Program-made: the position numbers and the translations under genes | DNA from: a virus | Lineage: Duplodnaviria > Heunggongvirae > Uroviricota > Caudoviricetes | Direction: 5' to 3' (one strand) | IMG/VR virus record: IMGVR_UViG_2695420427_000009 | Length of the DNA stretch: 19,124 nt | In this document: one piece after another, positions 1 through 19,124 of the stretch | Layout of the letters: every line of letters starts with the position of its first letter | How positions within the stretch are numbered: the stretch's first letter is position 1 | Notes under the pieces: generated by a model | Database searches by the model: none | The model's input: the letters and a program-made list of their open reading frames with translations, nothing else | What the model was told of the DNA's origin: nothing

Positions 1-105
1 TCCGTTATTGTGTTCTGTTAGTTTGTGCCTAAGTTAACGCGTTATTAGTTATCTTATTCTCAAATTGTGTTACGATAATCCGAGCGGATAATCAGGAGAG
101 GAAAG

Positions 106-2001
106 ATGAGCAAAGTAAAAATCGGTGAATTAATAAACTCACTTGTTAGCGATGTTGAGTCAATAGATAACTCTGACCGTCCTCAAGGGGAGAAAACAAA
201 AAAAATAAAGGCTGTTGCATTAAAATTTAAAAATGCATTATTTAATGACAAGCGAAAGTTTAGGGGGAAAGGATTAGAAAAAAGAATTACAGCCAACACA
301 TTCAATGCCTATATGAGCAGGGCCAGAAAACGGTTTGATGATAAACTTCATCATAGCTTTGAAAAAAATATACATCGCCTATCTGAAAAGTATCCTTTAT
401 ATAATGAGGAGCTATTGTCATGGCTTTCTCTACCTGCTGCCGATATTCGCCAGAGAATGTCAGCTTTACAGGCAAAATTAAAATTAATTCTCCCTCTATC
501 AGAAGATTTATCTAATATCAGAATTGGCGATAACAAAAGTCATAATAAGTTATTGAAATTATCAAATAAATATAAAGAGTGGCAATTCGCCATTTCTGAT
601 TTAACTAGCGATAACTGGAAAGATAAGCGCGATTATTTATATAAATTACTACAGCAAGGATCTGCCTTACTTGAGGAGTTGAATCAGCTAAAAGTTAACC
701 ATGAGATTCTCTATCATCTTCAACTAAGCCCTGCCGAACGTGCATCTATCCAGCAACGATGGGCGGACGTTCTGCACAATAAGAAACGTAACGTGGTGGT
801 CATTGATTACCCTAAATATATGCAAGCTATTTACGATATTATAAATAGCCCTGCTACATTAAATAATCTAAACACTCGTTCAGGTATGGCTCCTTTGGCA
901 TTTGCACTTGCTGCATTGTCAGGAAGACGAATGATTGAGATTATGTATCAAGGTACATTTACTGTTTCTGGTAAGTATACCGTTGATTTTTTAGGCCAAG
1001 CTAAAAAAAGAACTTCTGATGATATAACCAGAAAAATATATACATTATGCGAAGCAAAAACATTTGTTTATTTAATAAATGTACTTCGCTCATGCCCAGC
1101 AGCATCTGATTTTGATGATGTCGTTAAAGGTTATGGAGATAACGACACACGCTCTGAAAACGGACGTATTAATGCCATATTAGCAAAGGCTTTTAACCCG
1201 TGGGTTAAATCATTTTTCAAAGATGACCGCCGTGTTTATAAAGATAGTCGTGCTATTTATGCCCGTATTGCGTATGAAATGTTTTTCCGCGTAGATCCTC
1301 GTTGGAAAAACGTAGATGAAGATGTTTTCTTTATGGAAATTTTAGGCCATGACGATGAAAACACTCAATTACACTATAAGCAATTCAAGCTGGCCAACTT
1401 CTCAAAGACATGGAGGCCAAATACTGGAAACGAAAATACCAGGCTGGAAGCATTGCAGCAGCTTGATGACGAAATGCCTGGATTCGCCAGAGGAGATGCC
1501 GGGGTTCGTCTGCATAACACAGTTAAGCAGCTGGTAGAGCAGGACCCCTCTATAAAAATCACGAACAGCACTCTAAGAGCGTTCAAATTTAGCCCAACAA
1601 TGATTAGTCGATACCTGGAATTTGCTGCTGATGCTCTGGGGCAATTTGTTGGCGAAAACGGACAATGGCAACTGAAAATAGATACTCCAGAAATCGTTAT
1701 GCCTGACGAAGAAGAACTGGAAGCAATACCTGAACTGGCGGATGAATTATCAGAGGATGACGATCTGGATGACGACGAAATTGAGATAGAGGAAGAGGAA
1801 GAGGAAGATAGCGTAGAAGAACAGCAACCGCCTGCACCTTCTTCGCCTGTATCTAAGCCGGTATTTAAGCCGGTGAGAAATATTGGTGATGGCTCATACG
1901 TTGTTGAGTTTCATTATAATGGCCAGAATTATGCGTGGTCCGGCAGTGCAAACAGCCCCATGTCAGCAATGCAGTTAGCATGGCTGACATATTTCGGTTA
2001 A
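106..2001 (+). CDS. telN: Protelomerase (telomere resolvase) TelN, 631 aa
   Basis: Long ORF preceded by RBS caggagagg; length and sequence strongly resemble N15 TelN as I recall it; acidic DE-rich C-terminal region typical of this family. Confidence 0.9.
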   Translation: MSKVKIGELINSLVSDVESIDNSDRPQGEKTKKIKAVALKFKNALFNDKRKFRGKGLEKRITANTFNAYMSRARKRFDDKLHHSFEKNIHRLSEKYPLYNEELLSWLSLPAADIRQRMSALQAKLKLILPLSEDLSNIRIGDNKSHNKLLKLSNKYKEWQFAISDLTSDNWKDKRDYLYKLLQQGSALLEELNQLKVNHEILYHLQLSPAERASIQQRWADVLHNKKRNVVVIDYPKYMQAIYDIINSPATLNNLNTRSGMAPLAFALAALSGRRMIEIMYQGTFTVSGKYTVDFLGQAKKRTSDDITRKIYTLCEAKTFVYLINVLRSCPAASDFDDVVKGYGDNDTRSENGRINAILAKAFNPWVKSFFKDDRRVYKDSRAIYARIAYEMFFRVDPRWKNVDEDVFFMEILGHDDENTQLHYKQFKLANFSKTWRPNTGNENTRLEALQQLDDEMPGFARGDAGVRLHNTVKQLVEQDPSIKITNSTLRAFKFSPTMISRYLEFAADALGQFVGENGQWQLKIDTPEIVMPDEEELEAIPELADELSEDDDLDDDEIEIEEEEEEDSVEEQQPPAPSSPVSKPVFKPVRNIGDGSYVVEFHYNGQNYAWSGSANSPMSAMQLAWLTYFG

Positions 2002-2012
2002 AGCATACAGTA

Positions 2013-2036
2013 AAGGCACCGAATTAACGGTGCCTT
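2013..2036. terminator. Hairpin between convergent telN and ant operon (AAGGCACCG-aattaa-CGGTGCCTT), probable bidirectional terminator
   Basis: Perfect 9-bp stem with 6-nt loop, 12 nt after the telN stop, followed by a U/G-rich tract gttgtgtg; sits between convergent genes. Confidence 0.4.
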
Positions 2037-2172
2037 GTTGTGTGACCTACCTCGCCTGCCCCCTGCAAAGGGCAGAAGTAACGGAGGAAACGCGGCTGCA
2101 ACCACAGACATCACCGCCCCGACTGCGAGGCTTCCCTTCTCTAAGAAGGGCATAAATTCGGGCTGGTCAACC

Positions 2173-2955
2173 CTATTTATTGGTGATTTCTGCTGGCTTT
2201 AGCTGCGCGGATAACTGCTCAAGTTTTTGAACTGCCAGTTCAAAATGCGCGGGTAACGCCTTTTCCAGATCAGAGTTAATATCGGTGATGGGTAAATCAC
2301 CACACGACATACTCCGCCTACCCCCACGAACAACATCACGCAACAACTCTCGTTCATACGTGCGCATGTTCCCCAATGCCGACTCAGCAGCCGTCAAAAT
2401 CCGGCGCAGTTCTGCCGTAATTGCTGGCAAATCATCAACCGTTATGGGGTTCGGGGATGGATTACGACACGCCCGACGCAAAGCTAACCATACACCGCTA
2501 ATCCAGGCATTTCGGTACTGAAAACTTTGTGCTATATCGTTAATCAGCCCTCGCAGATACTCTTTCTGCCTCCAGTTCAACGGCTCCGCTGCTCGCATTG
2601 GCTCAGGCTCGATGTAAACGTACTCTCCATTTTTGCGAATAGAGGGCAAGACTTCGTTCGTTACCCATTTGCGAAACCGCCAAGCTGTTGTGCCTTGCTT
2701 CACCGCGTCACGGCAGCGGAGGATCAGGGTGTATAGACCTGACTCTGAAATAATATTTAGCTTTTGCTCTCCGCCAGGGGTGTAACTTAAAGTTACACCC
2801 TTTTCATCCTCATCCAGAGACATTAGCGCCTTCCGGGAATTAACGAGTCTTAAAGCATCACATACATCCTTAGCCACAAACCACGGCTCACCGTTAATCA
2901 TCACTACACGAACCTGATGCTCTTCCTGAAAGGAAAAGACTGCTAACGCGCTCAT
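2173..2955 (-). CDS. BRO-N domain protein, antirepressor-like (260 aa)
   Basis: N-terminus FSFQEEHQVRVVMINGEPWFVAKDVCDALRL...EKGV...GGEQKLNIISESGLYTLIL...WVTNEVLPSIRKNG is a typical BRO-N / P22 Ant N-terminal-like domain; start overlaps the stop of the upstream ORF (operon). Confidence 0.75.
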   Translation of the reverse strand: MSALAVFSFQEEHQVRVVMINGEPWFVAKDVCDALRLVNSRKALMSLDEDEKGVTLSYTPGGEQKLNIISESGLYTLILRCRDAVKQGTTAWRFRKWVTNEVLPSIRKNGEYVYIEPEPMRAAEPLNWRQKEYLRGLINDIAQSFQYRNAWISGVWLALRRACRNPSPNPITVDDLPAITAELRRILTAAESALGNMRTYERELLRDVVRGGRRSMSCGDLPITDINSDLEKALPAHFELAVQKLEQLSAQLKPAEITNK

Positions 2956-3185
2956 TCAGCCTCCTTATCGCGCAGCAAGTGCGACGAGAGAGACGCAGAA
3001 TATCCCTGTGCTTCATGCGTTAACTCACACGCAATCTGCAGAAGTTTTCCAGCCTCTGAGAGGTAAATCGACGCCTCACAACTGGAGACTGTCCGATGGG
3101 CTGATGATACGAGCGCATAGACCTGAGCCAGACGTTCATCCAACGATTCCAGCAGGCCAACAGTGTTCATTTTTACCTGATTCAT
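2952..3185 (-). CDS. Hypothetical protein, 77 aa, middle gene of ant operon
   Basis: ORF translationally coupled at both ends (its ATG overlaps the stop of the Icd-like ORF; its stop overlaps the start of the BRO-N ORF); no recognisable motif. Confidence 0.5.
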   Translation of the reverse strand: MNQVKMNTVGLLESLDERLAQVYALVSSAHRTVSSCEASIYLSEAGKLLQIACELTHEAQGYSASLSSHLLRDKEAE

Positions 3186-3346
3186 GCAGCCACCTCGCGC
3201 ACCGGAATACGGGCAGACAATACCAGGACAAACCGGCTGGCGAACTGGCGACGAGCTTCCCGTTCAGATGACGCGATAGTGGAAAGATGATGAATGTGGG
3301 ACTTTTTGTCTGTGCGAACGACTGCCGCAAATTTGAATTTGAACAT
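3182..3346 (-). CDS. Icd-like small protein (54 aa), candidate cell-division inhibitor
   Basis: Hand-translated ORF MFKFKFAAVVRTDKKSHIHHLSTIASSEREARRQFASRFVLVLSARIPVREVAA, below the ORF-track length cutoff; GGAG RBS 9 nt upstream; stop overlaps ATG of next gene (ATGA); the F.F.AV.R...EREARR...F.L...AR.PV pattern matches my recollection of P1 Icd-like proteins. Confidence 0.5.
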   Translation of the reverse strand: MFKFKFAAVVRTDKKSHIHHLSTIASSEREARRQFASRFVLVLSARIPVREVAA

Positions 3347-3512
3347 GGTATGCACTCCGTTTTATTGGTCGTGCTACCACCAGAGTTGCGAATCTCTTTA
3401 TTGGTGGTAGCCCAGGCGGGGTTCGCAATACCGGTAAACGAAGAAACCGGCCCGACCGAAGTCAGCCCCACCTGAGCCACCATAATTCGGATATGCGCAG
3501 GTCTATACACAC

Positions 3513-3589
3513 AAAAAAACACGCTGGCGCGTGTTGTGCGCTTCGTTTTGCCAGGATTGCGAAGTCCCGACTGCGGGATTTACCGCAGC
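3513..3589 (-). ncRNA. Candidate c4/CA-like small regulatory RNA upstream of the Icd-like / antirepressor operon (~77 nt)
   Basis: Minus strand: promoter-like TTGACG-N18-TAAAGT, then a short transcript with three hairpins (CTGCGG-uaaauc-CCGCAG; CUUCG with a 14-nt loop; CACGC-gcca-GCGTG) ending in a U7 run, a canonical intrinsic terminator; loop sequence UUCGCAAU is complementary to AUUGCGAA in the downstream mRNA leader. Boundaries approximate. Confidence 0.4.
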
Positions 3590-3595
3590 GAGGTG

Positions 3596-3625
3596 ACTTT
3601 ACCTCCAAAACGACGCACACGTCAA
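3596..3625 (-). promoter_or_regulatory. Putative sigma70 promoter of the small RNA / ant operon (-35 TTGACG, -10 TAAAGT, 18-bp spacer)
   Basis: Read by eye on the minus strand; hexamer matches 5/6 and 4/6. Confidence 0.3.
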
Positions 3626-3645
3626 TAATTTGCAAAGACATTTTA

Positions 3646-3665
3646 CCCCGTGACCAGTCACGGGG
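3646..3665. repeat. Perfect 20-bp palindrome CCCCGTGAC-ca-GTCACGGGG (copy 1 of palindrome family B)
   Basis: 9-bp perfect arms, 2-bp centre; lies between the lipoprotein gene stop and the ant-operon promoter; core GTGAC-NN-GTCAC recurs at 8917 and 14851. Confidence 0.6.
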
Positions 3666-3726
3666 ACAGGTGTTTTTATAGTTTGCTTGAACAAACGATC
3701 AGAACATGAACAATGTTATTGTTCCG

Positions 3727-4539
3727 TTATAAGAAAGCCTCACGCGAACGGAACACCCACTCTAGCTGTACTGGATAAATTTCTCCCGTTTTAATATTTA
3801 TTAGGCGCGCGGCTAATAACTCACCCATAAAAACCTGAGTTTTATGGCTCATATCTGACGGGTTAAAAATAGTAGGTGATGTTATATCAATATGATTACT
3901 GCTTAACCCATTTATCTTTGCTAAATATTCAATTCTAAGGTCTTTTACATTAACATCTTTTGGTATTTGTCCTTTTATATCAATATCTGCCCATATTGTT
4001 TCAGGGTTCCCTTCATTTATTTGTGTACTACCAAAGATAATTTCGGCACCTAAAGTATTTAACACTTCTACATCAGCAGATATTCCAAAAGCATTAGCAC
4101 CAACATAGCTTCCATGCTTTGTTATTTCAGAGGAATCGACATGAAAACCATACCATCCAGACATATCTCGAGATGTTATCACGCTATCACTACCGCTATT
4201 CTCAACAAAATCACGGTTAAGATATGTTCCTGAGTATGTGATACTTCTAGGGATAGACAAACCTTGAGATGTTAAAACGTTGTTGTATGGCGCGTATGTT
4301 AATGAGTGAACGACATATCCACGCCATGAACCATCATCTATCTTTGATGCAATAATTCTATTAAATTCCTTACCTGTGAGTATTTTGCTGCTAAAATCAC
4401 CAACAGAGTTGATAGGTACTCTTTTTTCTTTTTCGAATTTATACTCAACGTCCGTTGATGCCTTATTATCATATTGATAAGTGCATCCAGATAATAACAA
4501 GATAGAGAGTAATAAAGCTGTTGTTTTTTTGTTACGCAT
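3727..4539 (-). CDS. Lipoprotein of unknown function (270 aa), AT-rich moron
   Basis: N-terminus MRNKKTTALLLSILLLSGC is a signal peptide with lipobox LSGC; mature part is Ser/Thr/Gly/Tyr-rich; the gene is visibly more AT-rich than its flanks. Confidence 0.8.
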   Translation of the reverse strand: MRNKKTTALLLSILLLSGCTYQYDNKASTDVEYKFEKEKRVPINSVGDFSSKILTGKEFNRIIASKIDDGSWRGYVVHSLTYAPYNNVLTSQGLSIPRSITYSGTYLNRDFVENSGSDSVITSRDMSGWYGFHVDSSEITKHGSYVGANAFGISADVEVLNTLGAEIIFGSTQINEGNPETIWADIDIKGQIPKDVNVKDLRIEYLAKINGLSSNHIDITSPTIFNPSDMSHKTQVFMGELLAARLINIKTGEIYPVQLEWVFRSREAFL

Positions 4540-4628
4540 AATATTAACTTAACCTATTTGATTAATAATATGTTATTCCATTAAATAAAATATGCCGAGA
4601 ACGGTTTAACTTGAACAGTCATCACTAT

Positions 4629-5024
4629 TCAATCAACTTTTTTAGCATCAGCCATACGCTTCAACCAGTAATCAACAATCGGCTGCTCATCCACAGAATG
4701 TTTACCAGGTATAACTCGCCAGCTATCTTGCGAAAATCTGCCGTACTTACGCGGGAATAGGCCTTTCTTTATCTCCCGCCATGTACTAGGAAAACCATCC
4801 ACAAAAGTACCAATTAACAGGAGAGGGACAAAAATCAGAGCTACAAACCATCGTGCAAGAAAGTGTTCAACAACAACATTTTCACCGTTGTAGTAATACG
4901 CATACGCATCCAATATGCGAATTTTCCTTACCTTAAAAATAGCCTTATGTTGAGAACGACTTAACTTGATACGAATGTATCCCTTATCCAAAGGGGATTC
5001 GTATTTGTATGATTGAACAGCCAT
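4629..5024 (-). CDS. Hypothetical membrane protein (131 aa from ATG at 5024; ORF track extends to a GTG at 5036)
   Basis: One predicted TM helix (WFVALIFVPLLLIGTFV); GGGG RBS-like motif upstream of the ATG; follows the 108-aa ORF on the same strand with a 2-nt gap. Confidence 0.6.
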   Translation of the reverse strand: MAVQSYKYESPLDKGYIRIKLSRSQHKAIFKVRKIRILDAYAYYYNGENVVVEHFLARWFVALIFVPLLLIGTFVDGFPSTWREIKKGLFPRKYGRFSQDSWRVIPGKHSVDEQPIVDYWLKRMADAKKVD

Positions 5025-5026
5025 TT

Positions 5027-5353
5027 TTAACCCCACTCACCATCAGCAAACAAAGCGTTATACTCTGACAATGGTAGACGGTTGCCCTCGATGTAGAGAT
5101 TCAGTTCATACTTCGTCTCCGGGTTTTCCTTGTCGGCTCGTTCCCAACGCTCAGCAGCCTCACGCGCCAATAATTCCACTGCTTTCAGATAATCCTCCGT
5201 ACGGAACCAGCCAAAGATAAGGCCACGATCTGTTACAGCCCAGGCAAACTTTTTTTCTTCCTCCTGGATAGCCTTAATGCGTCGATCGCATTCATCCCGG
5301 CAAAACTGCAGCTGACGGTAATCAAGTTTGTCCAAAAATGCAGTAGTAGACAT
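5027..5353 (-). CDS. Hypothetical protein, 108 aa
   Basis: ORF with GGGGAG RBS 7 nt upstream of the ATG; same strand as and downstream of repA. Confidence 0.65.
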   Translation of the reverse strand: MSTTAFLDKLDYRQLQFCRDECDRRIKAIQEEEKKFAWAVTDRGLIFGWFRTEDYLKAVELLAREAAERWERADKENPETKYELNLYIEGNRLPLSEYNALFADGEWG

Positions 5354-5357
5354 ATTT

Positions 5358-5549
5358 TTACTCCCCGTTCACCGAAAAATCACGATAGAAACGTTTCCAC
5401 ATACGATAAGTCTGCGCGAGTTGTTCACCACGAAACATCGCCTTCCTGGCCTTCATGTTTTCCTTGTGAGACTTTCGATCTATGAACCAAAACCATTGCT
5501 GGAACACACAAAGCAAGAGACACAAAGATAATATCCACTGATTACCCAT
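5358..5549 (-). CDS. Putative small single-TM protein (63 aa), possibly coupled to repA
   Basis: In-frame ATG 2 nt after the repA stop codon gives MGNQWILSLCLLLCVFQQWFWFIDRKSHKEN..., a hydrophobic helix plus basic tail; the longer 102-aa form in the ORF track would overlap repA by about 125 nt. Confidence 0.35.
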   Translation of the reverse strand: MGNQWILSLCLLLCVFQQWFWFIDRKSHKENMKARKAMFRGEQLAQTYRMWKRFYRDFSVNGE

Positions 5550-8500
5550 AGAAAGCGCCCTGCTCTTCGTAGCTGCATGGGCTATTCCCGGTAATGTATT
5601 CACGTAACCGCCGCAGTTCATTGCTGGATAAGTGATCCATGAACTCTGTGAGGTACAGAGATGCAAACGTCATAGCTATGCTAGCTGATGACCATGATGA
5701 CATAGTGGCCAGCTCCTCACCGGAAAGCGCACTCATCGCCCAGGACTCAGGTACAACCACTGGCAACACAGCCAAAGCCTCAGAAATTACTGAATGAGGG
5801 GCGTTTTGAACCTGCTCGTTTGTGGATCGCGTTTTATCATCCATATATATATTGAGATCCAAATCGCGATCCATTTCGATGGCGGTCTTCTCGGCTTTAC
5901 GCGTTTTCAGGGTTAGGCCATCTTTCTGACGCTGAGCAAGAATATCCAGCATAAATGCCGCTGATTCAGGCTCAACAAAACGCAAGGTTGGACGCTTATC
6001 GCCGTCTCTGCCGCGACGTTTACCTGTTTTAAGGCCAAGAGAGTCGCAAATGTTTTTAAACAACGCTTCCGGCACTTTAGGCTTCCCTTTTGGCGTCATA
6101 AAACCACCAATGTGCAGAACGTTATTCAACAGGTCACGGCGTTCGGCTGTCATGAGGTTATCTCGAGCAAATTTGAGACGCTCCTGAGTCGCCTCGCCGG
6201 TCATAGTCTCAGGGTTGATACCGCAGTCGATAAAGTACTGCCGGAGAGTTGCTGATTTAAGCGCATAGAAACCGCGCGCCCCGACTTCAACAGTAGGAGT
6301 AGCTTTTACCTTGTGATCGATTATTCCAGGGAATTTAGTTTTAAAGACATCATCAGCCTGCTCGCGAGTCATCGCGGTCACTACAAAATATTGCCACTGT
6401 CCCGCCTGACGGTATGCGTAGGTAAAATTGATGGCTGCTTCTTCCCGGTCGTAACGACGAGCTGTTACCTCATCTAAAAGCATTGTTTCATAGCGGCGAA
6501 CTTTGTCTCGAGCACCATCGAAATAGAATTTCAGCGTGCCTTCTTCAACCGGTAGTTTCAGTTCGTTTTCAATATCCCAGCGGACAAGTTTTGCCTGTTC
6601 TTCAAGCGTCAGCGCGCGTTTTTTTAGCAGTTCTTCACGCTCTGATTCTTGTGGAGTTTCTGTATTGAGATGCAGATCCAGTGTCTGTTCCCACACAATA
6701 TCCCGCGCTTCTTTACGCAGCTCTTTACCGATATCATTCGCAGCATAATCGGTGGCCAGCGGCGATACCTTATAACCGTCGCTGTGCATGATGCAGATCA
6801 TGTTGCTGGCGTAGTCGTTACGCGCAGTCGCTTCAATAGCGGCTGCTTTAATTTTCATCCTGGTAAAGTCGGTATTGGCCACCCCCATTGATATACGGTC
6901 GCCATCGAAAACGACATCCGTCAGTTCACCGTTCATACCTGCGGTAGCAAGCAATGCCTGGGCGAATGCTCGTTCTATTTTTTGCGGGTCAGTTTCACGT
7001 TTTGCACGAGCTTTATCAAAGCCGATAATAAATTCTTTTGCTGTACGGTCGCGGCGTAGCATTTGCACTGCGTCGCTGGGTACAACTTCACCACAGAACA
7101 TGCCGAAATGACGGTCAAAATGTTTTTGCTCAATCGACACGCCGGATGAAATAGACGGGCTATAAATCAGGCCGTCGTATTTTTTGACCATCTTTTTCGG
7201 TTGATTGGTAAATGCTTCAACTTCTGGCTCTGGTTTGTTTTTCTGGTTTACACACAGAAATTTCTTACCAGGAAAATGCATTCTCAGGGTGGCGGTCACA
7301 TCTTCTGCAAAGGTGGAGCTGTCGGTGGCCAACATGATTTTTTCGCCATTCGATACAGCTTTCACCACCTCGGTCATAATGCGATCTTTTTCTGTATAAA
7401 AAACCCGGATTGGCTCACCTGTTTCGCGGTTGCGAACATCAACAGGTAATTCAATTACGTGGATCTGCAGCCATGCCGGTAAACCTAGTTCTTCACGGCG
7501 TTTCATAGCCAGTTCAGCCAGGTCAACCAGCAGATCGTTCGCATCAGCATCCACCATTATTGGGTGTTGTTCCGTTCTGGCCAGCGCGTCAATTAACGTA
7601 TTGAATACAGCCACCGGGTTTTCCATAGCCCGACCGGAAAGAACGGCACGTAGCCCTTGCGTGGCCTCGTCAAAGCCAAAATAGTCGTGCTGGCGCATCA
7701 ATGGTTGCCAGCAGTTTTTAACAATCGAGTTTATGCAGATGGTCAGTTTACTGGCGTATGGAGCCATTTCCTGATAGCCAGGGTCCTGATAGTGCAGGAT
7801 ATCGGCTTTTACACCTTTTCCTTCTGTCATCATTTCCCACAGGCCACCAATAAGGGAAACACGGTGAGCAACAGAGATACCACGTTCTGAGCTATGCATT
7901 AAAGGTCGTAACAATCCAGTAGATTTGCCGGAACCCATACCAGCACGAACGATGACTATCCCCTGTAGTGATTGCACATACTTCAGGACGTCATCGGTCA
8001 TTACCGAAGTTTCAAAACGCTTATAGGTGATATGTTGAGGACGTTTATTGGGATCAGTTATTCGTTCGCTGAATGAGCGCGGAGCCTGGGCAATACGGCA
8101 CTTTTTATTCAGGCGACGGGCAATGTGGTCTTTTACCGTAGCGCGATAGATATTTTCCAGCCCAATTTCACGCAGGGCGATGCAGAACATGTTAAATAAG
8201 TCTGACGGACTGTTAGGAACCGGACAGGTTAGCATGCCAATATCCACTGCTCTCAGCAGCTCTTTGGCAAAAGTACGACGGTTATCCCGCTTAATTGTCT
8301 TCAGGCGGTTGAGCGTCAGAGATAGCAAATCAGTGCCAGTTTTCAGGCGGTTTGCAGTTGCAAACAGTTGACGTGCTGTTTCACGAAGTCCACGTAGTTT
8401 GTGCAGGTCGTTGAAGTCACTGCACTCCATTTGCGGATCGTCTTCAAAAGTTGGATAGACGCAGCGGACATCGTTGAATTTCGATAAGATTTCATAGCCA

Positions 8501-9537
8501 GTCCGCAGGCCGGTATTCCCTTTTCCTTCTGTAGCTGATTTCCGGTCATTATCCAGTGCGCAGGTGATTTTTGCCGCCGGGTACATGTTTACCAGTTGTT
8601 CCACAACATGAACCATGTTGTTAGCGGATACAGCGACAACCACAGCGTCAAAGCGTTTATCTTTTTTCGTGGCAAGCCAGATGGATGCACCAGTAGCAAA
8701 ACCTTCTGTAACAGCGATGTTTTGCGCCCCTTTCAGCTCACCGATAACAAAGCAGGCACCGACGAAATCGCCGCTGGTTACGGCGCTGGTCTGGTATTTT
8801 CCACCTTGTTTGTCGATTCGCTGCCAACCAACAATACGACCATCGTAACGACCGTCCAGGTGAGCCAGAGGGATAGCCATATACGTGGTTGGCCCCCTGC
8901 TCCATTTTGCGCTGTCGTGACTGGTCACGCGACGCACATCACACGAATTAAAAACGTCACGAATACCTTTTTTAATCGCATATGGCCATGAGCCGTCTTC
9001 TGCAGGAGCATGTTCCCAAGCACTGTGGAATGCCAGCCATCCCAGCAAACGTTCATGGTCCATTTGGTTGTTTTTCAGGTCATTAATTCGTTTTTGTTCT
9101 TCACGGCGACGACGTGCTTCGGCCTGACGTTCTATTCTTGCCCGTTCTTCTTCCGGTTGTGCGACCACGGTCGCATTATTCCGTTGTTGCTCACGGCGAT
9201 ATTCAGAAAACAGGAAGGAGAAACCGCTCCATGAGCCAGCATCGCTGCCTTTATGGACGAAGTTAATGAACGGGTAATCAATCCCTTTGCTGTGTTCCAG
9301 CCGGGAGTAAATTTCTACGCGTCCTTTGAGGCTCTTTTCGAGAGCTTCTGGGGATGTTTTATTGTATGAAGAGTAACGCTCAACACCCCCGCGAGGGTTG
9401 AGTTGGATGTTGTCGGAACAGGCAGACCAGTTGATACCAGCCATCTGTGCCAGCTCGGTTAGTTCATCCCGTGCTGCTTCAATTAGCGAGAACGGATCGC
9501 TGCCAAAGCGATCCGCATAGAAATCGTTTAATGTCAT
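5542..9537 (-). CDS. repA: Replication protein RepA, primase-helicase (1331 aa)
   Basis: Size matches N15 RepA (~1320 aa); N-terminal primase-like region with acidic motifs (TEGFATGASI, ALDNDRKS); central Walker A VRAGMGSGKST; located between the ant region and cB as in N15. Confidence 0.9.
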   Translation of the reverse strand: MTLNDFYADRFGSDPFSLIEAARDELTELAQMAGINWSACSDNIQLNPRGGVERYSSYNKTSPEALEKSLKGRVEIYSRLEHSKGIDYPFINFVHKGSDAGSWSGFSFLFSEYRREQQRNNATVVAQPEEERARIERQAEARRRREEQKRINDLKNNQMDHERLLGWLAFHSAWEHAPAEDGSWPYAIKKGIRDVFNSCDVRRVTSHDSAKWSRGPTTYMAIPLAHLDGRYDGRIVGWQRIDKQGGKYQTSAVTSGDFVGACFVIGELKGAQNIAVTEGFATGASIWLATKKDKRFDAVVVAVSANNMVHVVEQLVNMYPAAKITCALDNDRKSATEGKGNTGLRTGYEILSKFNDVRCVYPTFEDDPQMECSDFNDLHKLRGLRETARQLFATANRLKTGTDLLSLTLNRLKTIKRDNRRTFAKELLRAVDIGMLTCPVPNSPSDLFNMFCIALREIGLENIYRATVKDHIARRLNKKCRIAQAPRSFSERITDPNKRPQHITYKRFETSVMTDDVLKYVQSLQGIVIVRAGMGSGKSTGLLRPLMHSSERGISVAHRVSLIGGLWEMMTEGKGVKADILHYQDPGYQEMAPYASKLTICINSIVKNCWQPLMRQHDYFGFDEATQGLRAVLSGRAMENPVAVFNTLIDALARTEQHPIMVDADANDLLVDLAELAMKRREELGLPAWLQIHVIELPVDVRNRETGEPIRVFYTEKDRIMTEVVKAVSNGEKIMLATDSSTFAEDVTATLRMHFPGKKFLCVNQKNKPEPEVEAFTNQPKKMVKKYDGLIYSPSISSGVSIEQKHFDRHFGMFCGEVVPSDAVQMLRRDRTAKEFIIGFDKARAKRETDPQKIERAFAQALLATAGMNGELTDVVFDGDRISMGVANTDFTRMKIKAAAIEATARNDYASNMICIMHSDGYKVSPLATDYAANDIGKELRKEARDIVWEQTLDLHLNTETPQESEREELLKKRALTLEEQAKLVRWDIENELKLPVEEGTLKFYFDGARDKVRRYETMLLDEVTARRYDREEAAINFTYAYRQAGQWQYFVVTAMTREQADDVFKTKFPGIIDHKVKATPTVEVGARGFYALKSATLRQYFIDCGINPETMTGEATQERLKFARDNLMTAERRDLLNNVLHIGGFMTPKGKPKVPEALFKNICDSLGLKTGKRRGRDGDKRPTLRFVEPESAAFMLDILAQRQKDGLTLKTRKAEKTAIEMDRDLDLNIYMDDKTRSTNEQVQNAPHSVISEALAVLPVVVPESWAMSALSGEELATMSSWSSASIAMTFASLYLTEFMDHLSSNELRRLREYITGNSPCSYEEQGAFYG
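5824..5872. other. Origin-like structure inside the 3-prime part of repA: inverted repeat GGATCGCG / CGCGATCC flanking AT-rich CATATATATATT, with three GATC sites
   Basis: Seen directly in sequence; N15 ori is reported to lie within the 3-prime part of repA (established knowledge); exact correspondence not verifiable here. Confidence 0.3.
8916..8929. repeat. Palindrome CGTGAC-tg-GTCACG (copy 2 of palindrome family B), inside repA coding sequence
   Basis: Exact 12-mer GTGACTGGTCAC shared with 14851-14862 and, in opposite orientation, with 3650-3661. Confidence 0.6.
9158..9175. other. SopB-type centromere-like palindrome TGTGCGACC-ac-GGTCGCA (copy 1 of family A), inside repA coding sequence
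   Basis: Arms TGCGACC / GGTCGCA with 2-bp centre; 6 of 7 arm positions match the F-plasmid sopC core TGGGACC-AC-GGTCCCA as I recall it; same element at 11602 and 16589. Confidence 0.6.
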
Positions 9538-9586
9538 TTTTTAGCCATTCCATGCGAATTATGTTTTTTCGGGTTGAAAAAATCCG

Positions 9587-9653
9587 CAGGAGCAGCCACA
9601 ATAAACGCATCTTGAATTGACGGAATCCGTCGCGTTACTGTGGCTGCTTCCTG
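9587..9653. promoter_or_regulatory. Long inverted repeat in the repA leader (CAGGAGCAGCCACA ... TGTGGCTGCTTCCTG, ~14 bp arms, 38-nt spacer containing palindrome GACGGA-a-TCCGTC)
   Basis: Seen in sequence 50-115 bp upstream of the repA start codon; function inferred (leader structure or countertranscript). Confidence 0.35.
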
Positions 9654-9660
9654 AAAAGGA

Positions 9661-9688
9661 CCCGAGTTTGCCGACTCGGGTTTTTTTT
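9661..9688 (+). terminator. Intrinsic terminator on the plus strand (CCCGAGT-ttgccg-ACTCGGG followed by T8), antisense to the repA leader
   Basis: Perfect 7-bp GC-rich stem followed directly by 8 T; there is no plus-strand gene upstream for at least 4 kb, so it would terminate a short antisense transcript or act on the minus strand as a weak cB-repA attenuator. Confidence 0.5.
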
Positions 9689-9782
9689 CGTCTTTTTTCT
9701 GCTGCTGTAACCTGAGTCAACCCACAGAACATATGCTCTGCATTAAACCAGATTTACAGCAAACAATAAACCCCGTATTAAG

Positions 9783-10379
9783 TCATCTACCCTCAACCAT
9801 GAATGATTTGATCGTTCCGACTATTTGGTGAACAAATTCAAGATCGCTTTTCCTGAAGATAGCGCGTTGTGAATTTGTTCCGTCCAGATAGTAATTTTCA
9901 TCATCAAAACGGGCCAGGCGCTGGATGGTGATATTTCCTGCAGTATCACGAACCAGAACATCCTCGCCGGGGACCAGTTCCAGCGCAGAATCGACCAGGA
10001 GAAAATCGCCAGGCTGATAGTTTCCCTGCGCCAGATTGCTGATAGTTAACGCATAAACAGTATTGCGCTGGCTGATGAATGGCAGGAATCGCTCAGTATT
10101 TGGAACCTGTCCTGGCTTCCACTCTTCATCAGGTCCACTTTCAGTTGTGCCAATAACAGGAATGCGATCAGGGTCATATTCTGTCCCATACAGCACCCAA
10201 TGCACTGGCTTGCGTAAGCATTTAGCCAGGGCAATACCTATCTCCAGTGACGGCATTACGTCGCCACGTTCTAAGTTTTGGACGCCTGCAATAGAGATAT
10301 CGACAGCCTCAGCAACTTCTCGCAACGTCAGCTTCATCTCTAAACGGCGTGCTTTCAGTCGTTCGCCTCGTGTTTTCAT
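9783..10379 (-). CDS. cB: Prophage repressor CB (cI-like; N-terminal HTH_XRE, C-terminal S24/LexA-like fold), 198 aa
   Basis: HTH LTLREVAEAVDISIAGVQNLERG at the N-terminus; divergent from the Cro-like gene across an operator-bearing intergenic region; size matches N15 CB. Confidence 0.8.
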   Translation of the reverse strand: MKTRGERLKARRLEMKLTLREVAEAVDISIAGVQNLERGDVMPSLEIGIALAKCLRKPVHWVLYGTEYDPDRIPVIGTTESGPDEEWKPGQVPNTERFLPFISQRNTVYALTISNLAQGNYQPGDFLLVDSALELVPGEDVLVRDTAGNITIQRLARFDDENYYLDGTNSQRAIFRKSDLEFVHQIVGTIKSFMVEGR

Positions 10380-10401
10380 AGCTTAATCATAAATGATCTT
10401 C

Positions 10402-10443
10402 TTATAGCTGGCTATAAAATTTATTTATTATAGCTGGCTTTAA
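10402..10443. promoter_or_regulatory. Operator pair in the cB-cro intergenic region: TTATAGC-tg-GCTATAA (10402-10417, perfect 16-bp palindrome) and TTATAGC-tg-GCTTTAA (10428-10443)
   Basis: Two 16-bp sites spaced 26 bp centre to centre; the second abuts the cro ATG; an additional palindrome ATCAT-aa-ATGAT sits at 10386-10397. Confidence 0.6.
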
Positions 10444-10692
10444 ATGAGATTTATTGCTTATAATAACCGCATGAAACCAGAAGAACTTATTCGCCACTTT
10501 GGCAGTGTAGAAAAAGCAGCGGCTGGGGTAGGTGTAACACCCGGTGCTGTTTACCAATGGTTAACCGCTGGAGAGATTCCTTCATTGCGGCAAAGTGATA
10601 TTGAAGTTCGTACTGCTTACAAGCTGAAGAGTGACTTTACAACTCGGCGGGTAAAGCAGTCGATTAAGGAGAGCCGTAAGCGTGGAGCTTGA
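10444..10692 (+). CDS. cro: Cro-like HTH regulator (82 aa)
   Basis: Small ORF divergent from cB with HTH SVEKAAAGVGVTPGAVYQWL; an alternative start at M10 (10471) is possible. Confidence 0.7.
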   Translation: MRFIAYNNRMKPEELIRHFGSVEKAAAGVGVTPGAVYQWLTAGEIPSLRQSDIEVRTAYKLKSDFTTRRVKQSIKESRKRGA

Positions 10693-11392
10693 GTATATAC
10701 GCAGCTGCGTCTCCACGGCATTGGCTGATATTCATTATCGCCAGCGTGGCATCCTAGAGGTCCAGCTTGAGCAGATGCGTCTAGGCAGATCAGGACGCTT
10801 TAACAATAAACCAGTCCGGTCAATCAGTGTAGGTGATGATAACTCATACGAAGTGTCCGTTCCTGCTGAGCCGGTTAGATTCCACCAGGGGAAAACATTT
10901 AAACAATCATCAATGTTGCTCACTGATATTGATTTTCAGAGCGCCAGCTGGCGCAGGGCTATTGGTCAGTTGAATAACGAGGAATCAGCCTGGCTTTATT
11001 ATTGCTACGGATGCAAGCCTGATTACAACAATGATGTGATTGTTTGTCAGTGGTTATGGCTTGATTTTCTGGTTGCTCATTCGGGGGGCGGCTTTAAAAA
11101 AATGAAGGCCTCCACGAAAAAAGCCATGCGGAAATTGATTTATTACGCGGCACAGCAGGTTAAATCAGAACTTACGTGTGCTGAGGCAGTTGATGAGAGA
11201 GAACAGGACAGGCATCTGAGTTTTCTACTGAATATATCTATTGATAGCTGGAGACAAGATTATAAAGAACGCTGGCTTTTAATTAAGTCGCGATGTCTGA
11301 GCTTAAATCGAACTGCATTATTAAATGCGGCGGAGAAGCGCAGTGAAATCATCAAACGCCATCGGGCAGGAAGTGCCATTCTGCCTTTGTAA
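10682..11392 (+). CDS. Q-like putative late-gene antiterminator (236 aa from GTG 10682; first in-frame ATG at 10775)
   Basis: Assigned mainly by synteny (cB-cro-Q order as in N15 and lambdoid phages) and a Cys-containing motif YYCYGC; no motif I can verify by eye. Confidence 0.4.
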   Translation: MELEYIRSCVSTALADIHYRQRGILEVQLEQMRLGRSGRFNNKPVRSISVGDDNSYEVSVPAEPVRFHQGKTFKQSSMLLTDIDFQSASWRRAIGQLNNEESAWLYYCYGCKPDYNNDVIVCQWLWLDFLVAHSGGGFKKMKASTKKAMRKLIYYAAQQVKSELTCAEAVDEREQDRHLSFLLNISIDSWRQDYKERWLLIKSRCLSLNRTALLNAAEKRSEIIKRHRAGSAILPL

Positions 11393-11399
11393 ACAAGTT

Positions 11400-11645
11400 A
11401 TGTTCAGGAAACCGTCGAAGCCAGAATTAAGGTATTCGGGGGTAAGAAATGAATATGTTATCTGGTGTCCAACTTGTGGTTACAGGACACGACCAGATAG
11501 TAATAAGCAGTCTGTAATTGCCGATTGGTATTTATCAAATCAGCCAGGTAATAAGCATATAGAAAATCTTTGGATTAAGCGTTACTTGGAAATCAGAGAG
11601 GGTGCGACCGTGGTCGCACAAGAAAATGAAAATAACGCCATTTAA
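11400..11645 (+). CDS. Small Cys-containing protein (81 aa), unknown function
   Basis: First ATG after the Q-like stop; sequence MFRKPSKPELRYSGVRNEYVIWCPTCGY...; its 3-prime end contains a family A centromere-like palindrome. Confidence 0.45.
   Translation: MFRKPSKPELRYSGVRNEYVIWCPTCGYRTRPDSNKQSVIADWYLSNQPGNKHIENLWIKRYLEIREGATVVAQENENNAI
11602..11619. other. SopB-type centromere-like palindrome GTGCGACC-gt-GGTCGCAC (copy 2 of family A)
   Basis: Perfect 8-bp arms; the 18-mer is the exact reverse complement of the core at 16591-16608. Confidence 0.6.
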
Positions 11646-11829
11646 GCAGGGGCCGATGACGCATGATGAAGCAGAGCGTCTTTCAGATACTTATCGGCGG
11701 CGTGGTAAGAAAGTTCTGGTTGTTCGTTCTGATTTTTTAGGTGATGGATATTGCGTTTATGTTCATTTACCTGAATCAGAAAGAACGCCAAAACCATCCA
11801 GAACATATCAACAGAAAATTTGGGTATAG
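11626..11829 (+). CDS. Hypothetical protein (67 aa)
   Basis: ORF-track entry 11602-11829 trimmed to the first ATG; basic small protein; start uncertain. Confidence 0.35.
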   Translation: MKITPFKQGPMTHDEAERLSDTYRRRGKKVLVVRSDFLGDGYCVYVHLPESERTPKPSRTYQQKIWV

Positions 11830-11852
11830 ATAAACGTTGAGGAGAATTATTC

Positions 11853-12452
11853 GTGACTAATCAGATTATTTACGACAGGAAACGGTCTGATGTAATGATT
11901 GACCTTGAAACAATGGGTACTAACACATGTGCTCCAATTGTTTCTATCGGGGCAGTGTTTTTTTCTCCAGAAAGTGAGGAATTAGGTCCTACTTTTTATG
12001 TACCAGTGAATCTCAGAAGCTCGATGTTGAATGGTGGTGTCGCCGATGGTGATACCATTTTATGGTGGTTGAAACAGAGCAAGGAAGCCAGAGCCGCAAT
12101 TTGTACTAATGATGCCCTTGATATTAAGGATGCACTTTTTGAATTATCACACTTTATTACTTGCCATGCATGTAATTTAAAAAAATTGAAAGTATGGGGA
12201 AATGGAGCAACGTTCGATAATGTAATTTTACGCGGTGCTTATGAGCGCGTTGGCTTAGCCTGTCCGTGGGAATATTTTAATGATCAGGATGTTCGAACAA
12301 TCGTTAACCTTGGTCAGTTTATTGGTTTTAATCCTAAAAAAGATATGCCATTTGATGGCGAACGACACAATGCCCTGGCTGATGCTATTCATCAGGCTAA
12401 ATATGTATCAGCAATTTTCTCCCGTCTTGTAAAAGGGCAAGGAGAATCGTAA
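11853..12452 (+). CDS. DEDDh-type 3-prime to 5-prime exonuclease (DnaQ-like fold), 199 aa
   Basis: GTG start 7 nt after GAGGAG RBS; motifs MIDLET (Exo I), WGNGATFD (Exo II), ERHNALADA (Exo III with His). Confidence 0.75.
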   Translation: MTNQIIYDRKRSDVMIDLETMGTNTCAPIVSIGAVFFSPESEELGPTFYVPVNLRSSMLNGGVADGDTILWWLKQSKEARAAICTNDALDIKDALFELSHFITCHACNLKKLKVWGNGATFDNVILRGAYERVGLACPWEYFNDQDVRTIVNLGQFIGFNPKKDMPFDGERHNALADAIHQAKYVSAIFSRLVKGQGES

Positions 12453-12871
12453 TGGCAAAGGCTTTTACACCAGAACAGAGGGAAGAACTGAATAAACAAA
12501 TTGTGGAACTCGTGCGCCTGAATGGACGAGGAACGGTTAGGCAACTTGCGGATGAAACTGGTATTAGCCGGTGTGCTGTTAGTCGTTTATCAAGAGAGCT
12601 TGCTGCCAGTGGTGATTTGTATATCTCTGGCTCCGGGATATTTCTGTCTGCACAAGCACGCAAGGACTGGCAAAACGCCCGTAAAAAACTATCAAGAGTA
12701 AAGCCGAAGACATCGGTAGTGGTTGATCCAGACCTTATCTGGTCATTACCTGACGGAGAAATACGTCGTTACGACAGGCGCTTGAACATGATTTGTCACG
12801 ATTGCCGGAAAAGTGAAGTTATGCAGCGTGTGCTGGCTTTTTATCAGGGAAATTTTCAGGAGGTGGCGTAG
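12452..12871 (+). CDS. HTH DNA-binding protein (139 aa), unknown function
   Basis: HTH-like TVRQLADETGISRCAVSRLSRELAASG; start overlaps upstream stop (TAATG). Confidence 0.55.
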   Translation: MAKAFTPEQREELNKQIVELVRLNGRGTVRQLADETGISRCAVSRLSRELAASGDLYISGSGIFLSAQARKDWQNARKKLSRVKPKTSVVVDPDLIWSLPDGEIRRYDRRLNMICHDCRKSEVMQRVLAFYQGNFQEVA

Positions 12872-13161
12872 TGAATATCGACACCACGATAACGATCGAT
12901 ACGGCCCTAAATATCGGTCTGGCACTTCTCGGTTGGTTTTACATCATGTTCAGTGCGGGGAAGTGGGCGGCCTCTGTTTTTCTAAAGCAGTGGGGAAAGC
13001 ACCGCAAACAGGAAAGACGCCAGAAAGTGTTAGAGGCGTTCTATGACGCATTTGAACTTAGCCGCATTGAGCCAGGCACAACAGCCAAGATAGCGACAAA
13101 AGGCGACCTGATGATAGTGATGTTCCGACAGGAGAGAGCAGAGAAAGGGGAATCAGCATGA
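12871..13161 (+). CDS. Small membrane protein (96 aa)
   Basis: GTG start 5 nt after strong AGGAGGTGG RBS; N-terminal TM helix ALNIGLALLGWFYIMF. Confidence 0.55.
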   Translation: MNIDTTITIDTALNIGLALLGWFYIMFSAGKWAASVFLKQWGKHRKQERRQKVLEAFYDAFELSRIEPGTTAKIATKGDLMIVMFRQERAEKGESA

Positions 13162-13736
13162 AATTTTCCAAATTTTCTGAGTTGGTGAATCGTATTTTGT
13201 CCAACAACCACAGCCATCGTCGCGATATGGATGTAACAATCGTTATTCATTCGCCTGGCAGCATTGGTTCAACACCTTCAGTTGAGGTTCAGTCAATTCA
13301 CGCTGGTTTTGATTGGGATTCCGGGAAAGTGCTTATTTTCCCATCACAGCCACTGACCACGCTAACACCAGAACAGATTACTGATATCACTGATAGTGTG
13401 CGCAAAGGTCAGTCCTGGCACGCATATCAGGAATACAAAAAGCATAAAGAGCAGTTGGAAAAATTGTCTATTGAGCTGGAAGCTGCAAGAAAGCGAATTT
13501 CAGAACAGGGAAATAAAGTAATACCAGTGTCAGCTGAATTGCCACCTGCAAATGAAAGTGTTCTGTTATTTGATGCTAACGGAGAAGGCTGGCTGATTGG
13601 CTGGCGTTCTCTCTGGTACACCTGGGGACAAAAGGAAACCGGAGAATGGCAGTGGACATTTCAGGTCGGGGATCTTGAAAACGTCAATATCACTCATTGG
13701 GCAGTAATGCCGAAAGCACCGGAGGCTGGAGCATAA
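13158..13736 (+). CDS. Phage protein with DUF551-like C-terminal domain (192 aa)
   Basis: ATGA overlap with upstream gene; RBS GAAAGGGG; C-terminus ...GWLIGWRS...THWAVMPKAPE resembles DUF551 proteins common in lambdoid phages. Confidence 0.55.
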   Translation: MKFSKFSELVNRILSNNHSHRRDMDVTIVIHSPGSIGSTPSVEVQSIHAGFDWDSGKVLIFPSQPLTTLTPEQITDITDSVRKGQSWHAYQEYKKHKEQLEKLSIELEAARKRISEQGNKVIPVSAELPPANESVLLFDANGEGWLIGWRSLWYTWGQKETGEWQWTFQVGDLENVNITHWAVMPKAPEAGA

Positions 13737-14512
13737 TGATCACGTTTACCGACAAAGAACTGATTAAAGAAATCAAAGAGCGAATCGGTAGCCTGGACGT
13801 TCGAGACAATATTGAGCGCCGTGCTTATGAAATTGCACTGGCATCGCTGGAAGCAGATCCAGTTGCTTATATTTTCAAACATCCAGCCGGAAAATTATTC
13901 TGGTCGTTGACCGATGAAAGCAATAAAGAACAACCGGACGTGATTTCTGTTTATGCTGCCTCACCTGCACCGATATCGTCGGAGGCCATTGAATACGCAA
14001 TTGAATACATCCGCAGTATCGCTTTTCACATCGATGAAGACGATTACCACGGCAAACATATTGCGTATTTCATGCGACAAGCATTGGCCTGGCTGGAAGG
14101 GCATTCATGCAGCGACGACAGGCTGGGTAAGGCCGACAATCAACCCGCATCTGGTAACCAGGCTGCCGAATCCAATCGCGGTAATGAGTGGACTGGCAAT
14201 CCTGATATTGATAACGCCATCATCATGCTCGATCGCATAGATACGCTGGAAAATTGCGATGATGACCGTATTGAGGCGGTTAAGGCTGTTTTGCGTAGAC
14301 TGGCTGGCAACTATCCGGTAATTCCGGATGGTTGGATAAGCTGTAGTGAGCAAATGCCAGATGATGGTCGTATTCAGTTTTCTGTTTCACTTCCAGCAGC
14401 ATGTGGTGGAGATAAATATTTTATTGATGGTGTATTTCAACCTTTGAGATATGAGCGTGACTGTGAAAAAGCGGTTGTGGCCGCTGGCGGTGTAGTTAAT
14501 TGGGTTAAGTAA
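13736..14512 (+). CDS. Phage protein with DUF551-like C-terminal domain (258 aa)
   Basis: Start moved to the ATG overlapping the upstream stop (ATGA); the ORF-track start at 13697 would overlap the previous gene by 40 nt. Confidence 0.55.
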   Translation: MITFTDKELIKEIKERIGSLDVRDNIERRAYEIALASLEADPVAYIFKHPAGKLFWSLTDESNKEQPDVISVYAASPAPISSEAIEYAIEYIRSIAFHIDEDDYHGKHIAYFMRQALAWLEGHSCSDDRLGKADNQPASGNQAAESNRGNEWTGNPDIDNAIIMLDRIDTLENCDDDRIEAVKAVLRRLAGNYPVIPDGWISCSEQMPDDGRIQFSVSLPAACGGDKYFIDGVFQPLRYERDCEKAVVAAGGVVNWVK

Positions 14513-14527
14513 TTTTTAGGAGGATTT

Positions 14528-14854
14528 ATGGCGCTGACACCGGCAGAACGGCAAAGAAGACGCAGGGAACGGTTGAAGAAGGAAGGAACATCAAGACGTG
14601 ACTGGATTCTGGAACCTGACGAGTTACGTATGTTGGGGGAAATTTGTGTATTGCGTAGACCAGGGCGAGTTCCATATTCAGAGAACGAAGTCATCGGACT
14701 GCTGATCAGGAAAAACTATAAGGAGTTGCAGAAACAGCTATCTACTACTTGTCCGCGATGTGGTCAAAAAATGCCTGTTTCAGAATGCATTTTTGATGGT
14801 GAAGGCTCATGCCACCTTACAACCACGAGGCTGAAACTTGCGCTCAAAGTGTGA
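14528..14854 (+). CDS. Hypothetical basic protein with C-terminal Cys cluster (108 aa)
   Basis: Strong RBS TAGGAGGA 5 nt upstream; Arg-rich N-terminus (RQRRRRERLKKEG) and CPRCG...C...C Zn-ribbon-like tail. Confidence 0.6.
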   Translation: MALTPAERQRRRRERLKKEGTSRRDWILEPDELRMLGEICVLRRPGRVPYSENEVIGLLIRKNYKELQKQLSTTCPRCGQKMPVSECIFDGEGSCHLTTTRLKLALKV

Positions 14855-14862
14855 CTGGTCAC
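14851..14862. repeat. Palindrome GTGAC-tg-GTCAC (copy 3 of palindrome family B), spanning the stop codon of the 14528 ORF
   Basis: Exact 12-mer identical to 8917-8928. Confidence 0.6.
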
Positions 14863-14872
14863 GGAGGGATAA

Positions 14873-15028
14873 ATGGACAAAAAGGCATTGCTTTTTGAAA
14901 TGATACGAAAACGGAGCGAAAAGAGCTTTTCTGATGGTGGTGATGGGCTTTTGAAAGTGGTTGGGCGAGGCGTAGGAAGGGAACATAAGTATCGGACTAC
15001 AAAGATATTTAACCAGTTAATCCATTGA
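14873..15028 (+). CDS. Small hypothetical protein (51 aa), absent from the ORF track
   Basis: ATG preceded by GGAGGG RBS at 7-nt spacing; MDKKALLFEMIRKRSEKSF... Confidence 0.35.
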   Translation: MDKKALLFEMIRKRSEKSFSDGGDGLLKVVGRGVGREHKYRTTKIFNQLIH

Positions 15029-15029
15029 A

Positions 15030-15046
15030 AGTTGGCTATAAAATTT
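15030..15046. promoter_or_regulatory. 17-mer AGTTGGCTATAAAATTT, 16/17 identical to the right half of the cB-cro operator plus flank (10406-10422)
   Basis: Direct comparison within the window; suggests a CB operator half-site and/or a shared -10 element TATAAAAT. Confidence 0.45.
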
Positions 15047-15054
15047 GAGTTTTA

Positions 15055-15074
15055 CCCTGTAATTTTATACAGTA
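15055..15074. promoter_or_regulatory. LexA (SOS) box CCCTGTAATTTTATACAGTA
   Basis: CTGT-N8-ACAG with AT-rich spacer and 3-prime TA; the only such site in the window; 23 bp upstream of the 15097 ORF. Confidence 0.6.
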
Positions 15075-15096
15075 TCAAATAACCTTTTTTAATTAA

Positions 15097-15315
15097 ATGG
15101 TATTAGATTCAATGACTGAAGCACCTGTATCAACTCTTGAAGAACTCGGATCAAACCTAAAAGACATCGACGCCGTTTTGGATCTGGTTAGCGTTGCTCT
15201 GGCTTCTCCAGAAGCCAGCTTGCATCTTGGCGAGATTTCACGACTTGTTAGTATGTCGCGGGAGATTGCTCAGAATTGCCAACAAGTTATTGCTGTTGAG
15301 TGTTTACATCATTGA
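15097..15315 (+). CDS. Small protein (72 aa) under a LexA box, candidate SOS-inducible antirepressor (N15 AntC-like role)
   Basis: ORF directly downstream of the LexA box; no strong RBS (alternative start at 15112); functional call is inference from context. Confidence 0.45.
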   Translation: MVLDSMTEAPVSTLEELGSNLKDIDAVLDLVSVALASPEASLHLGEISRLVSMSREIAQNCQQVIAVECLHH

Positions 15316-15321
15316 TACACA

Positions 15322-15341
15322 CCCCGCCCTTCTGGACGGGG
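15322..15341. terminator. GC-rich hairpin between convergent genes (possible bidirectional terminator)
   Basis: CCCCG...CGGGG stem with 4-nt loop; no clean U tract on either strand. Confidence 0.3.
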
Positions 15342-15358
15342 TAGCGAAAAGGGTCTAA

Positions 15359-15646
15359 TCAATAGACGGCATTAATATTAATCGTTGCACCGCATGCTTG
15401 GGCATATTTTGATAAAGTTTTCATGCTTGCCCCTAAAGGATTGCTTTCCAGGCGGCTGATAGCTGACGGGCGCAATCCCATTCGTTCAGCCAGAGCTGAC
15501 TTCGTTAAACCTGCTCTTTCCCTCATTTCGTATAACATTTCGACCATCTCCAGCTCTTTATCGGCCTCTTCATATCCTTTGATGGCTTCTGGAGTGTTGA
15601 GAAGTTTTTCTTTTACTTCGTTAAACGGGATGCCTTTCGCTTTCAT
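15359..15646 (-). CDS. HigA-like antitoxin, HTH_XRE family (95 aa)
   Basis: HTH LTKSALAERMGLRPSAISRLE; start overlaps toxin stop (TGATG); located downstream of toxin as in HigBA-type modules. Confidence 0.75.
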   Translation of the reverse strand: MKAKGIPFNEVKEKLLNTPEAIKGYEEADKELEMVEMLYEMRERAGLTKSALAERMGLRPSAISRLESNPLGASMKTLSKYAQACGATININAVY

Positions 15647-15957
15647 CAGTTCATCTCCTTCAGGCGAGTTCTGGCGATTTCGATAGCCTTCACCGGTGTT
15701 TTCTGTGTCTTTTTTACAAATGCATGCAATAGATAAATTTCGTTACCAGTCGCGTAGGCGTACAGCGTTCTTGCGATGTTTTTATCCCCTACTCGTAGTT
15801 CAAAAAGCCCTCCACCTATTACACGGCTATGGGGCATCTTCAGTTTGTTGCCTTCTTTCTCCAGTCGCTCAATTAATCTGGTCATGCGACCTCGCAAATC
15901 ATCTGGTAGTTCAAGCAGTTCATCCAGTGCTGCAGGGTGGGTTATCACGTTAAACAT
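15646..15957 (-). CDS. RelE/ParE-superfamily toxin, HigB-like / phage Gp49-like (103 aa)
   Basis: GGAGG RBS 8 nt upstream; sequence ...GGGLFELRVGDKNIARTLYAYATGNEIYLLHAFVKKTQKTP matches the Gp49-like toxin pattern; toxin-first gene order. Confidence 0.75.
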   Translation of the reverse strand: MFNVITHPAALDELLELPDDLRGRMTRLIERLEKEGNKLKMPHSRVIGGGLFELRVGDKNIARTLYAYATGNEIYLLHAFVKKTQKTPVKAIEIARTRLKEMN

Positions 15958-16015
15958 ATTATAGCCTCCATATCCATAAAATACACCAAAACAAGAAAAC
16001 AGCGCAAATTAAAAA

Positions 16016-16033
16016 TTTCACTAAAAAGTGAAA
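16016..16033. promoter_or_regulatory. Palindromic operator candidate TTTCACT-aaaa-AGTGAAA in the divergent promoter region of the TA module
   Basis: Perfect 7-bp arms with 4-bp spacer, about 60 bp upstream of the toxin start codon. Confidence 0.45.
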
Positions 16034-16122
16034 AATAACACTGGATGTGTTCGTTTGGCAGAGTTACAGTTCGTGTCATTGAGGGGCAATAACCAACTAA
16101 CTATATGAATTTGGAGGATATT

Positions 16123-16344
16123 ATGAATTATCAAGGTAACGAAAAAATGCGCGACGACGTTGCGGAGATAGCTAACGAACTGTATGAGTTGTGGCAGAAG
16201 GTTGAACGTTTCGAAAAGGAATATGGTTTCAACAGTACCAACCTAGCAGACCGACTGGCTGGTCGCTTAGTTGGGACTATGGGGCCAAAACTGGCTGAGT
16301 TGAACCGCTTTATGGCTGATGTTGATTTCCAGTTTCAAGATTGA
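16123..16344 (+). CDS. Hypothetical protein (73 aa from ATG 16123; ORF track starts at 16105)
   Basis: GGAGGA RBS lies inside the 16105 ORF, 6 nt upstream of the second ATG, so 16123 is the more likely start. Confidence 0.5.
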   Translation: MNYQGNEKMRDDVAEIANELYELWQKVERFEKEYGFNSTNLADRLAGRLVGTMGPKLAELNRFMADVDFQFQD

Positions 16345-16357
16345 TTAGAGAGGCGTT

Positions 16358-16585
16358 ATGAATATTAATGAAATTCGTGGAAATATGACTGAAGCGGCCC
16401 TGAGTGTGGAATGTGTTATGCGTGGATACCCACGCATTTCCCTGAAAGAGTTAAGCGAAGCCTGTTTTTTGAGTCAAGCTGCCGTTGAATTTATCATCGA
16501 ACAGATGATCTGTTTTGGGGTTGCAAAGCGTAGCGGGTCTGGTCGATATTCTTTGACCGATGAATATAAGCAGGCAACTTTCTAA
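16358..16585 (+). CDS. Small putative winged-helix DNA-binding protein (75 aa)
   Basis: RBS GAGAGG upstream; sequence ...ISLKELSEACFLSQAAVEFIIEQMICFGVAKRSGSGRYSLT resembles small wHTH regulators; weak assignment. Confidence 0.45.
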   Translation: MNINEIRGNMTEAALSVECVMRGYPRISLKELSEACFLSQAAVEFIIEQMICFGVAKRSGSGRYSLTDEYKQATF

Positions 16586-16588
16586 AAA

Positions 16589-16610
16589 CTGTGCGACCAC
16601 GGTCGCACAG
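16589..16610. other. SopB-type centromere-like palindrome CTGTGCGACC-ac-GGTCGCACAG (copy 3 of family A), intergenic
   Basis: Perfect 10-bp arms with 2-bp centre, 4 nt after the stop of the 16358 ORF. Confidence 0.65.
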
Positions 16611-16693
16611 CACAAAAACGAAAAAGCTTGGCAAAATGACGGTTTTTAGTTATTGTTTTGTTAAGTTGGGTTTTTTGTACCCAATAGATAACA

Positions 16694-16717
16694 AGCCGCC
16701 TTTATGGCGGTTTTTTT
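16694..16717 (+). terminator. Intrinsic terminator (AGCCGCC-tttat-GGCGG followed by T7)
   Basis: GC stem followed directly by TTTTTTT on the plus strand. Confidence 0.6.
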
Positions 16718-16734
16718 GTGCCTGAAAAGTGGGC

Positions 16735-16760
16735 GCAGGACAAGTTGCAGCTTGTCCTGC
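16735..16760. promoter_or_regulatory. Strong hairpin / palindrome GCAGGACAAG-ttgcag-CTTGTCCTGC
   Basis: Perfect 10-bp stem, 6-nt loop; no U tract; upstream of the methyltransferase gene. Confidence 0.4.
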
Positions 16761-16803
16761 GGTCAACCCATGCCAGAGCTATAGGCTGAACCTAAAGCCC
16801 ACC

Positions 16804-16817
16804 CGCGATGCGCATCG
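16804..16817. promoter_or_regulatory. Perfect 14-bp palindrome GCGATGCGCATCGC immediately upstream of the methyltransferase
   Basis: Seen directly; overlaps the alternative upstream ATG (16808) of the methyltransferase ORF. Confidence 0.4.
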
Positions 16818-16852
16818 CCGGGTTAGCTTACCCAGGCAAAAAAATAATAGCT

Positions 16853-17929
16853 ATGTTCAAAACCACTAATATTCATGGCGCACAACTCGTTTGCGCAGAT
16901 TCTCTGCAATTTATCAAAACCATCCCTGATAACTCGGTCAATTTGATTGCAACAGACCCACCATACTTCGGCGTAAAGGCTAACGCATGGGATAACCAGT
17001 GGGATAGCGATGCTGACTTTTTGGGGTGGATTGACGAATTTTTGGCAGAATTTTGGCGGATATTGGCCCCTAATGGCAGCCTGTATATGTTTACCGGCTC
17101 TCGCCTTGCGTCAAAAATTGAATTATTAACTCGCGACCGTTTCAATGTTCTGAACCATATCATTTGGGCTAAACCCAGTGGTATGTGGCGCGGTTGTCAT
17201 AAAGAAAGTTTAAGGGCTTATTTTCCTGCTACTGAAAGAATATTATTTGCAGAGCATTACGGCACGTCAGGTTATGCTAAAGGTCAGTCAGGTTATGCTT
17301 CAAAATGTGCAGATTTAAGAAAAAATATTTTTTCTCCACTAATTGATGCTTTTTCGCTGGCTCGCCGTCAGTTAGATATATCAGCCGCAGACATTAATTC
17401 AGCGACAGGAAAGCAGATGTGTTCACACTGGTTTTCTTATTCGCAGTGGCGGCTTCCATCATTAATTGATTTTAATAAACTATGCGAATTATTTCGCAGG
17501 AAGGCAGATTCACTCGGTGTCCCGTGTCCATATCCTTTTAATGTTGATTATTCAGAACATGAAAAGCGTTATAGCGATCTGAAATTGCATTATGAGGAAG
17601 AAAAGAAGCAGTATGATGATTTGAAGGCTCAGTATGAAAATTTACGCCGTCCATTTCATGTTACTGCTGATGTACCTTATACCGATGTATGGGAGTTTCC
17701 TCCTGTGCAATATTATCCTGGCAAGCACCCATGTGAAAAACCTGCAGCGATGATGGAACATATTATAAAGAGTAGTTCACGCCCCGGAGATATCGTTGCC
17801 GATTTCTTTATGGGATCAGGCTCAACTATTAAAGCTGCGCTGAAGTTAGGACGTCAGGCAATAGGTATTGAGATTGAGGGCGAACGTTATCTTCAGACAG
17901 TTGATGAAGTGAAAAAGTTATTTGAGTAA
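16853..17929 (+). CDS. Orphan DNA methyltransferase, beta-class (N6-adenine or N4-cytosine; motif IV DPPY before motif I FxGxG), 358 aa
   Basis: N-terminal DPPY and C-terminal FFMGSGST with an intervening target-recognition region; no restriction endonuclease partner visible; start could be the upstream ATG at 16808. Confidence 0.75.
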   Translation: MFKTTNIHGAQLVCADSLQFIKTIPDNSVNLIATDPPYFGVKANAWDNQWDSDADFLGWIDEFLAEFWRILAPNGSLYMFTGSRLASKIELLTRDRFNVLNHIIWAKPSGMWRGCHKESLRAYFPATERILFAEHYGTSGYAKGQSGYASKCADLRKNIFSPLIDAFSLARRQLDISAADINSATGKQMCSHWFSYSQWRLPSLIDFNKLCELFRRKADSLGVPCPYPFNVDYSEHEKRYSDLKLHYEEEKKQYDDLKAQYENLRRPFHVTADVPYTDVWEFPPVQYYPGKHPCEKPAAMMEHIIKSSSRPGDIVADFFMGSGSTIKAALKLGRQAIGIEIEGERYLQTVDEVKKLFE

Positions 17930-17943
17930 CTGGAGAATATATT

Positions 17944-17972
17944 CCCCTGCCGTTTTTGGTAGGGGTTATTTT
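17944..17972 (+). terminator. Probable intrinsic terminator after the methyltransferase (CCCCTGCC-gttttt-GGTAGGGG followed by TTATTTT)
   Basis: Stem with G-U pairs followed by a U-rich tract, 15 nt after the stop codon. Confidence 0.45.
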
Positions 17973-18024
17973 CGCCATATAGTTTCCAAGCCGAAACCTC
18001 AGCAACTATTGCGAGGTAAGAGAT

Positions 18025-18297
18025 ATGAAGATGGATGAACGATACAGCAGTGCATCTTATGGTAGCGCTGGTCTTGCTGCGTTCTTTGCCAGCCTGTCAT
18101 TGCAGGATTGGGGCTTCATTATCGGTGTCGCGTTCAGCATTATCCTCGGTGTGCTTACATACCGGCTCAATAAACGCGAGCAGATGAAGCGCACGAAGAT
18201 ATTGCAGGACATATTGGATAAAACTAATACCAATAATCTTTCTGCTACAGCGATGGTTATTGGAGAGCTGGGGAAGAGAGCACCGAAGGAAATATGA
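18025..18297 (+). CDS. Class II holin / pinholin-like (90 aa) with dual-start motif
   Basis: RBS GAGG; N-terminus M-K-M (Met1-Lys2-Met3 dual start); two TM segments ([13 protein letters not shown] and [18 protein letters not shown]); immediately upstream of the endolysin with overlapping start/stop. Confidence 0.75.
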
Positions 18298-18794
18298 TGC
18301 AGTCATCATTACGCAAAGCTGTCACAGCTGCTATTGGTGGCGGGGCTATTGCCATAGCATCTGTGCTCATCTCTGGTCCGAGCGGCAACGATGGTCTGGA
18401 AGGTGTGAGACATAACCCCTACAAAGACATCGTTGGTGTATGGACTGTATGTTACGGGCATACAGGAAAAGACATTATGCTCGGTAAAACGTATACCGAA
18501 GCAGAATGCAAAGCTCTCCTGAATAAAGACCTTGCTACTGTCGCCAGACAAATTAACCCGTACATCAAAGTCGATATACCGGAAACAACGCGTGGTGCTC
18601 TTTACTCGTTCGTTTACAACGTGGGTGCAGGCAATTTCAGAACATCGACACTTCTTCGCAAAATCAACCAGGGCGATATCAAAGGTGCATGTGATCAACT
18701 ACGTCGCTGGACATATGCTGGCGGTAAGCAATGGAAAGGGCTGATGACTCGCCGTGAGATTGAGCGTGAAGTCTGTTTGTGGGGGCAGCAATGA
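18294..18794 (+). CDS. SAR endolysin, T4-lysozyme-like muramidase (166 aa)
   Basis: N-terminal signal-anchor-release segment [20 protein letters not shown]; catalytic pattern E-x8-D-x5-T in [16 protein letters not shown]. Confidence 0.8.
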
Positions 18795-19124
18795 GCAGAG
18801 TAACCGCAATTATCTCCGCACTGGTTATCTGCATCATCGTCTGCCTGTCGTGGGCTGTTAATCATTACCGTGATAACGCCATCGCCTACAAAGAACAGCG
18901 TGATAAAAAAGTCAGTGAGCTGAAGCAGGCGACCGCCACCATCGCTGACATGCAGCAGCGTCAGCGTGATGCTGATGCACTTGATGCTAAATACACGAAG
19001 GAGTTAGCTGATGCGAAAGCTGAAAATGATGCTCTTCGGCGCAAGCTTGATAATGGTGGTCGGGTGCTCGTCAAAGGAAAATGCCCTGTGCCATCCTCAG
19101 CCGAAACCTCCAGCGCCTCCGGCA
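18791..19124 (+). CDS. Rz: Rz i-spanin (3-prime truncated by window end)
   Basis: ATGA overlap with the endolysin stop; [30 protein letters not shown]... N-terminal TM plus coiled-coil-like periplasmic region; closely resembles lambda Rz as I recall it. Confidence 0.8.
19026..19124 (+). CDS. Rz1: Rz1 o-spanin lipoprotein embedded in the +1 frame of Rz (3-prime truncated)
   Basis: Hand translation [33 protein letters not shown]: lipobox VVGC followed by Pro-rich segment; entirely inside Rz in a different frame. Confidence 0.7.

Follow-up and report, generated by a model that had tools for sequence, protein, structure and literature searches.

The natural target of the N15 protelomerase TelN spans ~310 bp and comprises telO, the L3 and R3 boxes and, to either side, two or more degenerate copies, L1 and L2 on one and R1 and R2 on the other (PMC12624138). 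The degenerate copies have been proposed, without demonstration, to bind the C-terminal domain of TelN, a domain that is not essential for end protection (PMC12624138). The 56-bp telRL alone is enough for processing in N15 (PMC3540006), and P840, a relative of PY54, can do without its flanking inverted repeat in vivo (PMC10612081). The N15 tos fragment for pJAZZ (pJAZZ-OCmin) is defined by primer tosROC-2 and reaches GTGTTACGATATCCAGAGAC (PMC2847241), and with that end it includes the box called ‘+151’ below.

The mechanism by which TelN cuts and reseals DNA is established in N15 and phiKO2, and for the replicon described here we infer it by homology. A TelN dimer would cut telO, together with L3 and R3, with a stagger and would reseal each strand on itself to leave the telL and telR hairpins; TelN would likewise resolve the duplicated ends after replication. 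The labels L1–L3 and R1–R3 are said to have been defined in the primary N15 and phiKO2 papers (those of Deneke in 2000 and 2002 and of Casjens in 2004). The boxes are named here by their distance from the dyad of the target, not as ‘R1’ or ‘R2’.

The window analysed, the whole stretch of 19,124 nucleotides, is identical to the complete draft contig CXDV01000080.1 (GCA_001260535.1, 19,124 bp) read in reverse complement. Since the window is the whole contig, position 1 is a contig end and the record has no upstream sequence. Both ends of the window are contig ends, and the far one cuts into a lysis gene of the Phage_lysis family. The first 105 bases had been assigned to the control region of telN, and the assignment is sound. 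The ORF at 106–2001 on the plus strand encodes a protelomerase (telomere resolvase) of 631 aa, with the Pfam domains TelK_N, TelK_muzzle, ResT-TelK_cat and TelK_stirrup at E values of 1e-50 to 5e-25. The protein has 77% identity with N15 TelN, retains the tyrosine active-site motif HYKQF intact, and matches the crystal structure of TelK (2V6E) at E 2e-295. Positions 1–105 are the region upstream of this gene and lie within the right arm of tos; no small ORFs overlapping them were found. A ribosome-binding site, GGAGAGG at 95–101 on the plus strand, can be read from the sequence 4 nt ahead of the telN ATG, and the alignment shows that an A.C.GG.G block at this site is kept between lineages. On the 3' side of telN the genes follow the N15 order: a Bro-N protein, an Icd-like gene, RepA (1331 aa), a CI-like (cB-like) repressor, Cro, Q and the lysis genes. 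Bases 1–105 thus very probably belong to the right arm of an N15-type tos, on the telL/telN side, and make up that part of its 191 bp which is nearest to the gene; the replicon, with the same high confidence, is an N15-like (Ravinvirus-type) linear phage-plasmid.

Two other features of the contig may be recorded. A two-gene module at 15359–15957 on the minus strand resembles a toxin–antitoxin pair on the plasmid arm; it consists of a Gp49-family ORF of 103 aa (RelE/ParE-like, and so annotated in the relative pEA8_3) and an HTH ORF of 95 aa, which meet at 15646. The longest perfect palindrome of the contig, the 18-bp AGAAAAAATATTTTTTCT at 17318–17335, lies within an N6/N4 DNA methyltransferase gene (16808–17929).

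The initial annotation predicted the telomere palindrome just upstream of the window, and in all close relatives it is there, the dyad lying 86 bp and the end of the perfect palindrome 65 bp before position 1. Window position 1 thus corresponds to +87 from the dyad. The dyad core in near-identical relatives is TACGCGCGTA, 191 bp from the telN ATG, and the palindrome around it measures 42–54 bp. The ~56-bp perfect palindrome that had been expected proved too long: in pEA8_3 (locus L003, where window position 1 is L003 4001) the perfect palindrome is of 42 bp, with ACATAATTACCCATTATACGC and GCGTATAATGGGTAATTATGT as its two halves, at L003 3894–3935, and in contig L036 and in PhiR46_1 it is of ~54 bp with one mismatch. 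The contig thus lacks 86 bp of the arm, and in this stretch all close relatives have the telO half-palindrome, followed by R3 (ATTATGTGCTGAT) and, at +69, by the first of the accessory boxes. The R3 box (ATTRTGTGCTGAT) would occupy window coordinates -73 to -59, off the contig; in the arms of relatives it stands at +16 in 26 of 28. An upstream region devoid of a palindrome, or a circular replicon with an integrase, had been named as the outcomes that would speak against a telomere here. The relatives do have the palindrome, and no integrase is found among the annotations of the 47-kb relative pEA8_3.

A further prediction was that sopBA lies beyond telRL. It holds for the joined (phage or circular) form, for in the end-joined pEA8_3 sopA starts 545 bp upstream of position 1 with sopB further out. 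It would not hold for the plasmid-prophage, in which the DNA would end in the telL hairpin only 86 bp away.

Replicons that share an identical RepA and have nearly the same TelN differ in the telR (sop-side) half of the palindrome, of which there are two forms (L003 3894–3935; L036 and L037, reverse strand upstream of telN; L044 1440–1491). One form has a good L3 box (ATCAGCACATAATTTCCC), and the other a degenerate one (AACGAAACATAATTACCC) that leaves just the 42-bp perfect palindrome. In the degenerate form the telR–telR junction that arises after replication would have two poor outer boxes. An Rfam scan of the whole tos region returned only sub-threshold matches of microRNA models on the palindrome, which are spurious.

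Within the window itself, two copies of the 8-mer ATTGTGTT had been noted at 7–14 and 64–71 and likened to the flanking repeats of N15. Both copies are there on re-reading the sequence, and the collinear alignment with N15, together with 28 telO-anchored arms, identifies them as N15-type boxes. As a window coordinate equals the dyad position minus 86, they are the boxes at +94 and +151, whose TTRTGT falls at window 8–13 and 65–70. The ‘+94’ box (positions 1–15, plus strand, unit TCCGTTATTGTGTTC) is an outward-facing, degenerate copy of R3, and the contig starts within its unit. It aligns with CTGCTATTATGTTCT in N15, and its natural variants retain TTRTGT, as in ATTATGTT of L031, L027 and L014. 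The ‘+151’ box (positions 57–76, plus strand, unit TTCTCAAATTGTGTTACGAT) has a conserved position in telN-side arms. Its 13-mer ATTGTGTTACGAT (64–76) has 10 of 13 positions in common with the R3 box of N15, ATTGTGTGCTGAT, and the figure rises to 11 of 13 in phiKO2-type arms. It is the most conserved block from R3 to the ATG, with 9 of 13 positions invariant across lineages against 27% of those between boxes.

The manner in which the arms were collected matters for this comparison. Loci had earlier been retrieved from viral contigs by a pattern combining the +151 box with the telN start; in some loci this imposed conservation of TTGTGTTAYGAT, and with it the ‘+151’ box, so the retrieval was repeated with the 22-bp telO alone. 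The telO-anchored set comprises 28 unique telN-side and 29 sop-side arms. The gapped pattern of +151 box and telN start had no match in genome contigs. Of the 28 telN-side arms, all have an outward TTRTGT at +151 (or +150), 27 have one at +94, 26 at +16 and 21 at +69/70, and the inward copies number four, all at +35. In the 29 sop-side arms the copies also face outwards save for two exceptions, at positions that are more variable. Both arms of the window lineage, N15, phiKO2 and the L011 lineage carry several TTRTGT(T/G), all outward-facing when read from the dyad, and on the telN side the box starts common to the four are +16 (R3), +69/70, +94 and +151. Invariant positions across the window family, N15 and phiKO2 lineages make up 55–69% of the boxes against 27% of the inter-box sequence, and the distance from dyad to telN ATG is 189–192 bp in the 28 telO-anchored arms. 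An arm of fixed length (189–192 bp), with boxes at fixed places in diverged inter-box sequence and in four lineages, suggests a constraint of spacing on a nucleoprotein structure.

The only species-representative genome with the exact 22-bp telO is that of Pseudocitrobacter vendiensis (L063; NZ_CALSBS010000033.1, 46,169 bp). Its arm is of N15 type with ATTATGTTACGAT as the +151 box, and the host range of the group thus reaches Pseudocitrobacter.

Short repeats and palindromes are common enough in DNA of this composition for chance to be considered. A repeated 8-mer of any kind is found in 9% of shuffles of bases 1–105 and in 76 of 544 (14%) real 105-bp tiles of the contig, and a perfect 10-bp palindrome in 10% of shuffles and in 45 of 544 (8%) such tiles, so that neither feature is remarkable by composition alone. 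That both would be functionless chance features of AT-rich intergenic DNA is nevertheless extremely improbable, because the 19,124 bases, both strands included, contain no copies of ATTGTGTT besides these two, which lie within the first 71 bp, and because 27–28 of the 28 arms, from diverged lineages, agree in its position and orientation. The heptamer TTGTGTT is also enriched in tos: 6 of its 9 copies in the 47.4 kb of pEA8_3 sit in the 421-bp tos region. For the repeats, the enrichment in tos and the telO-anchored arms refute chance.

The 10-bp perfect palindrome TAACGCGTTA is a different matter. It is present at 35–44, as had been annotated, and the accompanying statement that the region lacks a long palindrome is also accurate, none above 10 bp being found in 1–105. 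The likening of TAACGCGTTA to an element of N15 does not survive, since the aligned place in N15, phiKO2 and L011 holds unrelated sequence with no match to it. The palindrome is invariant in the window lineage, where nearly everything else is too (96–100% identical), and perfect 10-bp palindromes number 17 in the contig. Its frequency at chance level and the unrelated aligned sequence in the other lineages led to its rejection as a meaningful element. It is best read as chance, a lineage-specific feature with no assigned function.

The boxes at +94 and +151 are probably accessory TelN sites. As such they would be additional sites of low affinity that load more TelN on the subtelomere, which would make resolution efficient in vivo or protect the end. 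A different reading makes the ATTGTGTT boxes promoter or architectural elements only, that is, look-alikes of -35 and -10 hexamers, bendable AT-rich DNA or sites for host nucleoid proteins, with the likeness to R3 incidental or the relic of a duplication. The resemblance is real enough: TTGTGT is like TTGACA, and TATTGT, TATTAT and TAYGAT are like TATAAT, and both candidate promoters described below are built of boxes. The sufficiency of the 56-bp telRL in N15, the dispensable flanking repeat of P840 and an end protection that does not need the C-terminal domain of TelN also fit this reading. However, boxes of the same outward polarity fill the sop-side arm as well, where a telN promoter is not needed; the +151 box matches R3 across 13 nt, more than a -10 hexamer requires; and the phiKO2-type boxes, TTGTGTTATGAT, are 11/13 identical to R3. 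A purely promoter-related or architectural role is therefore unlikely.

Expression of telN bears directly on the function of the boxes. In the prophage the DNA would end at the hairpin with nothing beyond, and the telN promoter would then have to sit within the 191-bp arm. A consensus scan for plus-strand sigma-70 sites upstream of telN found none, and a simple weight matrix gave two candidates, both conserved in position but weak and without a good -35. The upstream one is a predicted -10, TATTGT at 6–11 on the plus strand (+92), whose -35 would lie beyond the contig end, as the TTGTGT in the +69 box. This candidate is the top match of the scan in the window lineage, and the N15 lineage scores better there (TTGTGT-16-TGcTATTAT). 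The other is a predicted extended -10, TGtTACGAT (TGTTACGAT), at 68–76 on the plus strand, which overlaps the +151 box and would give a start near 83; the window family, N15, phiKO2 and L011 all have TGTTAYGAT at +154 to +162. No description of the telN promoter or its regulation was found in the open literature, and Dorokhov et al. reportedly made a study of telN expression, in Russian.

As both promoter candidates are built from boxes, occupancy by TelN could repress telN. Such feedback of occupancy on telN transcription is a tentative idea, drawn from the sequence of the arm. The fuller proposal, in which boxes loaded with TelN would make up a subtelomeric array that both caps the hairpin and holds down telN transcription, so that supply is coupled to occupancy, with a second regulator added at 74–93, is speculative to the same degree.

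The best sigma-70 match of the whole tos region lies elsewhere: TTGACT-18-CATAAT (10/12) at L003 3929–3958 on the minus strand, which is +15 to +44 and off the window. It points to the dyad and so reads into the hairpin or, in joined DNA, toward sopA. The count of such matches in the region is within chance expectation.

The 20 bp at 74–93, after the candidate -10 and ahead of the ribosome-binding site, form a quasi-palindrome, GATAATCCGAGCGGATAATC, whose 8-nt arms match at 7 of 8 positions around a 4-nt spacer. The element is open to a second reading, as a direct repeat of GATAATC, and the initial annotation had overlooked it. It may be the operator of a putative regulator. In L014 a symmetric double change, CCG..CGG to CAG..CTG, retains the symmetry, and L027 and L031 each have a single change that weakens it. 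A search of the rest of the contig for a second copy, as would be expected of a shared operator, found none, and the element is absent from N15, phiKO2 and L011. The 12-bp core has a chance expectation of 0.48 and is not significant alone, so the quasi-palindrome stays a lead.

The relatives bear on whether DNA of this contig ended in a hairpin or ran on into sop. Among the contigs with identical RepA, L036 and L037 continue across the palindrome into sopA and sopB, L038 stops exactly at the dyad, L041 and L043 stop 18 and 15 nt past it, and L042 stops 5 nt inside the window (+92). The record of PhiR46_1 is linear with its ends annotated as telL and telR, and window position 1 is its base 98. 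In YDC107_1, the IMG/VR contig L006 and several ‘complete’ plasmids of 61–92 kb, two inverted telN arms are separated by a gap of 172 nt (2 x 86). A fold-back of 172 nt is the pattern expected of reads that round a hairpin tip, and these assemblies, with the telL-starting records of relatives, point to a hairpin end.

The contig could instead stem from packaged or circularized phage DNA or from a circular derivative, and would then have an intact telRL and sopAB directly upstream and no hairpin. The deposited sequences of several relatives, L036 and L037 among them, are circular or joined and place sopA 545 bp upstream, and the 18 nt by which L041 extends beyond the dyad are telR-type sequence (TTTCCC, not TTACCC). 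The ‘circular’ records are no proof of topology, as short-read graphs can link telL to telR via the palindrome that they share. Moreover, the assembly of an isolate samples mostly prophage, the contig breaks in tos just as its siblings do at +92, at the dyad and 15–18 nt beyond it, and long-read relatives yield the fold-back dimers typical of hairpin ends. A circular or packaged origin is thus quite improbable, and a telL hairpin 86 bp from the first base is the preferred reading.

Plasmid records described as ‘complete’ are inconsistent on this point (RefSeq/PLSDB; e.g. NZ_LT906558.1, NZ_CP014491.1, NZ_CP019258.1 and CP088430.1). Some are of 45–48 kb, rotated or ‘circular’, some begin 36–82 bp ahead of the first base of the window, and those of 61–92 kb with two inverted telN arms are fold-back artefacts of hairpin ends. 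Another anomaly is found in L012 (IMG/VR, L011 lineage), where positions 14434–14570 at the contig end hold a perfect inverted duplication of 66 nt centred ~45 bp inside the arm, not at telO. The probable cause is an artefact of assembly, chimeric or by snap-back, an aberrant telomere being less likely. Breaks, fold-backs and false circles arise at the telomere site in assemblies of these replicons, draft or ‘complete’, which can mislead plasmid typing and estimates of size, and database sizes and topologies are unreliable for this group of phage-plasmids.

The initial annotation was largely right, and its prediction slightly over-specific. For annotation, the contig represents the telL arm of a linear phage-plasmid of N15 type, its first base lying 86 bp from the predicted hairpin tip. 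The fixed positions and polarity of the boxes across lineages add a modest comparative point on what the ~310-bp TelN target does beyond its 56-bp core, a question raised elsewhere (PMC12624138).

The same lineage is already represented by the Escherichia phage-plasmids PhiR46_1 (PV340565), YDC107_1 (CP025712) and, from E. albertii, pEA8_3 (NZ_CP117561), whose telN regions are 98–100% identical to that of the window; for pEA8_3 the identity is 100% throughout window positions 1–5200. These three provide the 86 bp that the contig lacks. Further along the arm the three are mosaic, 96–99.5% identical with indels past window position 8441. The close relatives also include many ‘plasmids’ of E. coli, E. 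fergusonii and Shigella, and the best match to the whole window in the phage, plasmid and E. coli collections is 98.4%.

PY54 and P840 are the more distant comparison, made by description (PMC3540006, PMC10612081). Their pal (telRL) is also a palindromic protelomerase target with the shared centre TACGCGCGTA and flanking repeats by the tel gene, but it is a 42-bp perfect palindrome with a single flanking inverted repeat of 10–15 bp, and the requirement for that repeat differs between PY54 and P840. The telRL of phiKO2, the target of TelK (AY374448; 2V6E), is closer. Its telO core and R3 box are the same as here, the dyad lies 190 bp from the ATG and boxes stand at +70, +94 and +151, with the DNA ~73% identical to the window over the telK start. 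It differs in having more boxes (also at +53, +86 and +132), in their form, TTGTGTTATGAT, and in a telRL annotated as 50 bp.

N15 (AF064539; telRL at 24775–24830, telN from 24995) is the reference for the arm as a whole. The distance from dyad to ATG is 192 bp, against 191 bp in the window lineage, and the alignment is almost gap-free; in BLAST, the match to N15 sets in at window position 53, at 71%. The two have in common the telO core CCATTATACGCGCGTATAATGG, R3 at +16, further boxes at +70, +94 and +151 and an identical block ATTGTGTTACGATA ahead of telN, and the TelN proteins share 77% identity. The differences are that R3 reads ATTATGTG in the window lineage rather than ATTGTGTG, that the inter-box sequence has diverged to the 27% invariant positions given above, that N15 has neither TAACGCGTTA nor the 74–93 quasi-palindrome, and that some members of the window lineage have a degenerate L3 box on the telR side and hence a perfect palindrome of 42 bp. 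These differences are minor, and positions 1–105 are an ordinary member of a system already described, in a lineage already present in the public databases.

Follow-up and report, generated by a model that had tools for sequence, protein, structure and literature searches.

On the minus strand of positions 2173-3625 of the window (the whole 19,124-nt stretch of DNA that was analysed), we identified a set of genes that very probably forms immA, the anti-immunity operon of a linear phage-plasmid of the N15 type, under the control of an IsrK-C4 RNA module. Sequence comparison placed the window as a whole among N15-like (Ravinvirus) linear phage-plasmids and showed the locus to be orthologous to N15 genes 32-30, while profile searches recovered a protelomerase and a RepA-like protein on either side of it. 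As in N15 immA, the gene order icd-antA-antB lies 3' of the RNA module and beside the protelomerase gene, and the corresponding three genes are labelled icd, AntA and AntB in phiKO2. Together with a profile match of the first product to Icd, these features uphold the overall interpretation given in an earlier note on this DNA, which had likened the arrangement to P1 c4-icd-ant and N15 immA. Directly established were the family memberships and folds of two RNAs, four complementarities between them and the mRNA leader together with their covariation, the coding status and homology of the genes, and the overlaps of their starts and stops. The module type is already known (Citron & Schuster 1990; Ravin 1999; Barquist 2013); in N15, immA contains the genes for Icd, AntA and AntB (PMC4488713), and N15 genes 30-32 have been termed an antirepressor operon, with AntA as an antirepressor (PMC2847241).

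Covariance-model searches assigned positions 3487-3400 (minus strand; 88 nt) to the C4 family of antisense RNAs (Rfam RF01695), homologous to N15 CA RNA, P1 c4 and P4 CI, with a score of 82.3 bits (cutoff 45; E 3.6e-15) and a match spanning positions 1-87 of the 87 in the model. Both the minimum-energy and the centroid folds reproduced the consensus structure of the family (-48.1 kcal/mol, z -5.56; 0 of 200 shuffles were as good), a cloverleaf-like architecture in which a long closing stem surrounds two hairpins, and which presents one recognition segment (b') in a single-stranded loop and another (a') in a single-stranded junction. Also visible in the sequence was a tRNA-like CCA tail after the C4 stem, and from the annotated ends of P1 c4 the mature RNA is predicted to span 3481-3403. 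The c4 RNA of P1 and P7, a ~77-nt RNA active in trans, is reportedly excised by RNase P at its 5' end, a finding credited to Hartmann and colleagues in 1995. The N15 immunity determinant 'cA', a negative regulator, presumably lies in the C4 region. The earlier note had labelled this region as leader; it is instead a full-length C4 RNA, and the real targets in the leader (a2 and b2, below) had been overlooked.

Upstream of C4, a sigma-70-type, Pa-like promoter (TTGACG-18-TAAAGT; 3596-3625, minus strand) matches the consensus at 9 of 12 positions and represents the sole promoter-like site within 2000-3800; its -35 element is invariant in 8/8 aligned relatives, and its -10 element nearly so. Transcription is predicted to start near 3589, where the match to the IsrK model described below begins. 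The RNA encoded at 3589-3512 on the minus strand (76-78 nt) folds into three hairpins (-27.3 kcal/mol, z -2.1), its 3' end consisting of a 7-bp G+C stem followed by U7, which together form an intrinsic terminator at 3535-3513. The proposal of a promoter-like element followed by a structured RNA of ~77 nt with an intrinsic terminator was confirmed in each of its parts at the sequence level. Its designation as a c4 homolog did not hold: the C4 model gave no match in 3590-3513, even when the filters were relaxed and E-values up to 1 admitted, and the covariance-model check that had been suggested for this candidate instead succeeded for the neighbouring 3487-3400. The terminated RNA matched the IsrK family.

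Specifically, the element at 3589-3514 (minus strand), comprising two hairpins, a linker and the terminator, matched the Rfam IsrK model (RF01394) over its full length with 52.8 bits, a narrow margin above the cutoff of 50; against c4-a1b1 (RF03163) it scored 24.8 bits (E 2.8e-4), below the cutoff of 46.7. Orthologous elements in relatives scored 55-76 bits against IsrK, and we regard the element as an IsrK-family or c4-a1b1-type RNA equivalent to P4 seqA. RNAs of the IsrK, c4-a1b1 and P4 seqA class carry a Rho-independent terminator with partial read-through and bind Hfq, and the terminator-like structure of that class is present at the end of the 3589-3514 element. In all related loci that are complete, an IsrK-type element immediately precedes C4, with a spacer of 26 nt in the window, and the IsrK-C4 tandem was also identified in N15, YDC107_1, phiKO2, PY54, NAR688, 020009, KpLi5, 48ST307, P4, a P2-like phage and three Stx/lambdoid phages.

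From the C4 fold and a search for complementarity, we defined two recognition segments and four targets, all on the minus strand. Segment a', AUUGCGAA (3422-3429), occupies the single-stranded junction between C4 hairpin 2 and the long stem, and b', CUUCGUUU (3436-3443), lies in the 12-nt loop of hairpin 2. In the IsrK-family element, a1, UUCGCAAU (3556-3563), is found in the apical loop of hairpin 2 and can form 8 bp with a', while b1, AAACGAAG (3541-3548), in the single-stranded linker 5' of the terminator, can form 8 bp with b'. In the mRNA leader, a2 (UUCGCAA; 3386-3392) is presented in the loop of an AGAG/CUCU mini-hairpin and pairs with a' over 7 bp, and b2, AAACGGAG (3355-3362), pairs with b' over 8 bp, including one G-U. 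The icd Shine-Dalgarno sequence GGAG (3358-3355) lies inside b2, 8 nt 5' of the ATG, and b2 likewise overlaps the Shine-Dalgarno sequence in nearly all related loci. A complementarity previously noted between the loop UUCGCAAU and a downstream AUUGCGAA corresponds to the pairing of a1 with a' (3563-3556 with 3429-3422) and is real, the downstream site being located in the C4 junction and not, as had been thought, in the leader.

Taken alone, one 8-nt complementarity is weak, as ~0.25 such matches would arise by chance when a 76-nt RNA is compared with the 240 nt that follow, and the combined a' and b' duplex energies with the window's own targets were equalled by only 33-36 of 1000 shuffles (~2 sd). 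The real support for the pairings comes from covariation in relatives, not from complementarity within the window. Among 15 loci, duplexes of C4 with the cognate IsrK element had an energy of -24.6 kcal/mol versus -15.7 kcal/mol for non-cognate combinations, and those with the leader -22.4 versus -13.8 kcal/mol (permutation p 5e-5 in each case). Furthermore, a1, b1, a2 and b2 each co-vary separately (p ~5e-5) in a set of 23 non-redundant loci that includes N15, P1, P4 and Stx phages, from which KpLi5 was left out and in which a' takes 17 forms and b' 21. A pattern scan of viral contigs yielded 62 loci, 12 of which fold like C4; the others were discarded as chance or unrelated matches.

The three ORFs of 54, 77 and 260 aa that had been placed after the leader were found there on the minus strand, joined by ATGA overlaps and with a Bro-N domain in the last. 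The first, icd (3182-3346; ATG at 3346), encodes an Icd-like host cell division inhibitor that scored 67 bits against NCBIfam NF033153 (cutoff 25), with residues 2-49 aligned to profile positions 1-48; the same model gave 52.6 bits for P1 Icd, 66.9 for N15 Icd and 77 for the P4 ORF. The protein shares 94% of its residues with N15 Icd and is 100% identical to its counterparts in PhiR46_1 and YDC107_1. Given this profile match, 21 synonymous against 3 nonsynonymous codon differences from N15 and conservation in relatives, the ORF, which was absent from the ORF track and had been proposed to be Icd-like, is a real gene under purifying selection. The alignment to P1 Icd that had been suggested as a check was not obtained with BLASTP, which returned none at E<=100; kinship is visible at the profile and alignment level only, a five-sequence Icd alignment retaining 8 invariant columns and 36% identity to P1 over aligned columns.

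The second gene, antA (2952-3185), the start of which overlaps the icd stop, encodes a 77-aa antirepressor with 63% identity to N15 gp31 (E 1e-29) and with matches to phrog_6301 and phrog_10889 ('anti-repressor'); phiKO2 Gp28 is annotated as 'similar to antirepressor N15 AntA'. The third, antB (2173-2955), which in turn starts within the antA stop overlap, encodes a 260-aa BRO-N protein (an auxiliary antirepressor) that scored 77.8 bits against Bro-N PF02498 (gathering threshold 25.6; residues 14-104), is 74% identical to N15 gp30 (E 4e-151) and matches phrog_130 ('anti-repressor Ant'). A Pfam search of Icd and AntA identified no family above cutoff; its sole match, LtuB, was sub-threshold and disregarded. 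Inactivation of the CB prophage repressor by AntA is a function known only from N15 (PMC2847241, PMC4488713).

By analogy with homologous systems, these features can be assembled into a scheme that covers how C4 would be processed and act in trans, translational repression, polarity and the contribution of the IsrK element. Transcription would initiate near 3589 from the sigma-70 promoter at 3625-3596, and most transcripts would end at the terminator at 3535-3513, giving an IsrK-family RNA of ~77 nt in which a1 is exposed in a loop and b1 in the linker. Read-through RNA would contain C4 (3487-3400), which, as for P1 c4, may be excised, with RNase P acting at the 5' end, as an antisense RNA of ~79 nt. 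Acting in trans, C4 would then pair through its exposed a' and b' with a2 and b2 of the leader. Because b2 covers the icd Shine-Dalgarno sequence, icd would go untranslated once C4 was bound, and because antA and antB start within ATGA overlaps, both would depend on upstream translation and remain off, leaving the prophage repressor unchallenged. The target copies a1 and b1 are of the same sense as a2 and b2, and hence the terminated RNA cannot pair with the leader and would bind C4 rather than the mRNA. It might serve as a decoy, thereby adjusting how much free C4 is available (compare the activation in trans of the Gifsy-1 antirepressor by IsrK), or as an upstream site at which C4 promotes termination on the nascent RNA, the role of P4 seqA. 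Work on Gifsy-1 reads the equivalent pairings otherwise, with IsrK remodelling the long transcript and not titrating a free antisense RNA (PMC4825925).

It is possible, though we put this forward tentatively, that control of the P4 type is dominant, in which case C4 would pair with a1/b1 and a2/b2 of the nascent RNA so that transcription would stop prematurely at the IsrK terminator, at Rho-dependent sites or at both, and occlusion of the ribosome-binding site would be secondary. P4 CI RNA works in this way via seqA and seqC (PMC4825925, PMC3632133). P4 also possesses an equivalent IsrK-C4 tandem with its complementarities, and in the window b1 is located immediately 5' of the terminator hairpin. 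N15 CA RNA, too, is said to have been described by Ravin and colleagues in 1999 as acting on transcription termination. However, the overlap of b2 with the Shine-Dalgarno sequence in nearly all loci would be expected under translational control, and no antiterminator competing with the 3535-3513 terminator was obvious in the predicted folds. An antiterminator that would be disrupted by C4 binding at b1 was considered and rejected, the only pairing possible being a 4-bp GCGC/GCGC interaction unused in those folds. In P1, a transcriptional effect follows the translational block through Rho polarity, and models based on translational block and on termination are therefore not exclusive.

Positive control of the Gifsy-1 type, whereby the long transcript would be held translationally inactive by pairing of a1/b1 with a'/b' in cis until opened by IsrK in trans, switching on icd-antA-antB with no need for free C4, appears improbable as the main function. 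In that system, IsrK in trans raised anrP translation ~140-fold and compensatory mutations were obtained at the IsrK/'orf45' pairing (PMC4825925); this pairing aligns to that of a1/b1 with a'/b', and equivalent complementarities are present in the window. Conversely, icd in the window has its own Shine-Dalgarno sequence beneath b2, which co-varies with b' as a P1-type repression target and would be unexplained by pure activation. Moreover, IsrK and C4 form separate domains in the fold predicted for the precursor, Ravinvirus loci carry icd and not an ORF across C4, and C4-like transcripts are regarded as primary repressors (Barquist 2013, PMC3632133). Finally, the view that the terminated ~77-nt RNA (3589-3513) is itself a c4-like antisense repressor, with its loop pairing with the leader to control icd-ant, can be dismissed as exceedingly improbable despite the promoter, three hairpins, U7 terminator and downstream complementarity on which it drew, for it is the adjacent RNA that matches the C4 model, the complementary site falls within that C4 RNA and not in the mRNA leader, UUCGCAAU and UUCGCAA, like AAACGAAG and AAACGGAG, are of the same sense and so offer no pairing with the icd ribosome-binding region, and P1 annotates the equivalent upstream sites (a1, b1) as targets and not as the repressor.

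Folding and covariation also revealed an alternative helix at 3373-3411 (minus strand), in which the C4 3' strand GCUACCACC pairs with the leader segment GGUGGUAGC (3381-3373) and a2 is placed in the apical loop. This is the 10-bp stem-loop that had been assigned to the leader; it does fold (-17.6 kcal/mol, z -5.3) and is conserved, but the 3' strand of the long stem of C4 doubles as its 5' arm, and the two folds are consequently mutually exclusive. Compensatory changes accompany its conservation (15 arm types, p 5e-5), and the helix is retained in N15-like, P1, P4, lambdoid and uncultured-virus loci. As the favoured fold of the intact precursor it was rejected, being 2.4-13 kcal/mol worse; for the intact window precursor it lies 10.2 kcal/mol above the minimum-energy fold. 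In the window, the leader segment GGUGGUAGC can otherwise sequester the icd start region. Separately, a U-rich run resembling a conditional terminator was observed 3' of the helix in several lambdoid, P2-like and P4 loci. We consider it doubtful that the 3411-3373 stem-loop represents a functional, family-wide cis switch, of which no earlier description was found in the accessible literature; if true, the helix could link the folding or processing of C4 to how the target is presented, to termination or to translation of icd.

In addition to the RNA-controlled operon, the window was found to carry the second, LexA-controlled antirepressor that the earlier note had placed at 15097. The motif CTGT-N8-ACAG occurs once in the window, as the LexA box CTGTAATTTTATACAG (15057-15072, plus strand), and lies 5' of an ORF (15097-15315) for a 72-aa AntC-like small antirepressor; a LexA box likewise stands in front of the N15 homolog of this gene (39604-39807). 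The AntC-like protein shares a PHROG with AntA, and it is these shared profiles alone that relate the two, BLASTP between them giving E 0.19. This separate, SOS-controlled gene would offer a DNA-damage route to induction.

The closest known counterpart is N15 immA (Pa, CA RNA, icd-antA-antB; Ravin, Svarchevsky & Deho 1999), which resembles the present locus in replicon type, position adjacent to telN and gene order, with 79-81% DNA identity over the RNAs and icd. Both possess the IsrK-C4 tandem, a terminator that here matches the N15 annotation, and a separate small antirepressor gene with a LexA box. The two differ in their recognition segments, a' being AUUGCGAA here and GUUGAGAA in N15, and b' CUUCGUUU here and CUUCUUGU in N15, and all four targets change to match. 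Since both segments differ together with their targets, the two elements should be hetero-specific for anti-immunity control, as P1 and P7 are for theirs. Klebsiella phage NAR688 carries an identical b' segment, and a P2-like phage has an a' similar to the one here.

The P1/P7 immI locus (c4-icd-ant1/2; Citron & Schuster 1990) displays the same order of a1, b1, C4, a2, b2, icd and antirepressor, employs the same RNA family and likewise places b2 over the icd ribosome-binding site, the equivalent of b2 being annotated in the P1 record as 'repression of icd ant translation'; NF033153 recognises the Icd proteins of both. Differences from P1 include the lack of pairwise BLASTP similarity between its Icd and the 54-aa peptide, and its antirepressors, which are annotated Ant1/Ant2 where the 77-aa AntA and the BRO-N protein AntB are found here. 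In addition, the upstream element of P1 scores as c4-a1b1 and not as IsrK, and its promoter contains a C1 operator, none of which was recognised in the promoter described here. The P4 immunity region (seqA, CI RNA, seqC) shares an IsrK-type element, a C4-type RNA and the complementarities, followed by an Icd-like ORF that is 50% identical; IsrK corresponds to P4 seqA and C4 to P4 CI RNA, and similar systems are present in P1, P7 and N15 (PMC3632133). Contrary to the present locus, the RNA of P4 is the primary immunity factor; it does not control an antirepressor but blocks replication genes through premature termination, and the IsrK-C4 spacer is 107 nt, compared with about 25 nt here.

Gifsy-1 isrK-orf45-anrP (Hershko-Shalev et al. 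2016) also produces an IsrK RNA that ends at a terminator, read-through of which extends into an antirepressor operon, and its IsrK is complementary to a processed RNA of ~80 nt, STnc1160, which is situated downstream in the position of C4. The published mechanism differs, being one of activation of anrP by IsrK in trans, with the ~80-nt processed RNA located downstream of IsrK (PMC4825925). Related Stx-phage loci similarly comprise IsrK, C4 and ant; unlike the locus described here, the lambdoid loci are without icd, and an ORF (orf45; orf34 in VT2-Sakai) spans C4 and is coupled to ant.

The practical value of this analysis lies in correct annotation. In PhiR46_1, the closest deposited genome, the stretch is annotated merely as 'hypothetical protein', and protein-coding annotations cover the C4 RNA in N15 (gp32/cA), phiKO2 (Gp30), KpLi5 (an 'Icd-like' CDS) and VT2-Sakai (orf34). 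The biology otherwise adds nothing new to the P1/P4/N15 paradigm, to which the alternative helix represents a possible exception. Once both RNAs and their four pairing sites are recognised, it should become possible to predict which N15-like elements share anti-immunity specificity and which differ in it.

Scanning the whole window against Rfam yielded two matches above curated thresholds, both on the minus strand: an IsrK-type element at 3589-3514 (52.8 bits, cutoff 50) and a full-length C4 antisense RNA at 3487-3400 (82.3 bits, cutoff 45). An earlier note had described a structured, terminated transcript in this region, and we indeed find a three-hairpin RNA (3589-3512, minus strand) closing with a G+C stem and U7. 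Its designation as a c4-like small RNA is contradicted: given where Rfam places the two families, this RNA is the IsrK-type element. The C4 model gave no match to it even with permissive settings, and it scored below threshold (24.8 bits, E 2.8e-4) against the Rfam c4-a1b1 model, representing the a1/b1 targets of C4. The C4 homolog instead lies inside what had been taken for the leader, and its predicted fold (-48.1 kcal/mol, z -5.6) is identical to that of the family consensus. Comparison with the ends annotated for P1 c4 predicts a mature RNA spanning 3481-3403. The promoter-like element proposed earlier is found at 3625-3596 (minus strand; TTGACG-18-TAAAGT), the sole such site within 2000-3800, and its -35 is unchanged in 8/8 aligned relatives.

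Two exposed segments of C4 can pair with both flanking regions (all sites on the minus strand). Segment a' (AUUGCGAA, 3429-3422; P1 nomenclature), in the single-stranded junction, forms 8 bp with a1 (UUCGCAAU, 3563-3556) in the IsrK hairpin-2 loop and 7 bp with a2 (UUCGCAA, 3392-3386) in the loop of an AGAG/CUCU hairpin in the leader. Segment b' (CUUCGUUU, 3443-3436), in the loop of C4 hairpin 2, forms 8 bp with b1 (AAACGAAG, 3548-3541) in the IsrK linker and 8 bp, one of them G-U, with b2 (AAACGGAG, 3362-3355) in the leader; b2 includes the icd Shine-Dalgarno sequence GGAG, which precedes the ATG at 3346 by 8 nt. The complementarity of the terminated RNA's loop to a' had been recognized correctly, but a' belongs to the C4 junction rather than to the downstream leader. 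The order of elements is that annotated in P1 (a1, b1, c4, a2, b2, icd, ant), where the annotation reads 'repression of icd ant translation'. Since a1 and b1 are of like sense to a2 and b2, the IsrK element would be unable to bind the mRNA and would bind C4.

For the window alone, a'+b' duplex energies with the IsrK element and the leader were ~2 sd better than those of dinucleotide shuffles, with 33/1000 and 36/1000 shuffles, respectively, reaching the real values. This within-window evidence is modest, whereas the comparative evidence is decisive. Across 16 related loci, an IsrK or c4-a1b1 match occurs just upstream of C4 in every complete C4-bearing locus, and the recognition sequences vary widely while all four targets vary in step. 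In N15, for example, a' GUUGAGAA is matched by a1 UCUCAAC and a2 UUCUCAAC; the partners of its b' CUUCUUGU are b1 ACAAGAAG and b2 UACAAGA. Among 15 loci, cognate pairings were stronger than non-cognate ones for both the IsrK element (-24.6 vs -15.7 kcal/mol) and the leader (-22.4 vs -13.8 kcal/mol; permutation p 5e-5 in each case). After addition of C4-like loci from IMG/VR, where 12 of 62 pattern matches fold like C4, a1, b1, a2 and b2 each separately showed the cognate effect (23 non-redundant loci, 17 a' types, 21 b' types). The window shares its b' with Klebsiella phage NAR688, and its a' is unlike that of N15.

Downstream, the three ORFs reported earlier (54, 77 and 260 aa) are joined by ATGA overlaps, the last carrying a Bro-N domain. 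The unannotated 54-aa peptide scores 67 bits (cutoff 25) against the NCBIfam model 'host cell division inhibitor Icd-like', which also matches the Icd proteins of N15 and P1 and a P4 ORF. It is 94% identical to N15 Icd, and of the codons that differ between the two, 21 are synonymous and 3 nonsynonymous (22/27 substitutions at third positions), which marks it as a real gene. The suggested likeness to P1 Icd holds at the profile and alignment level only, direct BLASTP of the two proteins giving no alignment. The 77-aa and 260-aa proteins are 63% and 74% identical to N15 gp31 (AntA) and gp30 (AntB), respectively, and in phiKO2 the same trio is annotated icd, AntA (antirepressor) and AntB (auxiliary antirepressor).

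Regulation is very probably of the P1/N15 type, the best-supported model, with translational repression by C4 at its core; the earlier note had the architecture right but misassigned the RNA. Many transcripts from the promoter would stop at the terminator, giving the IsrK-type RNA, and read-through transcripts would give the C4-type RNA, whose 5' end is reportedly generated by RNase P in P1/P7. Acting in trans, C4 would pair with a2/b2 and hide the icd Shine-Dalgarno sequence, which would keep antA and antB silent via translational coupling and perhaps Rho polarity. In P1, Rho polarity contributes to silencing downstream of the translational block. In P4, CI RNA brings about premature termination by acting on seqA, the equivalent of IsrK (PMC3632133; PMC4825925), and in Gifsy-1 the short IsrK RNA activates the antirepressor in trans (PMC4825925). 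Both are compatible with a C4-binding element, which may serve here as a decoy or as a termination target.

The 10-bp stem-loop placed in the leader by the earlier note (3411-3373, minus strand) folds well but is unusual. Its 5' arm (GCUACCACC, 3411-3403) consists of the 3' strand of the long C4 stem together with its CC tail. The 3' arm (GGUGGUAGC, 3381-3373) lies in the leader, with a2 in the apical loop. Complementarity is kept by compensatory changes across the window and 22 other loci, as in P4 (GCUAUCGC and GCGAUAGC), phiKO2 (GGUCACCACC and GGUGGUGAUC) and Stx2c (CUCACCACC and GGUGGUGAG), and among 15 arm types the pairing energy was -14.5 kcal/mol for cognate and -10.2 kcal/mol for non-cognate pairs (p 5e-5). 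In the intact precursor the C4 fold is favoured over this helix by 2.4-13 kcal/mol; on these folding models, it would form only with the C4 5' arm absent or engaged elsewhere. In the window, this leader segment has an alternative partner in the icd start region (GUGC-A-UACCAU; z -3.0), and several loci of the lambdoid, P2-like and P4 types have a U-rich run after the 3' arm. We found no description of the helix in the literature outside the primary P1, P4 and N15 papers.

Public protein-coding annotations overlie the C4 RNA in several relatives: N15 gp32/'cA', phiKO2 Gp30, a KpLi5 'Icd-like' CDS and VT2-Sakai orf34 (comparison sequences L001 2748-3038, L004 1165-1341, L009 1123-1257 and L016 1514-1687). 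An equivalent ORF of 128 aa is present in the window (3136-3522, minus strand). In N15-like elements these ORFs are most likely artefacts produced by the AUG that is conserved within AAUUAUGG at the C4 5' end; VT2-Sakai orf34 occupies the position of Gifsy-1 orf45, for which translation has been reported (PMC4825925). In Escherichia phage P13771, the IsrK-C4 module is followed after ~0.9 kb by an sRNA-Xcc1 match (RF02221, 79.6 bits; L015 2467-2550), which overlaps a small 'antB2' CDS; an APSE phage preprint describes this family alongside C4 and IsrK.

Upstream, a perfect palindrome (CCCCGTGACTGGTCACGGGG, 3646-3665) lies ~20 nt from the immA promoter -35. Its core, GTGAC-TG-GTCAC, is kept in 7/8 relatives and no T-run follows it; it could shield immA from transcription of the repA operon upstream or serve as a site for protein binding. 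A 270-aa ORF (3727-4539, minus strand) lies between immA and the repA-side genes, a position that holds telocin toxin/immunity cassettes in Klebsiella telomere phages (PMC12042878). It has no family in Pfam, PHROG or NCBIfam, begins with a typical lipobox-containing lipoprotein signal peptide (MRNKKTTALLLSILLLSGC), and may encode cargo or a surface/exclusion lipoprotein.

The window also has genes for a protelomerase with four TelK/ResT Pfam domains (106-2001) and for a primase/origin-binding protein of 1331 aa, and is 98% identical to Escherichia phage PhiR46_1 over 86% of its length and 96% identical to YDC107_1 (filed under Ravinvirus in its record), both N15-like. The RNA region (3340-3640) is 100% identical to PhiR46_1; the immA region shares ~90% identity with YDC107_1 and 79-81% with the N15 stretch that carries genes 33-30, the antirepressor operon (PMC4488713; PMC2847241). 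YDC107_1 (CP025712.1) holds two opposite-oriented copies of the whole IsrK-C4-icd-antA-antB region (L003 ~33.0-34.7 kb, L011 ~39.0-40.5 kb) with identical RNA sequences, which may be a genuine duplication or may have arisen in assembling a linear plasmid with hairpin ends.

The proposal of two separate antirepressor circuits proved correct, and N15 is known to be organized in this way. The window's one LexA-box match (15057-15072) precedes a 72-aa ORF at 15097 (plus strand, to 15315) in the same PHROG as AntA, and N15 has a homolog (39604-39807), without annotation in its record, likewise behind a perfect LexA box. This fits N15 AntC, an SOS-controlled antirepressor (cited in PMC4488713). The window gene has only 76% identity to its PhiR46_1 counterpart, against 100% for immA, which makes the element a mosaic when compared with its nearest relative.

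The IsrK-C4 tandem was equated with P4 seqA/CI RNA by Barquist et al. (2013), who noted similar systems in P1, P7 and N15 (PMC3632133), and Hershko-Shalev et al. (2016; PMC4825925) later returned to the subject. Because the tandem is published and curated Rfam models exist for all three elements (C4, IsrK and c4-a1b1), the window locus is a further case of a known module. The immA locus is an ordinary, already understood regulatory module of an N15-like phage-plasmid, and its own a'/b' specificity is its sole distinguishing feature.

Follow-up and report, generated by a model that had tools for sequence, protein, structure and literature searches.

In the window (the whole analysed stretch of phage DNA, 19,124 nucleotides), three dispersed copies of the palindrome GTGAC-NN-GTCAC were found, which are probably the cognate DNA-binding sites of a protein encoded by the phage itself, the gp46 homolog (Table 1). 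This assignment is based on the phyletic profile of the protein, the overlap of a site with the stop codon of its gene, the co-occurrence of the two in loci sampled by RepA, a swap of the site centre, and the predicted fold, a ribbon-helix-helix (RHH) with a zinc ribbon. What this analysis established is that the sites exist and are conserved, that they co-occur and covary with gp46, and that an RHH fold is predicted for the protein.

Table 1. Positions of the palindromes and neighboring features in the window.
Feature	Position	Strand	Description
Ant (immA) operon promoter-like element	3625→3596	−	TTGACG-18-TAAAGT; putative regulatory target of site 1
Site 1	3650–3661	+ (as read)	GTGACCAGTCAC; within perfect 20-bp palindrome CCCCGTGACCAGTCACGGGG, 3646–3665
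Site 2	8917–8928		GTGACTGGTCAC; within repA (ORF 5542–9537, minus strand)
sopC-like palindromes (16 bp)	9160, 11603, 16592		TGCGACC-NN-GGTCGCA
CB operator	10402–10417		TTATAGCTGGCTATAA type; between cB and cro; no sequence in common with the motif
gp46 homolog	14528–14854	+	108 aa; phrog_536; candidate binder
Site 3	14851–14862		GTGACTGGTCAC; contains the TGA stop (14852–14854) of the gp46 homolog
Gene-47 homolog	14873–15028	+	ATG 10 nt downstream of site 3
LexA box	15057–15072		CTGT-N8-ACAG; upstream of the AntC-like ORF
AntC-like ORF	15097–15315		~200 bp downstream of site 3

Each of the three sites carries the exact 12-mer GTGACTGGTCAC, in one orientation or the other, and the window contains exactly three matches to GTGAC-NN-GTCAC, compared with 0 in 200 dinucleotide-preserving shuffles, which excludes a chance origin of the family. 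A search for the 12-bp core with one mismatch allowed gave no additional copies. Extended to 14 bp, as CGTGAC-NN-GTCACG, the palindrome is intact at sites 1 and 2, while site 3 departs from it at one position. PhiR46_1, N15 and phiKO2 harbor exactly three copies per whole genome, at the same syntenic positions, and the motif is kept across three different reading-frame contexts. The initial annotation had described the family as non-random, as separate from the sopC-like palindromes and the CB operators, and as implying one shared sequence-specific DNA-binding protein. The shuffles confirm the first claim and sequence comparison bears out the second; the conservation check that it proposed gave all three sites, syntenic, in N15 and phiKO2, and a single shared binder is also what the sequence data suggest to us.

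Comparison of unrelated phages pointed to gp46 as the candidate. It is the only N15 ORF common to all eight unrelated motif-bearing phages tested, and in most of these eight lineages the stop codon of the gp46 homolog is overlapped by the motif or directly adjoins it. The motif centre is located +3.5 nt from the stop in all N15-type loci, as well as in epsilon15, AH07, L044, BUCT711, and Vibrio 10N.237. The pairing of protein and site is found again in epsilon15-like podophages, Mu-like phages, ZF40, Pantoea AH07, and many Vibrio phages; the distant gp46 homologs were reached by an exhaustive search of representatives, a word-indexed protein search having returned close relatives only. In addition, 70 telomere-phage loci were sampled by RepA similarity alone, via alignment of four RepA segments (a query with a single segment yielded near-identical loci only). 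Among these 70 loci, all 47 with gp46 in reach carry the motif (47/47), while 20 PY54-like loci have neither gp46 nor the motif. In one lineage (L182), an epsilon15-type gp46 has been swapped in, and all three sites carry the epsilon15-type centre, AT, in place of the N15-type CA; site 2 of this lineage reads GTGACATGTCAC, at the cost of a Ser to Cys change in RepA.

The HTH proteins encoded at 12452 (DUF977 wHTH) and 16358 (gp51-like wHTH), together with CB/Cro, had been put forward as binders in the initial annotation, and all of these are predicted DNA-binding proteins of the same early region. None of them tracks the motif or is encoded by the unrelated motif-bearing phages, whereas a gp46 homolog is present in all of these. 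The DUF977 protein has a homolog in neither N15 nor phiKO2, both of which keep the three sites, and no homologs of gp51, CB or Cro were found in the motif-bearing phages epsilon15, AH07, ZF40, K303, and the Mu-like phages. The operators of CB/Cro, whose specificity has been described in telomere phages (PMC4488713), are a different, 16-bp palindrome. Binding by another of the phage's own regulators is thus very improbable.

The half-sites of the motif are identical to those of matS (GTGAC-RNY-GTCAC), and a conserved host protein, chiefly MatP, could in principle bind the sites for phage-plasmid positioning or MukBEF exclusion. However, the matS consensus, GTGACRNYGTCAC, is 13 bp long (PMC6907758) with a 3-nt centre, whereas the motif comprises 12 bp. 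The 13-bp version is absent from the window, PhiR46_1, YDC107_1, N15, and phiKO2, and also from epsilon15, AH07, ZF40, and the Yersinia phage; Vibrio phages K303 and PhiPS02 have one matS-type 13-mer each. PY54 and lambda have MatP-bearing hosts, yet contain zero copies of the motif; the site centre follows the phage gp46 subtype and not the host, and MatP would leave the tight tie to the gp46 stop codon unexplained. A host protein is therefore considered a quite improbable binder. Homology of gp46 itself to MatP was rejected at the sequence level (hhalign probability, 0.24%); MatP has a four-helix bundle and a coiled coil, in place of which gp46 has the predicted zinc ribbon, and the gp46 system is phage-borne. 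The 12-bp SlmA-binding site, GTGAGTACTCAC, was rejected as well, since it needs G at position 5, where the motif has an invariant C; mutation at positions 1, 2, 4 or 5 of the SlmA site significantly impairs SlmA binding (PMC3020112).

Bioinformatics analysis revealed that the gp46 homolog matches phrog_536, annotated as 'transcriptional regulator' (E-value, 5 × 10−32), and no Pfam or NCBIfam family. It is predicted to consist of a basic N-terminal helix, an RHH core, and a Cys-rich, zinc-ribbon-like C-terminus. The alignment-based AlphaFold model (pLDDT, 89.6) was used instead of the single-sequence one (pLDDT, 48), and fold comparison suggests that it matches RHH folds, with a predicted beta-strand-helix-helix arrangement. 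Curated RHH family models searched against 46 gp46-family members gave sub-threshold matches only (RHH_5, E-value 0.013; RHH_1, 0.071; RepB-RCR_reg, 0.028), each confined to one or two of the 46 members and none in the window protein itself. For the DksA/TraR class, a CxxC-x17-CxxC zinc finger following a long helix and a family-profile match were taken as defining. The gp46-family profile gave hits to TraR and YbiI (E-values, 0.01–0.02), the CxxCG..(I/L)P stretch and the third Cys being aligned and the fourth Cys displaced, and Pfam zf-dskA_traR gave no match to the gp46 family.

The predicted beta-strand-helix-helix core resembles that of RHH regulators such as P22 Arc/Mnt, CopG, AmrZ, and the TacA/ParD antitoxins, which likewise recognize short two-fold-symmetric targets of about one dimer footprint; gp46 is also small and phage-encoded, and, as in AmrZ, further contacts are likely to come from its N-terminal extension. 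Unlike the known RHH regulators, gp46 combines an invariant basic N-terminal helix with a C-terminal four-Cys zinc-ribbon-like module, and no curated model was matched. Moreover, its signature site lies on its own stop codon and not on a promoter, and its sites are scattered one by one instead of being arrayed as tandem operators.

Site 1 is intergenic, with the leftward repA operon, whose final gene stops at 3727, on one side and the ant-operon promoter-like element on the other. Syntenic copies are located at 28550 in N15, 30784 in phiKO2 (L005), and 3009 in PhiR46_1, and the site was found in every RepA-sampled locus extending to that position. Its centre precedes the −35 hexamer by about 30 bp and lies near −66 from the inferred start, and the promoter-like hexamers are conserved in an alignment with N15 and phiKO2. 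Site 2 reads GTG ACC AGT CAC (V-T-S-H) on the coding (minus) strand of repA; it is conserved in N15 (33237) and phiKO2 (L005; 35664), and absent from the PY54-type RepA. Its codon-level conservation was left out as evidence, because the loci concerned had been pre-selected for carrying the motif. Immediately downstream of site 3, the gene-47 homolog may be subject to polar or roadblock control. An overlap of sites 1 and 3 with promoters, read by eye, was unsupported by promoter scans. The proposed link of the sites to two antirepressor loci holds positionally in N15-type phages, but not as a general rule: the cross-group constant is the 3′ end of the gp46-family gene.

Dispersed perfect palindromes on the right arm of N15-type genomes, some of them intragenic and even within repA, are also known as IR1–IR4 of N15, the counterparts of F sopC, the palindrome of which is TGGGACC-NN-GGTCCCA. 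The three sites might accordingly serve SopB as secondary or low-affinity centromere sites, or act as centromeres of a different partition system. Nevertheless, the sopC-like arms are of another sequence, with a 2-bp difference in half-site spacing, and the three sites fail the TGCGACC-NN-GGTCGCA pattern even at two mismatches. The IR family goes with the Sop system (PY54-independent) and is annotated and experimentally known, whereas the motif family tracks gp46 and not SopB. The phiKO2 annotation gives the IR family only as partition sites, integrating phages that need no partition (e.g., epsilon15 and ZF40) carry the same motif sets, and gp46 has no adjoining gene for a partner ATPase. A role of the sites in partition is therefore extremely unlikely.

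In several phages, the motif lies 10–22 nt upstream of the ATG of the next gene. In epsilon15, site 19517 abuts a predicted intrinsic terminator and site 39612 is located 22 nt before an annotated one; an association of all three epsilon15 sites with terminators was rejected, as it is true of these two only, site 2142 being ambiguous. These positions, as well as the zinc-ribbon-like module of gp46, would fit a motif that works in RNA as a hairpin, terminator or translational operator. This reading, or one in which the motif is a by-product of coding constraint or chance, is barely conceivable: a stem of 5 bp cannot close on a loop of 2 nt, and RNA fold z-scores relative to shuffles are −2.7, −0.86, and +0.37 for sites 1, 2, and 3, respectively, so that folds at sites 2 and 3 do not exceed the shuffles in stability. 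The fold stability of site 1 depends on its CCCC/GGGG extension, which is missing in N15 and phiKO2. No terminator-like elements were found at any of the three window sites, the retention of the motif in three reading-frame contexts argues against coding constraint, and the shuffles exclude chance.

As for physical binding, dimer geometry and regulatory outcome of gp46 acting at these palindromes, we infer that one gp46 dimer would occupy each 12-bp site, the RHH beta-ribbon reading the site centre and the invariant basic helix (R8, R13) reading the invariant GTGAC half-sites. Since a site overlaps or abuts the stop codon of the gene in many unrelated temperate phages, gp46 and one of its sites may constitute a portable module. 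N15-type phage-plasmids would have recruited two extra sites, one in the interval separating the repA operon from the promoter of ant (secondary immunity), and the other inside repA. Given the positions of the sites upstream of the ant promoter, in repA, and at the gp46 stop, the most likely effect of binding is a modulation of transcription at three points of the early region, namely the entry to the ant operon, repA, and the gene 47/antC segment. The protein could repress transcription or stand as a roadblock to it, or it could activate transcription or modulate termination.

A bolder reading, which we regard as unlikely, is that the gp46 family represents a new class of DNA-tethered transcription-elongation/termination regulators, in which the RHH domain would dock on sites at operon junctions or before terminators and the TraR/DksA-like zinc module would engage the passing RNA polymerase. 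In a related variant, gp46 would be a phage analogue of MatP that organizes or positions phage DNA through matS-like sites. Similar to lambda Q and its QBE, the gp46 homolog closes the early genes of epsilon15-like and some Vibrio phages, ahead of the lysis/terminase genes, and its site is found just downstream of the gene, near terminators, in the genomic position of Q. However, gp46 has no sequence or fold similarity to Q, and the sites show no evident promoter or pause element; N15, ZF40, and AH07 possess Q-like genes of their own besides gp46. If gp46 is such a tethered regulator, it would be the missing late-gene switch in the epsilon15-like and some Vibrio phages without an annotated Q, and would, in N15, control the passage of transcription into the ant, repA, and antC segments.

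The immunity circuitry (immB, immA, antC) and the dispersed Sop centromeres of N15, the model linear plasmid-prophage, have already been studied. The three-site element and gene 46 are unmentioned in the searchable papers. Searches by exact motif variants returned only unrelated primer matches, and no published mention of the motif, or of a function of the gp46 family under the names gp46 and phrog_536, was found in the searchable literature. If gp46 binds the sites, N15-type phage-plasmids would possess a further layer of regulation, which reaches the antirepressor operon, the gene for replication, and the segment with the SOS antirepressor. As the module recurs in many phages, knowledge of its function would give an annotation to a widespread family of phage proteins listed as "hypothetical", and it might show how phages without a known late regulator turn on their late genes. 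The site embedded in the stop codon would be an example of a regulator and its operator held together as one mobile unit.

The window corresponds to the right arm of a linear, N15-like phage-plasmid, with 98% identity to Escherichia phage PhiR46_1, 96% to YDC107_1 and, in the aligned parts, about 75% to N15 and phiKO2. Full palindrome enumeration revealed two separate families in the window, GTGAC-NN-GTCAC and TGCGACC-NN-GGTCGCA. The former (GTGACTGGTCAC or its reverse complement) occurs three times, with no copies in 200 shuffles; at two of the sites, C...G flanks make it 14 bp long, and at site 1 the palindrome is perfect over 20 bp. The initial annotation, which had described this family as distinct from the sopC-like one, was accurate, and the syntenic conservation that it had proposed to look for in relatives holds in N15 and phiKO2, with three sites each. 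Over their full genomes, PhiR46_1, N15 and phiKO2 each have exactly three perfect copies, and no additional one-mismatch copies, at syntenic positions: one ahead of the ant operon, one within repA and one on the gene 46 stop codon (gp45 in phiKO2). In alignments, the 12-mer is unchanged while its flanks diverge. Site 2 lies within an invariant run of about 22 nt in a region that varies at about every third base, and in N15-type phages the TGA stop of gp46 forms motif positions 2–4.

Features of the window and of the compared loci, with coordinates
Feature	Coordinates	Remarks
telN	106-2001	
AntB/Bro	2173-2955	ant operon, leftward
AntA-like	2952-3185 (-)	ant operon, leftward
Motif site 1	3650-3661	
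repA	5542-9537	repA operon, leftward
Motif site 2	8917-8928	in repA
ACGTCACGAAT run	8945-8955	N15 33265-33275
TGCGACC-NN-GGTCGCA	9160-9175, 11603-11618, 16592-16607	
cB	9783-10379	then cro and Q
gp46 homolog	14528-14854 (+)	early-right operon, after cro and Q
Motif site 3	14851-14862	gp46 stop
LexA box	15057-15072	before AntC-like gene
AntC-like gene	15097-15315 (+)	then RelE/HTH toxin-antitoxin pair, gp50 and gp51, methylase, lysis genes
Vibrio K303 (L130), 13-mer	19491-19503	GTGACACCGTCAC/GTGACGGTGTCAC
PhiPS02 (L206), 13-mer	8773-8785	GTGACACCGTCAC/GTGACGGTGTCAC
L078 array	10585-10703	IMGVR_UViG_3300037878_000134
L183 repA copies	6753-6796	IMGVR_UViG_3300036778_000064
BUCT711 (L204), CTGT-N8-ACAG	~20370-20390	LexA-box-like
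epsilon15 (L126), gp46 homolog or sites	39277-39672	upstream of terminase small-subunit or lysis genes
L044, gp46 homolog or sites	1616-2760	as above
L130, gp46 homolog or sites	35942-35973	as above

Several features of the window accompany these sites. The TGCGACC-NN-GGTCGCA copies, which we take to be the N15 IR/SopB centromere family, coincide with the 'putative plasmid partitioning sites' annotated in phiKO2; N15 has four and PhiR46_1 five, two of them past the window end, and one copy lies within repA just 243 bp from site 2. About 25 bp from site 2, an 11-nt run containing an isolated GTCAC half-site is conserved in the window, N15 and phiKO2 despite variable adjacent codons. Both the AntA-like and the AntC-like protein fall in phrog_6301/phrog_10889 ('anti-repressor') and are paralogs; given the LexA box preceding the AntC-like gene, the window phage has two differently controlled antirepressor copies. 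In the YDC107_1 record (CP025712.1) the telN-ant-repA segment is present twice, inverted, the second copy with fragmented telN and repA annotations, and the record therefore contains five motif copies; this layout suggests a head-to-head replicated-telomere or assembly dimer.

A scan of IMG/VR with the 14-mer form matched many N15-like contigs and several unrelated phages, in which a gp46 homolog (33–39% identical to that of the window) sits directly at the motif. Three Mu-like contigs (L035, L091 and L121) have the motif within the 3' end of the ORF, where it is read as V-T-G-H, a frame that differs from that of the N15-type stop codon; thus, the element is conserved as DNA and not as coding sequence. 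Further phages with gp46 homologs were located by tblastn, and whole genomes or fetched parts were inspected. At an expected frequency of about 0.04 copies per 40 kb, epsilon15 has three GTGACATGTCAC sites (one on the gp49 stop codon), ZF40 three (one beginning 3 nt past the stop), Pantoea AH07 two (one on the stop), Klebsiella BUCT711 two in 20.7 kb fetched (one on the stop), Vibrio 10N.237 one in 28.9 kb fetched (on the stop), and Vibrio K303 and PhiPS02 three apiece; in a P2-like Yersinia phage, whose gp46 homolog is truncated, one perfect site and one near-match are present. By a gp46-family HMM, all N15-type loci, epsilon15, AH07 and locus L044 have the motif centre at exactly +3.5 nt relative to the stop. 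In BUCT711, a LexA-box-like element stands directly downstream of the gp46-stop site, before a UmuD-like gene, an arrangement that recalls the window, where a LexA box follows site 3 at about 200 bp. The high-GC contig L078 harbors six GTGAC-NN-GTCAC copies with spacing alternating between 17 and 28 bp inside a 416-aa ORF, a layout like that of origin iterons in a replication gene; its fetched flank contains no gp46-family member, and the array may belong to an unrelated protein with a similar site.

Gene 46 is the only N15 ORF represented by a homolog in every one of the eight unrelated phages that bear the motif (the runner-up reaches two of eight), and the binders suggested initially, the HTH proteins encoded at 12452 and 16358 and CB/Cro, fail this phyletic test. 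In the telomere phage PY54 (RepA 50% identical), there is neither a gp46-family member, even at E ≤ 10, nor a perfect motif, and the RepA peptide syntenic to site 2 has diverged; lambda has no motif copy. Among 70 telomere-phage loci sampled from IMG/VR by RepA peptide patterns, independently of the motif, all 47 with gp46 in reach carry the motif at the gp46 stop and in repA, and site 1 wherever the flank extends there. Two loci with an upstream flank too short for gp46 have sites 2 and 1, and 20 of 20 PY54-like loci (RepA 45–54% identical) have neither gp46 nor any motif in 4–21 kb. As this split is essentially one between two clades, independent weight comes from the unrelated phage groups. 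Locus L183, of an intermediate telomere-phage lineage (RepA 56%), has two repA copies 32 bp apart (GTGACGTGTCAC and GTGACCCGTCAC) and no gp46 in its 6.4 kb of upstream sequence, where the contig may end too early; it was excluded from these counts.

Locus L182 is N15-like by RepA (64% identity), yet encodes an epsilon15-type gp46 (predicted beta-strand KKVELML versus RRDWILE). Its syntenic sites, three in number as in N15, are all GTGACATGTCAC, with the same centre as in epsilon15, ZF40 and BUCT711, and in repA this costs a Ser to Cys change (RVTSHD to RVTCHD). The GTGAC half-sites are invariant throughout; so too, in the gp46 alignment, are three cysteines and, within the basic N-terminal helix, R8 and R13. 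The host protein MatP could be proposed as binder instead, its half-sites being identical to those of the motif; however, matS is 13 bp long (PMC6907758), N15-type loci contain no such 13-mers, hhalign finds no homology between MatP and the gp46 family, and a host factor would account neither for the lack of motif copies in PY54 and lambda nor for the subtype covariation. Besides their 12-bp sites, K303 and PhiPS02 have one 13-mer each that matches the matS consensus GTGACRNYGTCAC perfectly. SlmA was rejected, since it requires G at position 5 (PMC3020112), where the motif has C.

The candidate binder, gp46, belongs to phrog_536 ('transcriptional regulator'), has no Pfam or NCBIfam match, and its database names are all 'hypothetical' or 'phage protein'. 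An AlphaFold model from a 46-sequence alignment (pLDDT 89.6) comprises a basic helix (5–19), helices 30–42 and 52–71, a Cys-rich knuckle (75–95) and a last helix (96–104). The extended segment at about 22–28, to which DSSP does not assign a strand, may be read as a ribbon-helix-helix (RHH) beta-strand. In a profile search of PDB sequences, the C-terminal half gave a borderline E-value (0.01) to TraR and YbiI, with the CxxCG..(I/L)P...C signature partly matched, a resemblance to be taken as a lead only.

Measured from the last gene of the repA operon, site 1 is 66 nt downstream, and the -35 hexamer of the ant promoter follows about 30 bp after the centre of the site; gp46 and the gene 47 Shine-Dalgarno sequence flank site 3, and site 2 is located inside a gene. 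Among the other phages, sites often stand 10–22 nt before the ATG of the following gene or directly ahead of terminase genes, and in epsilon15 two of three are followed by intrinsic terminators. A bound protein might act by roadblock or polarity control, by activation from about -66, or by modulating termination; the positions would be compatible with all three actions and favour none. An RNA-level or terminator role of the motif itself was unsupported by folding and scans. The place of lambda Q, directly before the gene for the terminase small subunit or those for lysis, is taken in epsilon15-like podophages and Vibrio siphophages by the gp46 homolog or its sites, and genomes with that layout have no annotated late antiterminator.

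A palindromic site with an RHH regulator is a well-known kind of element. The searchable literature, with N15 papers in subscription journals outside that scope, contains no motif variant and no discussion of gene 46 or its homologs. The gp46 family, its joining of a predicted RHH regulator to a zinc-ribbon-like module, the candidate site within the regulator's own stop codon, and the putative three-site regulon of N15-type phage-plasmids all appear to be new.

Follow-up and report, generated by a model that had tools for sequence, protein, structure and literature searches.

Several kinds of replication origin bear on the linear phage-plasmids of the N15 type. E. coli oriC and the P1 plasmid oriR are origins under the control of Dam and SeqA, and in satellite phage P4 the origin consists of short repeats that are recognised by the α primase-helicase. 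In the telomere phage PY54, the minimal origin is reportedly a 212-bp piece from the 3′ part of the initiator gene repA. The origin of N15 is located within repA (PMC4165912), and bidirectional replication of N15 begins within this gene (PMC2847241). N15 RepA is reported to act only in cis (PMC3155836).

Here we describe an element in a 19,124-nucleotide stretch of phage DNA (referred to as the window, at its full length), which we consider, with a probability of about 0.8, to be the core of the plasmid-prophage origin of an N15-like telomere phage, located inside the 3′ part of repA. Elements of this kind are already known; the fixed geometry of the GATC sites is its notable property.

The repA gene (5542–9537, minus strand) was assigned from the list of open reading frames and from similarity to N15 gp37, and encodes a primase-helicase replication initiator of 1331 amino acids, which shares 75% amino acid identity with gp37, matches the NCBIfam family CyRepA1 (261 bits; cut-off 200) and contains the Pfam domains Toprim_3 and Herpes_ori_bp. 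Protelomerase is encoded at 106–2001, the repressor and Q lie downstream, and phage PhiR46_1 is 99% identical to the window. The setting is that of an intragenic origin of the N15/PY54 type, in the 3′ part of a CyRepA1-family repA and near telN and the cB/cro immunity region. The initial annotation had placed the element near the 3′ end of repA, and it indeed lies 330 nt before the repA stop codon. The GC skew across repA follows a monotonic trend dominated by transcription, with no switch at the element.

The initial annotation had also described an inverted repeat with an AT-rich core and three GATC sites within about 50 bp, all of which are present where it had located them. The 8-nt repeat consists of GGATCGCG at 5824–5831 and CGCGATCC at 5865–5872, with the A/T-only run CATATATATATT at 5842–5853 between the two copies; the GATC sites start at 5825, 5856 and 5868 and span 47 bp, and the encoded peptide is DRDLDLNIYMDDKTRS. 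An inverted-repeat finder returned longer arms of 13 nt (5823–5835 and 5861–5873, 92% complementary), and comparison with relatives extended these to 21 nt, the full 21-nt dyad symmetry being seen in relatives of the Citrobacter/Klebsiella type. Arm 1 (GTGGATCGCGTTTTATCATCC, 5822–5842), found by the inverted-repeat search, contains one GATC and one decayed GATC, and arm 2 (GAGATCCAAATCGCGATCCAT, 5854–5874) contains two GATC 12 bp apart; both are proposed RepA-binding half-sites. They enclose the A/T-only centre ATATATATATT (5843–5853), a proposed DNA-unwinding element on the grounds of duplex stability, AT content and conservation.

The outer GATC sites (5825–5828 and 5868–5871) are 43 bp apart, a spacing that is invariant in the enterobacterial lineages. 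The inner site (5856–5859) is common to N15, phiKO2 and PY54 and is absent from YDC107_1 and an E. albertii plasmid. A fourth site, at 5838–5841, has decayed to CATC here and is GATC in the Citrobacter, Enterobacter, Klebsiella and PY54 types. Types that carry all four sites have symmetric spacings of 12-18-13 or 13-18-12, and the comparison indicates that each ancestral arm contained two GATC, 12–13 bp apart.

Alignment with N15 repA shows the same three GATC sites at identical offsets and in the same codons, and the N15 element, GGATCGCGATTTGGATCT.AATATA...CGATCC, occupies the same codons as that of the window. In the GenBank record of N15 repA (U63085.1), three 11-bp repeat_regions are annotated exactly at the corresponding place, two of which, in direct orientation, correspond to arm 2. 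The N15 and PY54 origins share with the element an initiator of the same CyRepA1-type RepA family and the same position, approximately 280–330 nt before the stop codon, and the PY54 core contains four GATC in the same 43-bp geometry around ATATAGATATA. By calculation, the N15 element falls at about 30138–30199 of AF064539 and the PY54 core at about 27860–27910 of AJ564013. There are also differences: the arms are perfect or near-perfect over 8–13 nt in the window and perfect over 6 nt in N15, the centre reads ATATATATA in the window as against ATATAGATATA, and the fourth GATC, kept in the PY54 and Klebsiella types, has been lost. This agreement in both sequence and position supports the view that the element is orthologous to the intragenic origin of N15 and PY54, its equation with the mapped origin resting on position and annotation. 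The proposal in the initial annotation that the element is a counterpart of the N15 origin is thereby supported by homology and comparison.

Conservation extends well beyond N15. Of 93 related repA genes, 87 have a pair of GATC sites exactly 43 bp apart around a TATA-rich centre, 230–420 nt before the stop codon, among them PY54-like genes with unrelated local protein sequence. Little or no variation is seen in the outer GATCs and the central TATA.ATA among 16 representatives whose identity to one another is below 80%. When 12 full-length repA genes of roughly 4 kb (34–94% amino acid identity to the RepA of the window) were compared, 11 had their densest 60-bp cluster of GATC at the aligned place, 279–330 nt before the stop codon; the exception was the E. 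albertii gene, where the inner GATC has been lost. The same held for 70 of 71 IMG/VR loci, representing 36 distinct cores, which came from an alignment-based scan; a scan of genome contigs with a single protein query gave only 2. In PY54-like genes the peptide encoded here is unrelated and one GATC falls in a different codon phase, and the sites are still kept; DNA-level conservation despite an unrelated encoded peptide is likewise seen in Rouxiella-like, Orbaceae and Vibrio relatives. Among 5426 complete E. coli genomes, 18 carry the element, and only on plasmids.

Among N15-like repA genes, the fraction of identical codons reaches 0.87–0.97 in the block 5773–5898, compared to 0.52–0.55 gene-wide. 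Three of the top five non-overlapping constraint windows are contiguous in this block, which ranks within the top three peaks of synonymous suppression in the gene and probably marks how far the origin region extends; sopC, a known centromere, was picked up by the same scan. An overlapping antisense open reading frame (5794–5916, 40 aa) was considered as the cause of this constraint and was ruled out, as stops interrupt it in relatives. In both 12- and 20-nt windows, no duplex in repA is less stable than the A/T centre, which contains the most AT-rich 30-mer of the gene in 8 of 13 relatives scanned. The element therefore has an A/T-rich centre, flanked by repeats, that is conserved as DNA independently of the protein.

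Judged within the window alone, the element by itself could be a chance occurrence. Markov simulations predict about 15 perfect inverted repeats of 8 nt per window at loop lengths of up to 40 nt, and the probability of three GATC falling within 47 bp is 0.14 given 42 randomly placed sites. The element is the densest GATC cluster of the window (the next densest spans 154 bp), GATC is under-represented overall (42 observed against approximately 73 expected), and TGGATC, taken as an iteron word, is not enriched in the window (9 found, 9.4 expected). The significance of the element derives from its conservation across lineages, not from these within-window statistics. Coincidence combined with coding constraint, whereby an Asp codon followed by C yields GATC and the repeat happens to fall in a conserved peptide, would be in keeping with these numbers and with the conservation of the peptide DRDLDLNI between the window and N15, but genes of the PY54, Rouxiella, Orbaceae and Vibrio types retain the sites, their spacing and the A/T centre with unrelated peptides and in other codon contexts or phases. 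Identical codons are, moreover, far commoner here than gene-wide, and a 48-nt stretch of the 4.3-kb alignment holds 5 of the 15 GATC columns common to the lineages. Comparison with relatives makes chance untenable and, provided that the alignment of the distant lineages is correct, the comparative data already refute this explanation, to which we give practically no credence. The dyad symmetry and the lineage-specific arms indicate a protein-binding site, and the element might thus be a RepA site for control (autoregulation, handcuffing, copy number, or loading and pausing), with the true origin elsewhere in or near repA. In the window, GGATCGC occurs elsewhere only as a second inverted pair at 9494–9514, at the 5′ end of repA, in a region that is also highly conserved. 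As a second RepA site this pair was rejected as a conserved feature, because its first GATC is present in only three N15-like genes and its second follows from a conserved SDP peptide. No further copy of the arm sequence exists elsewhere in the window, and a conserved, least stable, A/T-only centre characterises unwinding elements and not operators, so that a purely regulatory site is improbable, even if it is the strongest of the competing explanations.

Two further explanations are both very unlikely. A hairpin formed in the repA transcript, as RNA or as a single strand, that acts for instance in processing, stability or translational pausing and leaves the DNA features as by-products, would account for the finding that the strand folds better than shuffled sequences (z = −3.07) and for the change of both arms together between lineages (N15 type, GATC.CGATTT.GATC; PY54 type, GATC.AACTTG..GATC); this concerted change is as compatible with a hairpin or cruciform as with a dyad protein site. 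An RNA stem, however, requires neither invariant GATC sites at a fixed 43 bp nor an invariant A/T-only loop of 11–18 nt, the arms pair imperfectly and with an indel in several lineages, and the element belongs to no Rfam family, the lone match having E = 0.65 and scoring 19.9 bits where the gathering score is 95. The proximity of the GATC cluster to TATA-like sequence suggests a promoter or regulatory switch that is sensitive to Dam and serves, for instance, an antisense transcript or the small genes that follow repA, but no σ70-like promoter was found on either strand between 5500 and 6200, and antisense open reading frames are interrupted by stops in N15, phiKO2, PY54 and others. There is no terminator at the element, and no match to the DnaA box TTATCCACA with at most one mismatch lies nearer than 4984. 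A promoter, an antisense open reading frame, an Rfam family or a DnaA box does not, then, explain the element. Nor is it an iteron-type plasmid origin, for which at least three tandem direct repeats of approximately 17–22 bp are expected; there is only a two-arm dyad.

We infer the following mechanism for the element as an origin core. RepA, a primase-helicase, would bind the two 21-nt arms, with the lineage-specific inner bases of the arms setting replicon specificity. RepA would then melt the 11-nt A/T centre, load itself in both directions, prime and pass to the host polymerase, so that the linear plasmid would replicate bidirectionally. The GATC sites, which share one helical face and include an outer pair whose spacing is always 43 bp, would be methylated by host Dam and most likely add host-level control of the type seen at oriC and P1 oriR, either through hemimethylation and SeqA sequestration after firing or through methylation-assisted melting.

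Control via host Dam and SeqA at these sites is a plausible hypothesis. In the crystal structure, a SeqA dimer binds tandem GATC sites with 9 bp between them on the same helical face (PMC2691817). The GATC pairs 12–13 bp apart match such tandem sites, which is counted in favour of the element being an origin. The sites are clustered above background, as in origins controlled by Dam and SeqA. The DnaA boxes that adjoin the unwinding element in origins of the oriC and P1 oriR type are absent here, and a literature search returned nothing that connects N15 with Dam or SeqA. It is also possible, if doubtful on present evidence, that the GATC geometry constitutes a host-coupled licensing module rather than part of the RepA code, in which Dam methylation and SeqA sequestration gate the firing of linear phage-plasmid origins. 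The geometry in question (outer pair exactly 43 bp apart, inner partners 6–13 bp away, one helical face) persists in lineages that differ in their arm sequences and whose RepA proteins reportedly do not cross-react. Alternatively, the GATC sites could simply be part of the sequence recognised by RepA.

The initial annotation had pointed to a β-class methyltransferase of the phage itself, which, if Dam-like, might methylate the GATC sites. The enzyme (16808–17929) does belong to the β class (Pfam PF01555, N6_N4_Mtase); its likeness to Dam did not hold, in that family searches found no membership of the Dam/D12 family (α-class, PF02086) or of any curated GATC-specific family. All its NCBIfam matches are far under their cut-offs, and its nearest solved relatives are M.RsrI, M.MboIIA and CcrM, which rules it out as a Dam homologue. 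Host Dam would suffice for methylation of the GATC sites of the element.

Compared to oriC and P1 oriR, the element is similar in that GATC sites are clustered in and beside an A/T-rich unwinding region, with pairs about one helical turn apart, as SeqA prefers. It differs from them in three respects: no DnaA box is present in or near it, its initiator is a phage primase-helicase and not DnaA or an iteron-binding Rep protein, and it is a dyad instead of tandem 13-mers or 7-mers. The initiator is more reminiscent of P4 α, with primase (Toprim), helicase and origin binding joined in one polypeptide; the repeats, however, presumably differ from the P4 type I iterons and, unlike in P4, the origin would lie within the coding sequence of its own initiator. 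A more distant relative, Vibrio phage VP882, contains an analogous inverted repeat 187–237 nt before the repA stop codon, with 12-nt arms that are 92% complementary and lie 27 nt apart; this repeat encloses the most AT-rich 30-mer of its repA and is counted in favour of the element as an origin. Its arms (TGGGGACACTTC/GAAGTATCCCCA) differ in lacking GATC, and the C-terminal region of its RepA does not align with the N15 type. Since the host of VP882 is a Dam+ Vibrio, the comparative signal on a role for Dam and SeqA is weak and ambiguous.

These results narrow the probable origin core to approximately 53 bp (5822–5874) within a block of about 125 bp, in a widespread group of linear phage-plasmids with members in E. 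coli, Klebsiella, Salmonella, Yersinia and others. TATA.ATA enclosed by two GATC with a spacing of 43 bp, some 300 nt ahead of the repA stop codon, provides a diagnostic that could be used in annotation, in N15-based linear vectors such as pJAZZ, and in incompatibility or curing tools. The element also represents a cis-acting DNA site that constrains the protein code, fixing one Asp and one Ile in a putative, otherwise free linker, and the conservation of the GATC geometry makes a role for Dam and SeqA directly testable. Should the geometry prove to be a licensing module, the N15 family would join oriC and P1 as a third class of replicon under Dam/SeqA control, one that is DnaA-independent and embedded in coding sequence.

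Near the 3' end of repA, with 330 nt between it and the stop codon, the window carries a dyad that is probably the core of a replication origin (a reading to which we give a probability of roughly 0.8). The initial annotation had described an inverted repeat, an AT-rich core and three clustered GATC sites at this position, and all of these are present: GGATCGCG lies at 5824–5831 and CGCGATCC at 5865–5872, CATATATATATT occupies 5842–5853, and the three GATC begin at 5825, 5856 and 5868. The peptide encoded by the element is DRDLDLNIYMDDKTRS. An inverted-repeat search lengthens the arms to 13 nt with 92% complementarity, and the arm sequence has no second copy anywhere in the window. Taken on its own, the element is unremarkable against chance: simulations yield about 15 short-loop inverted repeats with perfect 8-nt arms per window, and random placement of 42 GATC sites puts three inside 47 bp in 14% of trials. 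It is the densest GATC cluster of a window in which GATC is under-represented, its strand folds better than shuffled sequences (z = −3.07), and nowhere in the 4-kb repA is the duplex less stable than at its A/T centre.

The repA of the window is 99% identical to that of Escherichia phage PhiR46_1, and the window is also related to N15 and phiKO2 and to a large set of linear phage-plasmids of Klebsiella and Escherichia. Besides RepA, the window encodes a protelomerase (106–2001), a Bro-N protein, a CI-like repressor, Q and a DNA methyltransferase. A 270-aa ORF (3727–4539, minus strand) without a Pfam match sits in the stretch separating repA from telN, a variable region that in related Klebsiella phages holds toxin/immunity cargo (PMC12042878).

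The proposal that the element is the counterpart of the N15 intragenic ori is supported by its codon position, its GATC offsets, earlier repeat annotation in N15 and cross-lineage conservation. In the protein alignment, the peptide DRDLDLNI is common to the window RepA and N15 RepA (gp37) at the same position, and the N15 DNA at the element (GGATCGCGATTTGGATCTAAATATAGATATA...CGATCC) contains three GATC sites with offsets identical to those of the window. U63085.1, an old GenBank record of N15 repA, annotates three 11-bp repeat regions exactly at the element, two of them direct copies (GATCCAAATCG and GATCCACTTCG) and one inverted; its depositors had therefore already singled the element out. 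Ziegelin et al. in 2005 reportedly found the minimal origin of PY54 to be a 212-bp piece from the 3' part of repA. In the codon alignment of PY54 and P840, whose RepA tail is ~41% identical to that of the window, an unrelated peptide (EPDLTCGSDIDIRSQVGS) occupies the element position, and GATC is kept at aligned positions around ATATAGATATA, one site being in a different codon phase.

For a wider comparison, repA 3' regions were gathered from phage records, PLSDB plasmids, GTDB genomes and IMG/VR. Twelve full-length repA genes (34–94% amino acid identity to the window) come from E. coli, E. albertii, Citrobacter, Enterobacter, Pseudocitrobacter, Klebsiella phiKO2, N15, PY54, Salmonella, Rouxiella, an Orbaceae bacterium and Vibrio chagasii. 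In 11 of the 12, no other 60 bp of the gene is as dense in GATC as the element position, 279–330 nt before the stop, the single exception being the E. albertii gene, in which the inner GATC is gone. The IMG/VR loci (36 distinct core sequences) behave likewise in 70 of the 71 evaluable cases. GATC spacings vary (12+31, 12+18+13, 13+18+12, 6+6+31, 30+13, 13+30, 6+31+6 and 6+37 bp), and the distance from first to last GATC in the enterobacterial types is always 43 bp. This pair, at 5825 and 5868 in the window, is found 230–420 nt before the stop in 87 of 93 sequences; genes without it are of the Vibrio/Orbaceae type (46+9) or hapunavirus-like. Among 16 representatives with mutual identity below 80%, the outer two GATC are invariant and a central TATA.ATA nearly so, and 5 of the 15 cross-lineage GATC columns lie inside 48 nt of the 4.3-kb alignment. 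The strictly conserved 43-bp geometry is the detail of most interest. Of 5426 complete E. coli genomes, 18 carry the segment, on plasmids only and every time within repA.

Some of the collected records are unusual in themselves. A 52-kb contig labelled Limoniibacter endophyticus (NZ_BMZO01000013.1, locus L013) carries a Klebsiella-type N15-like repA with an 81% identical tail, an identical four-GATC core and an interrupted reading frame; this organism was not expected to carry such an element, and contamination or mislabelling seems more likely than a true host. Several IMG/VR contigs (locus pairs L033/L034, L047/L071, L051/L055, L057/L059, L061/L074 and L086/L094) and PLSDB 'plasmids' (e.g. 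NZ_CP082016.1, 107,713 bp) hold repA twice in opposite orientations, often at ~2x unit length. These look like palindromic or dimeric assemblies of a hairpin-ended linear prophage, apparently from telomere read-through or replicative dimers, rather than a real structure.

The full design of the dyad is seen in Citrobacter/Klebsiella-type and Rouxiella-like sequences (for example TGATCCAGATC...GATCTGGATCA), where two inverted arms of ~21 nt, with two GATC each, surround an A/T-only centre. In the window, arm 1 (GTGGATCGCGTTTTATCATCC) spans 5822–5842, the centre 5843–5853 and arm 2 (GAGATCCAAATCGCGATCCAT) 5854–5874, with CATC at 5838–5841 as the decayed form of an inner GATC. The initial annotation captured the core and missed the full extent: the arms run out to 5822 and 5874, inside a conserved block of ~5773–5898. 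The GATC sites are the most conserved bases of the element, and the remaining arm bases differ between lineages, those between GATC sites being lineage-specific and changing together in the two arms: the N15 type has CGATTT, the PY54 type AACTTG.

Among N15-like repA genes, identical degenerate residues share identical codons at 0.52–0.55 gene-wide versus 0.87–0.97 at 5773–5898. Only two other peaks in repA are comparable, the first ~15 codons and a perfect 16-bp palindrome, TGCGACCGTGGTCGCA (9160–9175, minus strand, at ~aa 120). The palindrome is invariant among N15-like repA genes and matches the 'putative plasmid partitioning site' annotated in the phiKO2 record, so it represents a sopC-type centromere inside repA; the scan therefore recovers a known cis-acting site, and the element too. 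An overlapping gene was rejected as the cause of the constraint, the 40-aa antisense ORF being broken by stops in N15, phiKO2, PY54 and others. No promoter, terminator or known RNA family was found at the element, and no DnaA boxes near it. Between the dyad and the stop codon, the constrained block contains a second conserved stretch at 5786–5804 (ATTACTGAATGAGGGGCGT; GCCCC.CA.TCAGTAAT on the coding strand), which is conserved only in N15-like genes and could belong to the complete origin. At the 5' end of repA, 9492–9521 (codons 6–15) is the most invariant 30-mer of the gene in N15-like genes (27 of 30 positions) and holds the only other GGATCGC/GCGATCC inverted pair of the window, whose two GATC sites (9495 and 9510) have a spacing of 15 bp. 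It is probably not a second RepA site, because the first GATC occurs in three relatives only and the second is dictated by a conserved SDP peptide.

The spacing of the GATC sites places them on one helix face, and the 12–13 bp pairs of the element match the tandem sites of SeqA, whose dimer was crystallised on tandem hemimethylated GATC with 9 bp between them (PMC2691817). Conservation, helix phase and spacing together tentatively suggest control by host Dam and SeqA, as at oriC and P1 oriR, at somewhat less than an even chance. The GATC cluster is absent from Pseudomonas and Halomonas relatives, and equally from Vibrio phage VP882, whose host is Dam+. VP882 instead has an analogous inverted repeat without GATC (4433–4483 of its repA locus, L023, 187–237 nt before the stop), with 12-nt arms TGGGGACACTTC/GAAGTATCCCCA 27 nt apart enclosing the most AT-rich 30-mer of a gene with 56% GC, and this repeat is a candidate for the origin core in telomere phages of the hapunavirus type. 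By eye, similar words (GGGACACTT...GTATCCC) can also be made out in phiHAP-1 and a Pseudomonas corrugata plasmid, where the repeat search made no call. The phage methyltransferase (16808–17929, plus strand, 373 aa, N6/N4 type) is beta-class (PF01555), as the initial annotation stated, and lies outside the Dam family, far under all curated NCBIfam cut-offs; among solved structures, M.RsrI, M.MboIIA and CcrM are closest to it. It is unnecessary for methylating the GATC sites of the element, since host Dam would suffice.

RepA (1331 aa, 5542–9537, minus strand) scores above the threshold of the NCBIfam model CyRepA1 and shows both Toprim and helicase/origin-binding signatures. Judging from the anatomy of the dyad and knowledge of the N15 family, RepA would bind both arms, melt the A/T centre, load bidirectionally as a helicase and then prime. 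For N15, the literature places the ori inside repA and has bidirectional replication begin there (PMC4165912, PMC2847241), and its RepA reportedly works in cis alone (PMC3155836). By orthology the element belongs to a known kind, the ori that N15-type telomere phages carry within a gene, here in a phage in which it had not been studied before.

What the first reader, a model, noticed from the sequence alone, without database searches (positions are those of the whole stretch)
9158..16610. Three dispersed sopC-like palindromes: a scattered SopB-type centromere system
The element GTGCGACC-NN-GGTCGCAC occurs three times (9158-9175 inside repA coding sequence; 11602-11619 at the end of a small gene downstream of the Q-like ORF; 16589-16610 intergenic before the methyltransferase). 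Its arms match the F-plasmid SopB binding core TGGGACC-AC-GGTCCCA at 6 of 7 positions with the same 2-bp centre. N15 is known to carry its centromere sites scattered through the genome rather than next to sopAB, and those sites have been implicated in gene regulation as well as partition. The partition operon itself is not in this window and is predicted to lie upstream of telN. The positions next to the Q-like region and before the methylase/lysis block suggest a link between partition-protein binding and late gene control.
Basis: partly seen in the sequence, partly recalled or inferred. Interest (0 to 1): 0.7.

Follow-up and report, generated by a model that had tools for sequence, protein, structure and literature searches.

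The report
N15-type scattered SopB centromere sites
The three palindromes are real and are direct counterparts of the already characterised, scattered partition-protein (SopB) binding sites IR1-IR3 of the linear phage-plasmid N15, so this is a correct reading of a known system and not a new one.

Summary
The 16-bp core TGCGACC-NN-GGTCGCA occurs exactly three times in the window, at 9160-9175, 11603-11618 and 16592-16607. About 3.5e-5 copies are expected by chance, and 0 of 200 shuffles gave any.

The window is the left arm of an N15-like linear phage-plasmid of E. coli (telN, repA, cB/cro/Q, late promoter, methylase, lysis genes). N15 carries the same 18-mer at the same three places, plus a fourth. 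These are the published SopB-binding sites IR1-IR4. The phiKO2 GenBank record annotates its four counterparts as "putative plasmid partitioning site".

No sopAB lies in the window. Every complete close relative has sopAB at the other end of the linear prophage, next to telN in the virion map. The SopB of those relatives keeps N15's recognition-helix residues.

Across relatives the three positions are fixed:
- inside repA, around codons 121-126;
- inside the small ORF QD1, 221 nt after Q;
- 19-20 nt upstream of the -35 of the late promoter.

The better comparator is N15's own sites rather than F sopC, whose consensus these sites do not match. A link between N15 Sop and late gene expression is already published for N15 (Ravin, Rech and Lane 2008). 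Novelty: already known. Interest is low.

The parts
9159..9176 (.). Site 1, the counterpart of N15 IR1: GTGCGACCACGGTCGCAT. The 16-bp core is perfect. It lies inside repA (minus strand) around codons 121-126, where codons 122-126 encode A-T-V-V-A.
   Evidence: The alignment with N15 and phiKO2 repA shows an invariant block across the site while flanking wobble positions vary.
11602..11619 (.). Site 2, the counterpart of N15 IR2: GTGCGACCGTGGTCGCAC. It lies inside the C-terminal part of the small ORF QD1 (11325-11645), 221 nt after the end of Q, and again encodes A-T-V-V-A.
   Evidence: The same offset from Q is seen in 31 viral-contig sites, with QD1 identity down to 67%.
16591..16608 (.). Site 3, the counterpart of N15 IR3: GTGCGACCACGGTCGCAC (extended palindrome 16589-16610). 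It is intergenic, starting 5 nt after the gp51-like stop codon and ending 19 nt before the -35 of the late promoter.
   Evidence: The spacing to TTGGCA is 19-20 nt in all 27 distinct related sequences.
16628..16656 (+). Late (Q-dependent) promoter-like element, TTGGCA-17-TATTGT. It aligns with the annotated -35/-10 of N15 (41162-41190) and with the 'putative late promoter' of phiKO2.
16693..16713 (+). Intrinsic terminator just downstream of the late promoter, the presumed target of Q antitermination. It is conserved in N15 and phiKO2.
5542..9537 (-). repA (1331 aa primase/replicase), which hosts site 1.
10682..11392 (+). Q-like antiterminator gene, upstream of site 2.
11325..11645 (+). ORF QD1 (106 aa, with a CPTC zinc-ribbon-like motif), which hosts site 2.
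   Evidence: It is annotated 'orf QD1' in N15 U45242 and in YDC107_1. It has a weak, sub-threshold Lar-like Pfam match.
16358..16585 (+). gp51-like ORF (75 aa) that ends just before site 3.

Best explanation
The three palindromes are centromere (parS-type) sites of an N15-type Sop partition system, counterparts of N15 IR1, IR2 and IR3. A dimer of the element's SopB is expected to bind each 16-bp inverted repeat TGCGACC-NN-GGTCGCA. SopB is a ParB-family protein, encoded outside this window at the other end of the linear prophage. Binding would use its helix-turn-helix plus the conserved arginine that corresponds to F SopB R219. SopB would then nucleate a larger partition complex, which the SopA ATPase positions so that each daughter cell inherits the low-copy linear plasmid prophage. 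The sites are scattered across the replication and regulatory arm rather than clustered next to sopB. Site 3 sits at a fixed 19-20 nt upstream of the -35 of the Q-dependent late promoter, so SopB bound there is also placed to influence late transcription, as has been reported for N15.

Shown here: the sequence and positional identity with N15 and phiKO2 sites, DNA-level conservation of the sites, the presence of SopAB in relatives, and conservation of the recognition residues.

Inferred: binding, partition activity and the late-gene effect in this particular element.
For: - The sites are statistically impossible by chance.
- The same 18-mer occurs four times in N15, three of them at the homologous positions. 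These are IR1-IR4 in Table 4 of PMC7205306, and N15 SopB forms foci on a 4xIR array.
- The phiKO2 record annotates the four homologous sites as putative partition sites.
- All complete close relatives (PhiR46_1, RL465 pIII, pPEC1013-3) carry the same three sites plus two more, and also carry sopA-sopB.
- Their SopB scores 405-407 bits against NCBIfam PRK13698 (cut-off 274) and contains the Pfam SoPB_HTH domain. The RL465 SopA scores 734 bits against PRK13705 (cut-off 725).
- Their SopB is 73-74% identical to N15 SopB. The recognition helix D-R-N-I-x-x-R is invariant among N15, phiKO2, PhiR46_1 and RL465, and the R219 equivalent is kept. F SopB has K191 where these proteins have N, which fits the single base change per arm between the F and N15 sites.
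- The pattern is exact in at least 120 viral-contig stretches, at fixed offsets from Q/QD1, gp51/methylase and inside repA, even where the flanking proteins are only 58-80% identical.
- Inside repA and QD1 the site is an invariant block, while neighbouring third-codon positions vary.
- Site 3 lies 19-20 nt from the -35 in 27 distinct sequences.
Against: - No sopAB gene lies in the window and the window's own replicon was not found in any collection. The best match is 98.4% identical over 99% of the window, so the cognate protein is inferred from relatives.
- No binding or stabilisation data exist for this element.
- The primary N15 papers (Ravin and Lane 1999; Ravin, Rech and Lane 2008; Casjens et al. 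2004; also Grigoriev and Lobocka 2001, not attempted) could not be read here. The late-expression link therefore rests on a title and on my memory of the abstract.
- Site 1 has one mismatch in the outermost base of the 18-mer, although its 16-bp core is perfect.
Confidence: 0.9

Rival explanations
1. The palindromes are mainly transcriptional operators. They would be bound by SopB or by another phage DNA-binding protein, such as the small gp51-like winged-helix protein encoded just upstream of site 3. Their job would be to control the late promoter and repA or Q-region expression, with partition a minor or absent role.
For: Site 3 sits at a strictly conserved 19-20 nt from the -35 of the late promoter in 27 distinct sequences. 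Some contigs even duplicate it in tandem there (L014, L083, L084). A published title links N15 Sop to late gene expression. In phiKO2, gp51 is annotated as a winged-helix protein and its gene ends next to the site.
Against: N15 SopB forms partition-type foci on these exact sequences, and the sites are treated in the literature as the N15 centromere (PMC7205306). Two of the three sites lie inside coding sequences, far from any promoter-like element; no promoter or terminator was found around site 2. No sopC-like tandem array lies next to sopB in the complete relatives, so these dispersed sites are the only candidate centromere. The gp51-like protein has no significant family match.
Confidence: 0.06
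2. The palindromes act as nucleic-acid hairpins, as transcription terminators, RNA-processing signals or cruciforms, rather than as protein-binding sites.
For: Each can fold as a 6-9 bp stem with a 4-nt loop. The energies are -6.2 to -10.4 kcal/mol as DNA, with z-scores from -2.0 to -5.4. On the minus strand site 3 is followed by AGTTTTTAG.
Against: The terminator scan called none of the three sites. The T-run on the minus strand is not conserved; N15 has GATATCAG there. Two sites lie inside ORFs that have to be read through. A structural hairpin would tolerate compensatory changes, yet the arm sequence is identical in every copy and every genome, while the central 2 nt vary (AC, GT, TC, AT, GC). 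That is the signature of sequence-specific protein recognition.
Confidence: 0.02
3. The repeats are chance occurrences or a host-wide repeated element with no role specific to this replicon.
For: Single copies of the 18-mer occur in many unrelated GC-rich genomes, as expected from the size of that collection: 596 Gb divided by 4^16 is about 139.
Against: Only 3.5e-5 copies are expected in this window and three are found. In enterobacterial phage data the motif is confined to N15/phiKO2-type elements, at orthologous positions.
Confidence: 0.005

Closest known systems
Dispersed centromere sites IR1-IR4 of the N15 Sop partition system (Ravin and Lane 1999; used as a 4xIR array in PMC7205306)
   Same: The 16-bp core TGCGACC-NN-GGTCGCA and the G...C flanks are identical. 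The three locations are the same: repA around codon 121, just after Q inside QD1, and about 20 nt before the -35 of the late promoter. The gene order of the arm is the same. SopB in the closest relatives is 73-74% identical to N15 SopB with the same recognition-helix residues.
   Different: The central dinucleotides differ (AC, GT, AC here; AC, TC, AT, AC in N15). The imperfect base of the repA site is on the other arm. The lineage of this window has five sites rather than four: the IR4-type site is replaced by two copies 220 bp apart, which lie beyond the window's 3' end. Overall DNA identity to N15 is only about 76%.
Putative partition sites of Klebsiella phage phiKO2 (misc_feature annotations in NC_005857)
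   Same: The 18-mer is identical, and there are four sites at homologous positions: in repA, after Q, before the late promoter and after the lysis region.
   Different: The host genus and the virion genes differ. Several Klebsiella relatives of phiKO2 have a further site directly after the major capsid gene, which the E. coli lineage lacks.
F plasmid sopC
   Same: It belongs to the same type Ia ParABS family. The site is a 16-bp inverted repeat with 7-bp arms and a 2-bp centre, and 14 of 16 bases are identical. It is bound by a homologous SopB through the HTH plus R219.
   Different: The F site is TGGGACC-RY-GGTCCCA, with G rather than C at arm position 3. F has 10-12 tandem 43-bp repeats directly downstream of sopB, not dispersed single sites. 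F SopB does not function with the N15 sites, whereas N15 SopB can use both (PMC7205306). F SopB has K191 where the N15-type proteins have N.
Chromosomal parS sites (for example Bacillus subtilis Spo0J), dispersed around the origin
   Same: Single 16-bp palindromes are scattered over a region, several of them inside genes, and each nucleates ParB (background in PMC3177203).
   Different: The consensus is different (tGTTNCACGTGNAACa), the ParB is type Ia chromosomal, and no promoter-coupled site is known.

Membership tests
N15-type dispersed Sop centromere (IR sites) | A 16-bp inverted repeat TGCGACC-NN-GGTCGCA, usually flanked by G...C. | tested here: met
   All three window sites have a perfect 16-bp core. 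N15 IR1-IR4 and the four phiKO2 sites have the same core.
N15-type dispersed Sop centromere (IR sites) | Single copies dispersed in the replication and regulatory arm at the N15 positions (in repA, after Q, before the late promoter), not a tandem array next to sopB. | tested here: met
   The position within RepA (aa 122-126), the offset from Q (221 nt) and the distance to the -35 (19-20 nt) match N15, phiKO2 and dozens of contigs.
N15-type dispersed Sop centromere (IR sites) | A cognate sopA-sopB operon on the same replicon. | tested here: inconclusive
   The operon is not in the window and the window's own replicon was not found. All complete relatives at 97-98% identity have SopA and SopB that pass the NCBIfam equivalog cut-offs.
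N15-type dispersed Sop centromere (IR sites) | SopB with N15-type DNA-recognition residues (HTH D-R-N-I-x-x-R plus the R219 equivalent). | tested here: met
   These residues are invariant in N15, phiKO2, PhiR46_1, pPEC1013-3 and RL465 SopB. This was tested on the relatives' proteins, not on the window's own.
N15-type dispersed Sop centromere (IR sites) | SopB binds the site, and a single site stabilises a plasmid when SopAB is supplied. | not testable with these tools
   This needs experiment. It has been shown only for N15 sequences (SopB foci on 4xIR, PMC7205306).
F-type sopC centromere | The SopB site consensus TGGGACC-RY-GGTCCCA. | tested here: not met
   Every arm here reads TGCGACC, a C in place of the middle G (arm position 3), so 14 of 16 bases match.
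F-type sopC centromere | Tandem 43-bp repeats immediately downstream of sopB. | tested here: not met
   The sites are 2.4 and 5.0 kb apart in the window. No array lies next to sopB in the complete relatives.
Rho-independent terminator | A GC-rich hairpin followed by a conserved U-run. | tested here: not met
   The scans did not call the sites. No T-run is conserved on either strand across relatives.

The most novel reading that the evidence does not exclude
The invariant 19-20 nt gap between the promoter-proximal SopB site and the -35 of the Q-dependent late promoter holds in every E. coli and Klebsiella lineage sampled, and the site is sometimes doubled in tandem. This could mean that SopB acts there as a direct, position-dependent transcription factor rather than through the general partition-complex effect described for N15. 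For example, it could hold the late promoter silent in the plasmid prophage by ParB spreading, or recruit or position RNA polymerase or Q after induction. That would make a ParB clamp a dedicated switch between plasmid maintenance and lytic growth.
Probability: 0.2. Interest if true: 0.45.

Novelty: already known. Interest (0 to 1): 0.15.

Why it matters
The main value is for annotation. The three palindromes can be labelled as N15-type SopB centromere sites (IR1-IR3 counterparts) in this and related E. coli phage-plasmids, whose public records (for example PhiR46_1) do not mark them. The comparative data add modest detail to a known system:
- three site positions are fixed across E. coli and Klebsiella telomere phages, while other positions are lineage-specific;
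- the intragenic sites are held invariant at the DNA level;
- the late-promoter site keeps a constant spacing to the -35.

These points could guide experiments on how a partition protein couples plasmid maintenance to late gene expression. They do not open a new question.

Tried and rejected
- I tried to read the primary N15 and phiKO2 papers: Ravin and Lane 1999 (PMC94163), Ravin, Rech and Lane 2008 (PMC2394991 and its DOI), and Casjens et al. 2004 (PMC355964). None is held. A full-text search for N15 + SopB + antitermination found nothing. The late-expression mechanism therefore rests on a title and on my memory.
- I looked for the window's own replicon in the phage and E. coli genome collections. 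There is no identical record; the best is RL465 plasmid III at 98.4% identity over 99%.
That is the number expected by chance, about 139 in 596 Gb. It served only as a chance baseline.
- The terminator or hairpin reading was rejected: the scans made no call and no T-run is conserved.
- I considered that the 46 viral-contig sites I could not classify at first might show a use of the motif outside partition. The two recurrent contexts that account for most of them map to phiKO2-like Klebsiella telomere phages, just after the major capsid gene, which is the same family of elements. A few of the rest, such as the site in the GC-rich L098, look like chance or were not followed up.
- The gp51-like and QD1 proteins gave no significant family match that would make either a candidate binder.
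Full report
**What the window is.** The 19,124-bp window is the left (replication and regulatory) arm of an N15-like linear phage-plasmid of Escherichia coli. Megablast against phage records gives Escherichia phage PhiR46_1 (98.1% identity, 86% coverage) and YDC107_1 as the closest phages. N15 and Klebsiella phage phiKO2 match at about 74-76% over the conserved core. Among complete E. coli genomes the best match is RL465 plasmid III (98.4% over 99% of the window). Fifteen genomes cover at least 80% of it and none is identical. The gene order follows N15:
- telN, 106-2001
- antirepressor region
- repA, 5542-9537, minus strand
- cB repressor, 9783-10379, minus strand
- cro, then Q at 10682-11392
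- the small ORF QD1, 11325-11645
- an exonuclease gene and several small genes
- a RelE/ParE toxin-antitoxin pair, 15359-15957, minus strand
- gp50- and gp51-like ORFs, 16105-16585
- DNA methylase, 16808-17929
- holin, lysozyme and Rz

**Checking the observation.** The pattern GTGCGACCNNGGTCGCAC, allowing up to 2 mismatches, occurs exactly three times: 9159-9176 (last base T rather than C), 11602-11619 and 16591-16608. No match occurred in 200 dinucleotide-preserving shuffles. The 16-bp core TGCGACCNNGGTCGCA is perfect in all three. The 8-mer half-site occurs nowhere else in the window. The only other match at up to 3 mismatches is a poor one at 10163. From base composition 3.5e-5 copies are expected, so P(>=3) is about 7e-15. 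The third range (16589-16610) correctly delimits a 22-bp extended palindrome.

**What the sites are.** N15 itself carries the same 18-mer four times:
- 33479-33496, inside repA (gene 37)
- 35930-35947, downstream of Q (gene 40)
- 41124-41141, after gene 51 and 20 nt before the annotated -35 of the late promoter
- 45561-45578, after gene 58

These four sequences with their flanks are the oligonucleotides IR1-IR4 listed as the 'N15 centromere' in Table 4 of PMC7205306. The genomic IR1 copy differs from the IR1 oligonucleotide by one base (GAGCGACC in the genome, GTGCGACC in the oligonucleotide). That paper states that N15 SopB forms normal foci on an array of the four sites and that F SopB works only with its own sopC and not with N15 IR1-4. 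It also states that the two SopB proteins are 49% identical. The RefSeq record of phiKO2 annotates four 18-bp 'putative plasmid partitioning site' features at the homologous places, and they have the same sequence. The window's sites are thus counterparts of IR1, IR2 and IR3 in both sequence and position.

**Positional conservation.**
- Site 1 lies around RepA codons 121-126 in the window, N15 and phiKO2. It is read as A-T-V-V-A, in ...QQRNNATVVAQPEE... here and ...QQRNGATVVAQPEE... in N15.
- Site 2 lies in the C-terminal part of QD1, 221 nt after Q, and is also read as A-T-V-V-A.
- In both coding regions the three-genome alignments show third-codon variation on either side of an invariant block that coincides with the palindrome. 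The sole exception is one synonymous change in N15 IR1 and the central dinucleotide. This indicates selection on the DNA sequence itself.
- Site 3 starts 5 nt after the gp51-like stop codon and ends 19 nt before TTGGCA. This is the -35 of a promoter-like element (TTGGCA-17-TATTGT, 16628-16656), which is followed by an intrinsic terminator (16693-16713).
- This block aligns with the annotated late promoter and terminator of N15 and phiKO2.

**Spread in public data.** After classifying sites by neighbouring genes, and allowing one mismatch, the counts were:
- 36 just downstream of gp51 and about 206-267 nt upstream of the methylase gene
- 31 inside QD1, 221-227 nt after Q
- 22 inside repA
- the rest after DUF4406/gp57/gp58-type genes or upstream of the small terminase gene

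Flanking proteins were as little as 58-80% identical. Among 27 distinct late-promoter sequences the gap between the promoter-proximal site and the -35 is always 19 or 20 nt. Three contigs carry a second copy in tandem, 47 bp further upstream. Forty-six sites initially had no classified neighbour. The two recurrent contexts that account for most of them map to phiKO2-like Klebsiella telomere phages, directly after the major capsid gene. There the palindrome is often extended to 22-26 bp. phiKO2 itself lacks this site. A few others, such as the GC-rich L098, look like chance and were not followed up. A scan of one genome per species produced mostly single hits in unrelated GC-rich genomes. That matches chance (about 139 expected in 596 Gb) and contrasts with the clustered, orthologous sites in N15-type elements.

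**The partner proteins.** The window contains no sopA or sopB. The complete relatives do:
- PhiR46_1 has ParB at 43667-44656 and ParA at 44653-45822, next to telR.
- pPEC1013-3 has sopB-sopA ending about 600 bp before telN, in a virion-type permutation.
- RL465 plasmid III has sopA and sopB.

The SopB proteins of PhiR46_1 and RL465 score 405-407 bits against NCBIfam PRK13698 (cut-off 274), and the RL465 protein contains the Pfam SoPB_HTH domain. RL465 SopA scores 734 bits against PRK13705 (cut-off 725). The SopB proteins are 73-74% identical to N15 SopB.

They align to the solved F SopB DNA-binding domain (3mky, E = 6e-39). PMC3597684 names R190, K191, R195 and R219 of F SopB as the specificity determinants. 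The N15-type proteins all read D-R-N-I-x-x-R and keep the R219 equivalent, so only K191 is replaced, by N. The N15-type and F sites differ by exactly one base per arm, TGCGACC against TGGGACC (F consensus in PMC3177203). It is my inference that the K-to-N change and this base change go together. Window base 1 corresponds to base 98 of PhiR46_1. So in the prophage only about 100 nt and the hairpin telomere lie upstream, and sopAB is at the far end. The two are adjacent only across telRL in the virion map.

**Mechanism.** Several steps rest on family knowledge of type Ia ParABS systems rather than on tests here. In outline:
- SopB dimers bind each palindrome and load further SopB to build a partition complex.
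- SopA then positions these complexes over the nucleoid, so the low-copy linear prophage is inherited by both daughter cells.

A second role in late gene expression has been reported for N15 (Ravin, Rech and Lane 2008, J Bacteriol 190:3538). I could confirm only the title, from a reference list. From memory, that study found that Sop proteins acting at IR sites enhance Q-dependent late expression. The constant 19-20 nt spacing of site 3 to the -35 fits a position-dependent effect. Binding, stabilisation and transcriptional effects have not been tested for this element.

**Rival explanations.**
- A hairpin or terminator role is unlikely. The scans do not call the sites, no T-run is conserved, two sites lie inside ORFs, and the arms are sequence-invariant while the centre varies.
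- Binding by a different phage protein, such as the neighbouring gp51-like protein, cannot be excluded by computation. It is not needed, given the N15 data, and that protein has no significant family match.
- Chance is excluded.

**Comparison with known systems, and verdict.** The sites meet the sequence and position criteria of the N15-type dispersed Sop centromere. They fail both defining features of F sopC: the consensus and the tandem array next to sopB. The correct comparator is N15's own IR sites. The operon lies 'upstream of telN' only in the virion map. The lineage differs from N15 in small ways. It has five sites rather than four, with two copies 220 bp apart about 0.5-0.7 kb beyond the window's 3' end. 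The central dinucleotides also differ. This is a known system seen in a close relative of sequenced phage-plasmids. Novelty is 'already known' and interest is low.

Noticed in passing
window 3400-3487 (-) and 3514-3589 (-): Rfam gathering-level matches to the C4 antisense RNA (82 bits, threshold 45) and to isrK (52.8 bits, threshold 50). They lie in the antirepressor region and presumably correspond to the N15/P1-type anti-immunity small RNA locus.
   Followed up: no
window 16628-16713: A late-promoter-like element (TTGGCA-17-TATTGT) and an intrinsic terminator, with a conserved AAGTTGGG box between them. This matches the Q-dependent late promoter region of N15 and phiKO2. The SopB site is always 19-20 nt upstream of the -35 in 27 distinct sequences.
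   Followed up: partly
L014 (minus strand, site at 6844), L083, L084: In three viral contigs the promoter-proximal SopB site is duplicated in tandem: a perfect copy lies 47 bp upstream of the promoter-proximal copy, which reads ...GGTCGCAT.
   Followed up: no
window 9159-9176 and 11602-11619: Both intragenic sites are translated in the same register and encode the same pentapeptide A-T-V-V-A (RepA aa 122-126, QD1 aa 93-97). Flanking wobble positions vary between N15, phiKO2 and the window, but the site does not.
   Followed up: yes
L001 17793-17810 and 18013-18030 (also L005 28935 and 29155; L006 42650 and 42870), about 0.5-0.7 kb beyond the window's 3' end: The closest complete relatives have two further perfect sites 220 bp apart, after the DUF4406 gene. 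This gives five sites per replicon, against four in N15 and phiKO2.
   Followed up: partly
L126 4070-4087, L011 6382-6399 and about 35 other viral loci: Klebsiella phiKO2-like telomere phages (NAR688, KpLi5, 020009 and others, but not phiKO2 itself) carry an additional site directly after the major capsid gene. It is often extended to a 22-26 bp palindrome, and it sits where phiKO2 has a putative terminator.
   Followed up: partly
window 11325-11645: The ORF QD1 (106 aa, overlapping the end of Q) has a CPTC zinc-ribbon-like motif and a sub-threshold Pfam match to the restriction alleviation protein Lar (21 bits, threshold 28.6). It is conserved at 67-100% identity across many contigs.
   Followed up: no
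window 15359-15957 (-): A RelE/ParE-type toxin gene plus an HTH antitoxin gene, homologous to N15 genes 48 and 49. This is a second plasmid-maintenance module in the same arm.
   Followed up: no
L005 and L127 (NZ_LT906558.1, 61.5 kb): The RL465 'plasmid III' record contains inverted duplicate copies of telN, the antirepressor region and repA at one end, and of sopAB and the tail-fibre genes at the other. Several of the duplicates are frameshifted. This looks like assembly read-through of the hairpin telomeres rather than real sequence. YDC107_1 shows the same at its telN/repA end.
   Followed up: no

Follow-up and report, generated by a model that had tools for sequence, protein, structure and literature searches.

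The interval between cB and repA, at positions 9538-9782 of the window (the whole stretch of 19,124 nucleotides of viral DNA that was analysed), raises the question of how repA is controlled in this element, and whether an RNA antisense to the repA leader takes part. It is the exact gap between the start of repA (ORF 5542..9537, minus strand) and the stop of cB (ORF 9783..10379, minus strand), a one-strand layout shared by the window and phage N15. The window, an N15-like linear plasmid-prophage, shares 99.8% identity with Escherichia phage PhiR46_1; over positions 9400-9900 its identity to N15 and phiKO2 is approximately 80%, CB matches the CB of N15 at 78% identity, and the operator OR3 has the same sequence as in N15. 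The N15 record U45242.1 annotates a repA RBS, the -35 and -10 hexamers of a promoter Pinc, terminators on both strands, OL1, OL2 and PL, with order and spacing as in the window. Its labels read 'Pinc; promoter of putative antisense RNA', 'putative terminator of RNA antisense to repA transcript' and 'putative terminator of repA leader transcript', and the phiKO2 record labels its terminator 'putative bidirectional'. Judged by these sequence comparisons, the module in the window is real and of a kind already annotated in U45242.1, and the window carries a new allele of this known, still putative, N15-type module. For the window itself the outcome is mostly a clean annotation, explained by homology to the U45242.1 module. 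The interval probably controls replication in an N15-type linear plasmid-prophage, as an orthologue of the module annotated (as putative) in N15, a judgement held jointly with the antisense explanation developed below. Among the papers searched, no test of an N15-type repA antisense RNA was found, and what is said here of the N15 immB/repA work is based on its GenBank annotation and on citing papers. The cB–repA interval occurs in 214 plasmid records, of which 176 are from Klebsiella, and there are 18 carriers among 5426 complete E. coli genomes, each (18/18) with one element.

The earlier note, made from the letters of the window, had described a plus-strand intrinsic terminator in the repA leader region, and our scan confirms it. 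It spans 9661..9688 and consists of a 7-bp stem (9661-9667/9674-9680, CCCGAGT/ACTCGGG) closed by the loop TTGCCG and followed by T8 at 9681-9688. The scan of 9500-9800 found no other terminator-like site, and the 25-mer of this one occurs once in the window and in none of 200 shuffles. The terminator sequence is the same in N15, in phiKO2 and in all the loci of our comparison set (86 related loci, 26 alleles), with the exception of a truncated end; Kpn74, a relative from BLAST, has a spacer substitution and T6 in place of T8. The minus-strand side, judged by a sequence rule only, fails the scan in the window, where its tail is UCCUUUUC, and passes in N15 and phiKO2.

On the same strand, and approximately 80 nt before the end of this terminator, lies the predicted start of an RNA whose promoter was absent from the earlier note. 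The sigma-70-like Pinc (TTGAAA-17-CACAAT, 9574-9602, plus strand) points away from repA. Its -35 hexamer TTGAAA (9574..9579), invariant in 44 distinct sequences, and its -10 hexamer CACAAT (9597..9602), located inside the left arm of a big inverted repeat, score 9/12 in the promoter scan with a 17-nt spacer. The -10 matches at only 4/6 positions, and a scan with this threshold is expected to yield 0.4-0.5 promoter-like sites per 300 bp; both hexamers and their spacing are the same in the window, N15 and phiKO2. The predicted countertranscript is an RNA of about 80 nt (9609..9688, plus strand), its start placed about 7 nt past the -10 (±2 nt) and its end at the T8 run. At the sequence level it would be fully complementary to the rep leader and would have a promoter and an intrinsic terminator of its own. 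It is predicted to fold into a free 13-nt 5' tail, a stem-loop (stem-loop I) and the terminator hairpin at -30.1 kcal/mol (z = -4.0), and its exact complement folds more poorly (-20.7 kcal/mol, z = -2.6). A covariance model built on Klebsiella alleles matches 9610-9688 on the plus strand with 43.6 bits (E = 7.5e-8). In the Rfam search the cB–repA interval gave no match at gathering score, the best being NsiR1 with 26.4 bits for 39 required, on the terminator hairpin only. The earlier note proposed that a short RNA, antisense to the repA leader, stops at this terminator; this agrees with the annotation of U45242.1 and with the promoter and terminator blocks, which stay essentially the same over the 86 loci.

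The same hairpin could be read without any functional antisense RNA, as a terminator or attenuator that stops leftward cB read-through and PL leader transcripts before they reach repA; the big hairpin would then be a leader element for mRNA stabilization or processing, and the Pinc hexamers would be conserved merely as leader RNA sequence. We consider this reading, taken as a whole, unlikely. It agrees with the N15 and phiKO2 terminators, which are annotated and scanned as bidirectional, and with the position of the hairpin, since between it and the cB stop no other terminator is present; an RNA-level role in the leader could explain the invariance of the left-arm block, and the statistical support for stem-loop I, given below, is weak. 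In the window, however, the minus-strand tail fails the scan while the plus-strand T8, which would be useless to a minus-strand terminator, is retained, and across alleles T8 is almost constant whereas the U run on the minus side ranges from 4 to 7. Moreover, both Pinc hexamers and the 17 nt between them are preserved, and their placement with respect to the terminator is what an RNA of about 80 nt would require. As to the suggestion of the earlier note that the hairpin acts as a minus-strand attenuator between cB and repA, the N15 record does annotate a putative terminator of the repA leader, but the corresponding side in the window does not pass the scan.

The conservation of the interval was then considered allele by allele. 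The protein-seeded contig search gave one locus, and the diversity set came from two independent exact-pattern DNA scans, in which the terminator block and the promoter block gave the same 48 viral contigs; in the 32 metagenome contigs found via the promoter block, the terminator was the same in 32/32. Collecting the loci via exact matches would have overlooked any relative with mutations in both blocks. Within this set, the Pinc and terminator blocks are essentially invariant, and the mean pairwise difference is 0.00-0.02 at 9566-9605 and 9660-9697, in contrast with 0.24-0.35 at 9606-9659. The most divergent part is the stretch of 45 nt between the two blocks (9609..9653), which comprises the 5' tail and stem-loop I of the predicted RNA together with the right repeat arm, with 68-75% identity where both flanks have 97-100%. 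At least 4 alleles of this block occur in N15 backgrounds otherwise 97-100% identical, and near-identical alleles are also found in differing backgrounds. Such a pattern fits a cis-antisense pair, since each mutation alters both partners together, and the block is a candidate determinant of specificity or incompatibility. A stronger version, which we regard as rather doubtful, would make the 45-nt block the incompatibility-specificity determinant, diversifying or being exchanged far faster than its surroundings, and the frozen GCGUUUAUUGUGGCUGCUCCUGCGGAUUUUUU a part of an undescribed switch by which pairing 57 nt upstream leads to the loss of RepA synthesis. If it were true, related phage-plasmids could coexist or exclude each other according to a block of 45 nt.

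Within the predicted RNA, stem-loop I (GGAA.U.C.CGUCGC / GUGGC.U.G.CUUCC in the MFE structure) occupies 9622..9651 on the plus strand. The succession of tail, stem-loop I and terminator is the MFE architecture in 25/25 alleles folded. The mean energy of stem-loop I is -11.4 kcal/mol on the plus strand versus -5.2 on the minus strand, with the plus strand better in 26/26 alleles, and wobble pairs are distributed accordingly (108 G·U cells versus 6 A·C cells). In the model-fitted alignment 91.8% of the cells of stem-loop I are paired, and 94.7% with the terminator helix, compared with at most 47% in the slid-partner control. On the other hand, its energy is unexceptional against shuffles (z = -1.3 in the window, +0.5 to -2.8 across alleles), and in the same model-fitted alignment neither the pairs changed on both sides (7 versus 5.3, 44/500 shuffles) nor the further pair types (19 versus 17.9, 160/500 shuffles) are significant. 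When the 5' and 3' halves were swapped between alleles, the fold was nearly as good as the cognate one (P = 0.25). A claim of proven covariation was consequently dropped. Because the robust covariation measures, the z-scores and the swap test fail, stem-loop I is claimed here as a conserved, plus-strand-specific predicted fold.

To the right of the terminator, the interval also contains what appears to be the promoter of repA. The -10 (TTTAAT, 9742..9747) and -35 (TTTATT, 9765..9770) hexamers of PL on the minus strand, which read ATTAAA and AATAAA on the plus strand, are the same as those annotated in N15. Two homologues of CB operators lie at the N15 positions: OL1, ATATGCTCTGCATTAA at 9731..9746 (N15 OL1 being at 214-229 of U45242.1), matches the consensus poorly, and OL2, TTACAGCAAACAATAA at 9754..9769, has 3 mismatches to the 16-bp operator TTATAGCNNGCTATAA. 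Both keep TA-N10-TA, the motif T-A-N10-T-A being common to all CB operators (PMC4997575). CB binds OL and reduces copy number in N15 and phiKO2 (PMC4997575, PMC4488713), and antirepressor expression takes the copy number of an N15 vector from ~5 to ~50 (PMC2847241). The earlier note had stated that no cB-type operator is present here; it is right that TATAGC is absent from the interval, but the degenerate OL1 and OL2 homologues and the N15-identical PL hexamers were overlooked. Its further step, from the missing TATAGC to a control of repA that is RNA-based or due to read-through from cB, went too far, given PL hexamers and OL homologues at orthologous positions. Since the PL hexamers are those of N15 and both operator homologues keep TA-N10-TA, repA very probably has its own CB-sensitive promoter, independent of cB read-through. 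At the other end of the leader, the Shine-Dalgarno sequence GGAAUGG (9551-9545) and the start codon (9537-9535) of repA occupy 9535..9551 on the minus strand, and N15 has its annotated RBS there too.

Between this promoter and the repA start, the leader would contain a very stable structure after transcription from the minus strand. The inverted repeat with arms of ~14 bp reported in the earlier note is present (9591-9604 / 9635-9648, 14 nt, 93% complementary) and extends to ~22 bp, 9587-9608 pairing with 9632-9653 and interrupted by a single mismatch and a single bulge. As a minus-strand RNA it folds at -37.7 kcal/mol (z = -7.1, with 0/200 shuffles as good). In this large leader hairpin (9587..9653, minus strand) the 5' arm (9632-9653) is variable and the 3' arm (9587-9608) invariant, and the hairpin is kept in every allele tested, with z from -3.7 to -7.3 (the window, at -7.1, and six other alleles). 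The inner palindrome of the earlier note was also found: GACGGAATCCGTC, at 9619-9631, is specific to the allele group of the window and would fold into a small hairpin that caps the large one. Since the predicted plus-strand RNA starts only after the left arm, the large hairpin is part of the repA leader and not of the antisense RNA. Wobble pairs specific to the minus strand were considered as a mark of this hairpin and rejected as not general, the plus and minus strands folding at -32.5 and -33.2 kcal/mol, with minus better in 14/26 alleles.

This lack of strand bias is what a DNA-level element would give, and it could be taken in favor of a control by protein only, in which CB acts at OL and PL, possibly with a protein recognizing the repeat or the invariant block as DNA, the RNA structures being by-products. 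That CB binds OL and affects copy number has moreover been documented experimentally in N15 and phiKO2 (PMC4997575, PMC4488713, PMC2847241). However, a repeat whose 22-bp arms stand 23-30 variable bp apart is atypical for a protein site, one of its arms varies freely (with indels and bulges) yet stays complementary, for which RNA pairing is a better explanation, and the OL sites are more degenerate in the window than in N15. Control by protein alone is in our view improbable.

Taken together, these data are in agreement with a control of repA at two levels: the Pinc RNA of about 80 nt would probably pair with the repA leader and lower RepA, beside the repression by CB at PL. On the sequence features and folding models given above, PL, overlapped by its two degenerate CB operators, would drive leftward transcription of repA from about 9735 downward, giving a leader of ~200 nt that holds the terminator hairpin and the very stable 22-bp hairpin. 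Pinc, presumed constitutive and acting in the opposite direction inside the leader-encoding DNA, would produce the short RNA (about 9609-9688), ended by T8 and perfectly complementary to the leader. Its 5' tail (AUCUUGAAUUGAC, 9609..9621, plus strand) is single-stranded in the MFE structures, and in the MFE structure of the leader hairpin the complement of this tail lies for the most part unpaired in the apical loop; the tail is for these models a candidate recognition element. Once the free 13-nt tail had paired with this exposed complement, the pairing could spread into a duplex of ~80 bp, opening the 5' arm of the leader hairpin and covering the terminator hairpin as it is copied in the leader. 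RepA would decrease as a result, and this would set copy number and incompatibility on top of CB repression of PL. Three elements of this scheme are inferred: that the Pinc RNA is transcribed, that it is inhibitory, and the step that it blocks. Since CB alone accounts for a ~10-fold range of copy number, the antisense RNA may be a minor control.

Concerning this step, the antisense duplex would end 57 nt upstream of the repA Shine-Dalgarno. We tentatively propose, as a possibility still short of probable, that the duplex destabilizes or refolds the leader (for example through RNase III cleavage) and does not mask the RBS directly. Several other steps were considered and gained no support: (i) a switch occluding the RBS, as forcing the target to be unpaired moves the unpaired probability of SD-AUG from ~0.6 to ~0.55 only (11 alleles); (ii) coupling to a leader peptide of the R1 tap or IncB repY type, which was rejected, as the three frames all stop there (counted from the repA AUG, the ORFs from the invariant arm end at -24, -5 or +1), the frame shifts between alleles and there is no SD; and (iii) a terminator induced at the U6 run by the pairing of the invariant arm with a similar sequence right of T8. 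This third step belongs to an attenuation of the pT181/pIP501 type, in which binding of the antisense RNA would free the invariant 3' arm for an alternative helix at the U6 run (the leader copy of 9577-9582), causing termination ~40 nt before the repA RBS. With the target blocked, the MFE of most alleles indeed pairs the invariant arm with GCAGCAGCCGAAAAAAGACG, just upstream of the terminator, the alternative helix stops 1 nt short of the U6 run, and the block right of T8 (CGTCTTTTTTCTGCTGCTGT, 9689..9708) is conserved, with low diversity. Its complementarity to the invariant arm is, however, no better than in shuffles (z about -1.4, with 6-24% of shuffles as good in most alleles). The alternative helix is also weaker in the window allele, whose MFE does not use it, and is long-range and not a local terminator hairpin; besides, the big hairpin of the free state already precedes the same U6 run by 4 nt. 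We give such an attenuation little likelihood, and retain the destabilization or refolding of the leader as the tentative step.

Linear phage-plasmids of the N15 type are common in clinical Klebsiella and E. coli, and linear cloning vectors have been built on N15-type elements (PMC2847241). The published work on the control of their copy number deals with the CB repressor only. If the antisense RNA is real, it would add a second layer of control and be a likely determinant of which elements share a cell; the allele catalogue and the covariance model would then permit incompatibility typing, and the RNA could enter Rfam, which is now without it.

Several known systems can be compared with the module proposed here. 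C4 and isrK small RNAs (RF01695, RF01394) lie on the minus strand of the window, at 3400-3487 and 3514-3589. These RNAs, as in the N15 immA anti-immunity region, are small regulatory RNAs of the same phage-plasmid; they differ in that they lie at another locus, target the antirepressor operon and belong to Rfam families, while the repA-leader RNA has none. The OOP RNA of lambda, an antisense RNA of ~77 nt, overlaps the 3' end of cII and targets the cII mRNA. It resembles the predicted RNA in its location in a lambdoid immunity-replication region, its intrinsic terminator end and its position adjoining a replication gene, whereas its target is the cII mRNA and not the leader of a replication gene, and the two have no sequence similarity. 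In pT181 and pIP501, the antisense RNA induces attenuation of rep. The antisense RNA complements the 5' part of the rep leader in these plasmids as it would here, and the leaders have in common that they can pair in alternative ways and carry a U run before the RBS; in contrast, the window has no local terminator hairpin restricted to the bound state, and the candidate helix is no better than chance.

Countertranscript control in plasmids is also known from CopA-CopT of R1 (IncFII) and RNAI of ColE2, and in R1 CopB is a transcriptional repressor. With these systems the predicted module would share a small RNA ended by a terminator, a promoter inside the rep leader and a full complement of the leader upstream of the rep start, as well as a variable recognition region between conserved signals and a transcriptional repressor acting alongside (CopB in R1). 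It is unlike them in having no sequence relation, in lacking a conserved leader peptide such as tap or repY, and in its target, which ends well before the SD and overlaps neither the RBS nor a rep-coupled leader peptide; recognition would probably be between a 5' tail and a loop, and not loop–loop. With respect to N15 (U45242.1, AF064539.1), the 45-nt block of the window is only 69% identical and has an allele-specific palindrome, its OL1 and OL2 are one step more degenerate and its terminator is weaker on the minus side, whereas the order and position of the elements are alike and the Pinc hexamers with their spacing, the terminator with its T8, the PL hexamers and the left arm are identical.

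The feature at 9538-9782 is flanked by the ORFs of the repA replication protein (5542..9537, minus strand, 1331 aa) and of the CB prophage repressor (9783..10379, minus strand, 198 aa, 78% identical to N15 CB), and therefore corresponds exactly to the cB–repA intergenic interval. Over 501 bases around it, the window is 99.8% identical to the Escherichia phage PhiR46_1 and approximately 80% identical to N15, phiKO2 and Klebsiella and Enterobacter relatives. The same 301 bases are found in 214 plasmid records (Klebsiella 176, Escherichia 28), nearly all of them non-mobilizable, and 18 of the 5426 complete E. coli genomes carry them, on a plasmid every time. Judged from its sequence, the element is an N15-type linear plasmid-prophage, and its cB–repA interval is almost certainly orthologous to the N15 module. 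In many contigs or records (loci L005/L036, L008/L039, L013/L017, L027/L031, L038/L046 and L014 of the comparison set, and some plasmid records) the interval is present twice, often in opposite orientation, with a size about double the usual 46-55 kb; head-to-head dimers, or assembly across hairpin telomeres of linear plasmids, are the probable explanation.

In the N15 immB region (U45242.1), the orthologous interval is annotated in the order repA RBS, Pinc, terminators and the CB operators OL1 and OL2, which overlap 'PL; putative promoter of repA gene'. Its -35 and -10 boxes are labelled 'Pinc; promoter of putative antisense RNA'. Of the two terminators, the minus-strand one comes first and is named 'putative terminator of repA leader transcript'; the plus-strand one follows as 'putative terminator of RNA antisense to repA transcript'. 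In the N15 genome record and in phiKO2 the stem-loop is labelled a rho-independent or 'putative bidirectional' terminator. When the window is aligned with N15, the Pinc hexamers and their spacing, the terminator and the PL hexamers are all identical. The promoter scan places a plus-strand sigma-70-like site, TTGAAA-17-CACAAT, at 9574-9602, which the earlier note had overlooked. The structures described in that note are present: the inverted repeat pairs 9591-9604 with 9635-9648 (14 nt, 93% complementary) and extends to approximately 22 bp (9587-9608 with 9632-9653), the inner palindrome GACGGAATCCGTC lies at 9619-9631, and the plus-strand terminator CCCGAGT-TTGCCG-ACTCGGG plus T8 lies at 9661-9688, its 25-mer occurring once in the window and never in 200 shuffles. 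Two 57-aa ORFs crossing the interval, 9447..9620 (+) and 9559..9732 (-), have no conserved counterparts among the other alleles and are very probably spurious.

In N15 and phiKO2, OL1 and OL2 upstream of repA are bound by CB, mini-plasmids without cB have a higher copy number, and T-A-N10-T-A is common to all CB operators (PMC4997575, PMC4488713); the copy number of an N15 vector rises from about 5 to about 50 on antirepressor expression (PMC2847241). Between cB and cro the window has OR operators of the N15 kind, OR3 (TTATAGCTGGCTATAA) being identical to N15. Homologues of OL1 (ATATGCTCTGCATTAA, 9731-9746) and OL2 (TTACAGCAAACAATAA, 9754-9769, 3 mismatches to the 16-bp consensus) occupy the N15 positions, keep TA-N10-TA and overlap the PL hexamers. 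The N15 OL sites themselves have about 5 and 2 mismatches to the consensus, so that those of the window are one step weaker. The claim that the interval holds no operator is correct for the string TATAGC, which is absent, but it gives no valid ground for inferring that repA has no repressor-controlled promoter of its own. Position 9737 in the OL1 homologue is polymorphic inside the window's own allele group (ATATGCTCTG vs ATATGCCCTG). In the K. aerogenes plasmid NZ_CP014747.1 (L086), a deletion at 640-670 takes OL2 and the cB 3' end and leaves Pinc, the 45-nt block (9609-9653 in the window) and the terminator intact. An operator-like 16-mer, TTATAGTTTGCTTGAA, with 3 mismatches to the consensus lies at 3676-3691 (+); about one such match per window is expected by chance.

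In exact-pattern scans of viral contigs, the terminator was recovered from 48 and the promoter block from 49, the two sets differing by a single truncated contig; a promoter-block scan of metagenomes gave 32 further contigs. With annotated phages added, the comparison set amounts to 86 copies, which represent 44 different interval sequences and 26 different alleles of the predicted RNA. Relatives altered in both blocks would escape these scans, but the invariance is not purely an ascertainment effect because each block was recovered independently via the other; Kpn74, a phage found by BLAST, carries one spacer substitution and T6 in place of T8. Sliding diversity over 1.4 kb was 0.00 across Pinc and the left repeat arm (9566-9605), 0.24-0.35 at 9606-9659, equal to the most variable coding segments, and 0.01-0.02 at the terminator (9660-9697). 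N15-like elements that agree to 97-100% in the flanks of the 45-nt block (left 91 nt, right 124 nt) share only 68-75% identity within it (25 pairs, four alleles; loci including L002, L011, L015, L016, L023 and L028), and conversely L009 and L015 have near-identical blocks within different flanks. Between the block of the window and the others, identity is 59-69%. This pattern of sequence points to localised diversification or cassette-like exchange of 9609-9653, and the localised hyper-divergence makes the block a plausible incompatibility determinant. Single-base variants of the right arm of the hairpin occur within the window's allele group (GCGTTACTG, GCGTTGTTG, GCGTTATTG and GCTTTACTG). 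Promoter spacers normally drift. Since the Pinc region 9566-9605 shows no variation in 26 alleles, its 17-nt spacer included, the leader-RNA copy of this region probably has a further role.

With the start set about 7 nt past the -10, near 9609, the predicted plus-strand RNA is about 80 nt long and excludes the left arm of the big repeat. The minimum-energy architecture is the same in all 25 alleles folded: an unpaired tail of 11-13 nt at the 5' end, then stem-loop I, which has GGA/UCC closing and internal mismatches, and last the terminator hairpin. The folding energy of the window RNA is -30.1 kcal/mol (z = -4.0); that of its exact complement, in which stem-loop I does not form, is -20.7 kcal/mol (z = -2.6). 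This stem-loop is more stable on the plus than on the minus strand in 26 of 26 alleles (mean -11.4 vs -5.2 kcal/mol), and is rich in G·U pairs that would be A·C mismatches on the opposite strand (108 G·U cells vs 6 A·C cells). A covariance model from seven Klebsiella alleles recovers every copy, with the window matched at 9610-9688 (43.6 bits); in the alignment fitted to this model, 91.8% of the stem-loop I cells and 94.7% of those of the whole structure are paired, vs at most 47% with the partners slid. Two covariation measures robust to shared ancestry gave no significance (44/500 and 160/500 shuffles), stem-loop I on its own has an unexceptional stability (z from +0.5 to -2.8, window -1.3), and chimeras of non-cognate halves fold nearly as well as the cognate form (P = 0.25). 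Stem-loop I is therefore taken as a consistently predicted, strand-specific feature, for which proof by covariation is not claimed. We consider it likely that the plus-strand RNA is made; among the papers searched, which cite the original N15 studies, there was no test of the antisense RNA.

On the minus strand, the leader from PL (~9735) to the repA AUG folds at -69.7 kcal/mol (z = -5.5) and contains a copy of the terminator hairpin and a large hairpin, in which the variable arm (9653-9632) pairs with the invariant arm (9608-9587). This large hairpin is exceptional in each allele tested (z from -3.7 to -7.3) despite substitutions and bulges in one arm, and shows no strand bias in stability. 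In the window's predicted structure, most of the sequence complementary to the antisense 5' tail is exposed in its apical loop, AAUUCAAGAU being unpaired; the inner palindrome, a feature of the window's allele group only, folds into a small hairpin at the end of the loop. Read on the minus strand, the terminator satisfies the scan rule in N15 (CCUUUUUC) and phiKO2 (CCUUUUUUC) and fails it in the window (UCCUUUUC). Across alleles the plus-side T8 is almost constant and the length of the minus-side run ranges between 4 and 7, which suggests that the plus-strand function is the more strongly constrained.

Taken together, we lean towards the reading that the cB–repA feature is a cis-encoded countertranscript acting alongside a transcriptional repressor. 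PL would be limited by CB, and the antisense RNA would be produced constitutively; contact would begin between its 5' tail and the leader hairpin loop, and pairing would zip on to a duplex of about 80 bp, leading to less RepA synthesis. How the duplex would act was considered in several ways. Masking of the RBS, direct or indirect, found no support, the duplex ending 57 nt from the SD; under constrained folding SD/AUG accessibility was about 0.55-0.6. Coupling to a leader peptide was likewise unsupported, an SD being absent and the frames unconserved. A terminator induced at the U6 run, also unsupported, would involve a helix between the invariant arm and the conserved sequence right of T8; this helix is seen in constrained folds but does not outdo shuffled controls. 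Because these three lacked support, we tentatively favour a loss of RepA synthesis via cleavage or destabilisation of the duplex, or via refolding of the leader around the frozen segment GCGUUUAUUGUGGCUGCUCCUGCGGAUUUUUU, which is completely invariant, Pinc spacer included.

No Rfam family covers the repA-leader RNA interval in a search of the window. Gathering-level matches on the minus strand, C4 antisense RNA (RF01695, 82 bits) at 3400-3487 and isrK (RF01394, 53 bits) at 3514-3589, belong to a small-RNA module that N15-like phages have in their anti-immunity (immA) region; they lie immediately left of the operator-like 16-mer and are unrelated to the repA-leader RNA. By analogy, the window module would resemble R1 CopA/CopT with CopB and ColE2 RNAI in working as a countertranscript; those systems overlap an RBS or leader peptide, unlike the window module, and share no sequence with it. 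By position between cB and repA, order and sequence, including the Pinc hexamers with their spacing and the plus-strand terminator, it is a member of the Pinc / terminator / PL-OL module of N15; the sequence rule does not score the terminator of the window as bidirectional. The feature is thus a new allele of an already annotated, still putative, N15 module. Our analysis extends its GenBank annotation by the arrangement of a variable block between two invariant ones, a catalogue of alleles, a fold specific to one strand and the localised hyper-divergence of those 45 nt.

Follow-up and report, generated by a model that had tools for sequence, protein, structure and literature searches.

What is the role of the small palindrome ATCATAAATGAT, which lies at positions 10386-10397 between the divergent cB and cro genes of a tailed virus? 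The DNA analyzed (hereafter, the window) is a stretch of 19,124 nucleotides from IMG/VR record IMGVR_UViG_2695420427_000009. A first-pass annotation had correctly located this element, with its 5-nt arms and 2-nt centre, within a lambda-like immunity switch. It counted only two cB-type operators in the switch and proposed that the palindrome is a third element, perhaps a site for a different protein such as Cro or an antirepressor-related factor. Comparisons with related sequences suggest another answer. Probably, the left arm of the palindrome is the -10 hexamer of a cB promoter, the palindrome is not a separate protein-binding site, its symmetry is incidental, and the switch has three OR operators.

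The lambda-like character of the switch is borne out and can be made more precise. In the window, genes for an HTH repressor (cB) and a P22_Cro-type protein (cro) diverge, and Q lies directly 3' of cro. The locus is the ordinary, already known immB-type immunity switch of N15-like linear plasmid-prophages, and the window is the right arm of such a prophage of the N15 family (telomere phage). TelN, RepA, CB, Cro and Q are all encoded in the window, which therefore has both the protelomerase and the RepA by which a linear plasmid-prophage is recognized. The genes that matter here are as follows.

106-2001: protelomerase, an ORF with TelK/ResT domains
5542-9537, minus strand: repA, an ORF for a primase/replicase of 1331 aa, the target of OL control
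9783-10379, minus strand: cB, encoding a prophage repressor of 198 aa with an N-terminal HTH_3 domain and a degenerate S24-like C-terminal domain
10471-10692, plus strand: cro, encoding 73 aa (Pfam P22_Cro, E=2e-22; N15 Cro, PDB 2HIN/6ON0, E=2e-32)
10682-11392, plus strand: a Q-like antiterminator gene in an operon with cro (Pfam Phage_antiter_Q, E=2e-84)

Further genes in the window correspond to a BRO-N protein, an Ash-family protein, a HigBA-like pair, a methylase and lysis genes. Annotations of repA homologues in related genomes read primase, "origin of replication binding family protein" or "plasmid replication protein, CyRepA1 family". The cB-cro region has 99.6% identity to that of Escherichia phage PhiR46_1, 96.6% to that of YDC107_1, and ~76% to those of N15, phiKO2 and their relatives. 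The same switch is found in 214 PLSDB plasmids and in 18 of 5,426 complete E. coli genomes, and all 21 places matched in the latter are on plasmids. As a discovery, the locus is of small value: publications on N15, phiKO2 and PY54 already describe the switch, its five operators and the specificity of Cro for OR3, and a phage genome with 99.6% identity has already been deposited.

The two regulators resemble their N15 counterparts closely. CB is 78% identical to N15 CB and 77% identical to phiKO2 CB, and the N15 identities of Cro and CB together fall in the range of 76-78%. The CB sequence has a clear HTH_3 match in Pfam (E=3e-11), and its Peptidase_S24 score of 21.3 bits is under the cut-off of 23.3. 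No sequence match was found between the CB C-terminal domain and solved LexA/CI C-terminal structures; only the HTH matches structures. These domain results agree with the published absence of cleavage motifs (PMC4997575). The first two residues of the CB recognition helix differ from those of N15 (ISIAG here, ISLPG in N15). Residues 1-57 of Cro are nearly invariant, and its recognition helix, TPGAVYQWL, is identical to that of N15 and phiKO2, so that the determinants of Cro specificity (recognition helix and OR3) are as in structure 6ON0. The C-terminal tail of Cro differs from that of N15.

Three 16-bp elements of the form T-A-N10-T-A lie between these two genes.

10402-10417: OR3, TTATAGCTGGCTATAA, predicted Cro site and low-affinity CB site, identical to N15 OR3 (U45242, 887-902)
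10428-10443: OR2, TTATAGCTGGCTTTAA, predicted CB operator, aligned with N15 OR2, TTATACCTAGCTTTAA, at 913-928
10451-10466: OR1, TTATTGCTTATAATAA, predicted strongest CB operator, with one mismatch to N15 OR1, TTATTGATTATAATAA, at 936-951

Much of the earlier description of these elements holds. OR3 is a perfect palindrome with 7-nt arms and a non-symmetric TG centre, and OR2 is a 15/16 copy of it. Both had been taken to be repressor operators, and their N15 homologues, OR3 and OR2, are annotated as such and bound experimentally (PMC4997575). The N15 record U45242 annotates OR3, OR2 and OR1, together with two OL sites, as CB binding sites. The comparison with the N15 OR sites that the first-pass annotation had recommended thus matches the two known elements, but it also matches OR1, and the count of two sites was wrong. 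OR1 was overlooked because it has five mismatches to OR3. A search with the OR3 motif at three mismatches or fewer likewise finds OR3 and OR2 but cannot find OR1, and was replaced. With a palindromic weight matrix built from N15 and phiKO2 sites only and scored over the 19-kb window, OR3 (21.5 bits), OR2 (19.8 bits) and OR1 (15.0 bits) occupy ranks 1, 2 and 3, and the score of OR1 is reached anywhere in only 2% of shuffled windows. The 16-mer family as a whole is beyond chance, with five strand-matches at three mismatches or fewer, versus 0.20 expected; none of 200 shuffles reaches five. Since there are three OR operators, as in N15 and lambda, the extra palindrome is not needed as a third element.

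The arrangement of the operators is also conserved. Centre-to-centre distances are 26 bp for OR3-OR2 and 23 bp for OR2-OR1, as in N15, and are constant in 14 of the 14 N15-like sequences tabulated. OR3 is invariant in 15 N15-like relatives. The resemblance of OR2 to OR3 is 15/16 in this E. coli clade, versus 13-14/16 in other N15-like relatives; the left half-site of OR2, including the TG centre, matches OR3 perfectly, and the two operators differ only in base pair 4 of the right half-site.

Based on comparison among relatives, cro is assigned a start at 10471, which places OR1 between OR2 and cro. OR2 had been described as abutting the cro start, a part of its description that does not stand. 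The ATG at 10444 is present only in the window and in PhiR46_1, and is TTG or ATT elsewhere in the clade; it was rejected as the cro start. At the place that corresponds to window 10471, every relative has ATGAA(A/G)CC. Crystallized N15 Cro (2HIN/6ON0) starts with MKPEEL and aligns with the window Cro from residue 1, and PGAP annotation of close relatives uses the 10471-type start. A likely correction follows for PhiR46_1 and YDC107_1, in which cro is annotated 27 nt too far upstream.

Experiments with related phages indicate which protein binds to which operator. The CB protein of phiKO2 binds OR1, OR2, OR3, OL1 and OL2, of which OR1 is bound most strongly, and it also binds the N15 operators (PMC4997575). 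In EMSAs, phiKO2 Cro binds the 16-bp OR3 alone, and just one complex appears with the entire OR region (PMC4997575). For N15 Cro, EMSAs gave an apparent KD of 90 nM with OR3 and no binding to OR2 or OR1 up to ~1 uM, and the protein has been co-crystallized with a symmetrized OR3 (6ON0; PMC6649833). Because of these binding data, the identical recognition helix and the identical OR3, the perfect 16-mer OR3 is predicted to be the Cro site in the window, and the small palindrome is not. By homology with N15 and phiKO2, Cro would not be expected to bind OR1 or OR2 and repress its own promoter. Operator-binding assignments here come from the N15, phiKO2 and PY54 experiments, and homology, geometry and conservation come from the present analysis.

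The position of the palindrome relative to cB suggests a different function for its left arm.

10386-10391, minus strand: TATGAT, predicted -10 hexamer of a cB-proximal promoter, the left arm of the palindrome at 10386-10397

On the cB strand, TATGAT (10391 to 10386) is followed by 6 nt (10385-10380) and then by the A of the cB ATG at 10379. The sequence TAGCCA (10414 to 10409), inside OR3, is 17 nt upstream of TATGAT on the same strand. This TAGCCA-17-TATGAT combination (minus strand, 10414 to 10386) is the sole sigma70-like hit of a promoter scan in the cB-cro spacer, but the scan found 2 hits over 1 kb versus 1.9 expected in shuffles and by itself proves nothing, and the -35 hexamer matches the consensus at only 4/6 positions. 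Geometry and conservation make the promoter the most likely assignment. In the N15 record U45242, the homologous hexamer (871-876, minus strand) is annotated as a -10 element, and the homologous TAGCCA as the -35 element, on the cB strand.

We compared this promoter in 19 distinct relatives, including PY54, P840, a Xenorhabdus prophage and Enterobacteriaceae LSJC7, whose repressors have low identity to CB (34-40% for PY54 and P840, 43% for Xenorhabdus, 38% for LSJC7). A profile scan of genome contigs supplied three useful distant relatives, and a search of viral contigs with the single CB protein returned near-identical copies only. In all 19 relatives, TAT-N-AT is exactly 17 nt from the TAG-YY-A of an OR3-like site, and in all 19 it occurs 6-7 nt before the ATG of MK(T/K)RG. 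The symmetric pattern ATCAT-NN-ATGAT is kept in 11 of the 19, N15 among them, and the other eight have no symmetry. Because the -10 geometry is kept in every relative and the palindrome in only 11, the core promoter appears to be the conserved object and the symmetry incidental. The sole variable position of the -10 hexamer is position 4 (G or T), and a change there destroys the palindrome arm. Position 4 is the least constrained position of the sigma70 -10 element. Within the N15-like group, in which 11 of 15 sequences have a perfect palindrome, the symmetry may have an additional, clade-specific function.

The 6 nt between the -10 hexamer and the cB ATG have no room for a fitting Shine-Dalgarno sequence, and these 6-7 nt vary freely among the relatives. 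The same arrangement is found in mirror image at cro, where TATAAT (10459-10464, plus strand, inside OR1) is followed by 6 nt and then by the ATG at 10471; this geometry of a -10 element, 6 nt and ATG was found at cro in the 16 relatives that match the search pattern. Both genes thus have a -10 hexamer 6-7 nt before a start codon that is without a Shine-Dalgarno sequence, as is characteristic of leaderless transcription. Leaderless mRNAs are predicted for both cB and cro, with that of cB beginning at the A of the ATG at 10379. The ATG contained in TATGAT was considered as an upstream start for cB and, for this phage, rejected. Its frame in the window is not that of cB (ATG ATT AAG CTA TGA). 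It is absent in Xenorhabdus and LSJC7, and in frame with the repressor only where the spacer between -10 and ATG is 7 nt. The cB or cI genes of N15, phiKO2 and PY54 are annotated from the ATG inside their own -10 hexamers, which suggests another likely correction of start codons.

Transcription data from PY54 and phiKO2 bear on this assignment. RACE experiments, as reported in the text of the PY54 paper, detected one mRNA from cI and one from cro, both leaderless (PMC4488713). The geometry of PY54 cro is CATAAT, 6 nt and ATG, with a -10 element validated by mutations (PMC4488713). That text leaves unstated at which of two in-frame AUGs the cI RACE product has its 5' end. If the cI mRNA begins at the annotated AUG inside the hexamer, TATGAT cannot be the -10 element of PY54. 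The ambiguity over two AUGs does not arise in the window, because the upstream ATG is out of frame.

The luciferase insert of PY54 begins at 32,525, and those of phiKO2 at 39,146 or 39,148; these positions precede the annotated ATG by 1-3 nt. Since this ATG is inside TATGAT, the inserts carry at most the first base of the hexamer, and the -10 element is missing from the constructs. A 59-bp PY54 insert that contains OR3 and the -35 element without the -10 was barely above background, and its authors found it unclear which promoter yields the leaderless cI mRNA (PMC4488713). A TATGAT promoter may explain both the inactivity of this insert and the origin of the leaderless cI mRNA. The published phiKO2 and PY54 reporters would then have cut off the most conserved cB/cI promoter, and the hexamer may answer the authors' question about the promoter. 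Reporter work on phiKO2 detected other active cB promoters, P1 near cro and P2 bordering OR3, as well as several cro promoters that overlap operators (PMC4997575). Given P1 and P2, the TATGAT promoter may be neither the sole nor the main promoter of cB.

It was also proposed that the palindrome is a dedicated site for a second regulator, whether Cro, an antirepressor-related protein or a host protein, that replaces a missing operator. We regard this as very unlikely. Its perfect form in 11 relatives, N15 included, would fit such a site, and the exact pattern occurs once in the window and in only 8 of 200 whole-window shuffles. Moreover, the 80-bp substrate used in phiKO2 EMSAs probably did not contain the whole element, which is imperfect in phiKO2 anyway. 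However, no operator is missing once OR1 is recognized. The Cro of N15 and phiKO2, with the same recognition helix as that of the window, uses OR3, and a single Cro complex forms on the phiKO2 OR region. A role for an antirepressor is at odds with the description of AntC as acting on the repressor, not on DNA. The symmetry is lost in eight relatives. In these the left arm persists as a -10 element, whereas the right arm has become TAGAT in E. asburiae and ACGAT in phiKO2 and Klebsiella and is absent in PY54, P840, Xenorhabdus and LSJC7. The palindrome is also not beyond chance within the 91-nt cB-cro spacer, whose GC content is 26%: 78% of dinucleotide shuffles of this spacer hold at least one perfect 5+5 palindrome with a centre of 0-4 nt, and 20% hold one inside the first 22 nt. 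Apart from the operators, the real spacer has two more 5+5 palindromes, at 10414 and 10441. Small palindromes and inverted repeats elsewhere in the spacer were dismissed as AT-rich noise, and the one at 10414, which was checked, is broken in N15. As for host factors, comparison of the palindrome by eye to IHF and Fur sites gave no convincing match.

Two more readings concern the right half of the palindrome and its RNA copy. The right half overlaps a Dam site.

10395-10398: GATC, in the promoter spacer at -19 to -16, the conserved part of the right half of the palindrome, in which the ATGAT arm is not conserved

Methylation or hemimethylation of this site by Dam might tune cB transcription and link it to replication of the plasmid-prophage, a reading that we consider unlikely but worth keeping as a possible lead, and that is compatible with a -10 role for the left arm. 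GATC occurs in the promoter spacer of 17 of the 19 relatives, and AGATC is invariant in the N15-like group while its flanks vary. Xenorhabdus keeps GATC in register though all seven other non-operator positions of the spacer differ. In the window, GATC is under-represented (42 versus 73 expected), a gene of a DNA methylase family is found at 16808-17929 (Pfam N6_N4_Mtase), and a DNA adenine methylase is annotated in the nearest phage record, in the part that corresponds to the window. Against this, P840 and LSJC7 have no GATC, that of PY54 is 3 nt closer to the -10 element, and the sequences are related, so that they do not count as independent observations. A lone GATC within a promoter spacer is often without effect, and a literature search found no paper linking Dam to the cB promoter. 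If Dam does act here, hemimethylation behind the replication fork would transiently change cB transcription and couple the supply of CB to plasmid copy number. As for RNA, the palindrome could be a hairpin in the 5' leader of cB transcripts that come from upstream, near cro, and could control translation or stability. Active upstream cB/cI promoters in phiKO2 and PY54 mean that leader-containing transcripts may exist. This hairpin is nonetheless highly improbable, and we rejected it. A stem of 5 bp, rich in A/U, cannot as such form around a loop of 2 nt, and the region 10370-10420 (minus strand) folds at -7.3 kcal/mol (z=-1.87), a value equalled by 10 of 200 shuffles. The predicted helices do not pair ATCAT with ATGAT, and no compensatory change conserves the arm. 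The assignment of the left arm to a cB promoter is thus the reading that we carry forward.

Predicted operators upstream of repA complete the immunity region, and lie between the 3' end of cB and repA.

9754-9769: OL2, TTACAGCAAACAATAA, predicted CB operator, aligned with the N15 site at 237-252 (13.7 bits, rank 4)
9731-9746: OL1 homologue, ATATGCTCTGCATTAA, positional homologue of N15 OL1 at 214-229 (5.0 bits, rank 42)

The OL1 homologue is a weak, degenerate match, and its function as an operator is uncertain. The spacing between OL1 and OL2 is 23 bp, the same as that between OR1 and OR2. A repA promoter, TTTATT-17-TTTAAT (9770 to 9742), was assigned by homology with the N15 annotation, and its hexamers are conserved in the alignment. 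OL2 covers the -35 hexamer TTTATT (9765-9770, minus strand), and the OL1 homologue overlaps the -10 hexamer TTTAAT (9742-9747, minus strand).

The sites overlap the promoters in a way that suggests how the switch could work. We infer transcription starts and protein binding in this phage from the related systems. OR3 spans -23 to -38 of the cB promoter and includes the -35 hexamer TAGCCA (10409-10414, minus strand), and OR1 includes the cro -10 hexamer TATAAT. In a lysogen, CB dimers on OR1 and OR2, 23 bp apart, and on OR3 would block the cro/Q promoters, including the one with TATAAT; CB at OR3 would also repress cB itself. CB at OL2, and perhaps at OL1, would cover the repA promoter and hold down repA, and hence plasmid copy number. 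Upon SOS induction, a LexA-controlled, AntC-like protein (15057-15315) would inactivate CB. Cro, translated from its leaderless mRNA, would then bind OR3 only, cover the -35 element of the cB promoter and switch off repressor synthesis.

The candidate for the antirepressor is a 72-aa ORF at 15097-15315.

15057-15072, plus strand: LexA-box-like CTGTAATTTTATACAG, upstream of the 72-aa ORF

A counterpart in N15, between genes 47 and 48, consists of CTGTGTTTATATACAG and an ORF with 57% identity. The 72-aa ORF is a probable SOS-controlled antirepressor of CB of the antC type. In N15, induction involves AntC, a LexA-controlled antirepressor whose described target is the prophage repressor, and similar antirepressors under LexA control are described as binding their repressor proteins (PMC3121763, PMC4488713). 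In sequence, the window thus resembles systems with a repressor that does not cleave itself and a LexA-controlled antirepressor, with functions taken from the literature. A CB-like site at 15026-15041, beside the LexA box, was discarded: its score of 12.9 bits compares with a mean best score of 11.4 and a maximum of 16.0 in shuffles, and it is not conserved in N15.

Among known systems, N15 immB (Lobocka et al. 1996, GenBank U45242) is the most similar. The gene order, cB-OR-cro-Q with OL upstream of repA, is the same, as are the 26/23-bp operator spacings and the position of OL2. OR3 is identical and OR1 is one base off, the homologous TATGAT and TAGCCA are annotated on the cB strand, the Cro recognition helix is identical, and CB is 78% identical. 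The differences are that OR2 matches OR3 at 15/16 in the window versus 13/16 in N15, that the OL1 homologue of the window has diverged and scores weakly, and that the first two residues of the CB helix and the C-terminal tail of Cro are different. Also, the spacer between -10 and the cB ATG is 6 nt in the window versus 7 in N15, so that in the window the ATG inside TATGAT is not in frame. The phiKO2 immB region (Hammerl et al. 2016, PMC4997575) likewise has three OR and two OL operators, with an identical OR3, but its own copy of the palindrome, ATCATAAACGAT, is imperfect, and several positions of its OR1 and OR2 are different.

PY54 immB (Hammerl et al. 2015, PMC4488713) is more distant. Its OR3-like palindrome adjoins the repressor gene, and it shares the TAGCCA-17-TATGAT geometry, the cro arrangement of -10, 6 nt and ATG, the leaderless cI and cro mRNAs (found by RACE in PY54, predicted in the window) and the predicted binding of Cro to a single site. 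However, it has one recognizable operator in the spacer, a repressor ~34% identical to that of the window and no ATCAT/ATGAT symmetry, and the peripheral bases of its OR3, which set Cro specificity, differ. With the OR region, PRM and PR of lambda, the window shares divergent repressor and cro genes with three operators between them and, as predicted, a leaderless repressor mRNA (that of lambda cI from PRM) and the shutting off of the repressor promoter by Cro via OR3. In contrast to lambda, operators of the N15 type are 16 bp long with their symmetry axis between base pairs, and Cro has an all-alpha fold of the P22-Cro type. Since N15 and phiKO2 Cro bind only OR3, repression of its own promoter is not expected. 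In CB no autocleavage motif is detectable, and a LexA-controlled antirepressor probably inactivates the protein; OL controls a plasmid replication gene.

The near-identity of OR2 and OR3, together with the degenerate OL1, could alter Cro autoregulation and copy-number control in this E. coli lineage. In the co-crystal of N15 Cro with DNA (6ON0, PMC6649833), Gln H6 and Thr H0 read base pair 4 of the half-site. A smaller possibility is that OR2, now one base from OR3, is a second Cro site in this clade. Cro would in that case have lambda-like control of its own promoters, which is absent in N15, phiKO2 and PY54.

The predicted promoter of the repressor gene cB includes a potential site for Dam methylation.
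10395-10398: GATC at -19 to -16, within the spacer between the predicted cB promoter hexamers

This GATC is kept in 17 of the 19 relatives compared, among them a Xenorhabdus prophage in which all other non-operator bases of the spacer differ. GATC is under-represented in the window as a whole (42 observed, 73 expected). The cB promoter might be sensitive to methylation through this tetranucleotide.

Members of this E. coli clade have an operator OR2 (10428-10443) that differs from OR3 by a single base and has a perfect left half-site. In N15, phiKO2 and other N15-like relatives, by contrast, OR2 matches OR3 at only 13 to 14 of 16 positions. OR3 is the only site bound by the Cro proteins of N15 and phiKO2; OR2 might be a second Cro site in this E. 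coli clade.

Public records place the start codons of both divergent genes at positions that are likely misannotations. The cro start in the records of PhiR46_1 and YDC107_1 is at the equivalent of 10444 (ATG or TTG), versus 10471. In the N15, phiKO2, PY54 and P840 records, the cB/cI start is an ATG that lies within the -10 hexamer TATGAT, at the following positions in relatives' loci.
L001 (numbering as in N15, U45242), 873-875: annotated cB/cI start ATG
L004, 2190-2192: annotated cB/cI start ATG
L030, 789-791: annotated cB/cI start ATG
The reporter constructs published for phiKO2 and PY54 took this ATG as the gene start, and therefore do not include the -10 element.

Two OL positions at the repA promoter scored differently with a matrix built from validated sites.
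9731-9746: positional homologue of N15 OL1, with the diverged sequence ATATGCTCTGCATTAA
This homologue reaches 5.0 bits and rank 42, whereas OL2 (9754-9769) has rank 4. CB may control repA mainly via OL2 in this clade.

A further locus is probably that of antC, the SOS-controlled antirepressor gene.
15057-15342: LexA-box-like CTGTAATTTTATACAG, then a 72-aa ORF (15097-15315), then a terminator-like GC hairpin
The same layout is found in N15, in the interval from gene 47 to gene 48; the ORF there carries no annotation. Fifteen nucleotides upstream of the LexA box lies an operator-like sequence, TGAAAGTTGGCTATAA (15026-15041; 12.9 bits, fifth best in the window). This sequence is probably a chance match, since it lacks conservation in N15 and its score is within the range of shuffled sequence. 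Adjoining the antC-like locus on the minus strand are side-by-side genes for Gp49-family (103 aa) and HTH_3 (95 aa) proteins (15359-15957), whose products look like a HigB/HigA-type toxin-antitoxin pair.

Two other genes are situated between telN and repA.
2173-2955, minus strand: BRO-N domain protein gene
3136-3522, minus strand: Ash-family protein gene
The N15 secondary immunity genes (immA, antirepressor) would presumably lie at about this position. PhiR46_1 (PV340565.1), the nearest sequenced relative, covers only 86% of the window, in five pieces with 98% identity where aligned, and thus ~14% of the window is mosaic or different with respect to this phage.

What the first reader, a model, noticed from the sequence alone, without database searches (positions are those of the whole stretch)
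15030..15315. Single consensus LexA box driving a small ORF: candidate SOS-triggered antirepressor for prophage induction
CTGT-aattttat-ACAG-TA at 15055-15074 is the only CTGT-N8-ACAG site in the window and sits 23 bp upstream of a 72-aa ORF. Immediately upstream is a 17-mer nearly identical (16/17) to part of the cB-cro operator, so the promoter may be under dual LexA and CB control. CB has an S24-like C-terminal fold but N15-type repressors are reported not to be RecA-cleaved; induction in N15 is via a LexA-controlled antirepressor. This ORF is the best candidate for that role here, although it carries no recognisable motif.
Basis: partly seen in the sequence, partly recalled or inferred. 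Interest (0 to 1): 0.65.

Follow-up and report, generated by a model that had tools for sequence, protein, structure and literature searches.

The report
LexA-controlled AntC antirepressor gene of N15-like prophage
This is the local copy of a known switch: a small gene kept silent by the host DNA-damage repressor LexA, whose protein in phage N15 switches off the prophage repressor. The call is correct but ordinary, and databases still label the gene "hypothetical".

Summary
CTGTAATTTTATACAG (15057-15072) is the only exact CTGT-N8-ACAG site in the window. It overlaps the -10 of a weak promoter in front of a small ORF.

The ORF is the positional and sequence ortholog (56-57% identity, E 2e-17) of an unannotated N15 ORF between genes 47 and 48. 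That N15 ORF has its own LexA box and, by elimination, is N15 antC, the published LexA-repressed antirepressor of repressor CB.

All 64 related loci examined carry the box 55-59 nt upstream of the conserved ATG. They include a roughly 30%-identical homolog, found in a separate search, with the same promoter layout.

The real start is most likely the second ATG (15112, 67 aa), not 15097 (72 aa). dN/dS is 0.19-0.45. The predicted fold is a two-helix hairpin with an invariant SPEASLH loop.

The 16/17 match to the cB-cro operator is real and statistically unusual. It is missing from sister phages that have the same CB and the same operators, so dual LexA+CB control is not supported.

Verdict: a correctly spotted, uncharacterised allele of a known system. 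Interest is low. The practical value is annotation, because every source calls this protein "hypothetical".

The parts
15055..15074 (.). LexA (SOS) box: 20-mer CCCTGTAATTTTATACAGTA, with the core CTGT-N8-ACAG at 15057-15072.
   Evidence: It is the only exact site in the window and matches the 20-nt consensus at 15/20. A box is present in all 64 homologous loci at a fixed distance; phiKO2 has ATGT in place of CTGT.
15045..15050 (+). Putative -35 hexamer TTGAGT of PantC.
   Evidence: The TTTG at 15044-15047 is invariant in the 8-phage alignment, and the spacing to the box is fixed. The element is inferred. The generic promoter scan did not call it, because it scores 8/12 and the tool needs 9/12.
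15068..15073 (+). Putative -10 hexamer TACAGT, 17 nt from the -35. It lies inside or overlaps the right arm of the LexA box.
   Evidence: TATACAGTAT (15066-15075) is invariant in all relatives. Bound LexA would therefore block RNA polymerase; this step is inferred.
15099..15104 (+). Shine-Dalgarno-like GGTATT (GGTAGG in the Klebsiella phages and phiKO2), ending 7 nt before the conserved ATG.
   Evidence: GGTA is invariant in alignment A1.
15112..15315 (+). antC ortholog: 67 aa plus stop. An alternative upstream in-frame ATG at 15097 would give 72 aa.
   Evidence: tblastn gives 57% identity to the N15 ORF (E 2e-17), 50% to phiKO2 Gp47 and 76% to YDC107_1/PhiR46_1. It hits phrog_6301 at 3.6e-36 and phrog_10889 'anti-repressor' at 1.4e-6. 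dN/dS is 0.19-0.45. The AF2 model is a helical hairpin, H8-30 and H39-66, with pLDDT 85.
15026..15041 (.). CB-operator-like 16-mer TGAAAGTTGGCTATAA. It matches operator TTATAGCTGGCTATAA at 13/16: the right half-site is perfect and the left half is poor. It ends 3 bp upstream of the -35.
   Evidence: Searches show the 14-nt exact match, reached or exceeded by 3 of 2000 shuffles. It is not conserved in phages with the same CB and operators. Its status as a functional site is doubtful.
15321..15342 (.). GC-rich hairpin between the convergent antC and the higA-like gene. It may be a terminator but has no U-tract.
   Evidence: Folding gives -15 kcal/mol on the + strand (z -1.45) and -22.6 kcal/mol on the - strand (z -3.18). 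The terminator scan found nothing.
9783..10379 (-). cB prophage repressor (198 aa), the presumed target of AntC.
   Evidence: It is 78% identical to N15 CB. Pfam finds an HTH_3 domain plus a sub-threshold Peptidase_S24 match. LexA Ser119 and Lys156 align to Ala and Gln in a weak alignment.
10402..10443 (.). cB-cro operators TTATAGCTGGCTATAA (10402-10417) and TTATAGCTGGCTTTAA (10428-10443). This is the source of the 17-mer similarity.
   Evidence: Sequence is. The same 16-mer occurs in the annotated N15 CB operator region. The TA-N10-TA operator motif is described in PMC4997575.

Best explanation
The locus is the antC module of an N15-like (Ravinvirus) linear plasmid-prophage.

Proposed mechanism:
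1. A weak sigma-70 promoter (TTGAGT, 17 nt, TACAGT) is covered by one host LexA box, so in an undamaged lysogen LexA keeps antC off.
2. DNA damage activates RecA, LexA cleaves itself and the promoter opens.
3. The 67-aa two-helix AntC protein is made. It binds the non-cleavable repressor CB and removes it from the OR and OL operators.
4. cro/Q and repA are then derepressed and lytic growth starts.

Shown here: the box, its uniqueness, its invariant position across the family, homology and synteny with the N15 ORF, purifying selection, and a CB that appears to lack the autocleavage dyad.

Inferred: LexA binding, the exact promoter elements, AntC binding to CB, and that the N15 ORF is the published antC.
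For: - The box is exact and unique in the window.
- It is conserved in 64 of 64 loci, representing at least 31 distinct upstream sequences, 55-59 nt from the conserved ATG. The rest of the intergenic DNA diverges.
- A roughly 30%-identical homolog on a 46-kb contig (L065) keeps TTGCGG-N7-CTGTATGTTTGTACAGTA.
- The ORF is 57% identical (E 2e-17) to an unannotated N15 ORF in the same slot, between the gene 47 homolog and the gp48/gp49 toxin-antitoxin pair.
- N15 has only two A/T-spacer LexA boxes. One precedes this ORF and the other precedes umuD-like gene 26.
- The literature states that N15 induction is started by antC, a separate locus outside immA and immB. AntC is a LexA-controlled antirepressor acting on the prophage repressor.
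- N15 CB is experimentally non-proteolytic, and its sequence lacks the Ser/Lys dyad. In the window's CB these positions align to Ala and Gln.
- There is a PHROG hit to an 'anti-repressor' family.
- dN/dS is 0.19-0.45.
- CB and AntC pairwise identities co-vary, r = 0.83 over 27 distinct pairs. This is not corrected for phylogeny.
Against: - The primary paper (Mardanov & Ravin 2007, PMC1951935) is not held. That the N15 ORF is antC therefore rests on elimination and on my recollection that antC lies between genes 47 and 48.
- The generic promoter scan did not call this promoter.
- Identity to the N15 protein is only 57%.
- AntC alleles only 75-79% identical occur with essentially identical CB, so the residues that set specificity are unknown.
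- No structure or sequence match to any solved protein helps assign a mechanism.
- One distant homolog (L066) has no LexA box.
Confidence: 0.85

Rival explanations
1. Dual lock. CB binds the operator-like site at 15026-15041 just upstream of the -35 and modulates PantC together with LexA. It would either repress, or activate from about -47 in the way lambda CI activates PRM.
For: - There is a 16/17 match, 14 bases exact, to the strongest-looking cB-cro operator. Only 3 of 2000 shuffles reach 14.
- It is the only 11-mer or longer shared with the OR region anywhere in the window.
- The 16-mer matches the operator at 13/16 with a perfect right half-site.
- The motif is invariant within the window's allele group, which comprises 6 distinct upstream sequences, while DNA further upstream varies.
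Against: - The motif is absent from YDC107_1, PhiR46_1 and L023-L030. PhiR46_1, YDC107_1 and the IMG/VR loci that reach cB encode CB at 99.5-100% identity.
- It is also absent from L009, which has the same CB and the same operators. There the sequence upstream of the -35 is replaced altogether.
- The homologous positions in other lineages read GGCTGTATCG or GACCGTAAAG, so the resemblance needs only a few substitutions on an A/T-rich background.
- The left half-site is poor.
- A CB lock on antC would work against SOS induction.
- Nothing I could read reports CB operators outside OR and OL.
Confidence: 0.08
2. The ORF is LexA-regulated but is not an antirepressor in this phage. It could be a small SOS-induced modulator such as a DinI-like RecA regulator, a division inhibitor or an anti-defence factor.
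For:
- The fold is a generic helical hairpin with no informative structural neighbour.
- Divergent AntC alleles co-occur with an identical CB.
Against: - The ORF is orthologous and syntenic to the N15 ORF that is the only plausible antC.
- There is no similarity to DinI, Tum or any Pfam family.
- It matches a PHROG family labelled anti-repressor.
- CB needs an antirepressor because it does not autocleave.
Confidence: 0.05
3. Chance. The CTGT-N8-ACAG site is a random A/T-rich palindrome, and the ORF is either not a gene or not under SOS control.
For: One exact site per 19 kb arises in about 21% of shuffles. The promoter scan found no consensus promoter here.
Against: - The box is kept in 64 of 64 loci at a fixed distance, through lineages where the flanks are dissimilar.
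- dN/dS is 0.19-0.45.
- The exact protein is found on at least 1000 contigs.
Confidence: 0.02

Closest known systems
AntC of coliphage N15 (Mardanov & Ravin 2007, J Bacteriol 189:6333), with phiKO2 Gp47 as its annotated homolog.
   Same: - Same genomic slot in the right arm, between the gene 47 homolog and the gp48/gp49 toxin-antitoxin pair.
- Same size class, 67-70 aa.
- 56-57% identity to the N15 ORF and 50% to phiKO2 Gp47.
- Invariant D(I/L)DAVLD and SPEASLH motifs.
- Same single LexA box overlapping the -10.
- Same type of partner, a CB repressor 78% identical to N15 CB.
   Different: - It is a different allele. The C-terminal third (QNCQQVIAVECLHH) is unlike N15's.
- The first in-frame ATG is probably unused.
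- An operator-like 17-mer upstream of the -35 is found only in this allele group.
- No experiment exists for this allele, and every database calls it 'hypothetical protein'.
Gifsy-1/-2/-3 antirepressors GfoA, GftA and GfhA of Salmonella (Lemire et al. 2011, PMC3121763).
   Same: Same logic. These are small proteins encoded outside the immunity region and directly repressed by LexA. They bind a non-cleavable repressor and remove it from DNA.
   Different: - They sit in a different phage type (lambdoid, integrated).
- They lie in an operon with a dinI homolog.
- No sequence relationship was tested here, because no Gifsy sequences were available to me. Only a weak hit to a PHROG labelled 'anti-repressor', of unknown membership, was seen.
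Tum of coliphage 186.
   Same: It is a LexA-repressed antirepressor that binds its cognate repressor.
   Different: Tum is 146 aa with a DinI-like C-terminal half. The window protein is 67 aa and shows no DinI or Pfam similarity.
The immA anti-immunity system of N15 (Bro-N/Ant-type antirepressor controlled by a small RNA).
   Same: It also counteracts CB, and it is also present in this window: a Bro-N protein at 2173-2955 (-) and an Ash-family protein at 3136-3522 (-).
   Different: It is a large, unrelated protein at a different locus, with no LexA box. Per the literature it is controlled by an RNA and repressor rather than by SOS.

Membership tests
N15 AntC family (LexA-controlled small antirepressor of telomere phages) | Sequence homology to N15 AntC. 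| tested here: met
   tblastn gives 57% identity over 68 of 72 residues, E 2e-17, to N15 nt 39604-39807. The alignment has 26 invariant columns. Caveat: that this N15 ORF is antC is inferred, because the primary paper is not held.
N15 AntC family (LexA-controlled small antirepressor of telomere phages) | Conserved position in the right arm, outside immA and immB, between the gene 47 homolog and the gp48/gp49 (HigA/HigB-like) pair. | tested here: met
   The gene order is the same in the window, YDC107_1, phiKO2, N15, PhiR46_1 and KpLi5, with family assignments.
N15 AntC family (LexA-controlled small antirepressor of telomere phages) | A LexA box overlapping the promoter of the gene. | tested here: met
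   CTGT-N8-ACAG lies at 15057-15072 and overlaps the putative -10 TACAGT. It is kept in 64 of 64 loci.
N15 AntC family (LexA-controlled small antirepressor of telomere phages) | LexA actually binds and represses the promoter, which is derepressed on SOS induction. | not testable with these tools
   This needs EMSA or footprinting, and reporter assays in lexA(Ind-) and lexA(Def) hosts.
N15 AntC family (LexA-controlled small antirepressor of telomere phages) | The protein binds CB and relieves repression, and is required for induction. | not testable with these tools
   Only indirect evidence exists: CB and AntC identities co-vary (r = 0.83, uncorrected for phylogeny). This needs a pull-down or two-hybrid assay and a deletion of antC.
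N15 AntC family (LexA-controlled small antirepressor of telomere phages) | The partner repressor is not RecA-cleavable. | tested here: inconclusive
   In a weak BLASTP alignment (E 0.23), LexA Ser119 aligns to Ala and Lys156 to Gln. The Peptidase_S24 match is below Pfam's cut-off. N15 CB, which is 78% identical, is reported non-proteolytic and lacking the dyad.
Tum/DinI-fusion antirepressors (phage 186) | A protein of about 146 aa with a DinI-like C-terminal domain. | tested here: not met
   The protein is 67 aa with no Pfam or NCBIfam hit at E <= 0.01.
Bro-N/KilAC (P22 Ant, N15 immA) antirepressors | A Bro-N or ANT domain in a protein of more than 200 aa. | tested here: not met
   The ORF has no such domain. 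The window's Bro-N protein is a separate gene at 2173-2955 (-).

The most novel reading that the evidence does not exclude
In this particular allele group, the antC promoter may have acquired a CB half-operator (15026-15041) immediately upstream of the -35. CB itself would then tune, either priming or damping, the SOS-triggered synthesis of its own antirepressor. That would be a lineage-specific feedback loop not described for N15.
Probability: 0.08. Interest if true: 0.45.

Novelty: new member of a known kind. Interest (0 to 1): 0.2.

Why it matters
The biology is the published N15 induction pathway, so the result changes little in principle.

Its practical value is annotation. This exact protein is seen on at least 1000 contigs from E. 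coli and Shigella and on 11 complete E. coli plasmids. It is labelled 'hypothetical' everywhere, and the N15 reference record does not annotate antC at all.

Naming the family would let SOS-inducibility of N15-like phage-plasmids be read directly from sequence. The defining features are the 67-70 aa helical hairpin, the SPEASLH loop and the LexA box 55-59 nt upstream.

The finding that AntC alleles 75-100% identical pair with one CB gives a natural panel for mapping the residues that contact the repressor.

Tried and rejected
- Reading the primary antC paper and the phiKO2 genome paper: neither is held. Five literature searches gave no text with antC coordinates.
- Pfam and NCBIfam scans: no family for the ORF.
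- Large protein searches: only about 41 close clusters, all unnamed, and 15 representatives among 1.84 billion proteins.
- Foldseek against PDB and a profile search against PDB sequences: only generic helical hairpins and noise.
- Rfam on 14400-16400: nothing above the gathering score. The RyhB-like hit has E 0.039 and 26 bits against a 55-bit threshold.
- Generic promoter and terminator scan: it called neither PantC nor the downstream hairpin.
- A profile including the distant homologs was too divergent to scan the viral collection.
- Heterology-index scoring of the LexA box: rejected, because I do not hold the reference matrix and would have had to rebuild it from memory.

Full report
**Context.** The window is the right arm of an N15-like (Ravinvirus) linear plasmid-prophage.
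- It encodes protelomerase (106-2001), a Bro-N antirepressor with an Ash-family protein (the immA-type locus, 2173-3522, minus strand), and repA (5542-9537, minus).
- It also encodes cB (9783-10379, minus), cro (10444-10692) and Q (10682-11392), followed by a run of small genes.
- The closest phage records are Escherichia phages PhiR46_1 and YDC107_1, at 94% identity over 14400-16400. phiKO2 matches part of the region at 77%.
- In complete E. coli genomes this segment occurs in 11 of 5426 genomes, always on plasmids of 36-68 kb.

**Checking the observation.**
- CTGTAATTTTATACAG lies at 15057-15072 and is the only exact CTGT-N8-ACAG site in the window. The 20-mer matches the E. coli LexA consensus at 15/20, and its spacer is entirely A/T.
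- On its own this is weak evidence: 42 of 200 shuffles contain at least one such site.
- The ORF 15097-15315 (72 aa) exists.
- The operator similarity is exactly as stated. 15030-15046 matches 10406-10422 at 16/17, with 14 consecutive identities. Only 3 of 2000 shuffles of the promoter region reach 14, and this is the only 11-mer or longer shared with the cB-cro intergenic region anywhere in the window.

**What the ORF is.**
- tblastn finds homologs only in telomere phages:

| Phage | Identity to the window ORF |
|---|---|
| PhiR46_1, YDC107_1 | 76% |
| N15 | 57% (E 2e-17) |
| Enterobacter phage MStein-2023a | 51% |
| phiKO2 Gp47 | 50% |
| Six Klebsiella phages | about 51% |

- In N15 the match falls at nt 39604-39807, in the unannotated gap between gene 47 and gene 48. 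An open frame there is preceded by CCCTGTGTTTATATACAGTA.
- Gene order is the same everywhere. It runs: a phrog_536 regulator, the gene 47 homolog, this ORF, then a convergent HTH antitoxin with a Gp49/RelE-type toxin, then the gene 50 and 51 homologs.
- The whole N15 genome has three exact CTGT-N8-ACAG sites. One lies inside the tape-measure gene and has a GC-rich spacer. The other two have A/T spacers: one immediately upstream of umuD-like gene 26, the other upstream of this ORF.
- The accessible literature says that N15 induction is initiated by antC. It describes antC as a separate gene outside immA and immB, and AntC as a LexA-controlled antirepressor acting on the prophage repressor.
- By elimination, and in line with my own recollection that antC lies between genes 47 and 48, the N15 ORF is antC and the window ORF is its ortholog.
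- I could not read the primary paper. This is the main residual uncertainty.

**Comparative footprint.**
- In an eight-phage alignment of the upstream region (64% mean column identity), the invariant blocks are TTTG (the -35 region), TGT..TT.TATACAGTAT (the box plus two bases), GGTA, and the second ATG.
- A scan of IMG/VR added 52 loci. Together with the named phages and four assembled contigs, all 64 loci carry the box 55-59 nt upstream of the conserved ATG. phiKO2 has ATGT in place of CTGT. At least 31 distinct upstream sequences are represented.
- A homolog only about 30% identical (L065, a 46-kb contig) still has TTGCGG-N7-CTGTATGTTTGTACAGTA. Another distant homolog (L066) has no box.
- The inferred promoter is TTGAGT (15045-15050), a 17-nt spacer, then TACAGT (15068-15073). 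LexA bound to the box would cover the spacer and the -10.
- This promoter scores 8/12, which is below the threshold of the generic scan, and the scan did not report it.

**Start codon and coding status.**
- The first ATG (15097) is followed by an in-frame TGA in YDC107_1 and PhiR46_1, and it is absent in the Klebsiella phages.
- The second ATG (15112), with GGTA(GG) ending 7 nt upstream, is universal.
- NCBI-derived entries are 67 aa. The product is therefore most likely 67 aa.
- dN/dS between alleles is 0.19-0.45.
- AlphaFold2 with a 14-sequence alignment gives a two-helix hairpin (residues 8-30 and 39-66, mean pLDDT 85). The invariant SPEASLH motif sits in the connecting loop.
- There is no informative structural or sequence match in the PDB.
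- There is no Pfam or NCBIfam family. PHROGs places the protein in phrog_6301 (unknown function, 3.6e-36), with a weaker hit to phrog_10889, labelled anti-repressor (1.4e-6). The N15 ORF behaves the same way.
- The family is small: 15 representatives at E <= 1e-3 among 1.84 billion proteins. Every source names its members 'hypothetical'.

**The partner.**
- The window's CB is 78% identical to N15 CB.
- N15 CB has been shown to be non-proteolytic, and N15 and phiKO2 CB lack the Ser/Lys dyad.
- In a weak alignment to E. coli LexA, Ser119 aligns to Ala and Lys156 to Gln in the window's CB. The Peptidase_S24 match is below Pfam's threshold.
- A repressor of this kind needs an antirepressor to respond to SOS.
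- Across 27 distinct CB/AntC pairs, pairwise identities correlate (r = 0.83) and AntC evolves faster. This is not corrected for shared ancestry.
- AntC alleles as low as 75% identical occur with CB that is at least 98% identical.
- Against YDC107_1, a divergent patch (14950-15400, 66-86% identity) sits within flanks that are 92-100% identical. Inside the patch, the 50-nt bin holding the box is 94% identical.

**Dual control by CB.**
- The operator-like element (15026-15041, TGAAAGTTGGCTATAA) matches operator TTATAGCTGGCTATAA at 13/16. It has a perfect right half-site and ends 3 bp upstream of the -35.
- It is statistically unusual and invariant within the window's own allele group.
- It is absent from PhiR46_1 (CB 100% identical) and YDC107_1 (CB 99.5% identical).
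- It is also absent from L023-L030 and from the E. albertii contig L009. L009 has the same CB and the same operators, and its sequence upstream of the -35 is different altogether.
- The homologous positions in other lineages read GGCTGTATCG or GACCGTAAAG, so only a few substitutions separate the window's sequence from them.
- A CB lock on antC would also oppose SOS induction.
- I rate a functional CB site at about 8%. If real, it would be a lineage-specific addition.

**Verdict.** This is an uncharacterised allele of the known N15 AntC module, under a single conserved LexA box. The ORF start should be moved to 15112. The CB-operator idea is not supported by comparison. Novelty is low, and the main use is to annotate a widespread 'hypothetical protein'.

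Noticed in passing
window 14873-15028 (+): The gene 47 homolog is only 51 aa. Relative to YDC107_1 (80 aa) the window has an 87-nt (29-codon) gap at about 14900-14950, and the PHROG match is split into two stretches. The 3' end of this gene and the antC cassette form a divergent mosaic patch (66-86% identity) inside flanks that are 92-100% identical.
   Followed up: partly
window 15359-15957 (-): A HigA-like HTH antitoxin (95 aa, HTH_3) and a Gp49/RelE-type toxin (103 aa, PF05973) are convergent with antC. The hairpin between them (15321-15342) has no U-tract on the + strand, so SOS-induced antC transcription might read antisense into the antitoxin gene.
   Followed up: no
N15 (L008) nt 21658-21677: The second good LexA box of N15, TACTGTATAAAAAAACAGTT, lies 15 nt upstream of gene 26 (UmuD-like protein). 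N15 therefore has two SOS-controlled genes. This region is outside the window.
   Followed up: no
upstream of the -35 in many loci (e.g. L003 15549-15559, L032, L043, L060-L063): A semi-conserved block, GGCTGTATCG or CAGCTATATCG, directly abuts the -35 TTTGCG in several otherwise divergent lineages. It could be an UP-like element or a site for an unknown factor. It is the background from which the window's operator-like motif differs by a few bases.
   Followed up: partly
L066 5984-6195: A distant AntC-family member (about 32% identical to the A7 query P0076, with motif SDECSLF...MSRELVGEC) has no LexA box upstream. The family may be wired to other signals in some elements.
   Followed up: no
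window 16009-16080 (-): There is a weak RyhB-like Rfam hit (26 bits against a 55-bit gathering score, E 0.039) in the divergent promoter region between the toxin gene and the gene 50 homolog. It is most likely chance.
   Followed up: no
window 2173-3522 (-): The immA-type anti-immunity locus is present: a Bro-N antirepressor of 260 aa, a 77-aa ORF and an Ash-family protein. The phage therefore carries two independent antirepressor systems, as N15 does.
   Followed up: partly
IMG/VR contigs behind L014/L015, L039/L040, L050/L059, L051/L054 and L053/L058: Several viral contigs carry the antC locus twice, in opposite orientations on the same contig. This fits head-to-head dimer assemblies of linear hairpin-ended plasmids, or assembly through the telomere.
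   Followed up: no

Follow-up and report, generated by a model that had tools for sequence, protein, structure and literature searches.

The locus at positions 15359-16033 of a viral DNA record (IMGVR_UViG_2695420427_000009; the whole analysed stretch of 19,124 nucleotides is hereafter called the window) raises two questions. To which toxin-antitoxin (TA) system do its two small genes belong, and is the palindrome that precedes them the site at which the antitoxin controls its own operon?

Both genes lie on the minus strand, the toxin gene upstream (15957 to 15646) and the antitoxin gene directly downstream (15646 to 15359). The former (15646..15957), the first gene of the operon, is a 103-aa ORF orthologous to gene 49 of N15; the latter (15359..15646) is a 95-aa ORF with XRE-type helix-turn-helix (HTH), orthologous to N15 gene 48. 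One nucleotide is common to both, toxin stop TGA and antitoxin ATG being merged into TGATG (minus strand: ATGAACTGATGAAAG). Overlap of the two genes (-1, -4, -8 or -11) was found in every relative examined, and the co-directional genes of the window are coupled in translation by their 1-nt overlap. A Shine-Dalgarno sequence GGAGG (15965..15969, minus strand), kept in relatives, is located 7 nt 5' of the toxin ATG. On this side the toxin gene is separated by a 165-bp divergent region from a homologue of gp50 on the plus strand, the true start of which is probably at 16123 (GGAGGA-N4-ATG); the resulting protein of 73 aa is equal in length to N15 gp50.

To which families do the two proteins belong? 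All 90 positions of the Pfam profile Gp49 (PF05973, "Phage derived protein Gp49-like") are covered by the match to the toxin, with E-value of 2.5e-29 and score of 101.6 bits (cut-off 23.9). At E <= 0.01 this is the sole Pfam family retrieved for the toxin, with no match to HigB_toxin or ParE_toxin, and no NCBIfam model matches it. Residues 38-88 of the antitoxin match Pfam HTH_3 (PF01381, E 1.6e-12); its comparison with NCBIfam gave sub-threshold HTH matches only. Among PDB sequences, the antitoxin matches HipB, HigA2 (7EWC, weakly) and Streptococcus pneumoniae HigA (6af3_B). The initial annotation had described a Gp49-like RelE/ParE-superfamily toxin of 103 aa, preceding with overlapping stop and start an HTH_XRE antitoxin of 95 aa, and these assignments are borne out in full, as is the toxin-first order. 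Its label "HigB/HigA-like" is correct as to architecture and superfamily; it does not extend to membership in the Pfam HigB family, as the toxin is of the Gp49/Tad type.

The closest known system is the gp49-gp48 pair of phage N15. In tblastn comparison the toxin is 92.2% identical to N15 gp49 (the protein to which PF05973 owes its name) and 91.3% identical to phiKO2 Gp49, while the antitoxin shares 86% of its residues with N15 gp48. Gene lengths (103 and 95 aa) and the 1-nt overlap are the same as in N15, flanking gp46, gp47, gp50 and gp51 are syntenic, and the upstream palindrome is equally distant from the toxin ATG. Differences from N15 comprise about 8 substituted residues in the toxin, 13 in the antitoxin, a deletion of 1 nt from the promoter spacer and a -10 element reading TGTATT instead of TATATT. 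At the DNA level, the cassette is about 78% identical to phiKO2, and N15 was not picked up in the TA region by megablast.

We next asked what the genomic surroundings tell about the carrier. Escherichia phage PhiR46_1 shows 98% and YDC107_1 96% identity to the 19-kb window. Identity to N15, phiKO2 and related Klebsiella telomere phages is about 75% over the replication and immunity region (repA / cB / cro / Q). In a 99.9%-identical E. coli plasmid annotated by PGAP, genes for a replication protein, a CB-like repressor, Cro, Q and several small proteins precede the TA pair, which is followed by two small hypothetical genes, a DNA methyltransferase gene and lysis genes; this order is that of N15. 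Judged by such identities and gene order, the window represents a linear phage-plasmid of N15 type; the linear plasmid prophage of the initial annotation is thus borne out, and the host phage belongs to an N15-like lineage other than N15 itself (PhiR46_1 / YDC107_1 type). We are highly confident that the cassette is the ortholog of N15 genes 49 and 48, that is a type II, toxin-first TA module (tad-ata or Gp49-HigBA type) residing on an N15-like linear phage-plasmid.

Structural data exist for more distant members of the Gp49 family and allow the toxin to be compared with them. A phmmer search of PDB sequences retrieved S. pneumoniae HigB (6AF3) with E-value of 5.5e-5 and Mycobacterium tuberculosis HigB1/HigB-TAC (7NBU, 7AWK) with E-value of about 0.04. 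HigB-TAC was characterised by cryo-EM as a Gp49-like toxin of RelE fold with a long C-terminal helix, which cuts mRNA at the A site of the ribosome, and residues K58, E66, R68, N73, R77, F93, K95, Q98 and K99 were proposed to form its pocket (PMC9098466). We mapped this pocket by reading the alignment from the PDB search against the published residues, taking into account the 6-residue numbering offset of the chain. Six of the positions carry the same residue in the window toxin under other numbers, namely E53 (for E66), R55 (R68), N60 (N73), F80 (F93), K82 (K95) and Q85 (Q98); so does K86 (K99), while R45 corresponds to K58. The remaining residue, R77, is aligned with T64, adjacent to R63. 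In this alignment eight of nine pocket residues are thus retained or conservatively replaced. By homology, the toxin would be a RelE-fold, ribosome-dependent mRNA endonuclease with the E-x-R, N and F-x-K-x-x-Q-K elements of the pocket kept. The gp49-family toxins listed in one survey are ribosome-dependent mRNA degraders with toxin/antitoxin gene order (PMC11980606).

The similarity of the window module to structurally determined Gp49-like HigBA systems (6AF3; 7NBU/7AWK; 7EWC) lies in the common Pfam family, the long C-terminal helix and the pocket residues; in sequence, they resemble the window toxin weakly, as the above E-values for 6AF3 HigB and HigB1 indicate. As a further difference, a SecB-like chaperone gene is absent from the window. 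Canonical HigBA of plasmid Rts1 (Proteus vulgaris) likewise places the toxin first, combines a RelE-superfamily toxin with an XRE-HTH antitoxin and acts in plasmid maintenance, but the window toxin matches Pfam Gp49 and not the HigB family. A single-sequence AlphaFold2 model of the toxin reached mean pLDDT of 45, which is too poor, so the fold is left unconfirmed by the model. The order of secondary structure elements in this low-confidence model (two helices, four strands and a long helix) agrees with the alpha-alpha-beta4-alpha order of the Gp49-like HigB fold.

The module as such is already known. It is an allele of the N15 gp49-gp48 system, and standard pipelines annotate it: N15 gp49, phiKO2 gp49 and the identical E. 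coli plasmid copies all bear the RefSeq label "type II toxin-antitoxin system RelE/ParE family toxin". Dziewit and colleagues are said to have found in 2007 that the N15 cassette stabilises heterologous replicons and that its toxin is bacteriostatic in E. coli, causing cell elongation, with growth arrest that is neutralised by the cognate antitoxin. The same authors reportedly considered different targets possible. In view of the elongation and of these possible other targets, the mRNase mechanism is unproven for the N15 branch. In the cassettes, toxin gene and antitoxin gene are each reportedly preceded by a promoter (two in all); within the toxin gene of the window no convincing internal promoter for the antitoxin was found.

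A later paper (PMC2701414) presents gp49-gp48 of N15, after Dziewit et al. (2007, J Bacteriol 189:1983), as a stabilising TA system and a homologue of tad-ata from the Paracoccus plasmid pAMI2. Armalyte et al. cite the N15 pair (Dziewit 2007) for GP49-domain toxins encoded in reverse-order operons (PMC5906591), and Sala et al. mention the "chaperone-less gp49-gp48 locus of the E. coli N15 prophage" (PMC3581621). Tad-Ata of Paracoccus aminophilus pAMI2, prototype of the group with a COG4679/DUF891 toxin, is also a toxin-first operon; it pairs a RelE-related Gp49/DUF891 toxin with an XRE-HTH antitoxin and serves to stabilise plasmids (PMC2701414, PMC3832669). It is a distant sequence relative, likened here by description, and is carried by an alphaproteobacterial plasmid, not by a phage.

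The addiction role initially proposed for the window cassette agrees with the published role of the 92%-identical N15 pair. By analogy, both stabilisation and toxicity reported for N15 would carry over to the window allele. The antitoxin is expected by homology to bind and neutralise the toxin and to be protease-labile, so that cells losing the low-copy prophage plasmid would be left with free toxin and would stop growing. Such post-segregational killing would stabilise the plasmid. Distribution of the cassette is consistent with a function in maintenance of the phage-plasmid: it is present in 16 of 5426 complete E. coli genomes, and all 16 copies are located on plasmids of 36-75 kb, none on a chromosome. 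The cassette would help a low-copy linear phage-plasmid to persist in E. coli lineages; otherwise it matters for annotation.

What is new here concerns the control region, namely comparative support for the palindrome as a candidate operator and the unusual position of this element. The palindrome, TTTCACT-AAAA-AGTGAAA (7+4+7), is found at 16016..16033, 59-76 nt 5' of the toxin ATG and inside the 165-bp divergent region, perfect and placed exactly as initially described. Perfection alone means little in such DNA. When the AT-rich intergenic region (33% G+C) was shuffled 5000 times with preservation of dinucleotides, a perfect 7-bp inverted repeat with spacer of at most 8 nt arose in 10.8% of shuffles. 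The palindrome by itself is therefore no better than chance, and the argument for an operator rests on comparative data.

Such data were drawn from N15, phiKO2 and a wider sample of 68 IMG/VR loci encoding toxin relatives (numbered with prefix L below). In N15 the 18-mer is the same, TTTCACTTTTTAGTGAAA, and equally far from the toxin ATG; in phiKO2 one spacer base is changed with both arms intact. In most of the roughly 60-68 IMG/VR relatives TTTCACT-N4-AGTGAAA is present at -76 to -78 from the ATG. Three diverged lineages carry a different, again perfect dyad at the aligned position, with both arms changed: TTTCTAT-TTTA-ATAGAAA in L051, TTTATCT-TTTT-AGATAAA in L055 and TTTATC-N6-GATAAA in L059/L061. 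In control registers slid by 1-2 nt, 2-3 (once 5) of 7 positions are symmetric. These replacements are accompanied by changes in the antitoxin. All loci of TTTCAC type encode the recognition helix PSAISRLE, and in L051, L055 and L059/L061 this helix is altered to QSGINSLM, QSALNRLE or PSNINRIE. Operator specificity thus appears to co-evolve with the recognition helix, although only three or four lineages covary and gp51, another HTH protein, diverges alongside in two of them. Constraint on the dyad is not absolute, since single-arm mutations break it in L004, L005, L010, L011 and L032-34, whose toxins are 100% identical.

Further support comes from characterised antitoxins. M. tuberculosis HigA2 binds ATATCAC-N6-GTGATAT in EMSA (PMC11205783), and the core TCAC-N6-GTGA is common to this site and to the window palindrome. 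The HigA2 site is situated inside higB2, whereas the window palindrome lies upstream of the toxin gene. In a Gp49-type module of Acinetobacter baumannii, HigA2 represses transcription from its own promoter, and the toxin serves as corepressor (PMC5906591). Positional conservation, compensatory changes of the arms in step with changed recognition helices and the HigA2 core together support the palindrome as the antitoxin operator. By homology, an antitoxin dimer would then bind the dyad TTTCAC-N6-GTGAAA and autoregulate the operon. The natural variants of operator and antitoxin represent a ready-made set for studies of specificity in XRE-type antitoxins.

We wondered how such a site would be placed with respect to the promoter. 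Reading the minus strand, we assign a putative -35 hexamer TTGCGC to 16002..16007 and, 16 nt 3' of it, a putative extended -10 element TGgTGTATT to 15980..15988. Both are recognisable in relatives. The aligned -35 hexamers are TTGTGT (N15), TTGCGT, TTGACA and TTGACG, the extended -10 reads TGgTATATT in N15 and phiKO2, and a GGT(A/G)TATTT block is kept in all close relatives, with TATAAT in L048/L059. The TA genes would hence be transcribed from a conserved sigma-70-like promoter with the conserved dyad just upstream of it. A consensus promoter scan did not call this conserved -35/-10 pair, which falls below its threshold. The only call of the scan, a minus-strand site at 16127-16100, was dropped as TA promoter because it is not conserved in N15.

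With this promoter assignment of our own, transcription is predicted to start near 15973 and the dyad spans roughly -43 to -60 relative to this point. It would sit 5' of the putative -35, an unusual place for a site of a simple occluding repressor. The initial proposal of an operator is thus favoured by conservation, compensatory arms, helix changes and the HigA2 core, and qualified by the predicted location upstream of the promoter instead of over it. A possible degenerate second copy, TTTCTTG-TTTT-GGTGTAT (15981..15998, minus strand), overlaps the promoter spacer and the -10. We assign it with low confidence: it matches the palindrome at 12 of 18 positions and consists of T-rich DNA, so it is weak in the window. 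Its counterparts in L047, L055 and L059/61 bear the lineage-specific half-site. The antitoxin might therefore contact, apart from the upstream dyad, a weaker copy over the -10.

The position of the dyad also leaves room for another reading, in which the TA pair is as described and the palindrome is the site of a different regulator, for example the winged-helix protein Gp51, or controls gp50-gp51 instead. The palindrome, 5' of the predicted TA -35, is in DNA shared with divergent gp50; gp50-gp51 accompany the TA pair in relatives whose toxins are as little as 68% identical; phiKO2 gp51 is named "winged helix-turn-helix domain-containing" by RefSeq; and in L051 and L055, with their changed palindromes, gp51 diverges too. 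On the contrary, palindromes are present at the equivalent spot in L059/L061, and a related imperfect repeat motif in L047, in loci where homologues of gp50 and gp51 were not detected. The half-site core equal to the mapped HigA2 site (PMC11205783) and the autoregulation known for an HTH antitoxin of a Gp49-type module (PMC5906591) point to the antitoxin as well. We regard control by another regulator as unlikely.

Because the dyad is upstream of the -35 in the divergent region and gp50/gp51 are linked to the pair across diverged relatives, one may also imagine a four-gene module, in which a shared operator would let the antitoxin or Gp51 control the TA operon and gp50-gp51 in concert. Its purpose could be to tie release of the toxin to the lysis-lysogeny state or to superinfection, and such a purpose would mean a role in defence or exclusion beyond simple addiction. 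We consider this arrangement quite unlikely.

Equally improbable in our estimate is that the cassette serves chiefly in anti-phage defence of the lysogen, by abortive infection or superinfection exclusion, and not in addiction. RelE/ParE-superfamily toxins are discussed as defence toxins in PMC11980606, and residues 43-95 of the window toxin match the PADLOC model NsnC in its C-terminal part (E 2.6e-7). In PADLOC-DB 2.0 this partial match stands beside generic HTH matches of the antitoxin, with no match to the whole toxin and no full-length defence system. The alternative of abortive infection raised initially thus found no support. Moreover, the activity published for the N15 ortholog, as given in PMC2701414 and PMC5906591, is replicon stabilisation, and the restriction of E. 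coli copies to plasmid replicons is what would be expected for addiction.

Addiction, with the palindrome as candidate operator of the antitoxin, is accordingly the reading we keep. A last, very improbable alternative takes the palindrome for the hairpin of a rho-independent terminator that stops or attenuates transcription into the TA operon. The N15 RefSeq record has at exactly this place a stem_loop called "putative rho-independent transcription terminator" (L001 1424-1444), TTTTTAATTT follows the hairpin on the TA strand in the window, and compensatory changes of the arms would fit a hairpin equally well. We rejected it because the 7-bp stem has only 2 G-C pairs (free energy about -5.5 to -6.2 kcal/mol), the T-run is unconserved (TTTGCC in N15, AATTCTC in phiKO2), a terminator scan gave 0 terminator-like sites, and no gene upstream on the TA strand needs termination, the sole upstream promoter-like site (16127-16100) being the one not conserved in N15. 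The palindrome, with half-site TTTCAC-N6-GTGAAA, is more likely a candidate operator than a terminator.

A GC-rich hairpin is found at the opposite side of the operon. It consists of 9-nt arms with 89% complementarity, ACCCCGCCC-ttct-GGACGGGGT (15321..15342). The terminator scan missed it because it has no T-run. Situated between the antitoxin gene and a convergent gp47-like ORF, this hairpin probably marks the 3' end of the operon.

The operator-like motif recurs once more, in degenerate form (TTTCTTG-TTTT-GGTGTAT), at 15981-15998 on the minus strand, where it overlaps the predicted -10 of the toxin-antitoxin (TA) pair. In diverged toxin relatives from IMG/VR (L047, L055, L059/61), the half-site peculiar to the respective lineage is present at the equivalent of this second position. 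This suggests that the TA pair is preceded by two putative operators.

In the N15 record, the palindrome upstream of the TA pair (L001 1424-1444, i.e. NC_001901 40551-40571) is labelled "putative rho-independent transcription terminator". Comparative data suggest that this annotation is wrong. Palindrome variants altered in a single arm, accompanied by unchanged antitoxins, were found in the upstream region of L058, where the palindrome is a hybrid (TTTATCT…AGTGAAA), and in L004, L005, L010, L011 and L032-L034. These loci could be used as natural operator mutants; alternatively, their single-arm variants may be a sign of relaxed constraint.

The divergent intergenic region further contains two blocks, CTGGATGTG and CAGAGTTACAGTTCGTGTC(A/G)TTGAG (16040-16095, plus strand), which are almost unchanged in N15, phiKO2 and most relatives and are better conserved than coding DNA nearby. 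Neither block could be matched to a promoter or a binding site. Beyond them, small proteins homologous to gp50 (16123-16344) and gp51 (16358-16585) are encoded on the plus strand. The ORF list places the gp50 start at 16105; the ATG at 16123, equipped with a GGAGGA Shine-Dalgarno sequence, is the likelier start. Neither homolog is matched in Pfam, NCBIfam or PADLOC, and phiKO2 gp51 is a winged-HTH protein according to RefSeq. Divergent linkage of gp50/gp51 with the TA pair is kept down to 68% toxin identity (L048, L050, L051, L052, L055), and TA loci without adjoining gp50/gp51 also occur (L047, L056, L059/61).

On the opposite side of the pair, a GC-rich hairpin with 9-nt arms and 4-nt loop (15321-15342) separates the antitoxin gene from a convergent gp47-like ORF (15097-15315, plus strand). 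A T-run is absent from both strands of the hairpin, at which transcripts from the two directions may end.

Toxin residues 43-95 (15673-15831, minus strand) match the PADLOC model NsnC with E-value of 2.6e-7. Since this core aligns to C-terminal positions 229-282 of the 293-position model, the similarity suggests that NsnC defence protein carries a fused Gp49/RelE-like domain.

Finally, the TA locus is found twice, in opposite orientation, in several IMG/VR contigs of approximately 44-92 kb (L006/L012, L024/L025, L035/L045, L036/L040, L039/L044). These are probably head-to-head dimers, i.e. hairpin-ended linear genomes assembled through the telomere, rather than products of true duplication.

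Follow-up and report, generated by a model that had tools for sequence, protein, structure and literature searches.

The window analysed here, the whole stretch of 19,124 nt from IMG/VR record IMGVR_UViG_2695420427_000009, carries an orphan DNA methyltransferase gene preceded by about 270 bp of densely packed inverted repeats. What do these repeats control, and do they work as DNA or as RNA? A sequence-only reading had regarded them as one control region dedicated to the methylase. The elements that it claimed at 16586-17929 (palindrome, terminator, hairpin, 14-bp palindrome and methylase) are all present, and their coordinates are collected in Table 1. Taken as a whole, the explanation that we consider probable is that the upstream region consists of two modules, a late-operon switch (16589-16717) and a leader-methylase cassette (16725-17929), and that leader and methylase travel together as a mobile cassette.

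Table 1. Features in and around the region upstream of the methylase gene; positions are those of the window.
Feature	Position	Strand	Evidence or remark
Q antiterminator gene	10682..11392	+	PF06323 Phage_antiter_Q, 2e-84; presumed trans-acting partner of the late promoter
gp51-like small winged-helix protein (PHROG 331)	16358..16585	+	phrog_331 at 3e-32; context gene, usually precedes leader and methylase
SopB-type centromere inverted repeat, N15 IR3 equivalent by position	16589..16610	.	perfect 10+2+10 palindrome
Late promoter	16628..16656	+	-35 TTGGCA, 17-nt spacer, -10 TATTGT; promoter scan 9/12
Conserved TAAGTTGGG in initially transcribed region	16662..16670	+	candidate -10-like pause or Q-loading (qut) element
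tR'-like intrinsic terminator	16693..16717	+	terminator scan; ends ~55-nt transcript
Conserved structured leader (class-A leader motif), ~130 nt	16725..16852	+	covariance model, covariation
P1 5' strand GUGGGC	16729..16734	+	pairs with GCCCAC 16797-16802
P2 hairpin (earlier "10-bp-stem hairpin")	16734..16761	+	double-sided changes in 6/7 outer and 2/3 inner pairs
P1 3' strand GCCCAC	16797..16802	+	overlaps P5 5' strand AAGC 16795-16798
P4 hairpin (earlier 14-bp palindrome)	16802..16821	+	7/7 pairs change on both sides; 91% of cells paired
Invariant AGCYUA box	16825..16830	+	GCUU 16826-29 pairs with AAGC 16795-98 (P5)
Orphan beta-class DNA adenine methyltransferase, M.EcoGII family, 358 aa	16853..17929	+	Pfam, motif order, homology
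Second intrinsic terminator, methylase-holin gap	17944..17975	+	terminator scan; fold -19.3 kcal/mol, z = -4.75

The window belongs to an N15-like telomere phage, i.e., a linear plasmid-prophage. The ORF list and a domain scan gave TelN, a RepA-sized ORF, cB, cro, Q, holin and lysozyme. Protelomerase, RepA and cB-cro-Q, by which N15-like phages are recognised, were thus found together, with TelK/TelN domains, Cro and Q detected in the Pfam scan and the RepA position occupied by a 1331-aa ORF whose counterpart is called primase in the PhiR46_1 record. The sopAB partition operon lies on the other genome arm, beyond this window. The telomere phages PhiR46_1 and YDC107_1 share 98.5% identity with the region and N15 shares 74%; judged by the latter DNA identity, the phage is a species-level lineage separate from N15.

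The methylase scored 158.1 bits (E = 4e-46) with the PF01555 profile (N6_N4_Mtase), the cut-off of which is 26.7. Its motifs follow the beta-class order, DPPY (residues 35-38) being N-terminal to FFMGSGS (318-324) with the TRD in between, and the relatives in PDB include M.RsrI, M.MboIIA and CcrM. The enzyme is 56% identical to M.EcoGII over the full length of 358 aa (E = 6e-142; M.EcoGII sequence from the supplement of PMC11551740) and 59-83% identical to the methylases of N15, phiKO2 and PY54. Like the window enzyme, M.EcoGII of E. coli prophages is of the beta class and its gene lies between Q and lysis or stx genes, whereas the central region of the window enzyme differs and contains a 9-residue insertion. 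No R-M-type nuclease domain was detected in the 19 ORFs scanned, both methylase neighbours included, and no cognate endonuclease is adjacent, the neighbours being small ORFs of PHROG 4830 and 331 plus the holin. The earlier description of an orphan beta-class methylase in a late operon was therefore correct.

M.EcoGII is a non-specific adenine methylase of DNA and RNA that is silent in lysogens and harmful when overexpressed. The window methylase is probably non-specific, and an anti-restriction role fits its identity to M.EcoGII: most likely it would protect phage progeny from host restriction by marking their DNA, and its production in the lysogen would do harm. A transposon insertion in the methylase of P840 affected neither lysis nor lysogeny, so that under laboratory conditions the gene can be dispensed with. 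The homology shared with all relatives sets in at ATG 16853, so ATG 16808, which had been proposed as an alternative start and falls in frame inside the palindrome GCGATGCGCATCGC, was rejected. Stop codons occupy its place in phiKO2, PY54 and lambdoid phages. Therefore, this "alternative start" is not conserved and the protein has 358 aa, not 373 aa. In the N15 record gp52 is annotated from an internal ATG, and by the same homology this entry is truncated. The comparison thus corrects a start codon and a spurious ORF in addition to exposing the shortened N15 gp52.

The first half of the upstream region begins with the palindrome CTGTGCGACC-AC-GGTCGCACAG, the 10-nt arms of which are 100% complementary. 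Its 16-bp core, TGCGACCNNGGTCGCA, occurs in three exact copies in the window (9160, 11603 and 16592), and a fourth match carries 3 mismatches, the chance expectation being ~0.55 matches of any quality. Several dispersed copies of a 16-bp inverted repeat matching TGCGACCNNGGTCGCA, the pattern by which SopB/ParB sites are identified, were thus present. This core agrees letter for letter with the N15 IR consensus and the IR1-IR4 cores given in the oligo table of PMC7205306. The flanks of the copies at 9160 and 11603 match N15 IR1 and IR2, and IR3 has the corresponding location in the N15 record, ahead of the annotated -35. The phiKO2 record labels the equivalent site "putative plasmid partitioning site", and PY54 and P840 have an F-sopC-type site, TGGGACCAYGGTCCCA, at this spot instead. 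By sequence, the palindrome is a partition-protein site of the N15 IR type, as its earlier description as centromere-like had suggested.

The repeat lies 17 bp upstream of the late promoter -35. This centromere beside the late promoter keeps its position though partition specificity has changed (PY54), which supports a functional link between partition complexes and late transcription. SopB at the 16589 repeat may affect late expression, and a Sop link to late expression in N15 was reportedly published by Ravin, Rech and Lane in 2008 (J Bacteriol 190:3538).

The late promoter aligns with the annotated -35/-10 of N15 and the "putative late promoter" of phiKO2. Just downstream, TA(A/T)GTTGG is kept in 11/11 aligned N15-like relatives, PY54 among them; TAAGTTGGG spans about -1 to +8 relative to the start and, by analogy with lambda pR', may serve as a pause or Q-loading element. 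The terminator hairpin (16693-16713) is followed by T7, its GGCGGTTTTTTT is invariant across the aligned relatives, and a fold energy of -21.7 kcal/mol (z = -4.2) was computed for the short transcript. Terminators are annotated in the N15 and phiKO2 records at the equivalent of 16693-16717 and again at the place of the second terminator, the order in both being partition site, -35/-10, terminator, gp52 methylase, terminator and lysis genes. Each late-switch element is conserved in the alignment of 11 relatives. On the evidence of this homology, 16589-16717 is a standard late promoter and terminator for the whole late/lysis operon and is not specific to the methylase, so the idea of one dedicated 270-bp control region fails for its first half. 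Of the proposed tightly controlled, late-expressed anti-restriction methylase, the place in the late operon, a plausible anti-restriction role and the partition-protein site are supported.

In lambda, the pR'-qut-tR' region comprises a constitutive late promoter that yields a short RNA through a promoter-proximal terminator, and read-through needs Q. The window contains the corresponding set, with its Q gene, a promoter of sigma70 type and an intrinsic terminator close to this promoter, and resembles both lambda (6S RNA) and StxS of Stx phages in its late promoter, promoter-proximal terminator and predicted short RNA. A constitutive late promoter, a short RNA and Q-requiring read-through are described for StxS (PMC7547250). 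By this likeness the window promoter would depend on Q. RNA polymerase would start near 16663 and cross the -10-like TAAGTTGGG, the presumed Q loading point; without Q it would stop at 16693-16717 and release an RNA of ~55 nt, similar to lambda 6S or StxS, and with Q it would pass both this terminator and that at 17944 and so transcribe the methylase and lysis genes. The window differs from lambda and StxS in its PF06323-type Q, in the ~55-nt length of the short RNA and in the partition site that abuts the promoter. No homologue of the Q protein was found in PDB.

Between terminator and methylase lies a conserved structured leader. A covariance model built from lambdoid-phage leaders only (CM R1) matched 16725-16852 with 32.7 bits (E about 1e-5) and also finds the leader in N15, phiKO2 and PY54. 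In species-representative genomes 54 instances were confirmed by the model, and all confirmed instances examined sit directly 5' of the M.EcoGII-type methylase family. A sequence-pattern scan of IMG/VR gave 121 matches, with the methylase start at a fixed distance in 103; among the remaining 18, one was confirmed by the model and is fused to a deleted methylase. The same class-A leader is found upstream of lambdoid relatives of the family (mEp460, phiP27), and it accompanies the family even in lambdoid phages without a partition system. A gp51-type ORF ends 1-190 nt upstream in 147/165 leader instances, and the ORF upstream of the phiP27 leader is also phrog_331 (1.4e-37); the AF2 model of the window protein (pLDDT 90.5) has a MarR/IclR-like winged-helix fold. 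The N15 gene 52 region, which shares the centromere consensus, has the same element order with homologous promoter, terminator and leader, as also do phiKO2 and PY54, and the leader is annotated in none of the three records. Orthologous methylase genes are also found behind another structured leader, class B, which is unrelated to the first.

The pairing of the leader is supported by covariation. In its helices 88-90% of cells are paired, compared with 75% in shuffles and 23-41% with slid partners, double changes occur in 22-24 pairs, and 0/500 shuffles reached the observed value on each of five covariation measures. The hairpin at 16734-16761 (14-nt arms 93% complementary, 11-bp perfect core) and the 14-bp palindrome GCGATGCGCATCGC (16805-18, within a 10-nt-arm inverted repeat at 16802-21) had been taken for operator-like sites of their own; both belong to this one leader, in which they form helices P2 and P4. 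P2 is paired in 93-99% of cells, and the P4 loop is self-complementary, being GCGC, UGCA or CGCG by clade. In P1 the TGGGCG of the 5' strand is invariant in the genome-derived alignment and the terminal pair varies (A-U, G-C or A-C). P5 is 97-99.6% paired with one covarying pair (GC 62, AU 6, GU 2). The invariant single-stranded boxes are AUGGGCG, ARGCCCA and AGCYUA, the last of which is separated from the AUG by a 22-nt spacer that is constant in 100/103 IMG/VR instances. In N15-type leaders P3 forms poorly, and the MFE fold changes from clade to clade, so that the full leader architecture is provisional.

Could the palindromes instead be independent DNA operators, at which dimeric proteins (partition protein, gp51 or another regulator) control methylase transcription, as had been supposed? 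P2 and P4 are indeed palindromic as DNA, the winged-helix gene (phrog_331) is syntenic with the leader, and the inverted repeat at 16589 looks to be a genuine protein-binding site. Nevertheless, stem sequence, length, bulges and loops vary freely with complementarity kept, and long-range non-palindromic pairs covary too, namely that of P5 and the closing pair of P3 (UA 33, CG 19, AU 11). Moreover, the element lies downstream of promoter and terminator, and it is also found in the lambdoid phages that have no partition system. Control through DNA operators is thus considered very unlikely.

Several other pairings and assignments were rejected. Helix a:b (AUGGGC with the P3 5' strand) is 75% paired without covariation because one side is invariant, and may be an alternative conformer only; helix e:f (AGCYU with AGGYU) does not exceed shuffles or slid partners when scored on the CM alignment; and in lambdoid MFE folds the UCAC region pairs with the CUGAUC box immediately before the AUG, an interaction that is not conserved in Klebsiella or PY54 types. 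The leader is not coding, as its sole conserved ATG (16771) opens ORFs of clade-variable length and indels are not multiples of three. The terminator is not part of the motif, several lambdoid leaders having none upstream. Rfam 15 returned nothing relevant at E <= 1 for the window and 14 related loci; matches to AgrB and ctRNA_pGA1 fell far under the gathering scores and overlap the terminator hairpin, the latter also reaching into the leader. P1 and P5 compete for two nucleotides, and the invariant AUGGGC box can form alternative pairings in silico.

The strand on which the leader functions was weighed between sense and antisense. A minus-strand transcript spanning the 5' part of the methylase gene could act as a cis-antisense RNA that silences leaky methylase mRNA in the lysogen. 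The RNAalifold consensus is lower on this strand (-32.0 vs -20.9 kcal/mol) and recovers the three-way junction, as are the mean MFE (-54.6 vs -50.2 kcal/mol) and the fold of the window sequence (-59 vs -51 kcal/mol). Non-canonical helix cells are mostly A-C or C-A (95 vs 20 G-U, and 168 vs 35); these mismatches, seen in P3 and the P1 end, would be G-U on the minus strand. By contrast, a scan of 13 representatives (ATG-60 to ATG+260) found no sigma70-like promoter on the minus strand, the terminator hairpin has no following U-tract on that strand, and the G-U pairs of P2 and P5 exist on the plus strand only. The fixed AUG spacing and the A-rich unpaired junctions also fit a sense-strand leader. 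Therefore, the antisense alternative appears unlikely and the sense strand is favoured.

On the sense mRNA the leader would act in cis, setting or gating translation initiation. No Shine-Dalgarno sequence is visible upstream of the methylase AUG in any class-A leader, and our best guess is that the leader provides translational control of a gene lacking one. The trigger may be a change between alternative pairings, the binding of a protein (either the methylase or its winged-helix neighbour) or a ligand. Tentatively, and with rather less than even confidence, the family is proposed to be an undescribed cis-regulatory RNA dedicated to M.EcoGII-type methylases of enterobacterial phages, a protein-binding or ligand-sensing translational gate that would prevent a genome-wide methylase from being made before late lytic growth, with the unrelated second leader class serving the same purpose in other phages.

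A narrower possibility is a riboswitch that gates methylase translation in response to a methylation-related small molecule such as SAM or SAH. A covariation-backed structured 5' UTR domain, as is required of a riboswitch, is present, with a junction architecture and invariant unpaired nucleotides; the invariant AUGGGC box could, in modelled folds, pair alternatively, and the unrelated class-B leader before orthologous methylases recalls riboswitch classes sharing one ligand. Yet the leader resembles no Rfam riboswitch, a clear expression platform is lacking, the ligand is purely hypothetical, and there is little apparent reason for a phage late gene to sense a metabolite. Such a sensor is very doubtful, and a translational gate in the broader sense is preferred.

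M.EcoGII-type enzymes are widely used as tools. To date, their silence in lysogens has been attributed only to transcription, and the conserved leader at a fixed distance from a start without Shine-Dalgarno sequence suggests that a second safeguard operates after transcription. The centromere repeat, late promoter, terminator and methylase family are ordinary components; the leader looks undescribed, is apparently absent from Rfam, and could be offered to it as a new RNA motif. Translational control of harmful or dose-sensitive phage enzymes that modify DNA or bind nucleic acids, exerted via 5' leader structure, is known from Mu com-mom and from the autogenous operators of T4 gp32, gp43 and regA. 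The leader has no sequence or structural relationship to these, and the analogy concerns mechanism only. The arrangement also recalls C-protein/C-box control of R-M systems, in which a small HTH gene lies just upstream of the methylase with palindromes in between. Unlike those systems, the window has no nuclease, its PHROG 331 winged helix is not a C-protein, and its palindromes behave as RNA helices.

The two palindromes immediately upstream of the methylase are parts of a leader motif that is widespread, backed by covariation and tied to M.EcoGII-family methylases. The motif has no matching family in Rfam 15, and literature searches did not find a description of it either. The promoter, terminator, centromere and methylase around it are already known for N15-type phages. 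The sequence-only reading, an orphan methylase behind a dense control region, was confirmed as an observation and was partly right in its interpretation.

The window is an N15-like linear plasmid-prophage (see table). Besides the genes listed there, the ORF map and Pfam identified cI-like repressor and Cro genes, as well as a holin, a lysozyme and an Rz-like ORF downstream of the methylase region. Window 16300-18050 is 98.5% identical to the Escherichia telomere phages PhiR46_1 and YDC107_1, and N15 is 74% identical across genes 50-52. The minus-strand Gp49/HigB-like and HTH_3 proteins, equivalent to N15 gp49 and gp48, are a probable toxin-antitoxin pair whose transcription points away from the late promoter region.

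Features of the window discussed in the text
Feature	Position	Remarks
Protelomerase	106-2001	four TelK domains (ORF map, Pfam)
RepA-sized ORF		minus strand, 1331 aa (ORF map)
Repeat copy	9160-9175	inside RepA ORF; flanks resemble N15 IR1
Q antiterminator	10682-11392	PF06323, 2e-84
Repeat copy	11603-11618	~210 bp downstream of Q; flanks resemble N15 IR2
Gp49/HigB-like and HTH_3 genes	15359-15957	minus strand
gp51 gene	16358-16585	PHROG 331
Centromere-like palindrome	16589-16610	CTGTGCGACC-AC-GGTCGCACAG; core from 16592
Hairpin 5' of terminator	16665-16685	GUUGGGU...ACCCAAU
Terminator hairpin	16693-16713	followed by T7
Possible helix P0	16720-16724 with 16833-16837	GCCUG/CAGGC
Leader	16725-16852	plus strand favoured
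P2	16734-16761	hairpin of the sequence-only reading
P5	16795-98 with 16826-29	AAGC with GCUU
P4	16805-16818	14-bp palindrome; contains ATG 16808
Methylase start	16853	ATG
Second terminator	17944-17965

The centromere-like palindrome is present as described, and its 16-bp core TGCGACCNNGGTCGCA occurs in three exact copies in the window, against a chance expectation of ~0.55 matches even with three mismatches allowed. The N15 site at the equivalent position is IR3; both its core and its flanking sequence agree with the oligonucleotide listed for IR3 in PMC7205306. The phiKO2 record labels the repeat 'putative plasmid partitioning site'. In the Klebsiella phages 48ST307 and Kpn_R1, two tandem copies lie at this position, while the Yersinia phages PY54 and P840 carry TGGGACCA(C/T)GGTCCCA there (~1455-1475 of their own loci). 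Both Yersinia sites are of the F-sopC type, that of P840 matching the SopB site of F sopC exactly. Therefore, a centromere beside the late promoter is positionally conserved despite differing specificity.

The switch of the late operon in N15-type phages makes up the first half of the region. In GenBank, the N15 and phiKO2 annotations share the order -35/-10, rho-independent terminator, gp52 methylase, second terminator and lysis genes; in phiKO2 the partitioning site precedes the -35/-10, which is labelled 'putative late promoter'. When the 330 nt preceding the methylase were aligned for 11 N15-like elements, the repeat, the promoter TTGGCA-17-TAT(C/T)(G/T)T and a TA(A/T)GTTGG box just 3' of the -10 were all kept, and the terminator GGCGGTTTTTTT, the intrinsic terminator noticed earlier, was invariant. 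By analogy with lambda pR'/qut/tR', transcription would start near 16663 and TAAGTT may either cause a sigma70-dependent pause or be the place where Q loads; an RNA of ~55 nt would end at 16717 without Q, and Q-modified polymerase would pass both terminators. The hairpin 5' of the terminator falls within this predicted short transcript, and an equivalent can be drawn in Klebsiella, PY54 and N15 types from different sequences. In PhiR46_1, the closest relative, a 53-aa 'hypothetical protein' is annotated (14790-14951, window 16628-16789) whose reading frame runs over late promoter, terminator and half the leader; it is almost certainly spurious.

Conservation between terminator and AUG is no lower than in the coding sequence, and this stretch is alignable with methylase upstream regions of mEp460 and phiP27 as well as those of N15-like phages. 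Most of 80 IMG/VR loci with methylase homologues share one pattern: AUGGGCG, a hairpin, CCCRU...ACGGG, AAC.AARGCCCA, a hairpin with self-complementary loop, AGCYUA, 22 nt and AUG. A covariance model trained on 12 lambdoid leaders only has a plus-strand match of 32.7 bits (E ~1e-5) at window 16725-16855 and also detects N15, phiKO2, PY54 and the Klebsiella phages, always directly 5' of the methylase AUG. An IMG/VR pattern scan run blind to the gene gave 121 matches, 103 of them with a methylase start at the fixed distance; among the remaining 18 the model confirmed one, a prophage remnant (L108, 2096-2458) in which the leader is joined to a methylase that has lost its interior and keeps the C-terminal SAM-binding part alone. 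In one-genome-per-species contigs, 54 matches were confirmed by the model, with Enterobacterales-type hosts (e.g., Providencia, Proteus, Morganella, Erwinia, Hafnia, Salmonella) except for three labelled Limoniibacter, Geobacteraceae MAG and Bacillus MAG (L260, L261, L265), which probably reflect binning errors or contamination with prophage DNA from enterobacteria.

Covariation was evaluated in 70 distinct and in 66 genome-derived sequences. Paired cells amounted to 89.6% and 87.9%, respectively, against 74.7% and 75.5% in shuffles and 23-41% and 24-37% with slid partners; 24/32 and 22/29 pairs changed on both sides, and none of 500 shuffles reached the observed value in either set for any of five measures. 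Of the helices, P2 and P4, the hairpin and the 14-bp palindrome reported previously, have the best support. In P3 an added closing pair covaries (UA 33, CG 19, AU 11), one pair of P5 varies (GC 62, AU 6, GU 2) and P1 is nearly invariant. A possible outer helix, P0, encloses the entire leader in N15-like phages, with the compensatory change GCCUU/AAGGC in Klebsiella types; it was not seen in lambdoid leaders.

Two observations speak for the minus strand: the mismatches of P3 and of the P1 end are mostly A-C or C-A, and folding energies, both consensus and mean, are somewhat lower on that strand. Nevertheless, 13 representatives have no sigma70-like promoter for it between ATG-60 and ATG+260, and the terminator hairpin is not followed by a U-tract there. 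G-U pairs in P2 and P5, A-rich junctions and the fixed 22-nt spacer to an AUG lacking a Shine-Dalgarno sequence support the sense strand, so that a sense-strand cis element is the fairly probable reading and a minus-strand one the less likely. MFE folds vary among clades and the invariant AUGGGC box has two alternative pairing partners, indicating that alternative conformers are possible. Our best guess is that the sense-strand leader gates translation of a dose-sensitive enzyme.

The methylase belongs to PF01555, with DPPY preceding FxGxG as proposed, and the scanned ORFs did not include a nuclease partner. The ATG inside P4 exists, but as an alternative start it is missing or stop-blocked in phiKO2, PY54 and lambdoid phages; since homology to all relatives starts at ATG 16853, the methylase has 358 aa. 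N15 gp52 (N15 locus, 3550-4638) is annotated from an internal ATG as a protein of 284 aa; its homology to the window protein is unbroken from 234 nt further upstream, and gp52 is therefore probably ~360 aa. Identity to M.EcoGII is 56% (E = 6e-142). M.EcoGII is a prophage-encoded non-specific adenine methylase, silent in lysogens and harmful on overexpression, with a proposed role in defeating host restriction. The lambdoid homologues in mEp460 and phiP27 lie between Q and lysis or stx genes. Transposon insertion in the P840 orthologue blocked neither lysis nor lysogeny.

Like gp51, the ORF before lambdoid leaders belongs to PHROG 331, and such an ORF ends 1-190 nt upstream in 147 of 165 leader instances. 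Its synteny with leader and methylase is common to N15-like and lambdoid phages; in the N15-like group, the gp51 gene is separated from the leader by the centromere, promoter and terminator. AF2 models gp51 as a MarR/IclR-type winged helix (pLDDT 90.5). Gp51 is a candidate partner of leader or methylase, and may regulate the cassette or read methylated DNA.

In addition, another type of conserved leader, class B, lies ~150 nt upstream of the ATG in other orthologues of the methylase with 55-60% identity (L043, L045, L047, L048, L051, L060, L062, L068, L077 and L078); Rfam likewise has no matching family for it. Class B has a long-range helix of 11 bp, GCCUUGAGUAC/GUAUUCAAGGC, together with two hairpins that covary and the invariant junctions CUGAGA and AGAGGAAGCA, and is followed by a normal GGAG Shine-Dalgarno sequence.
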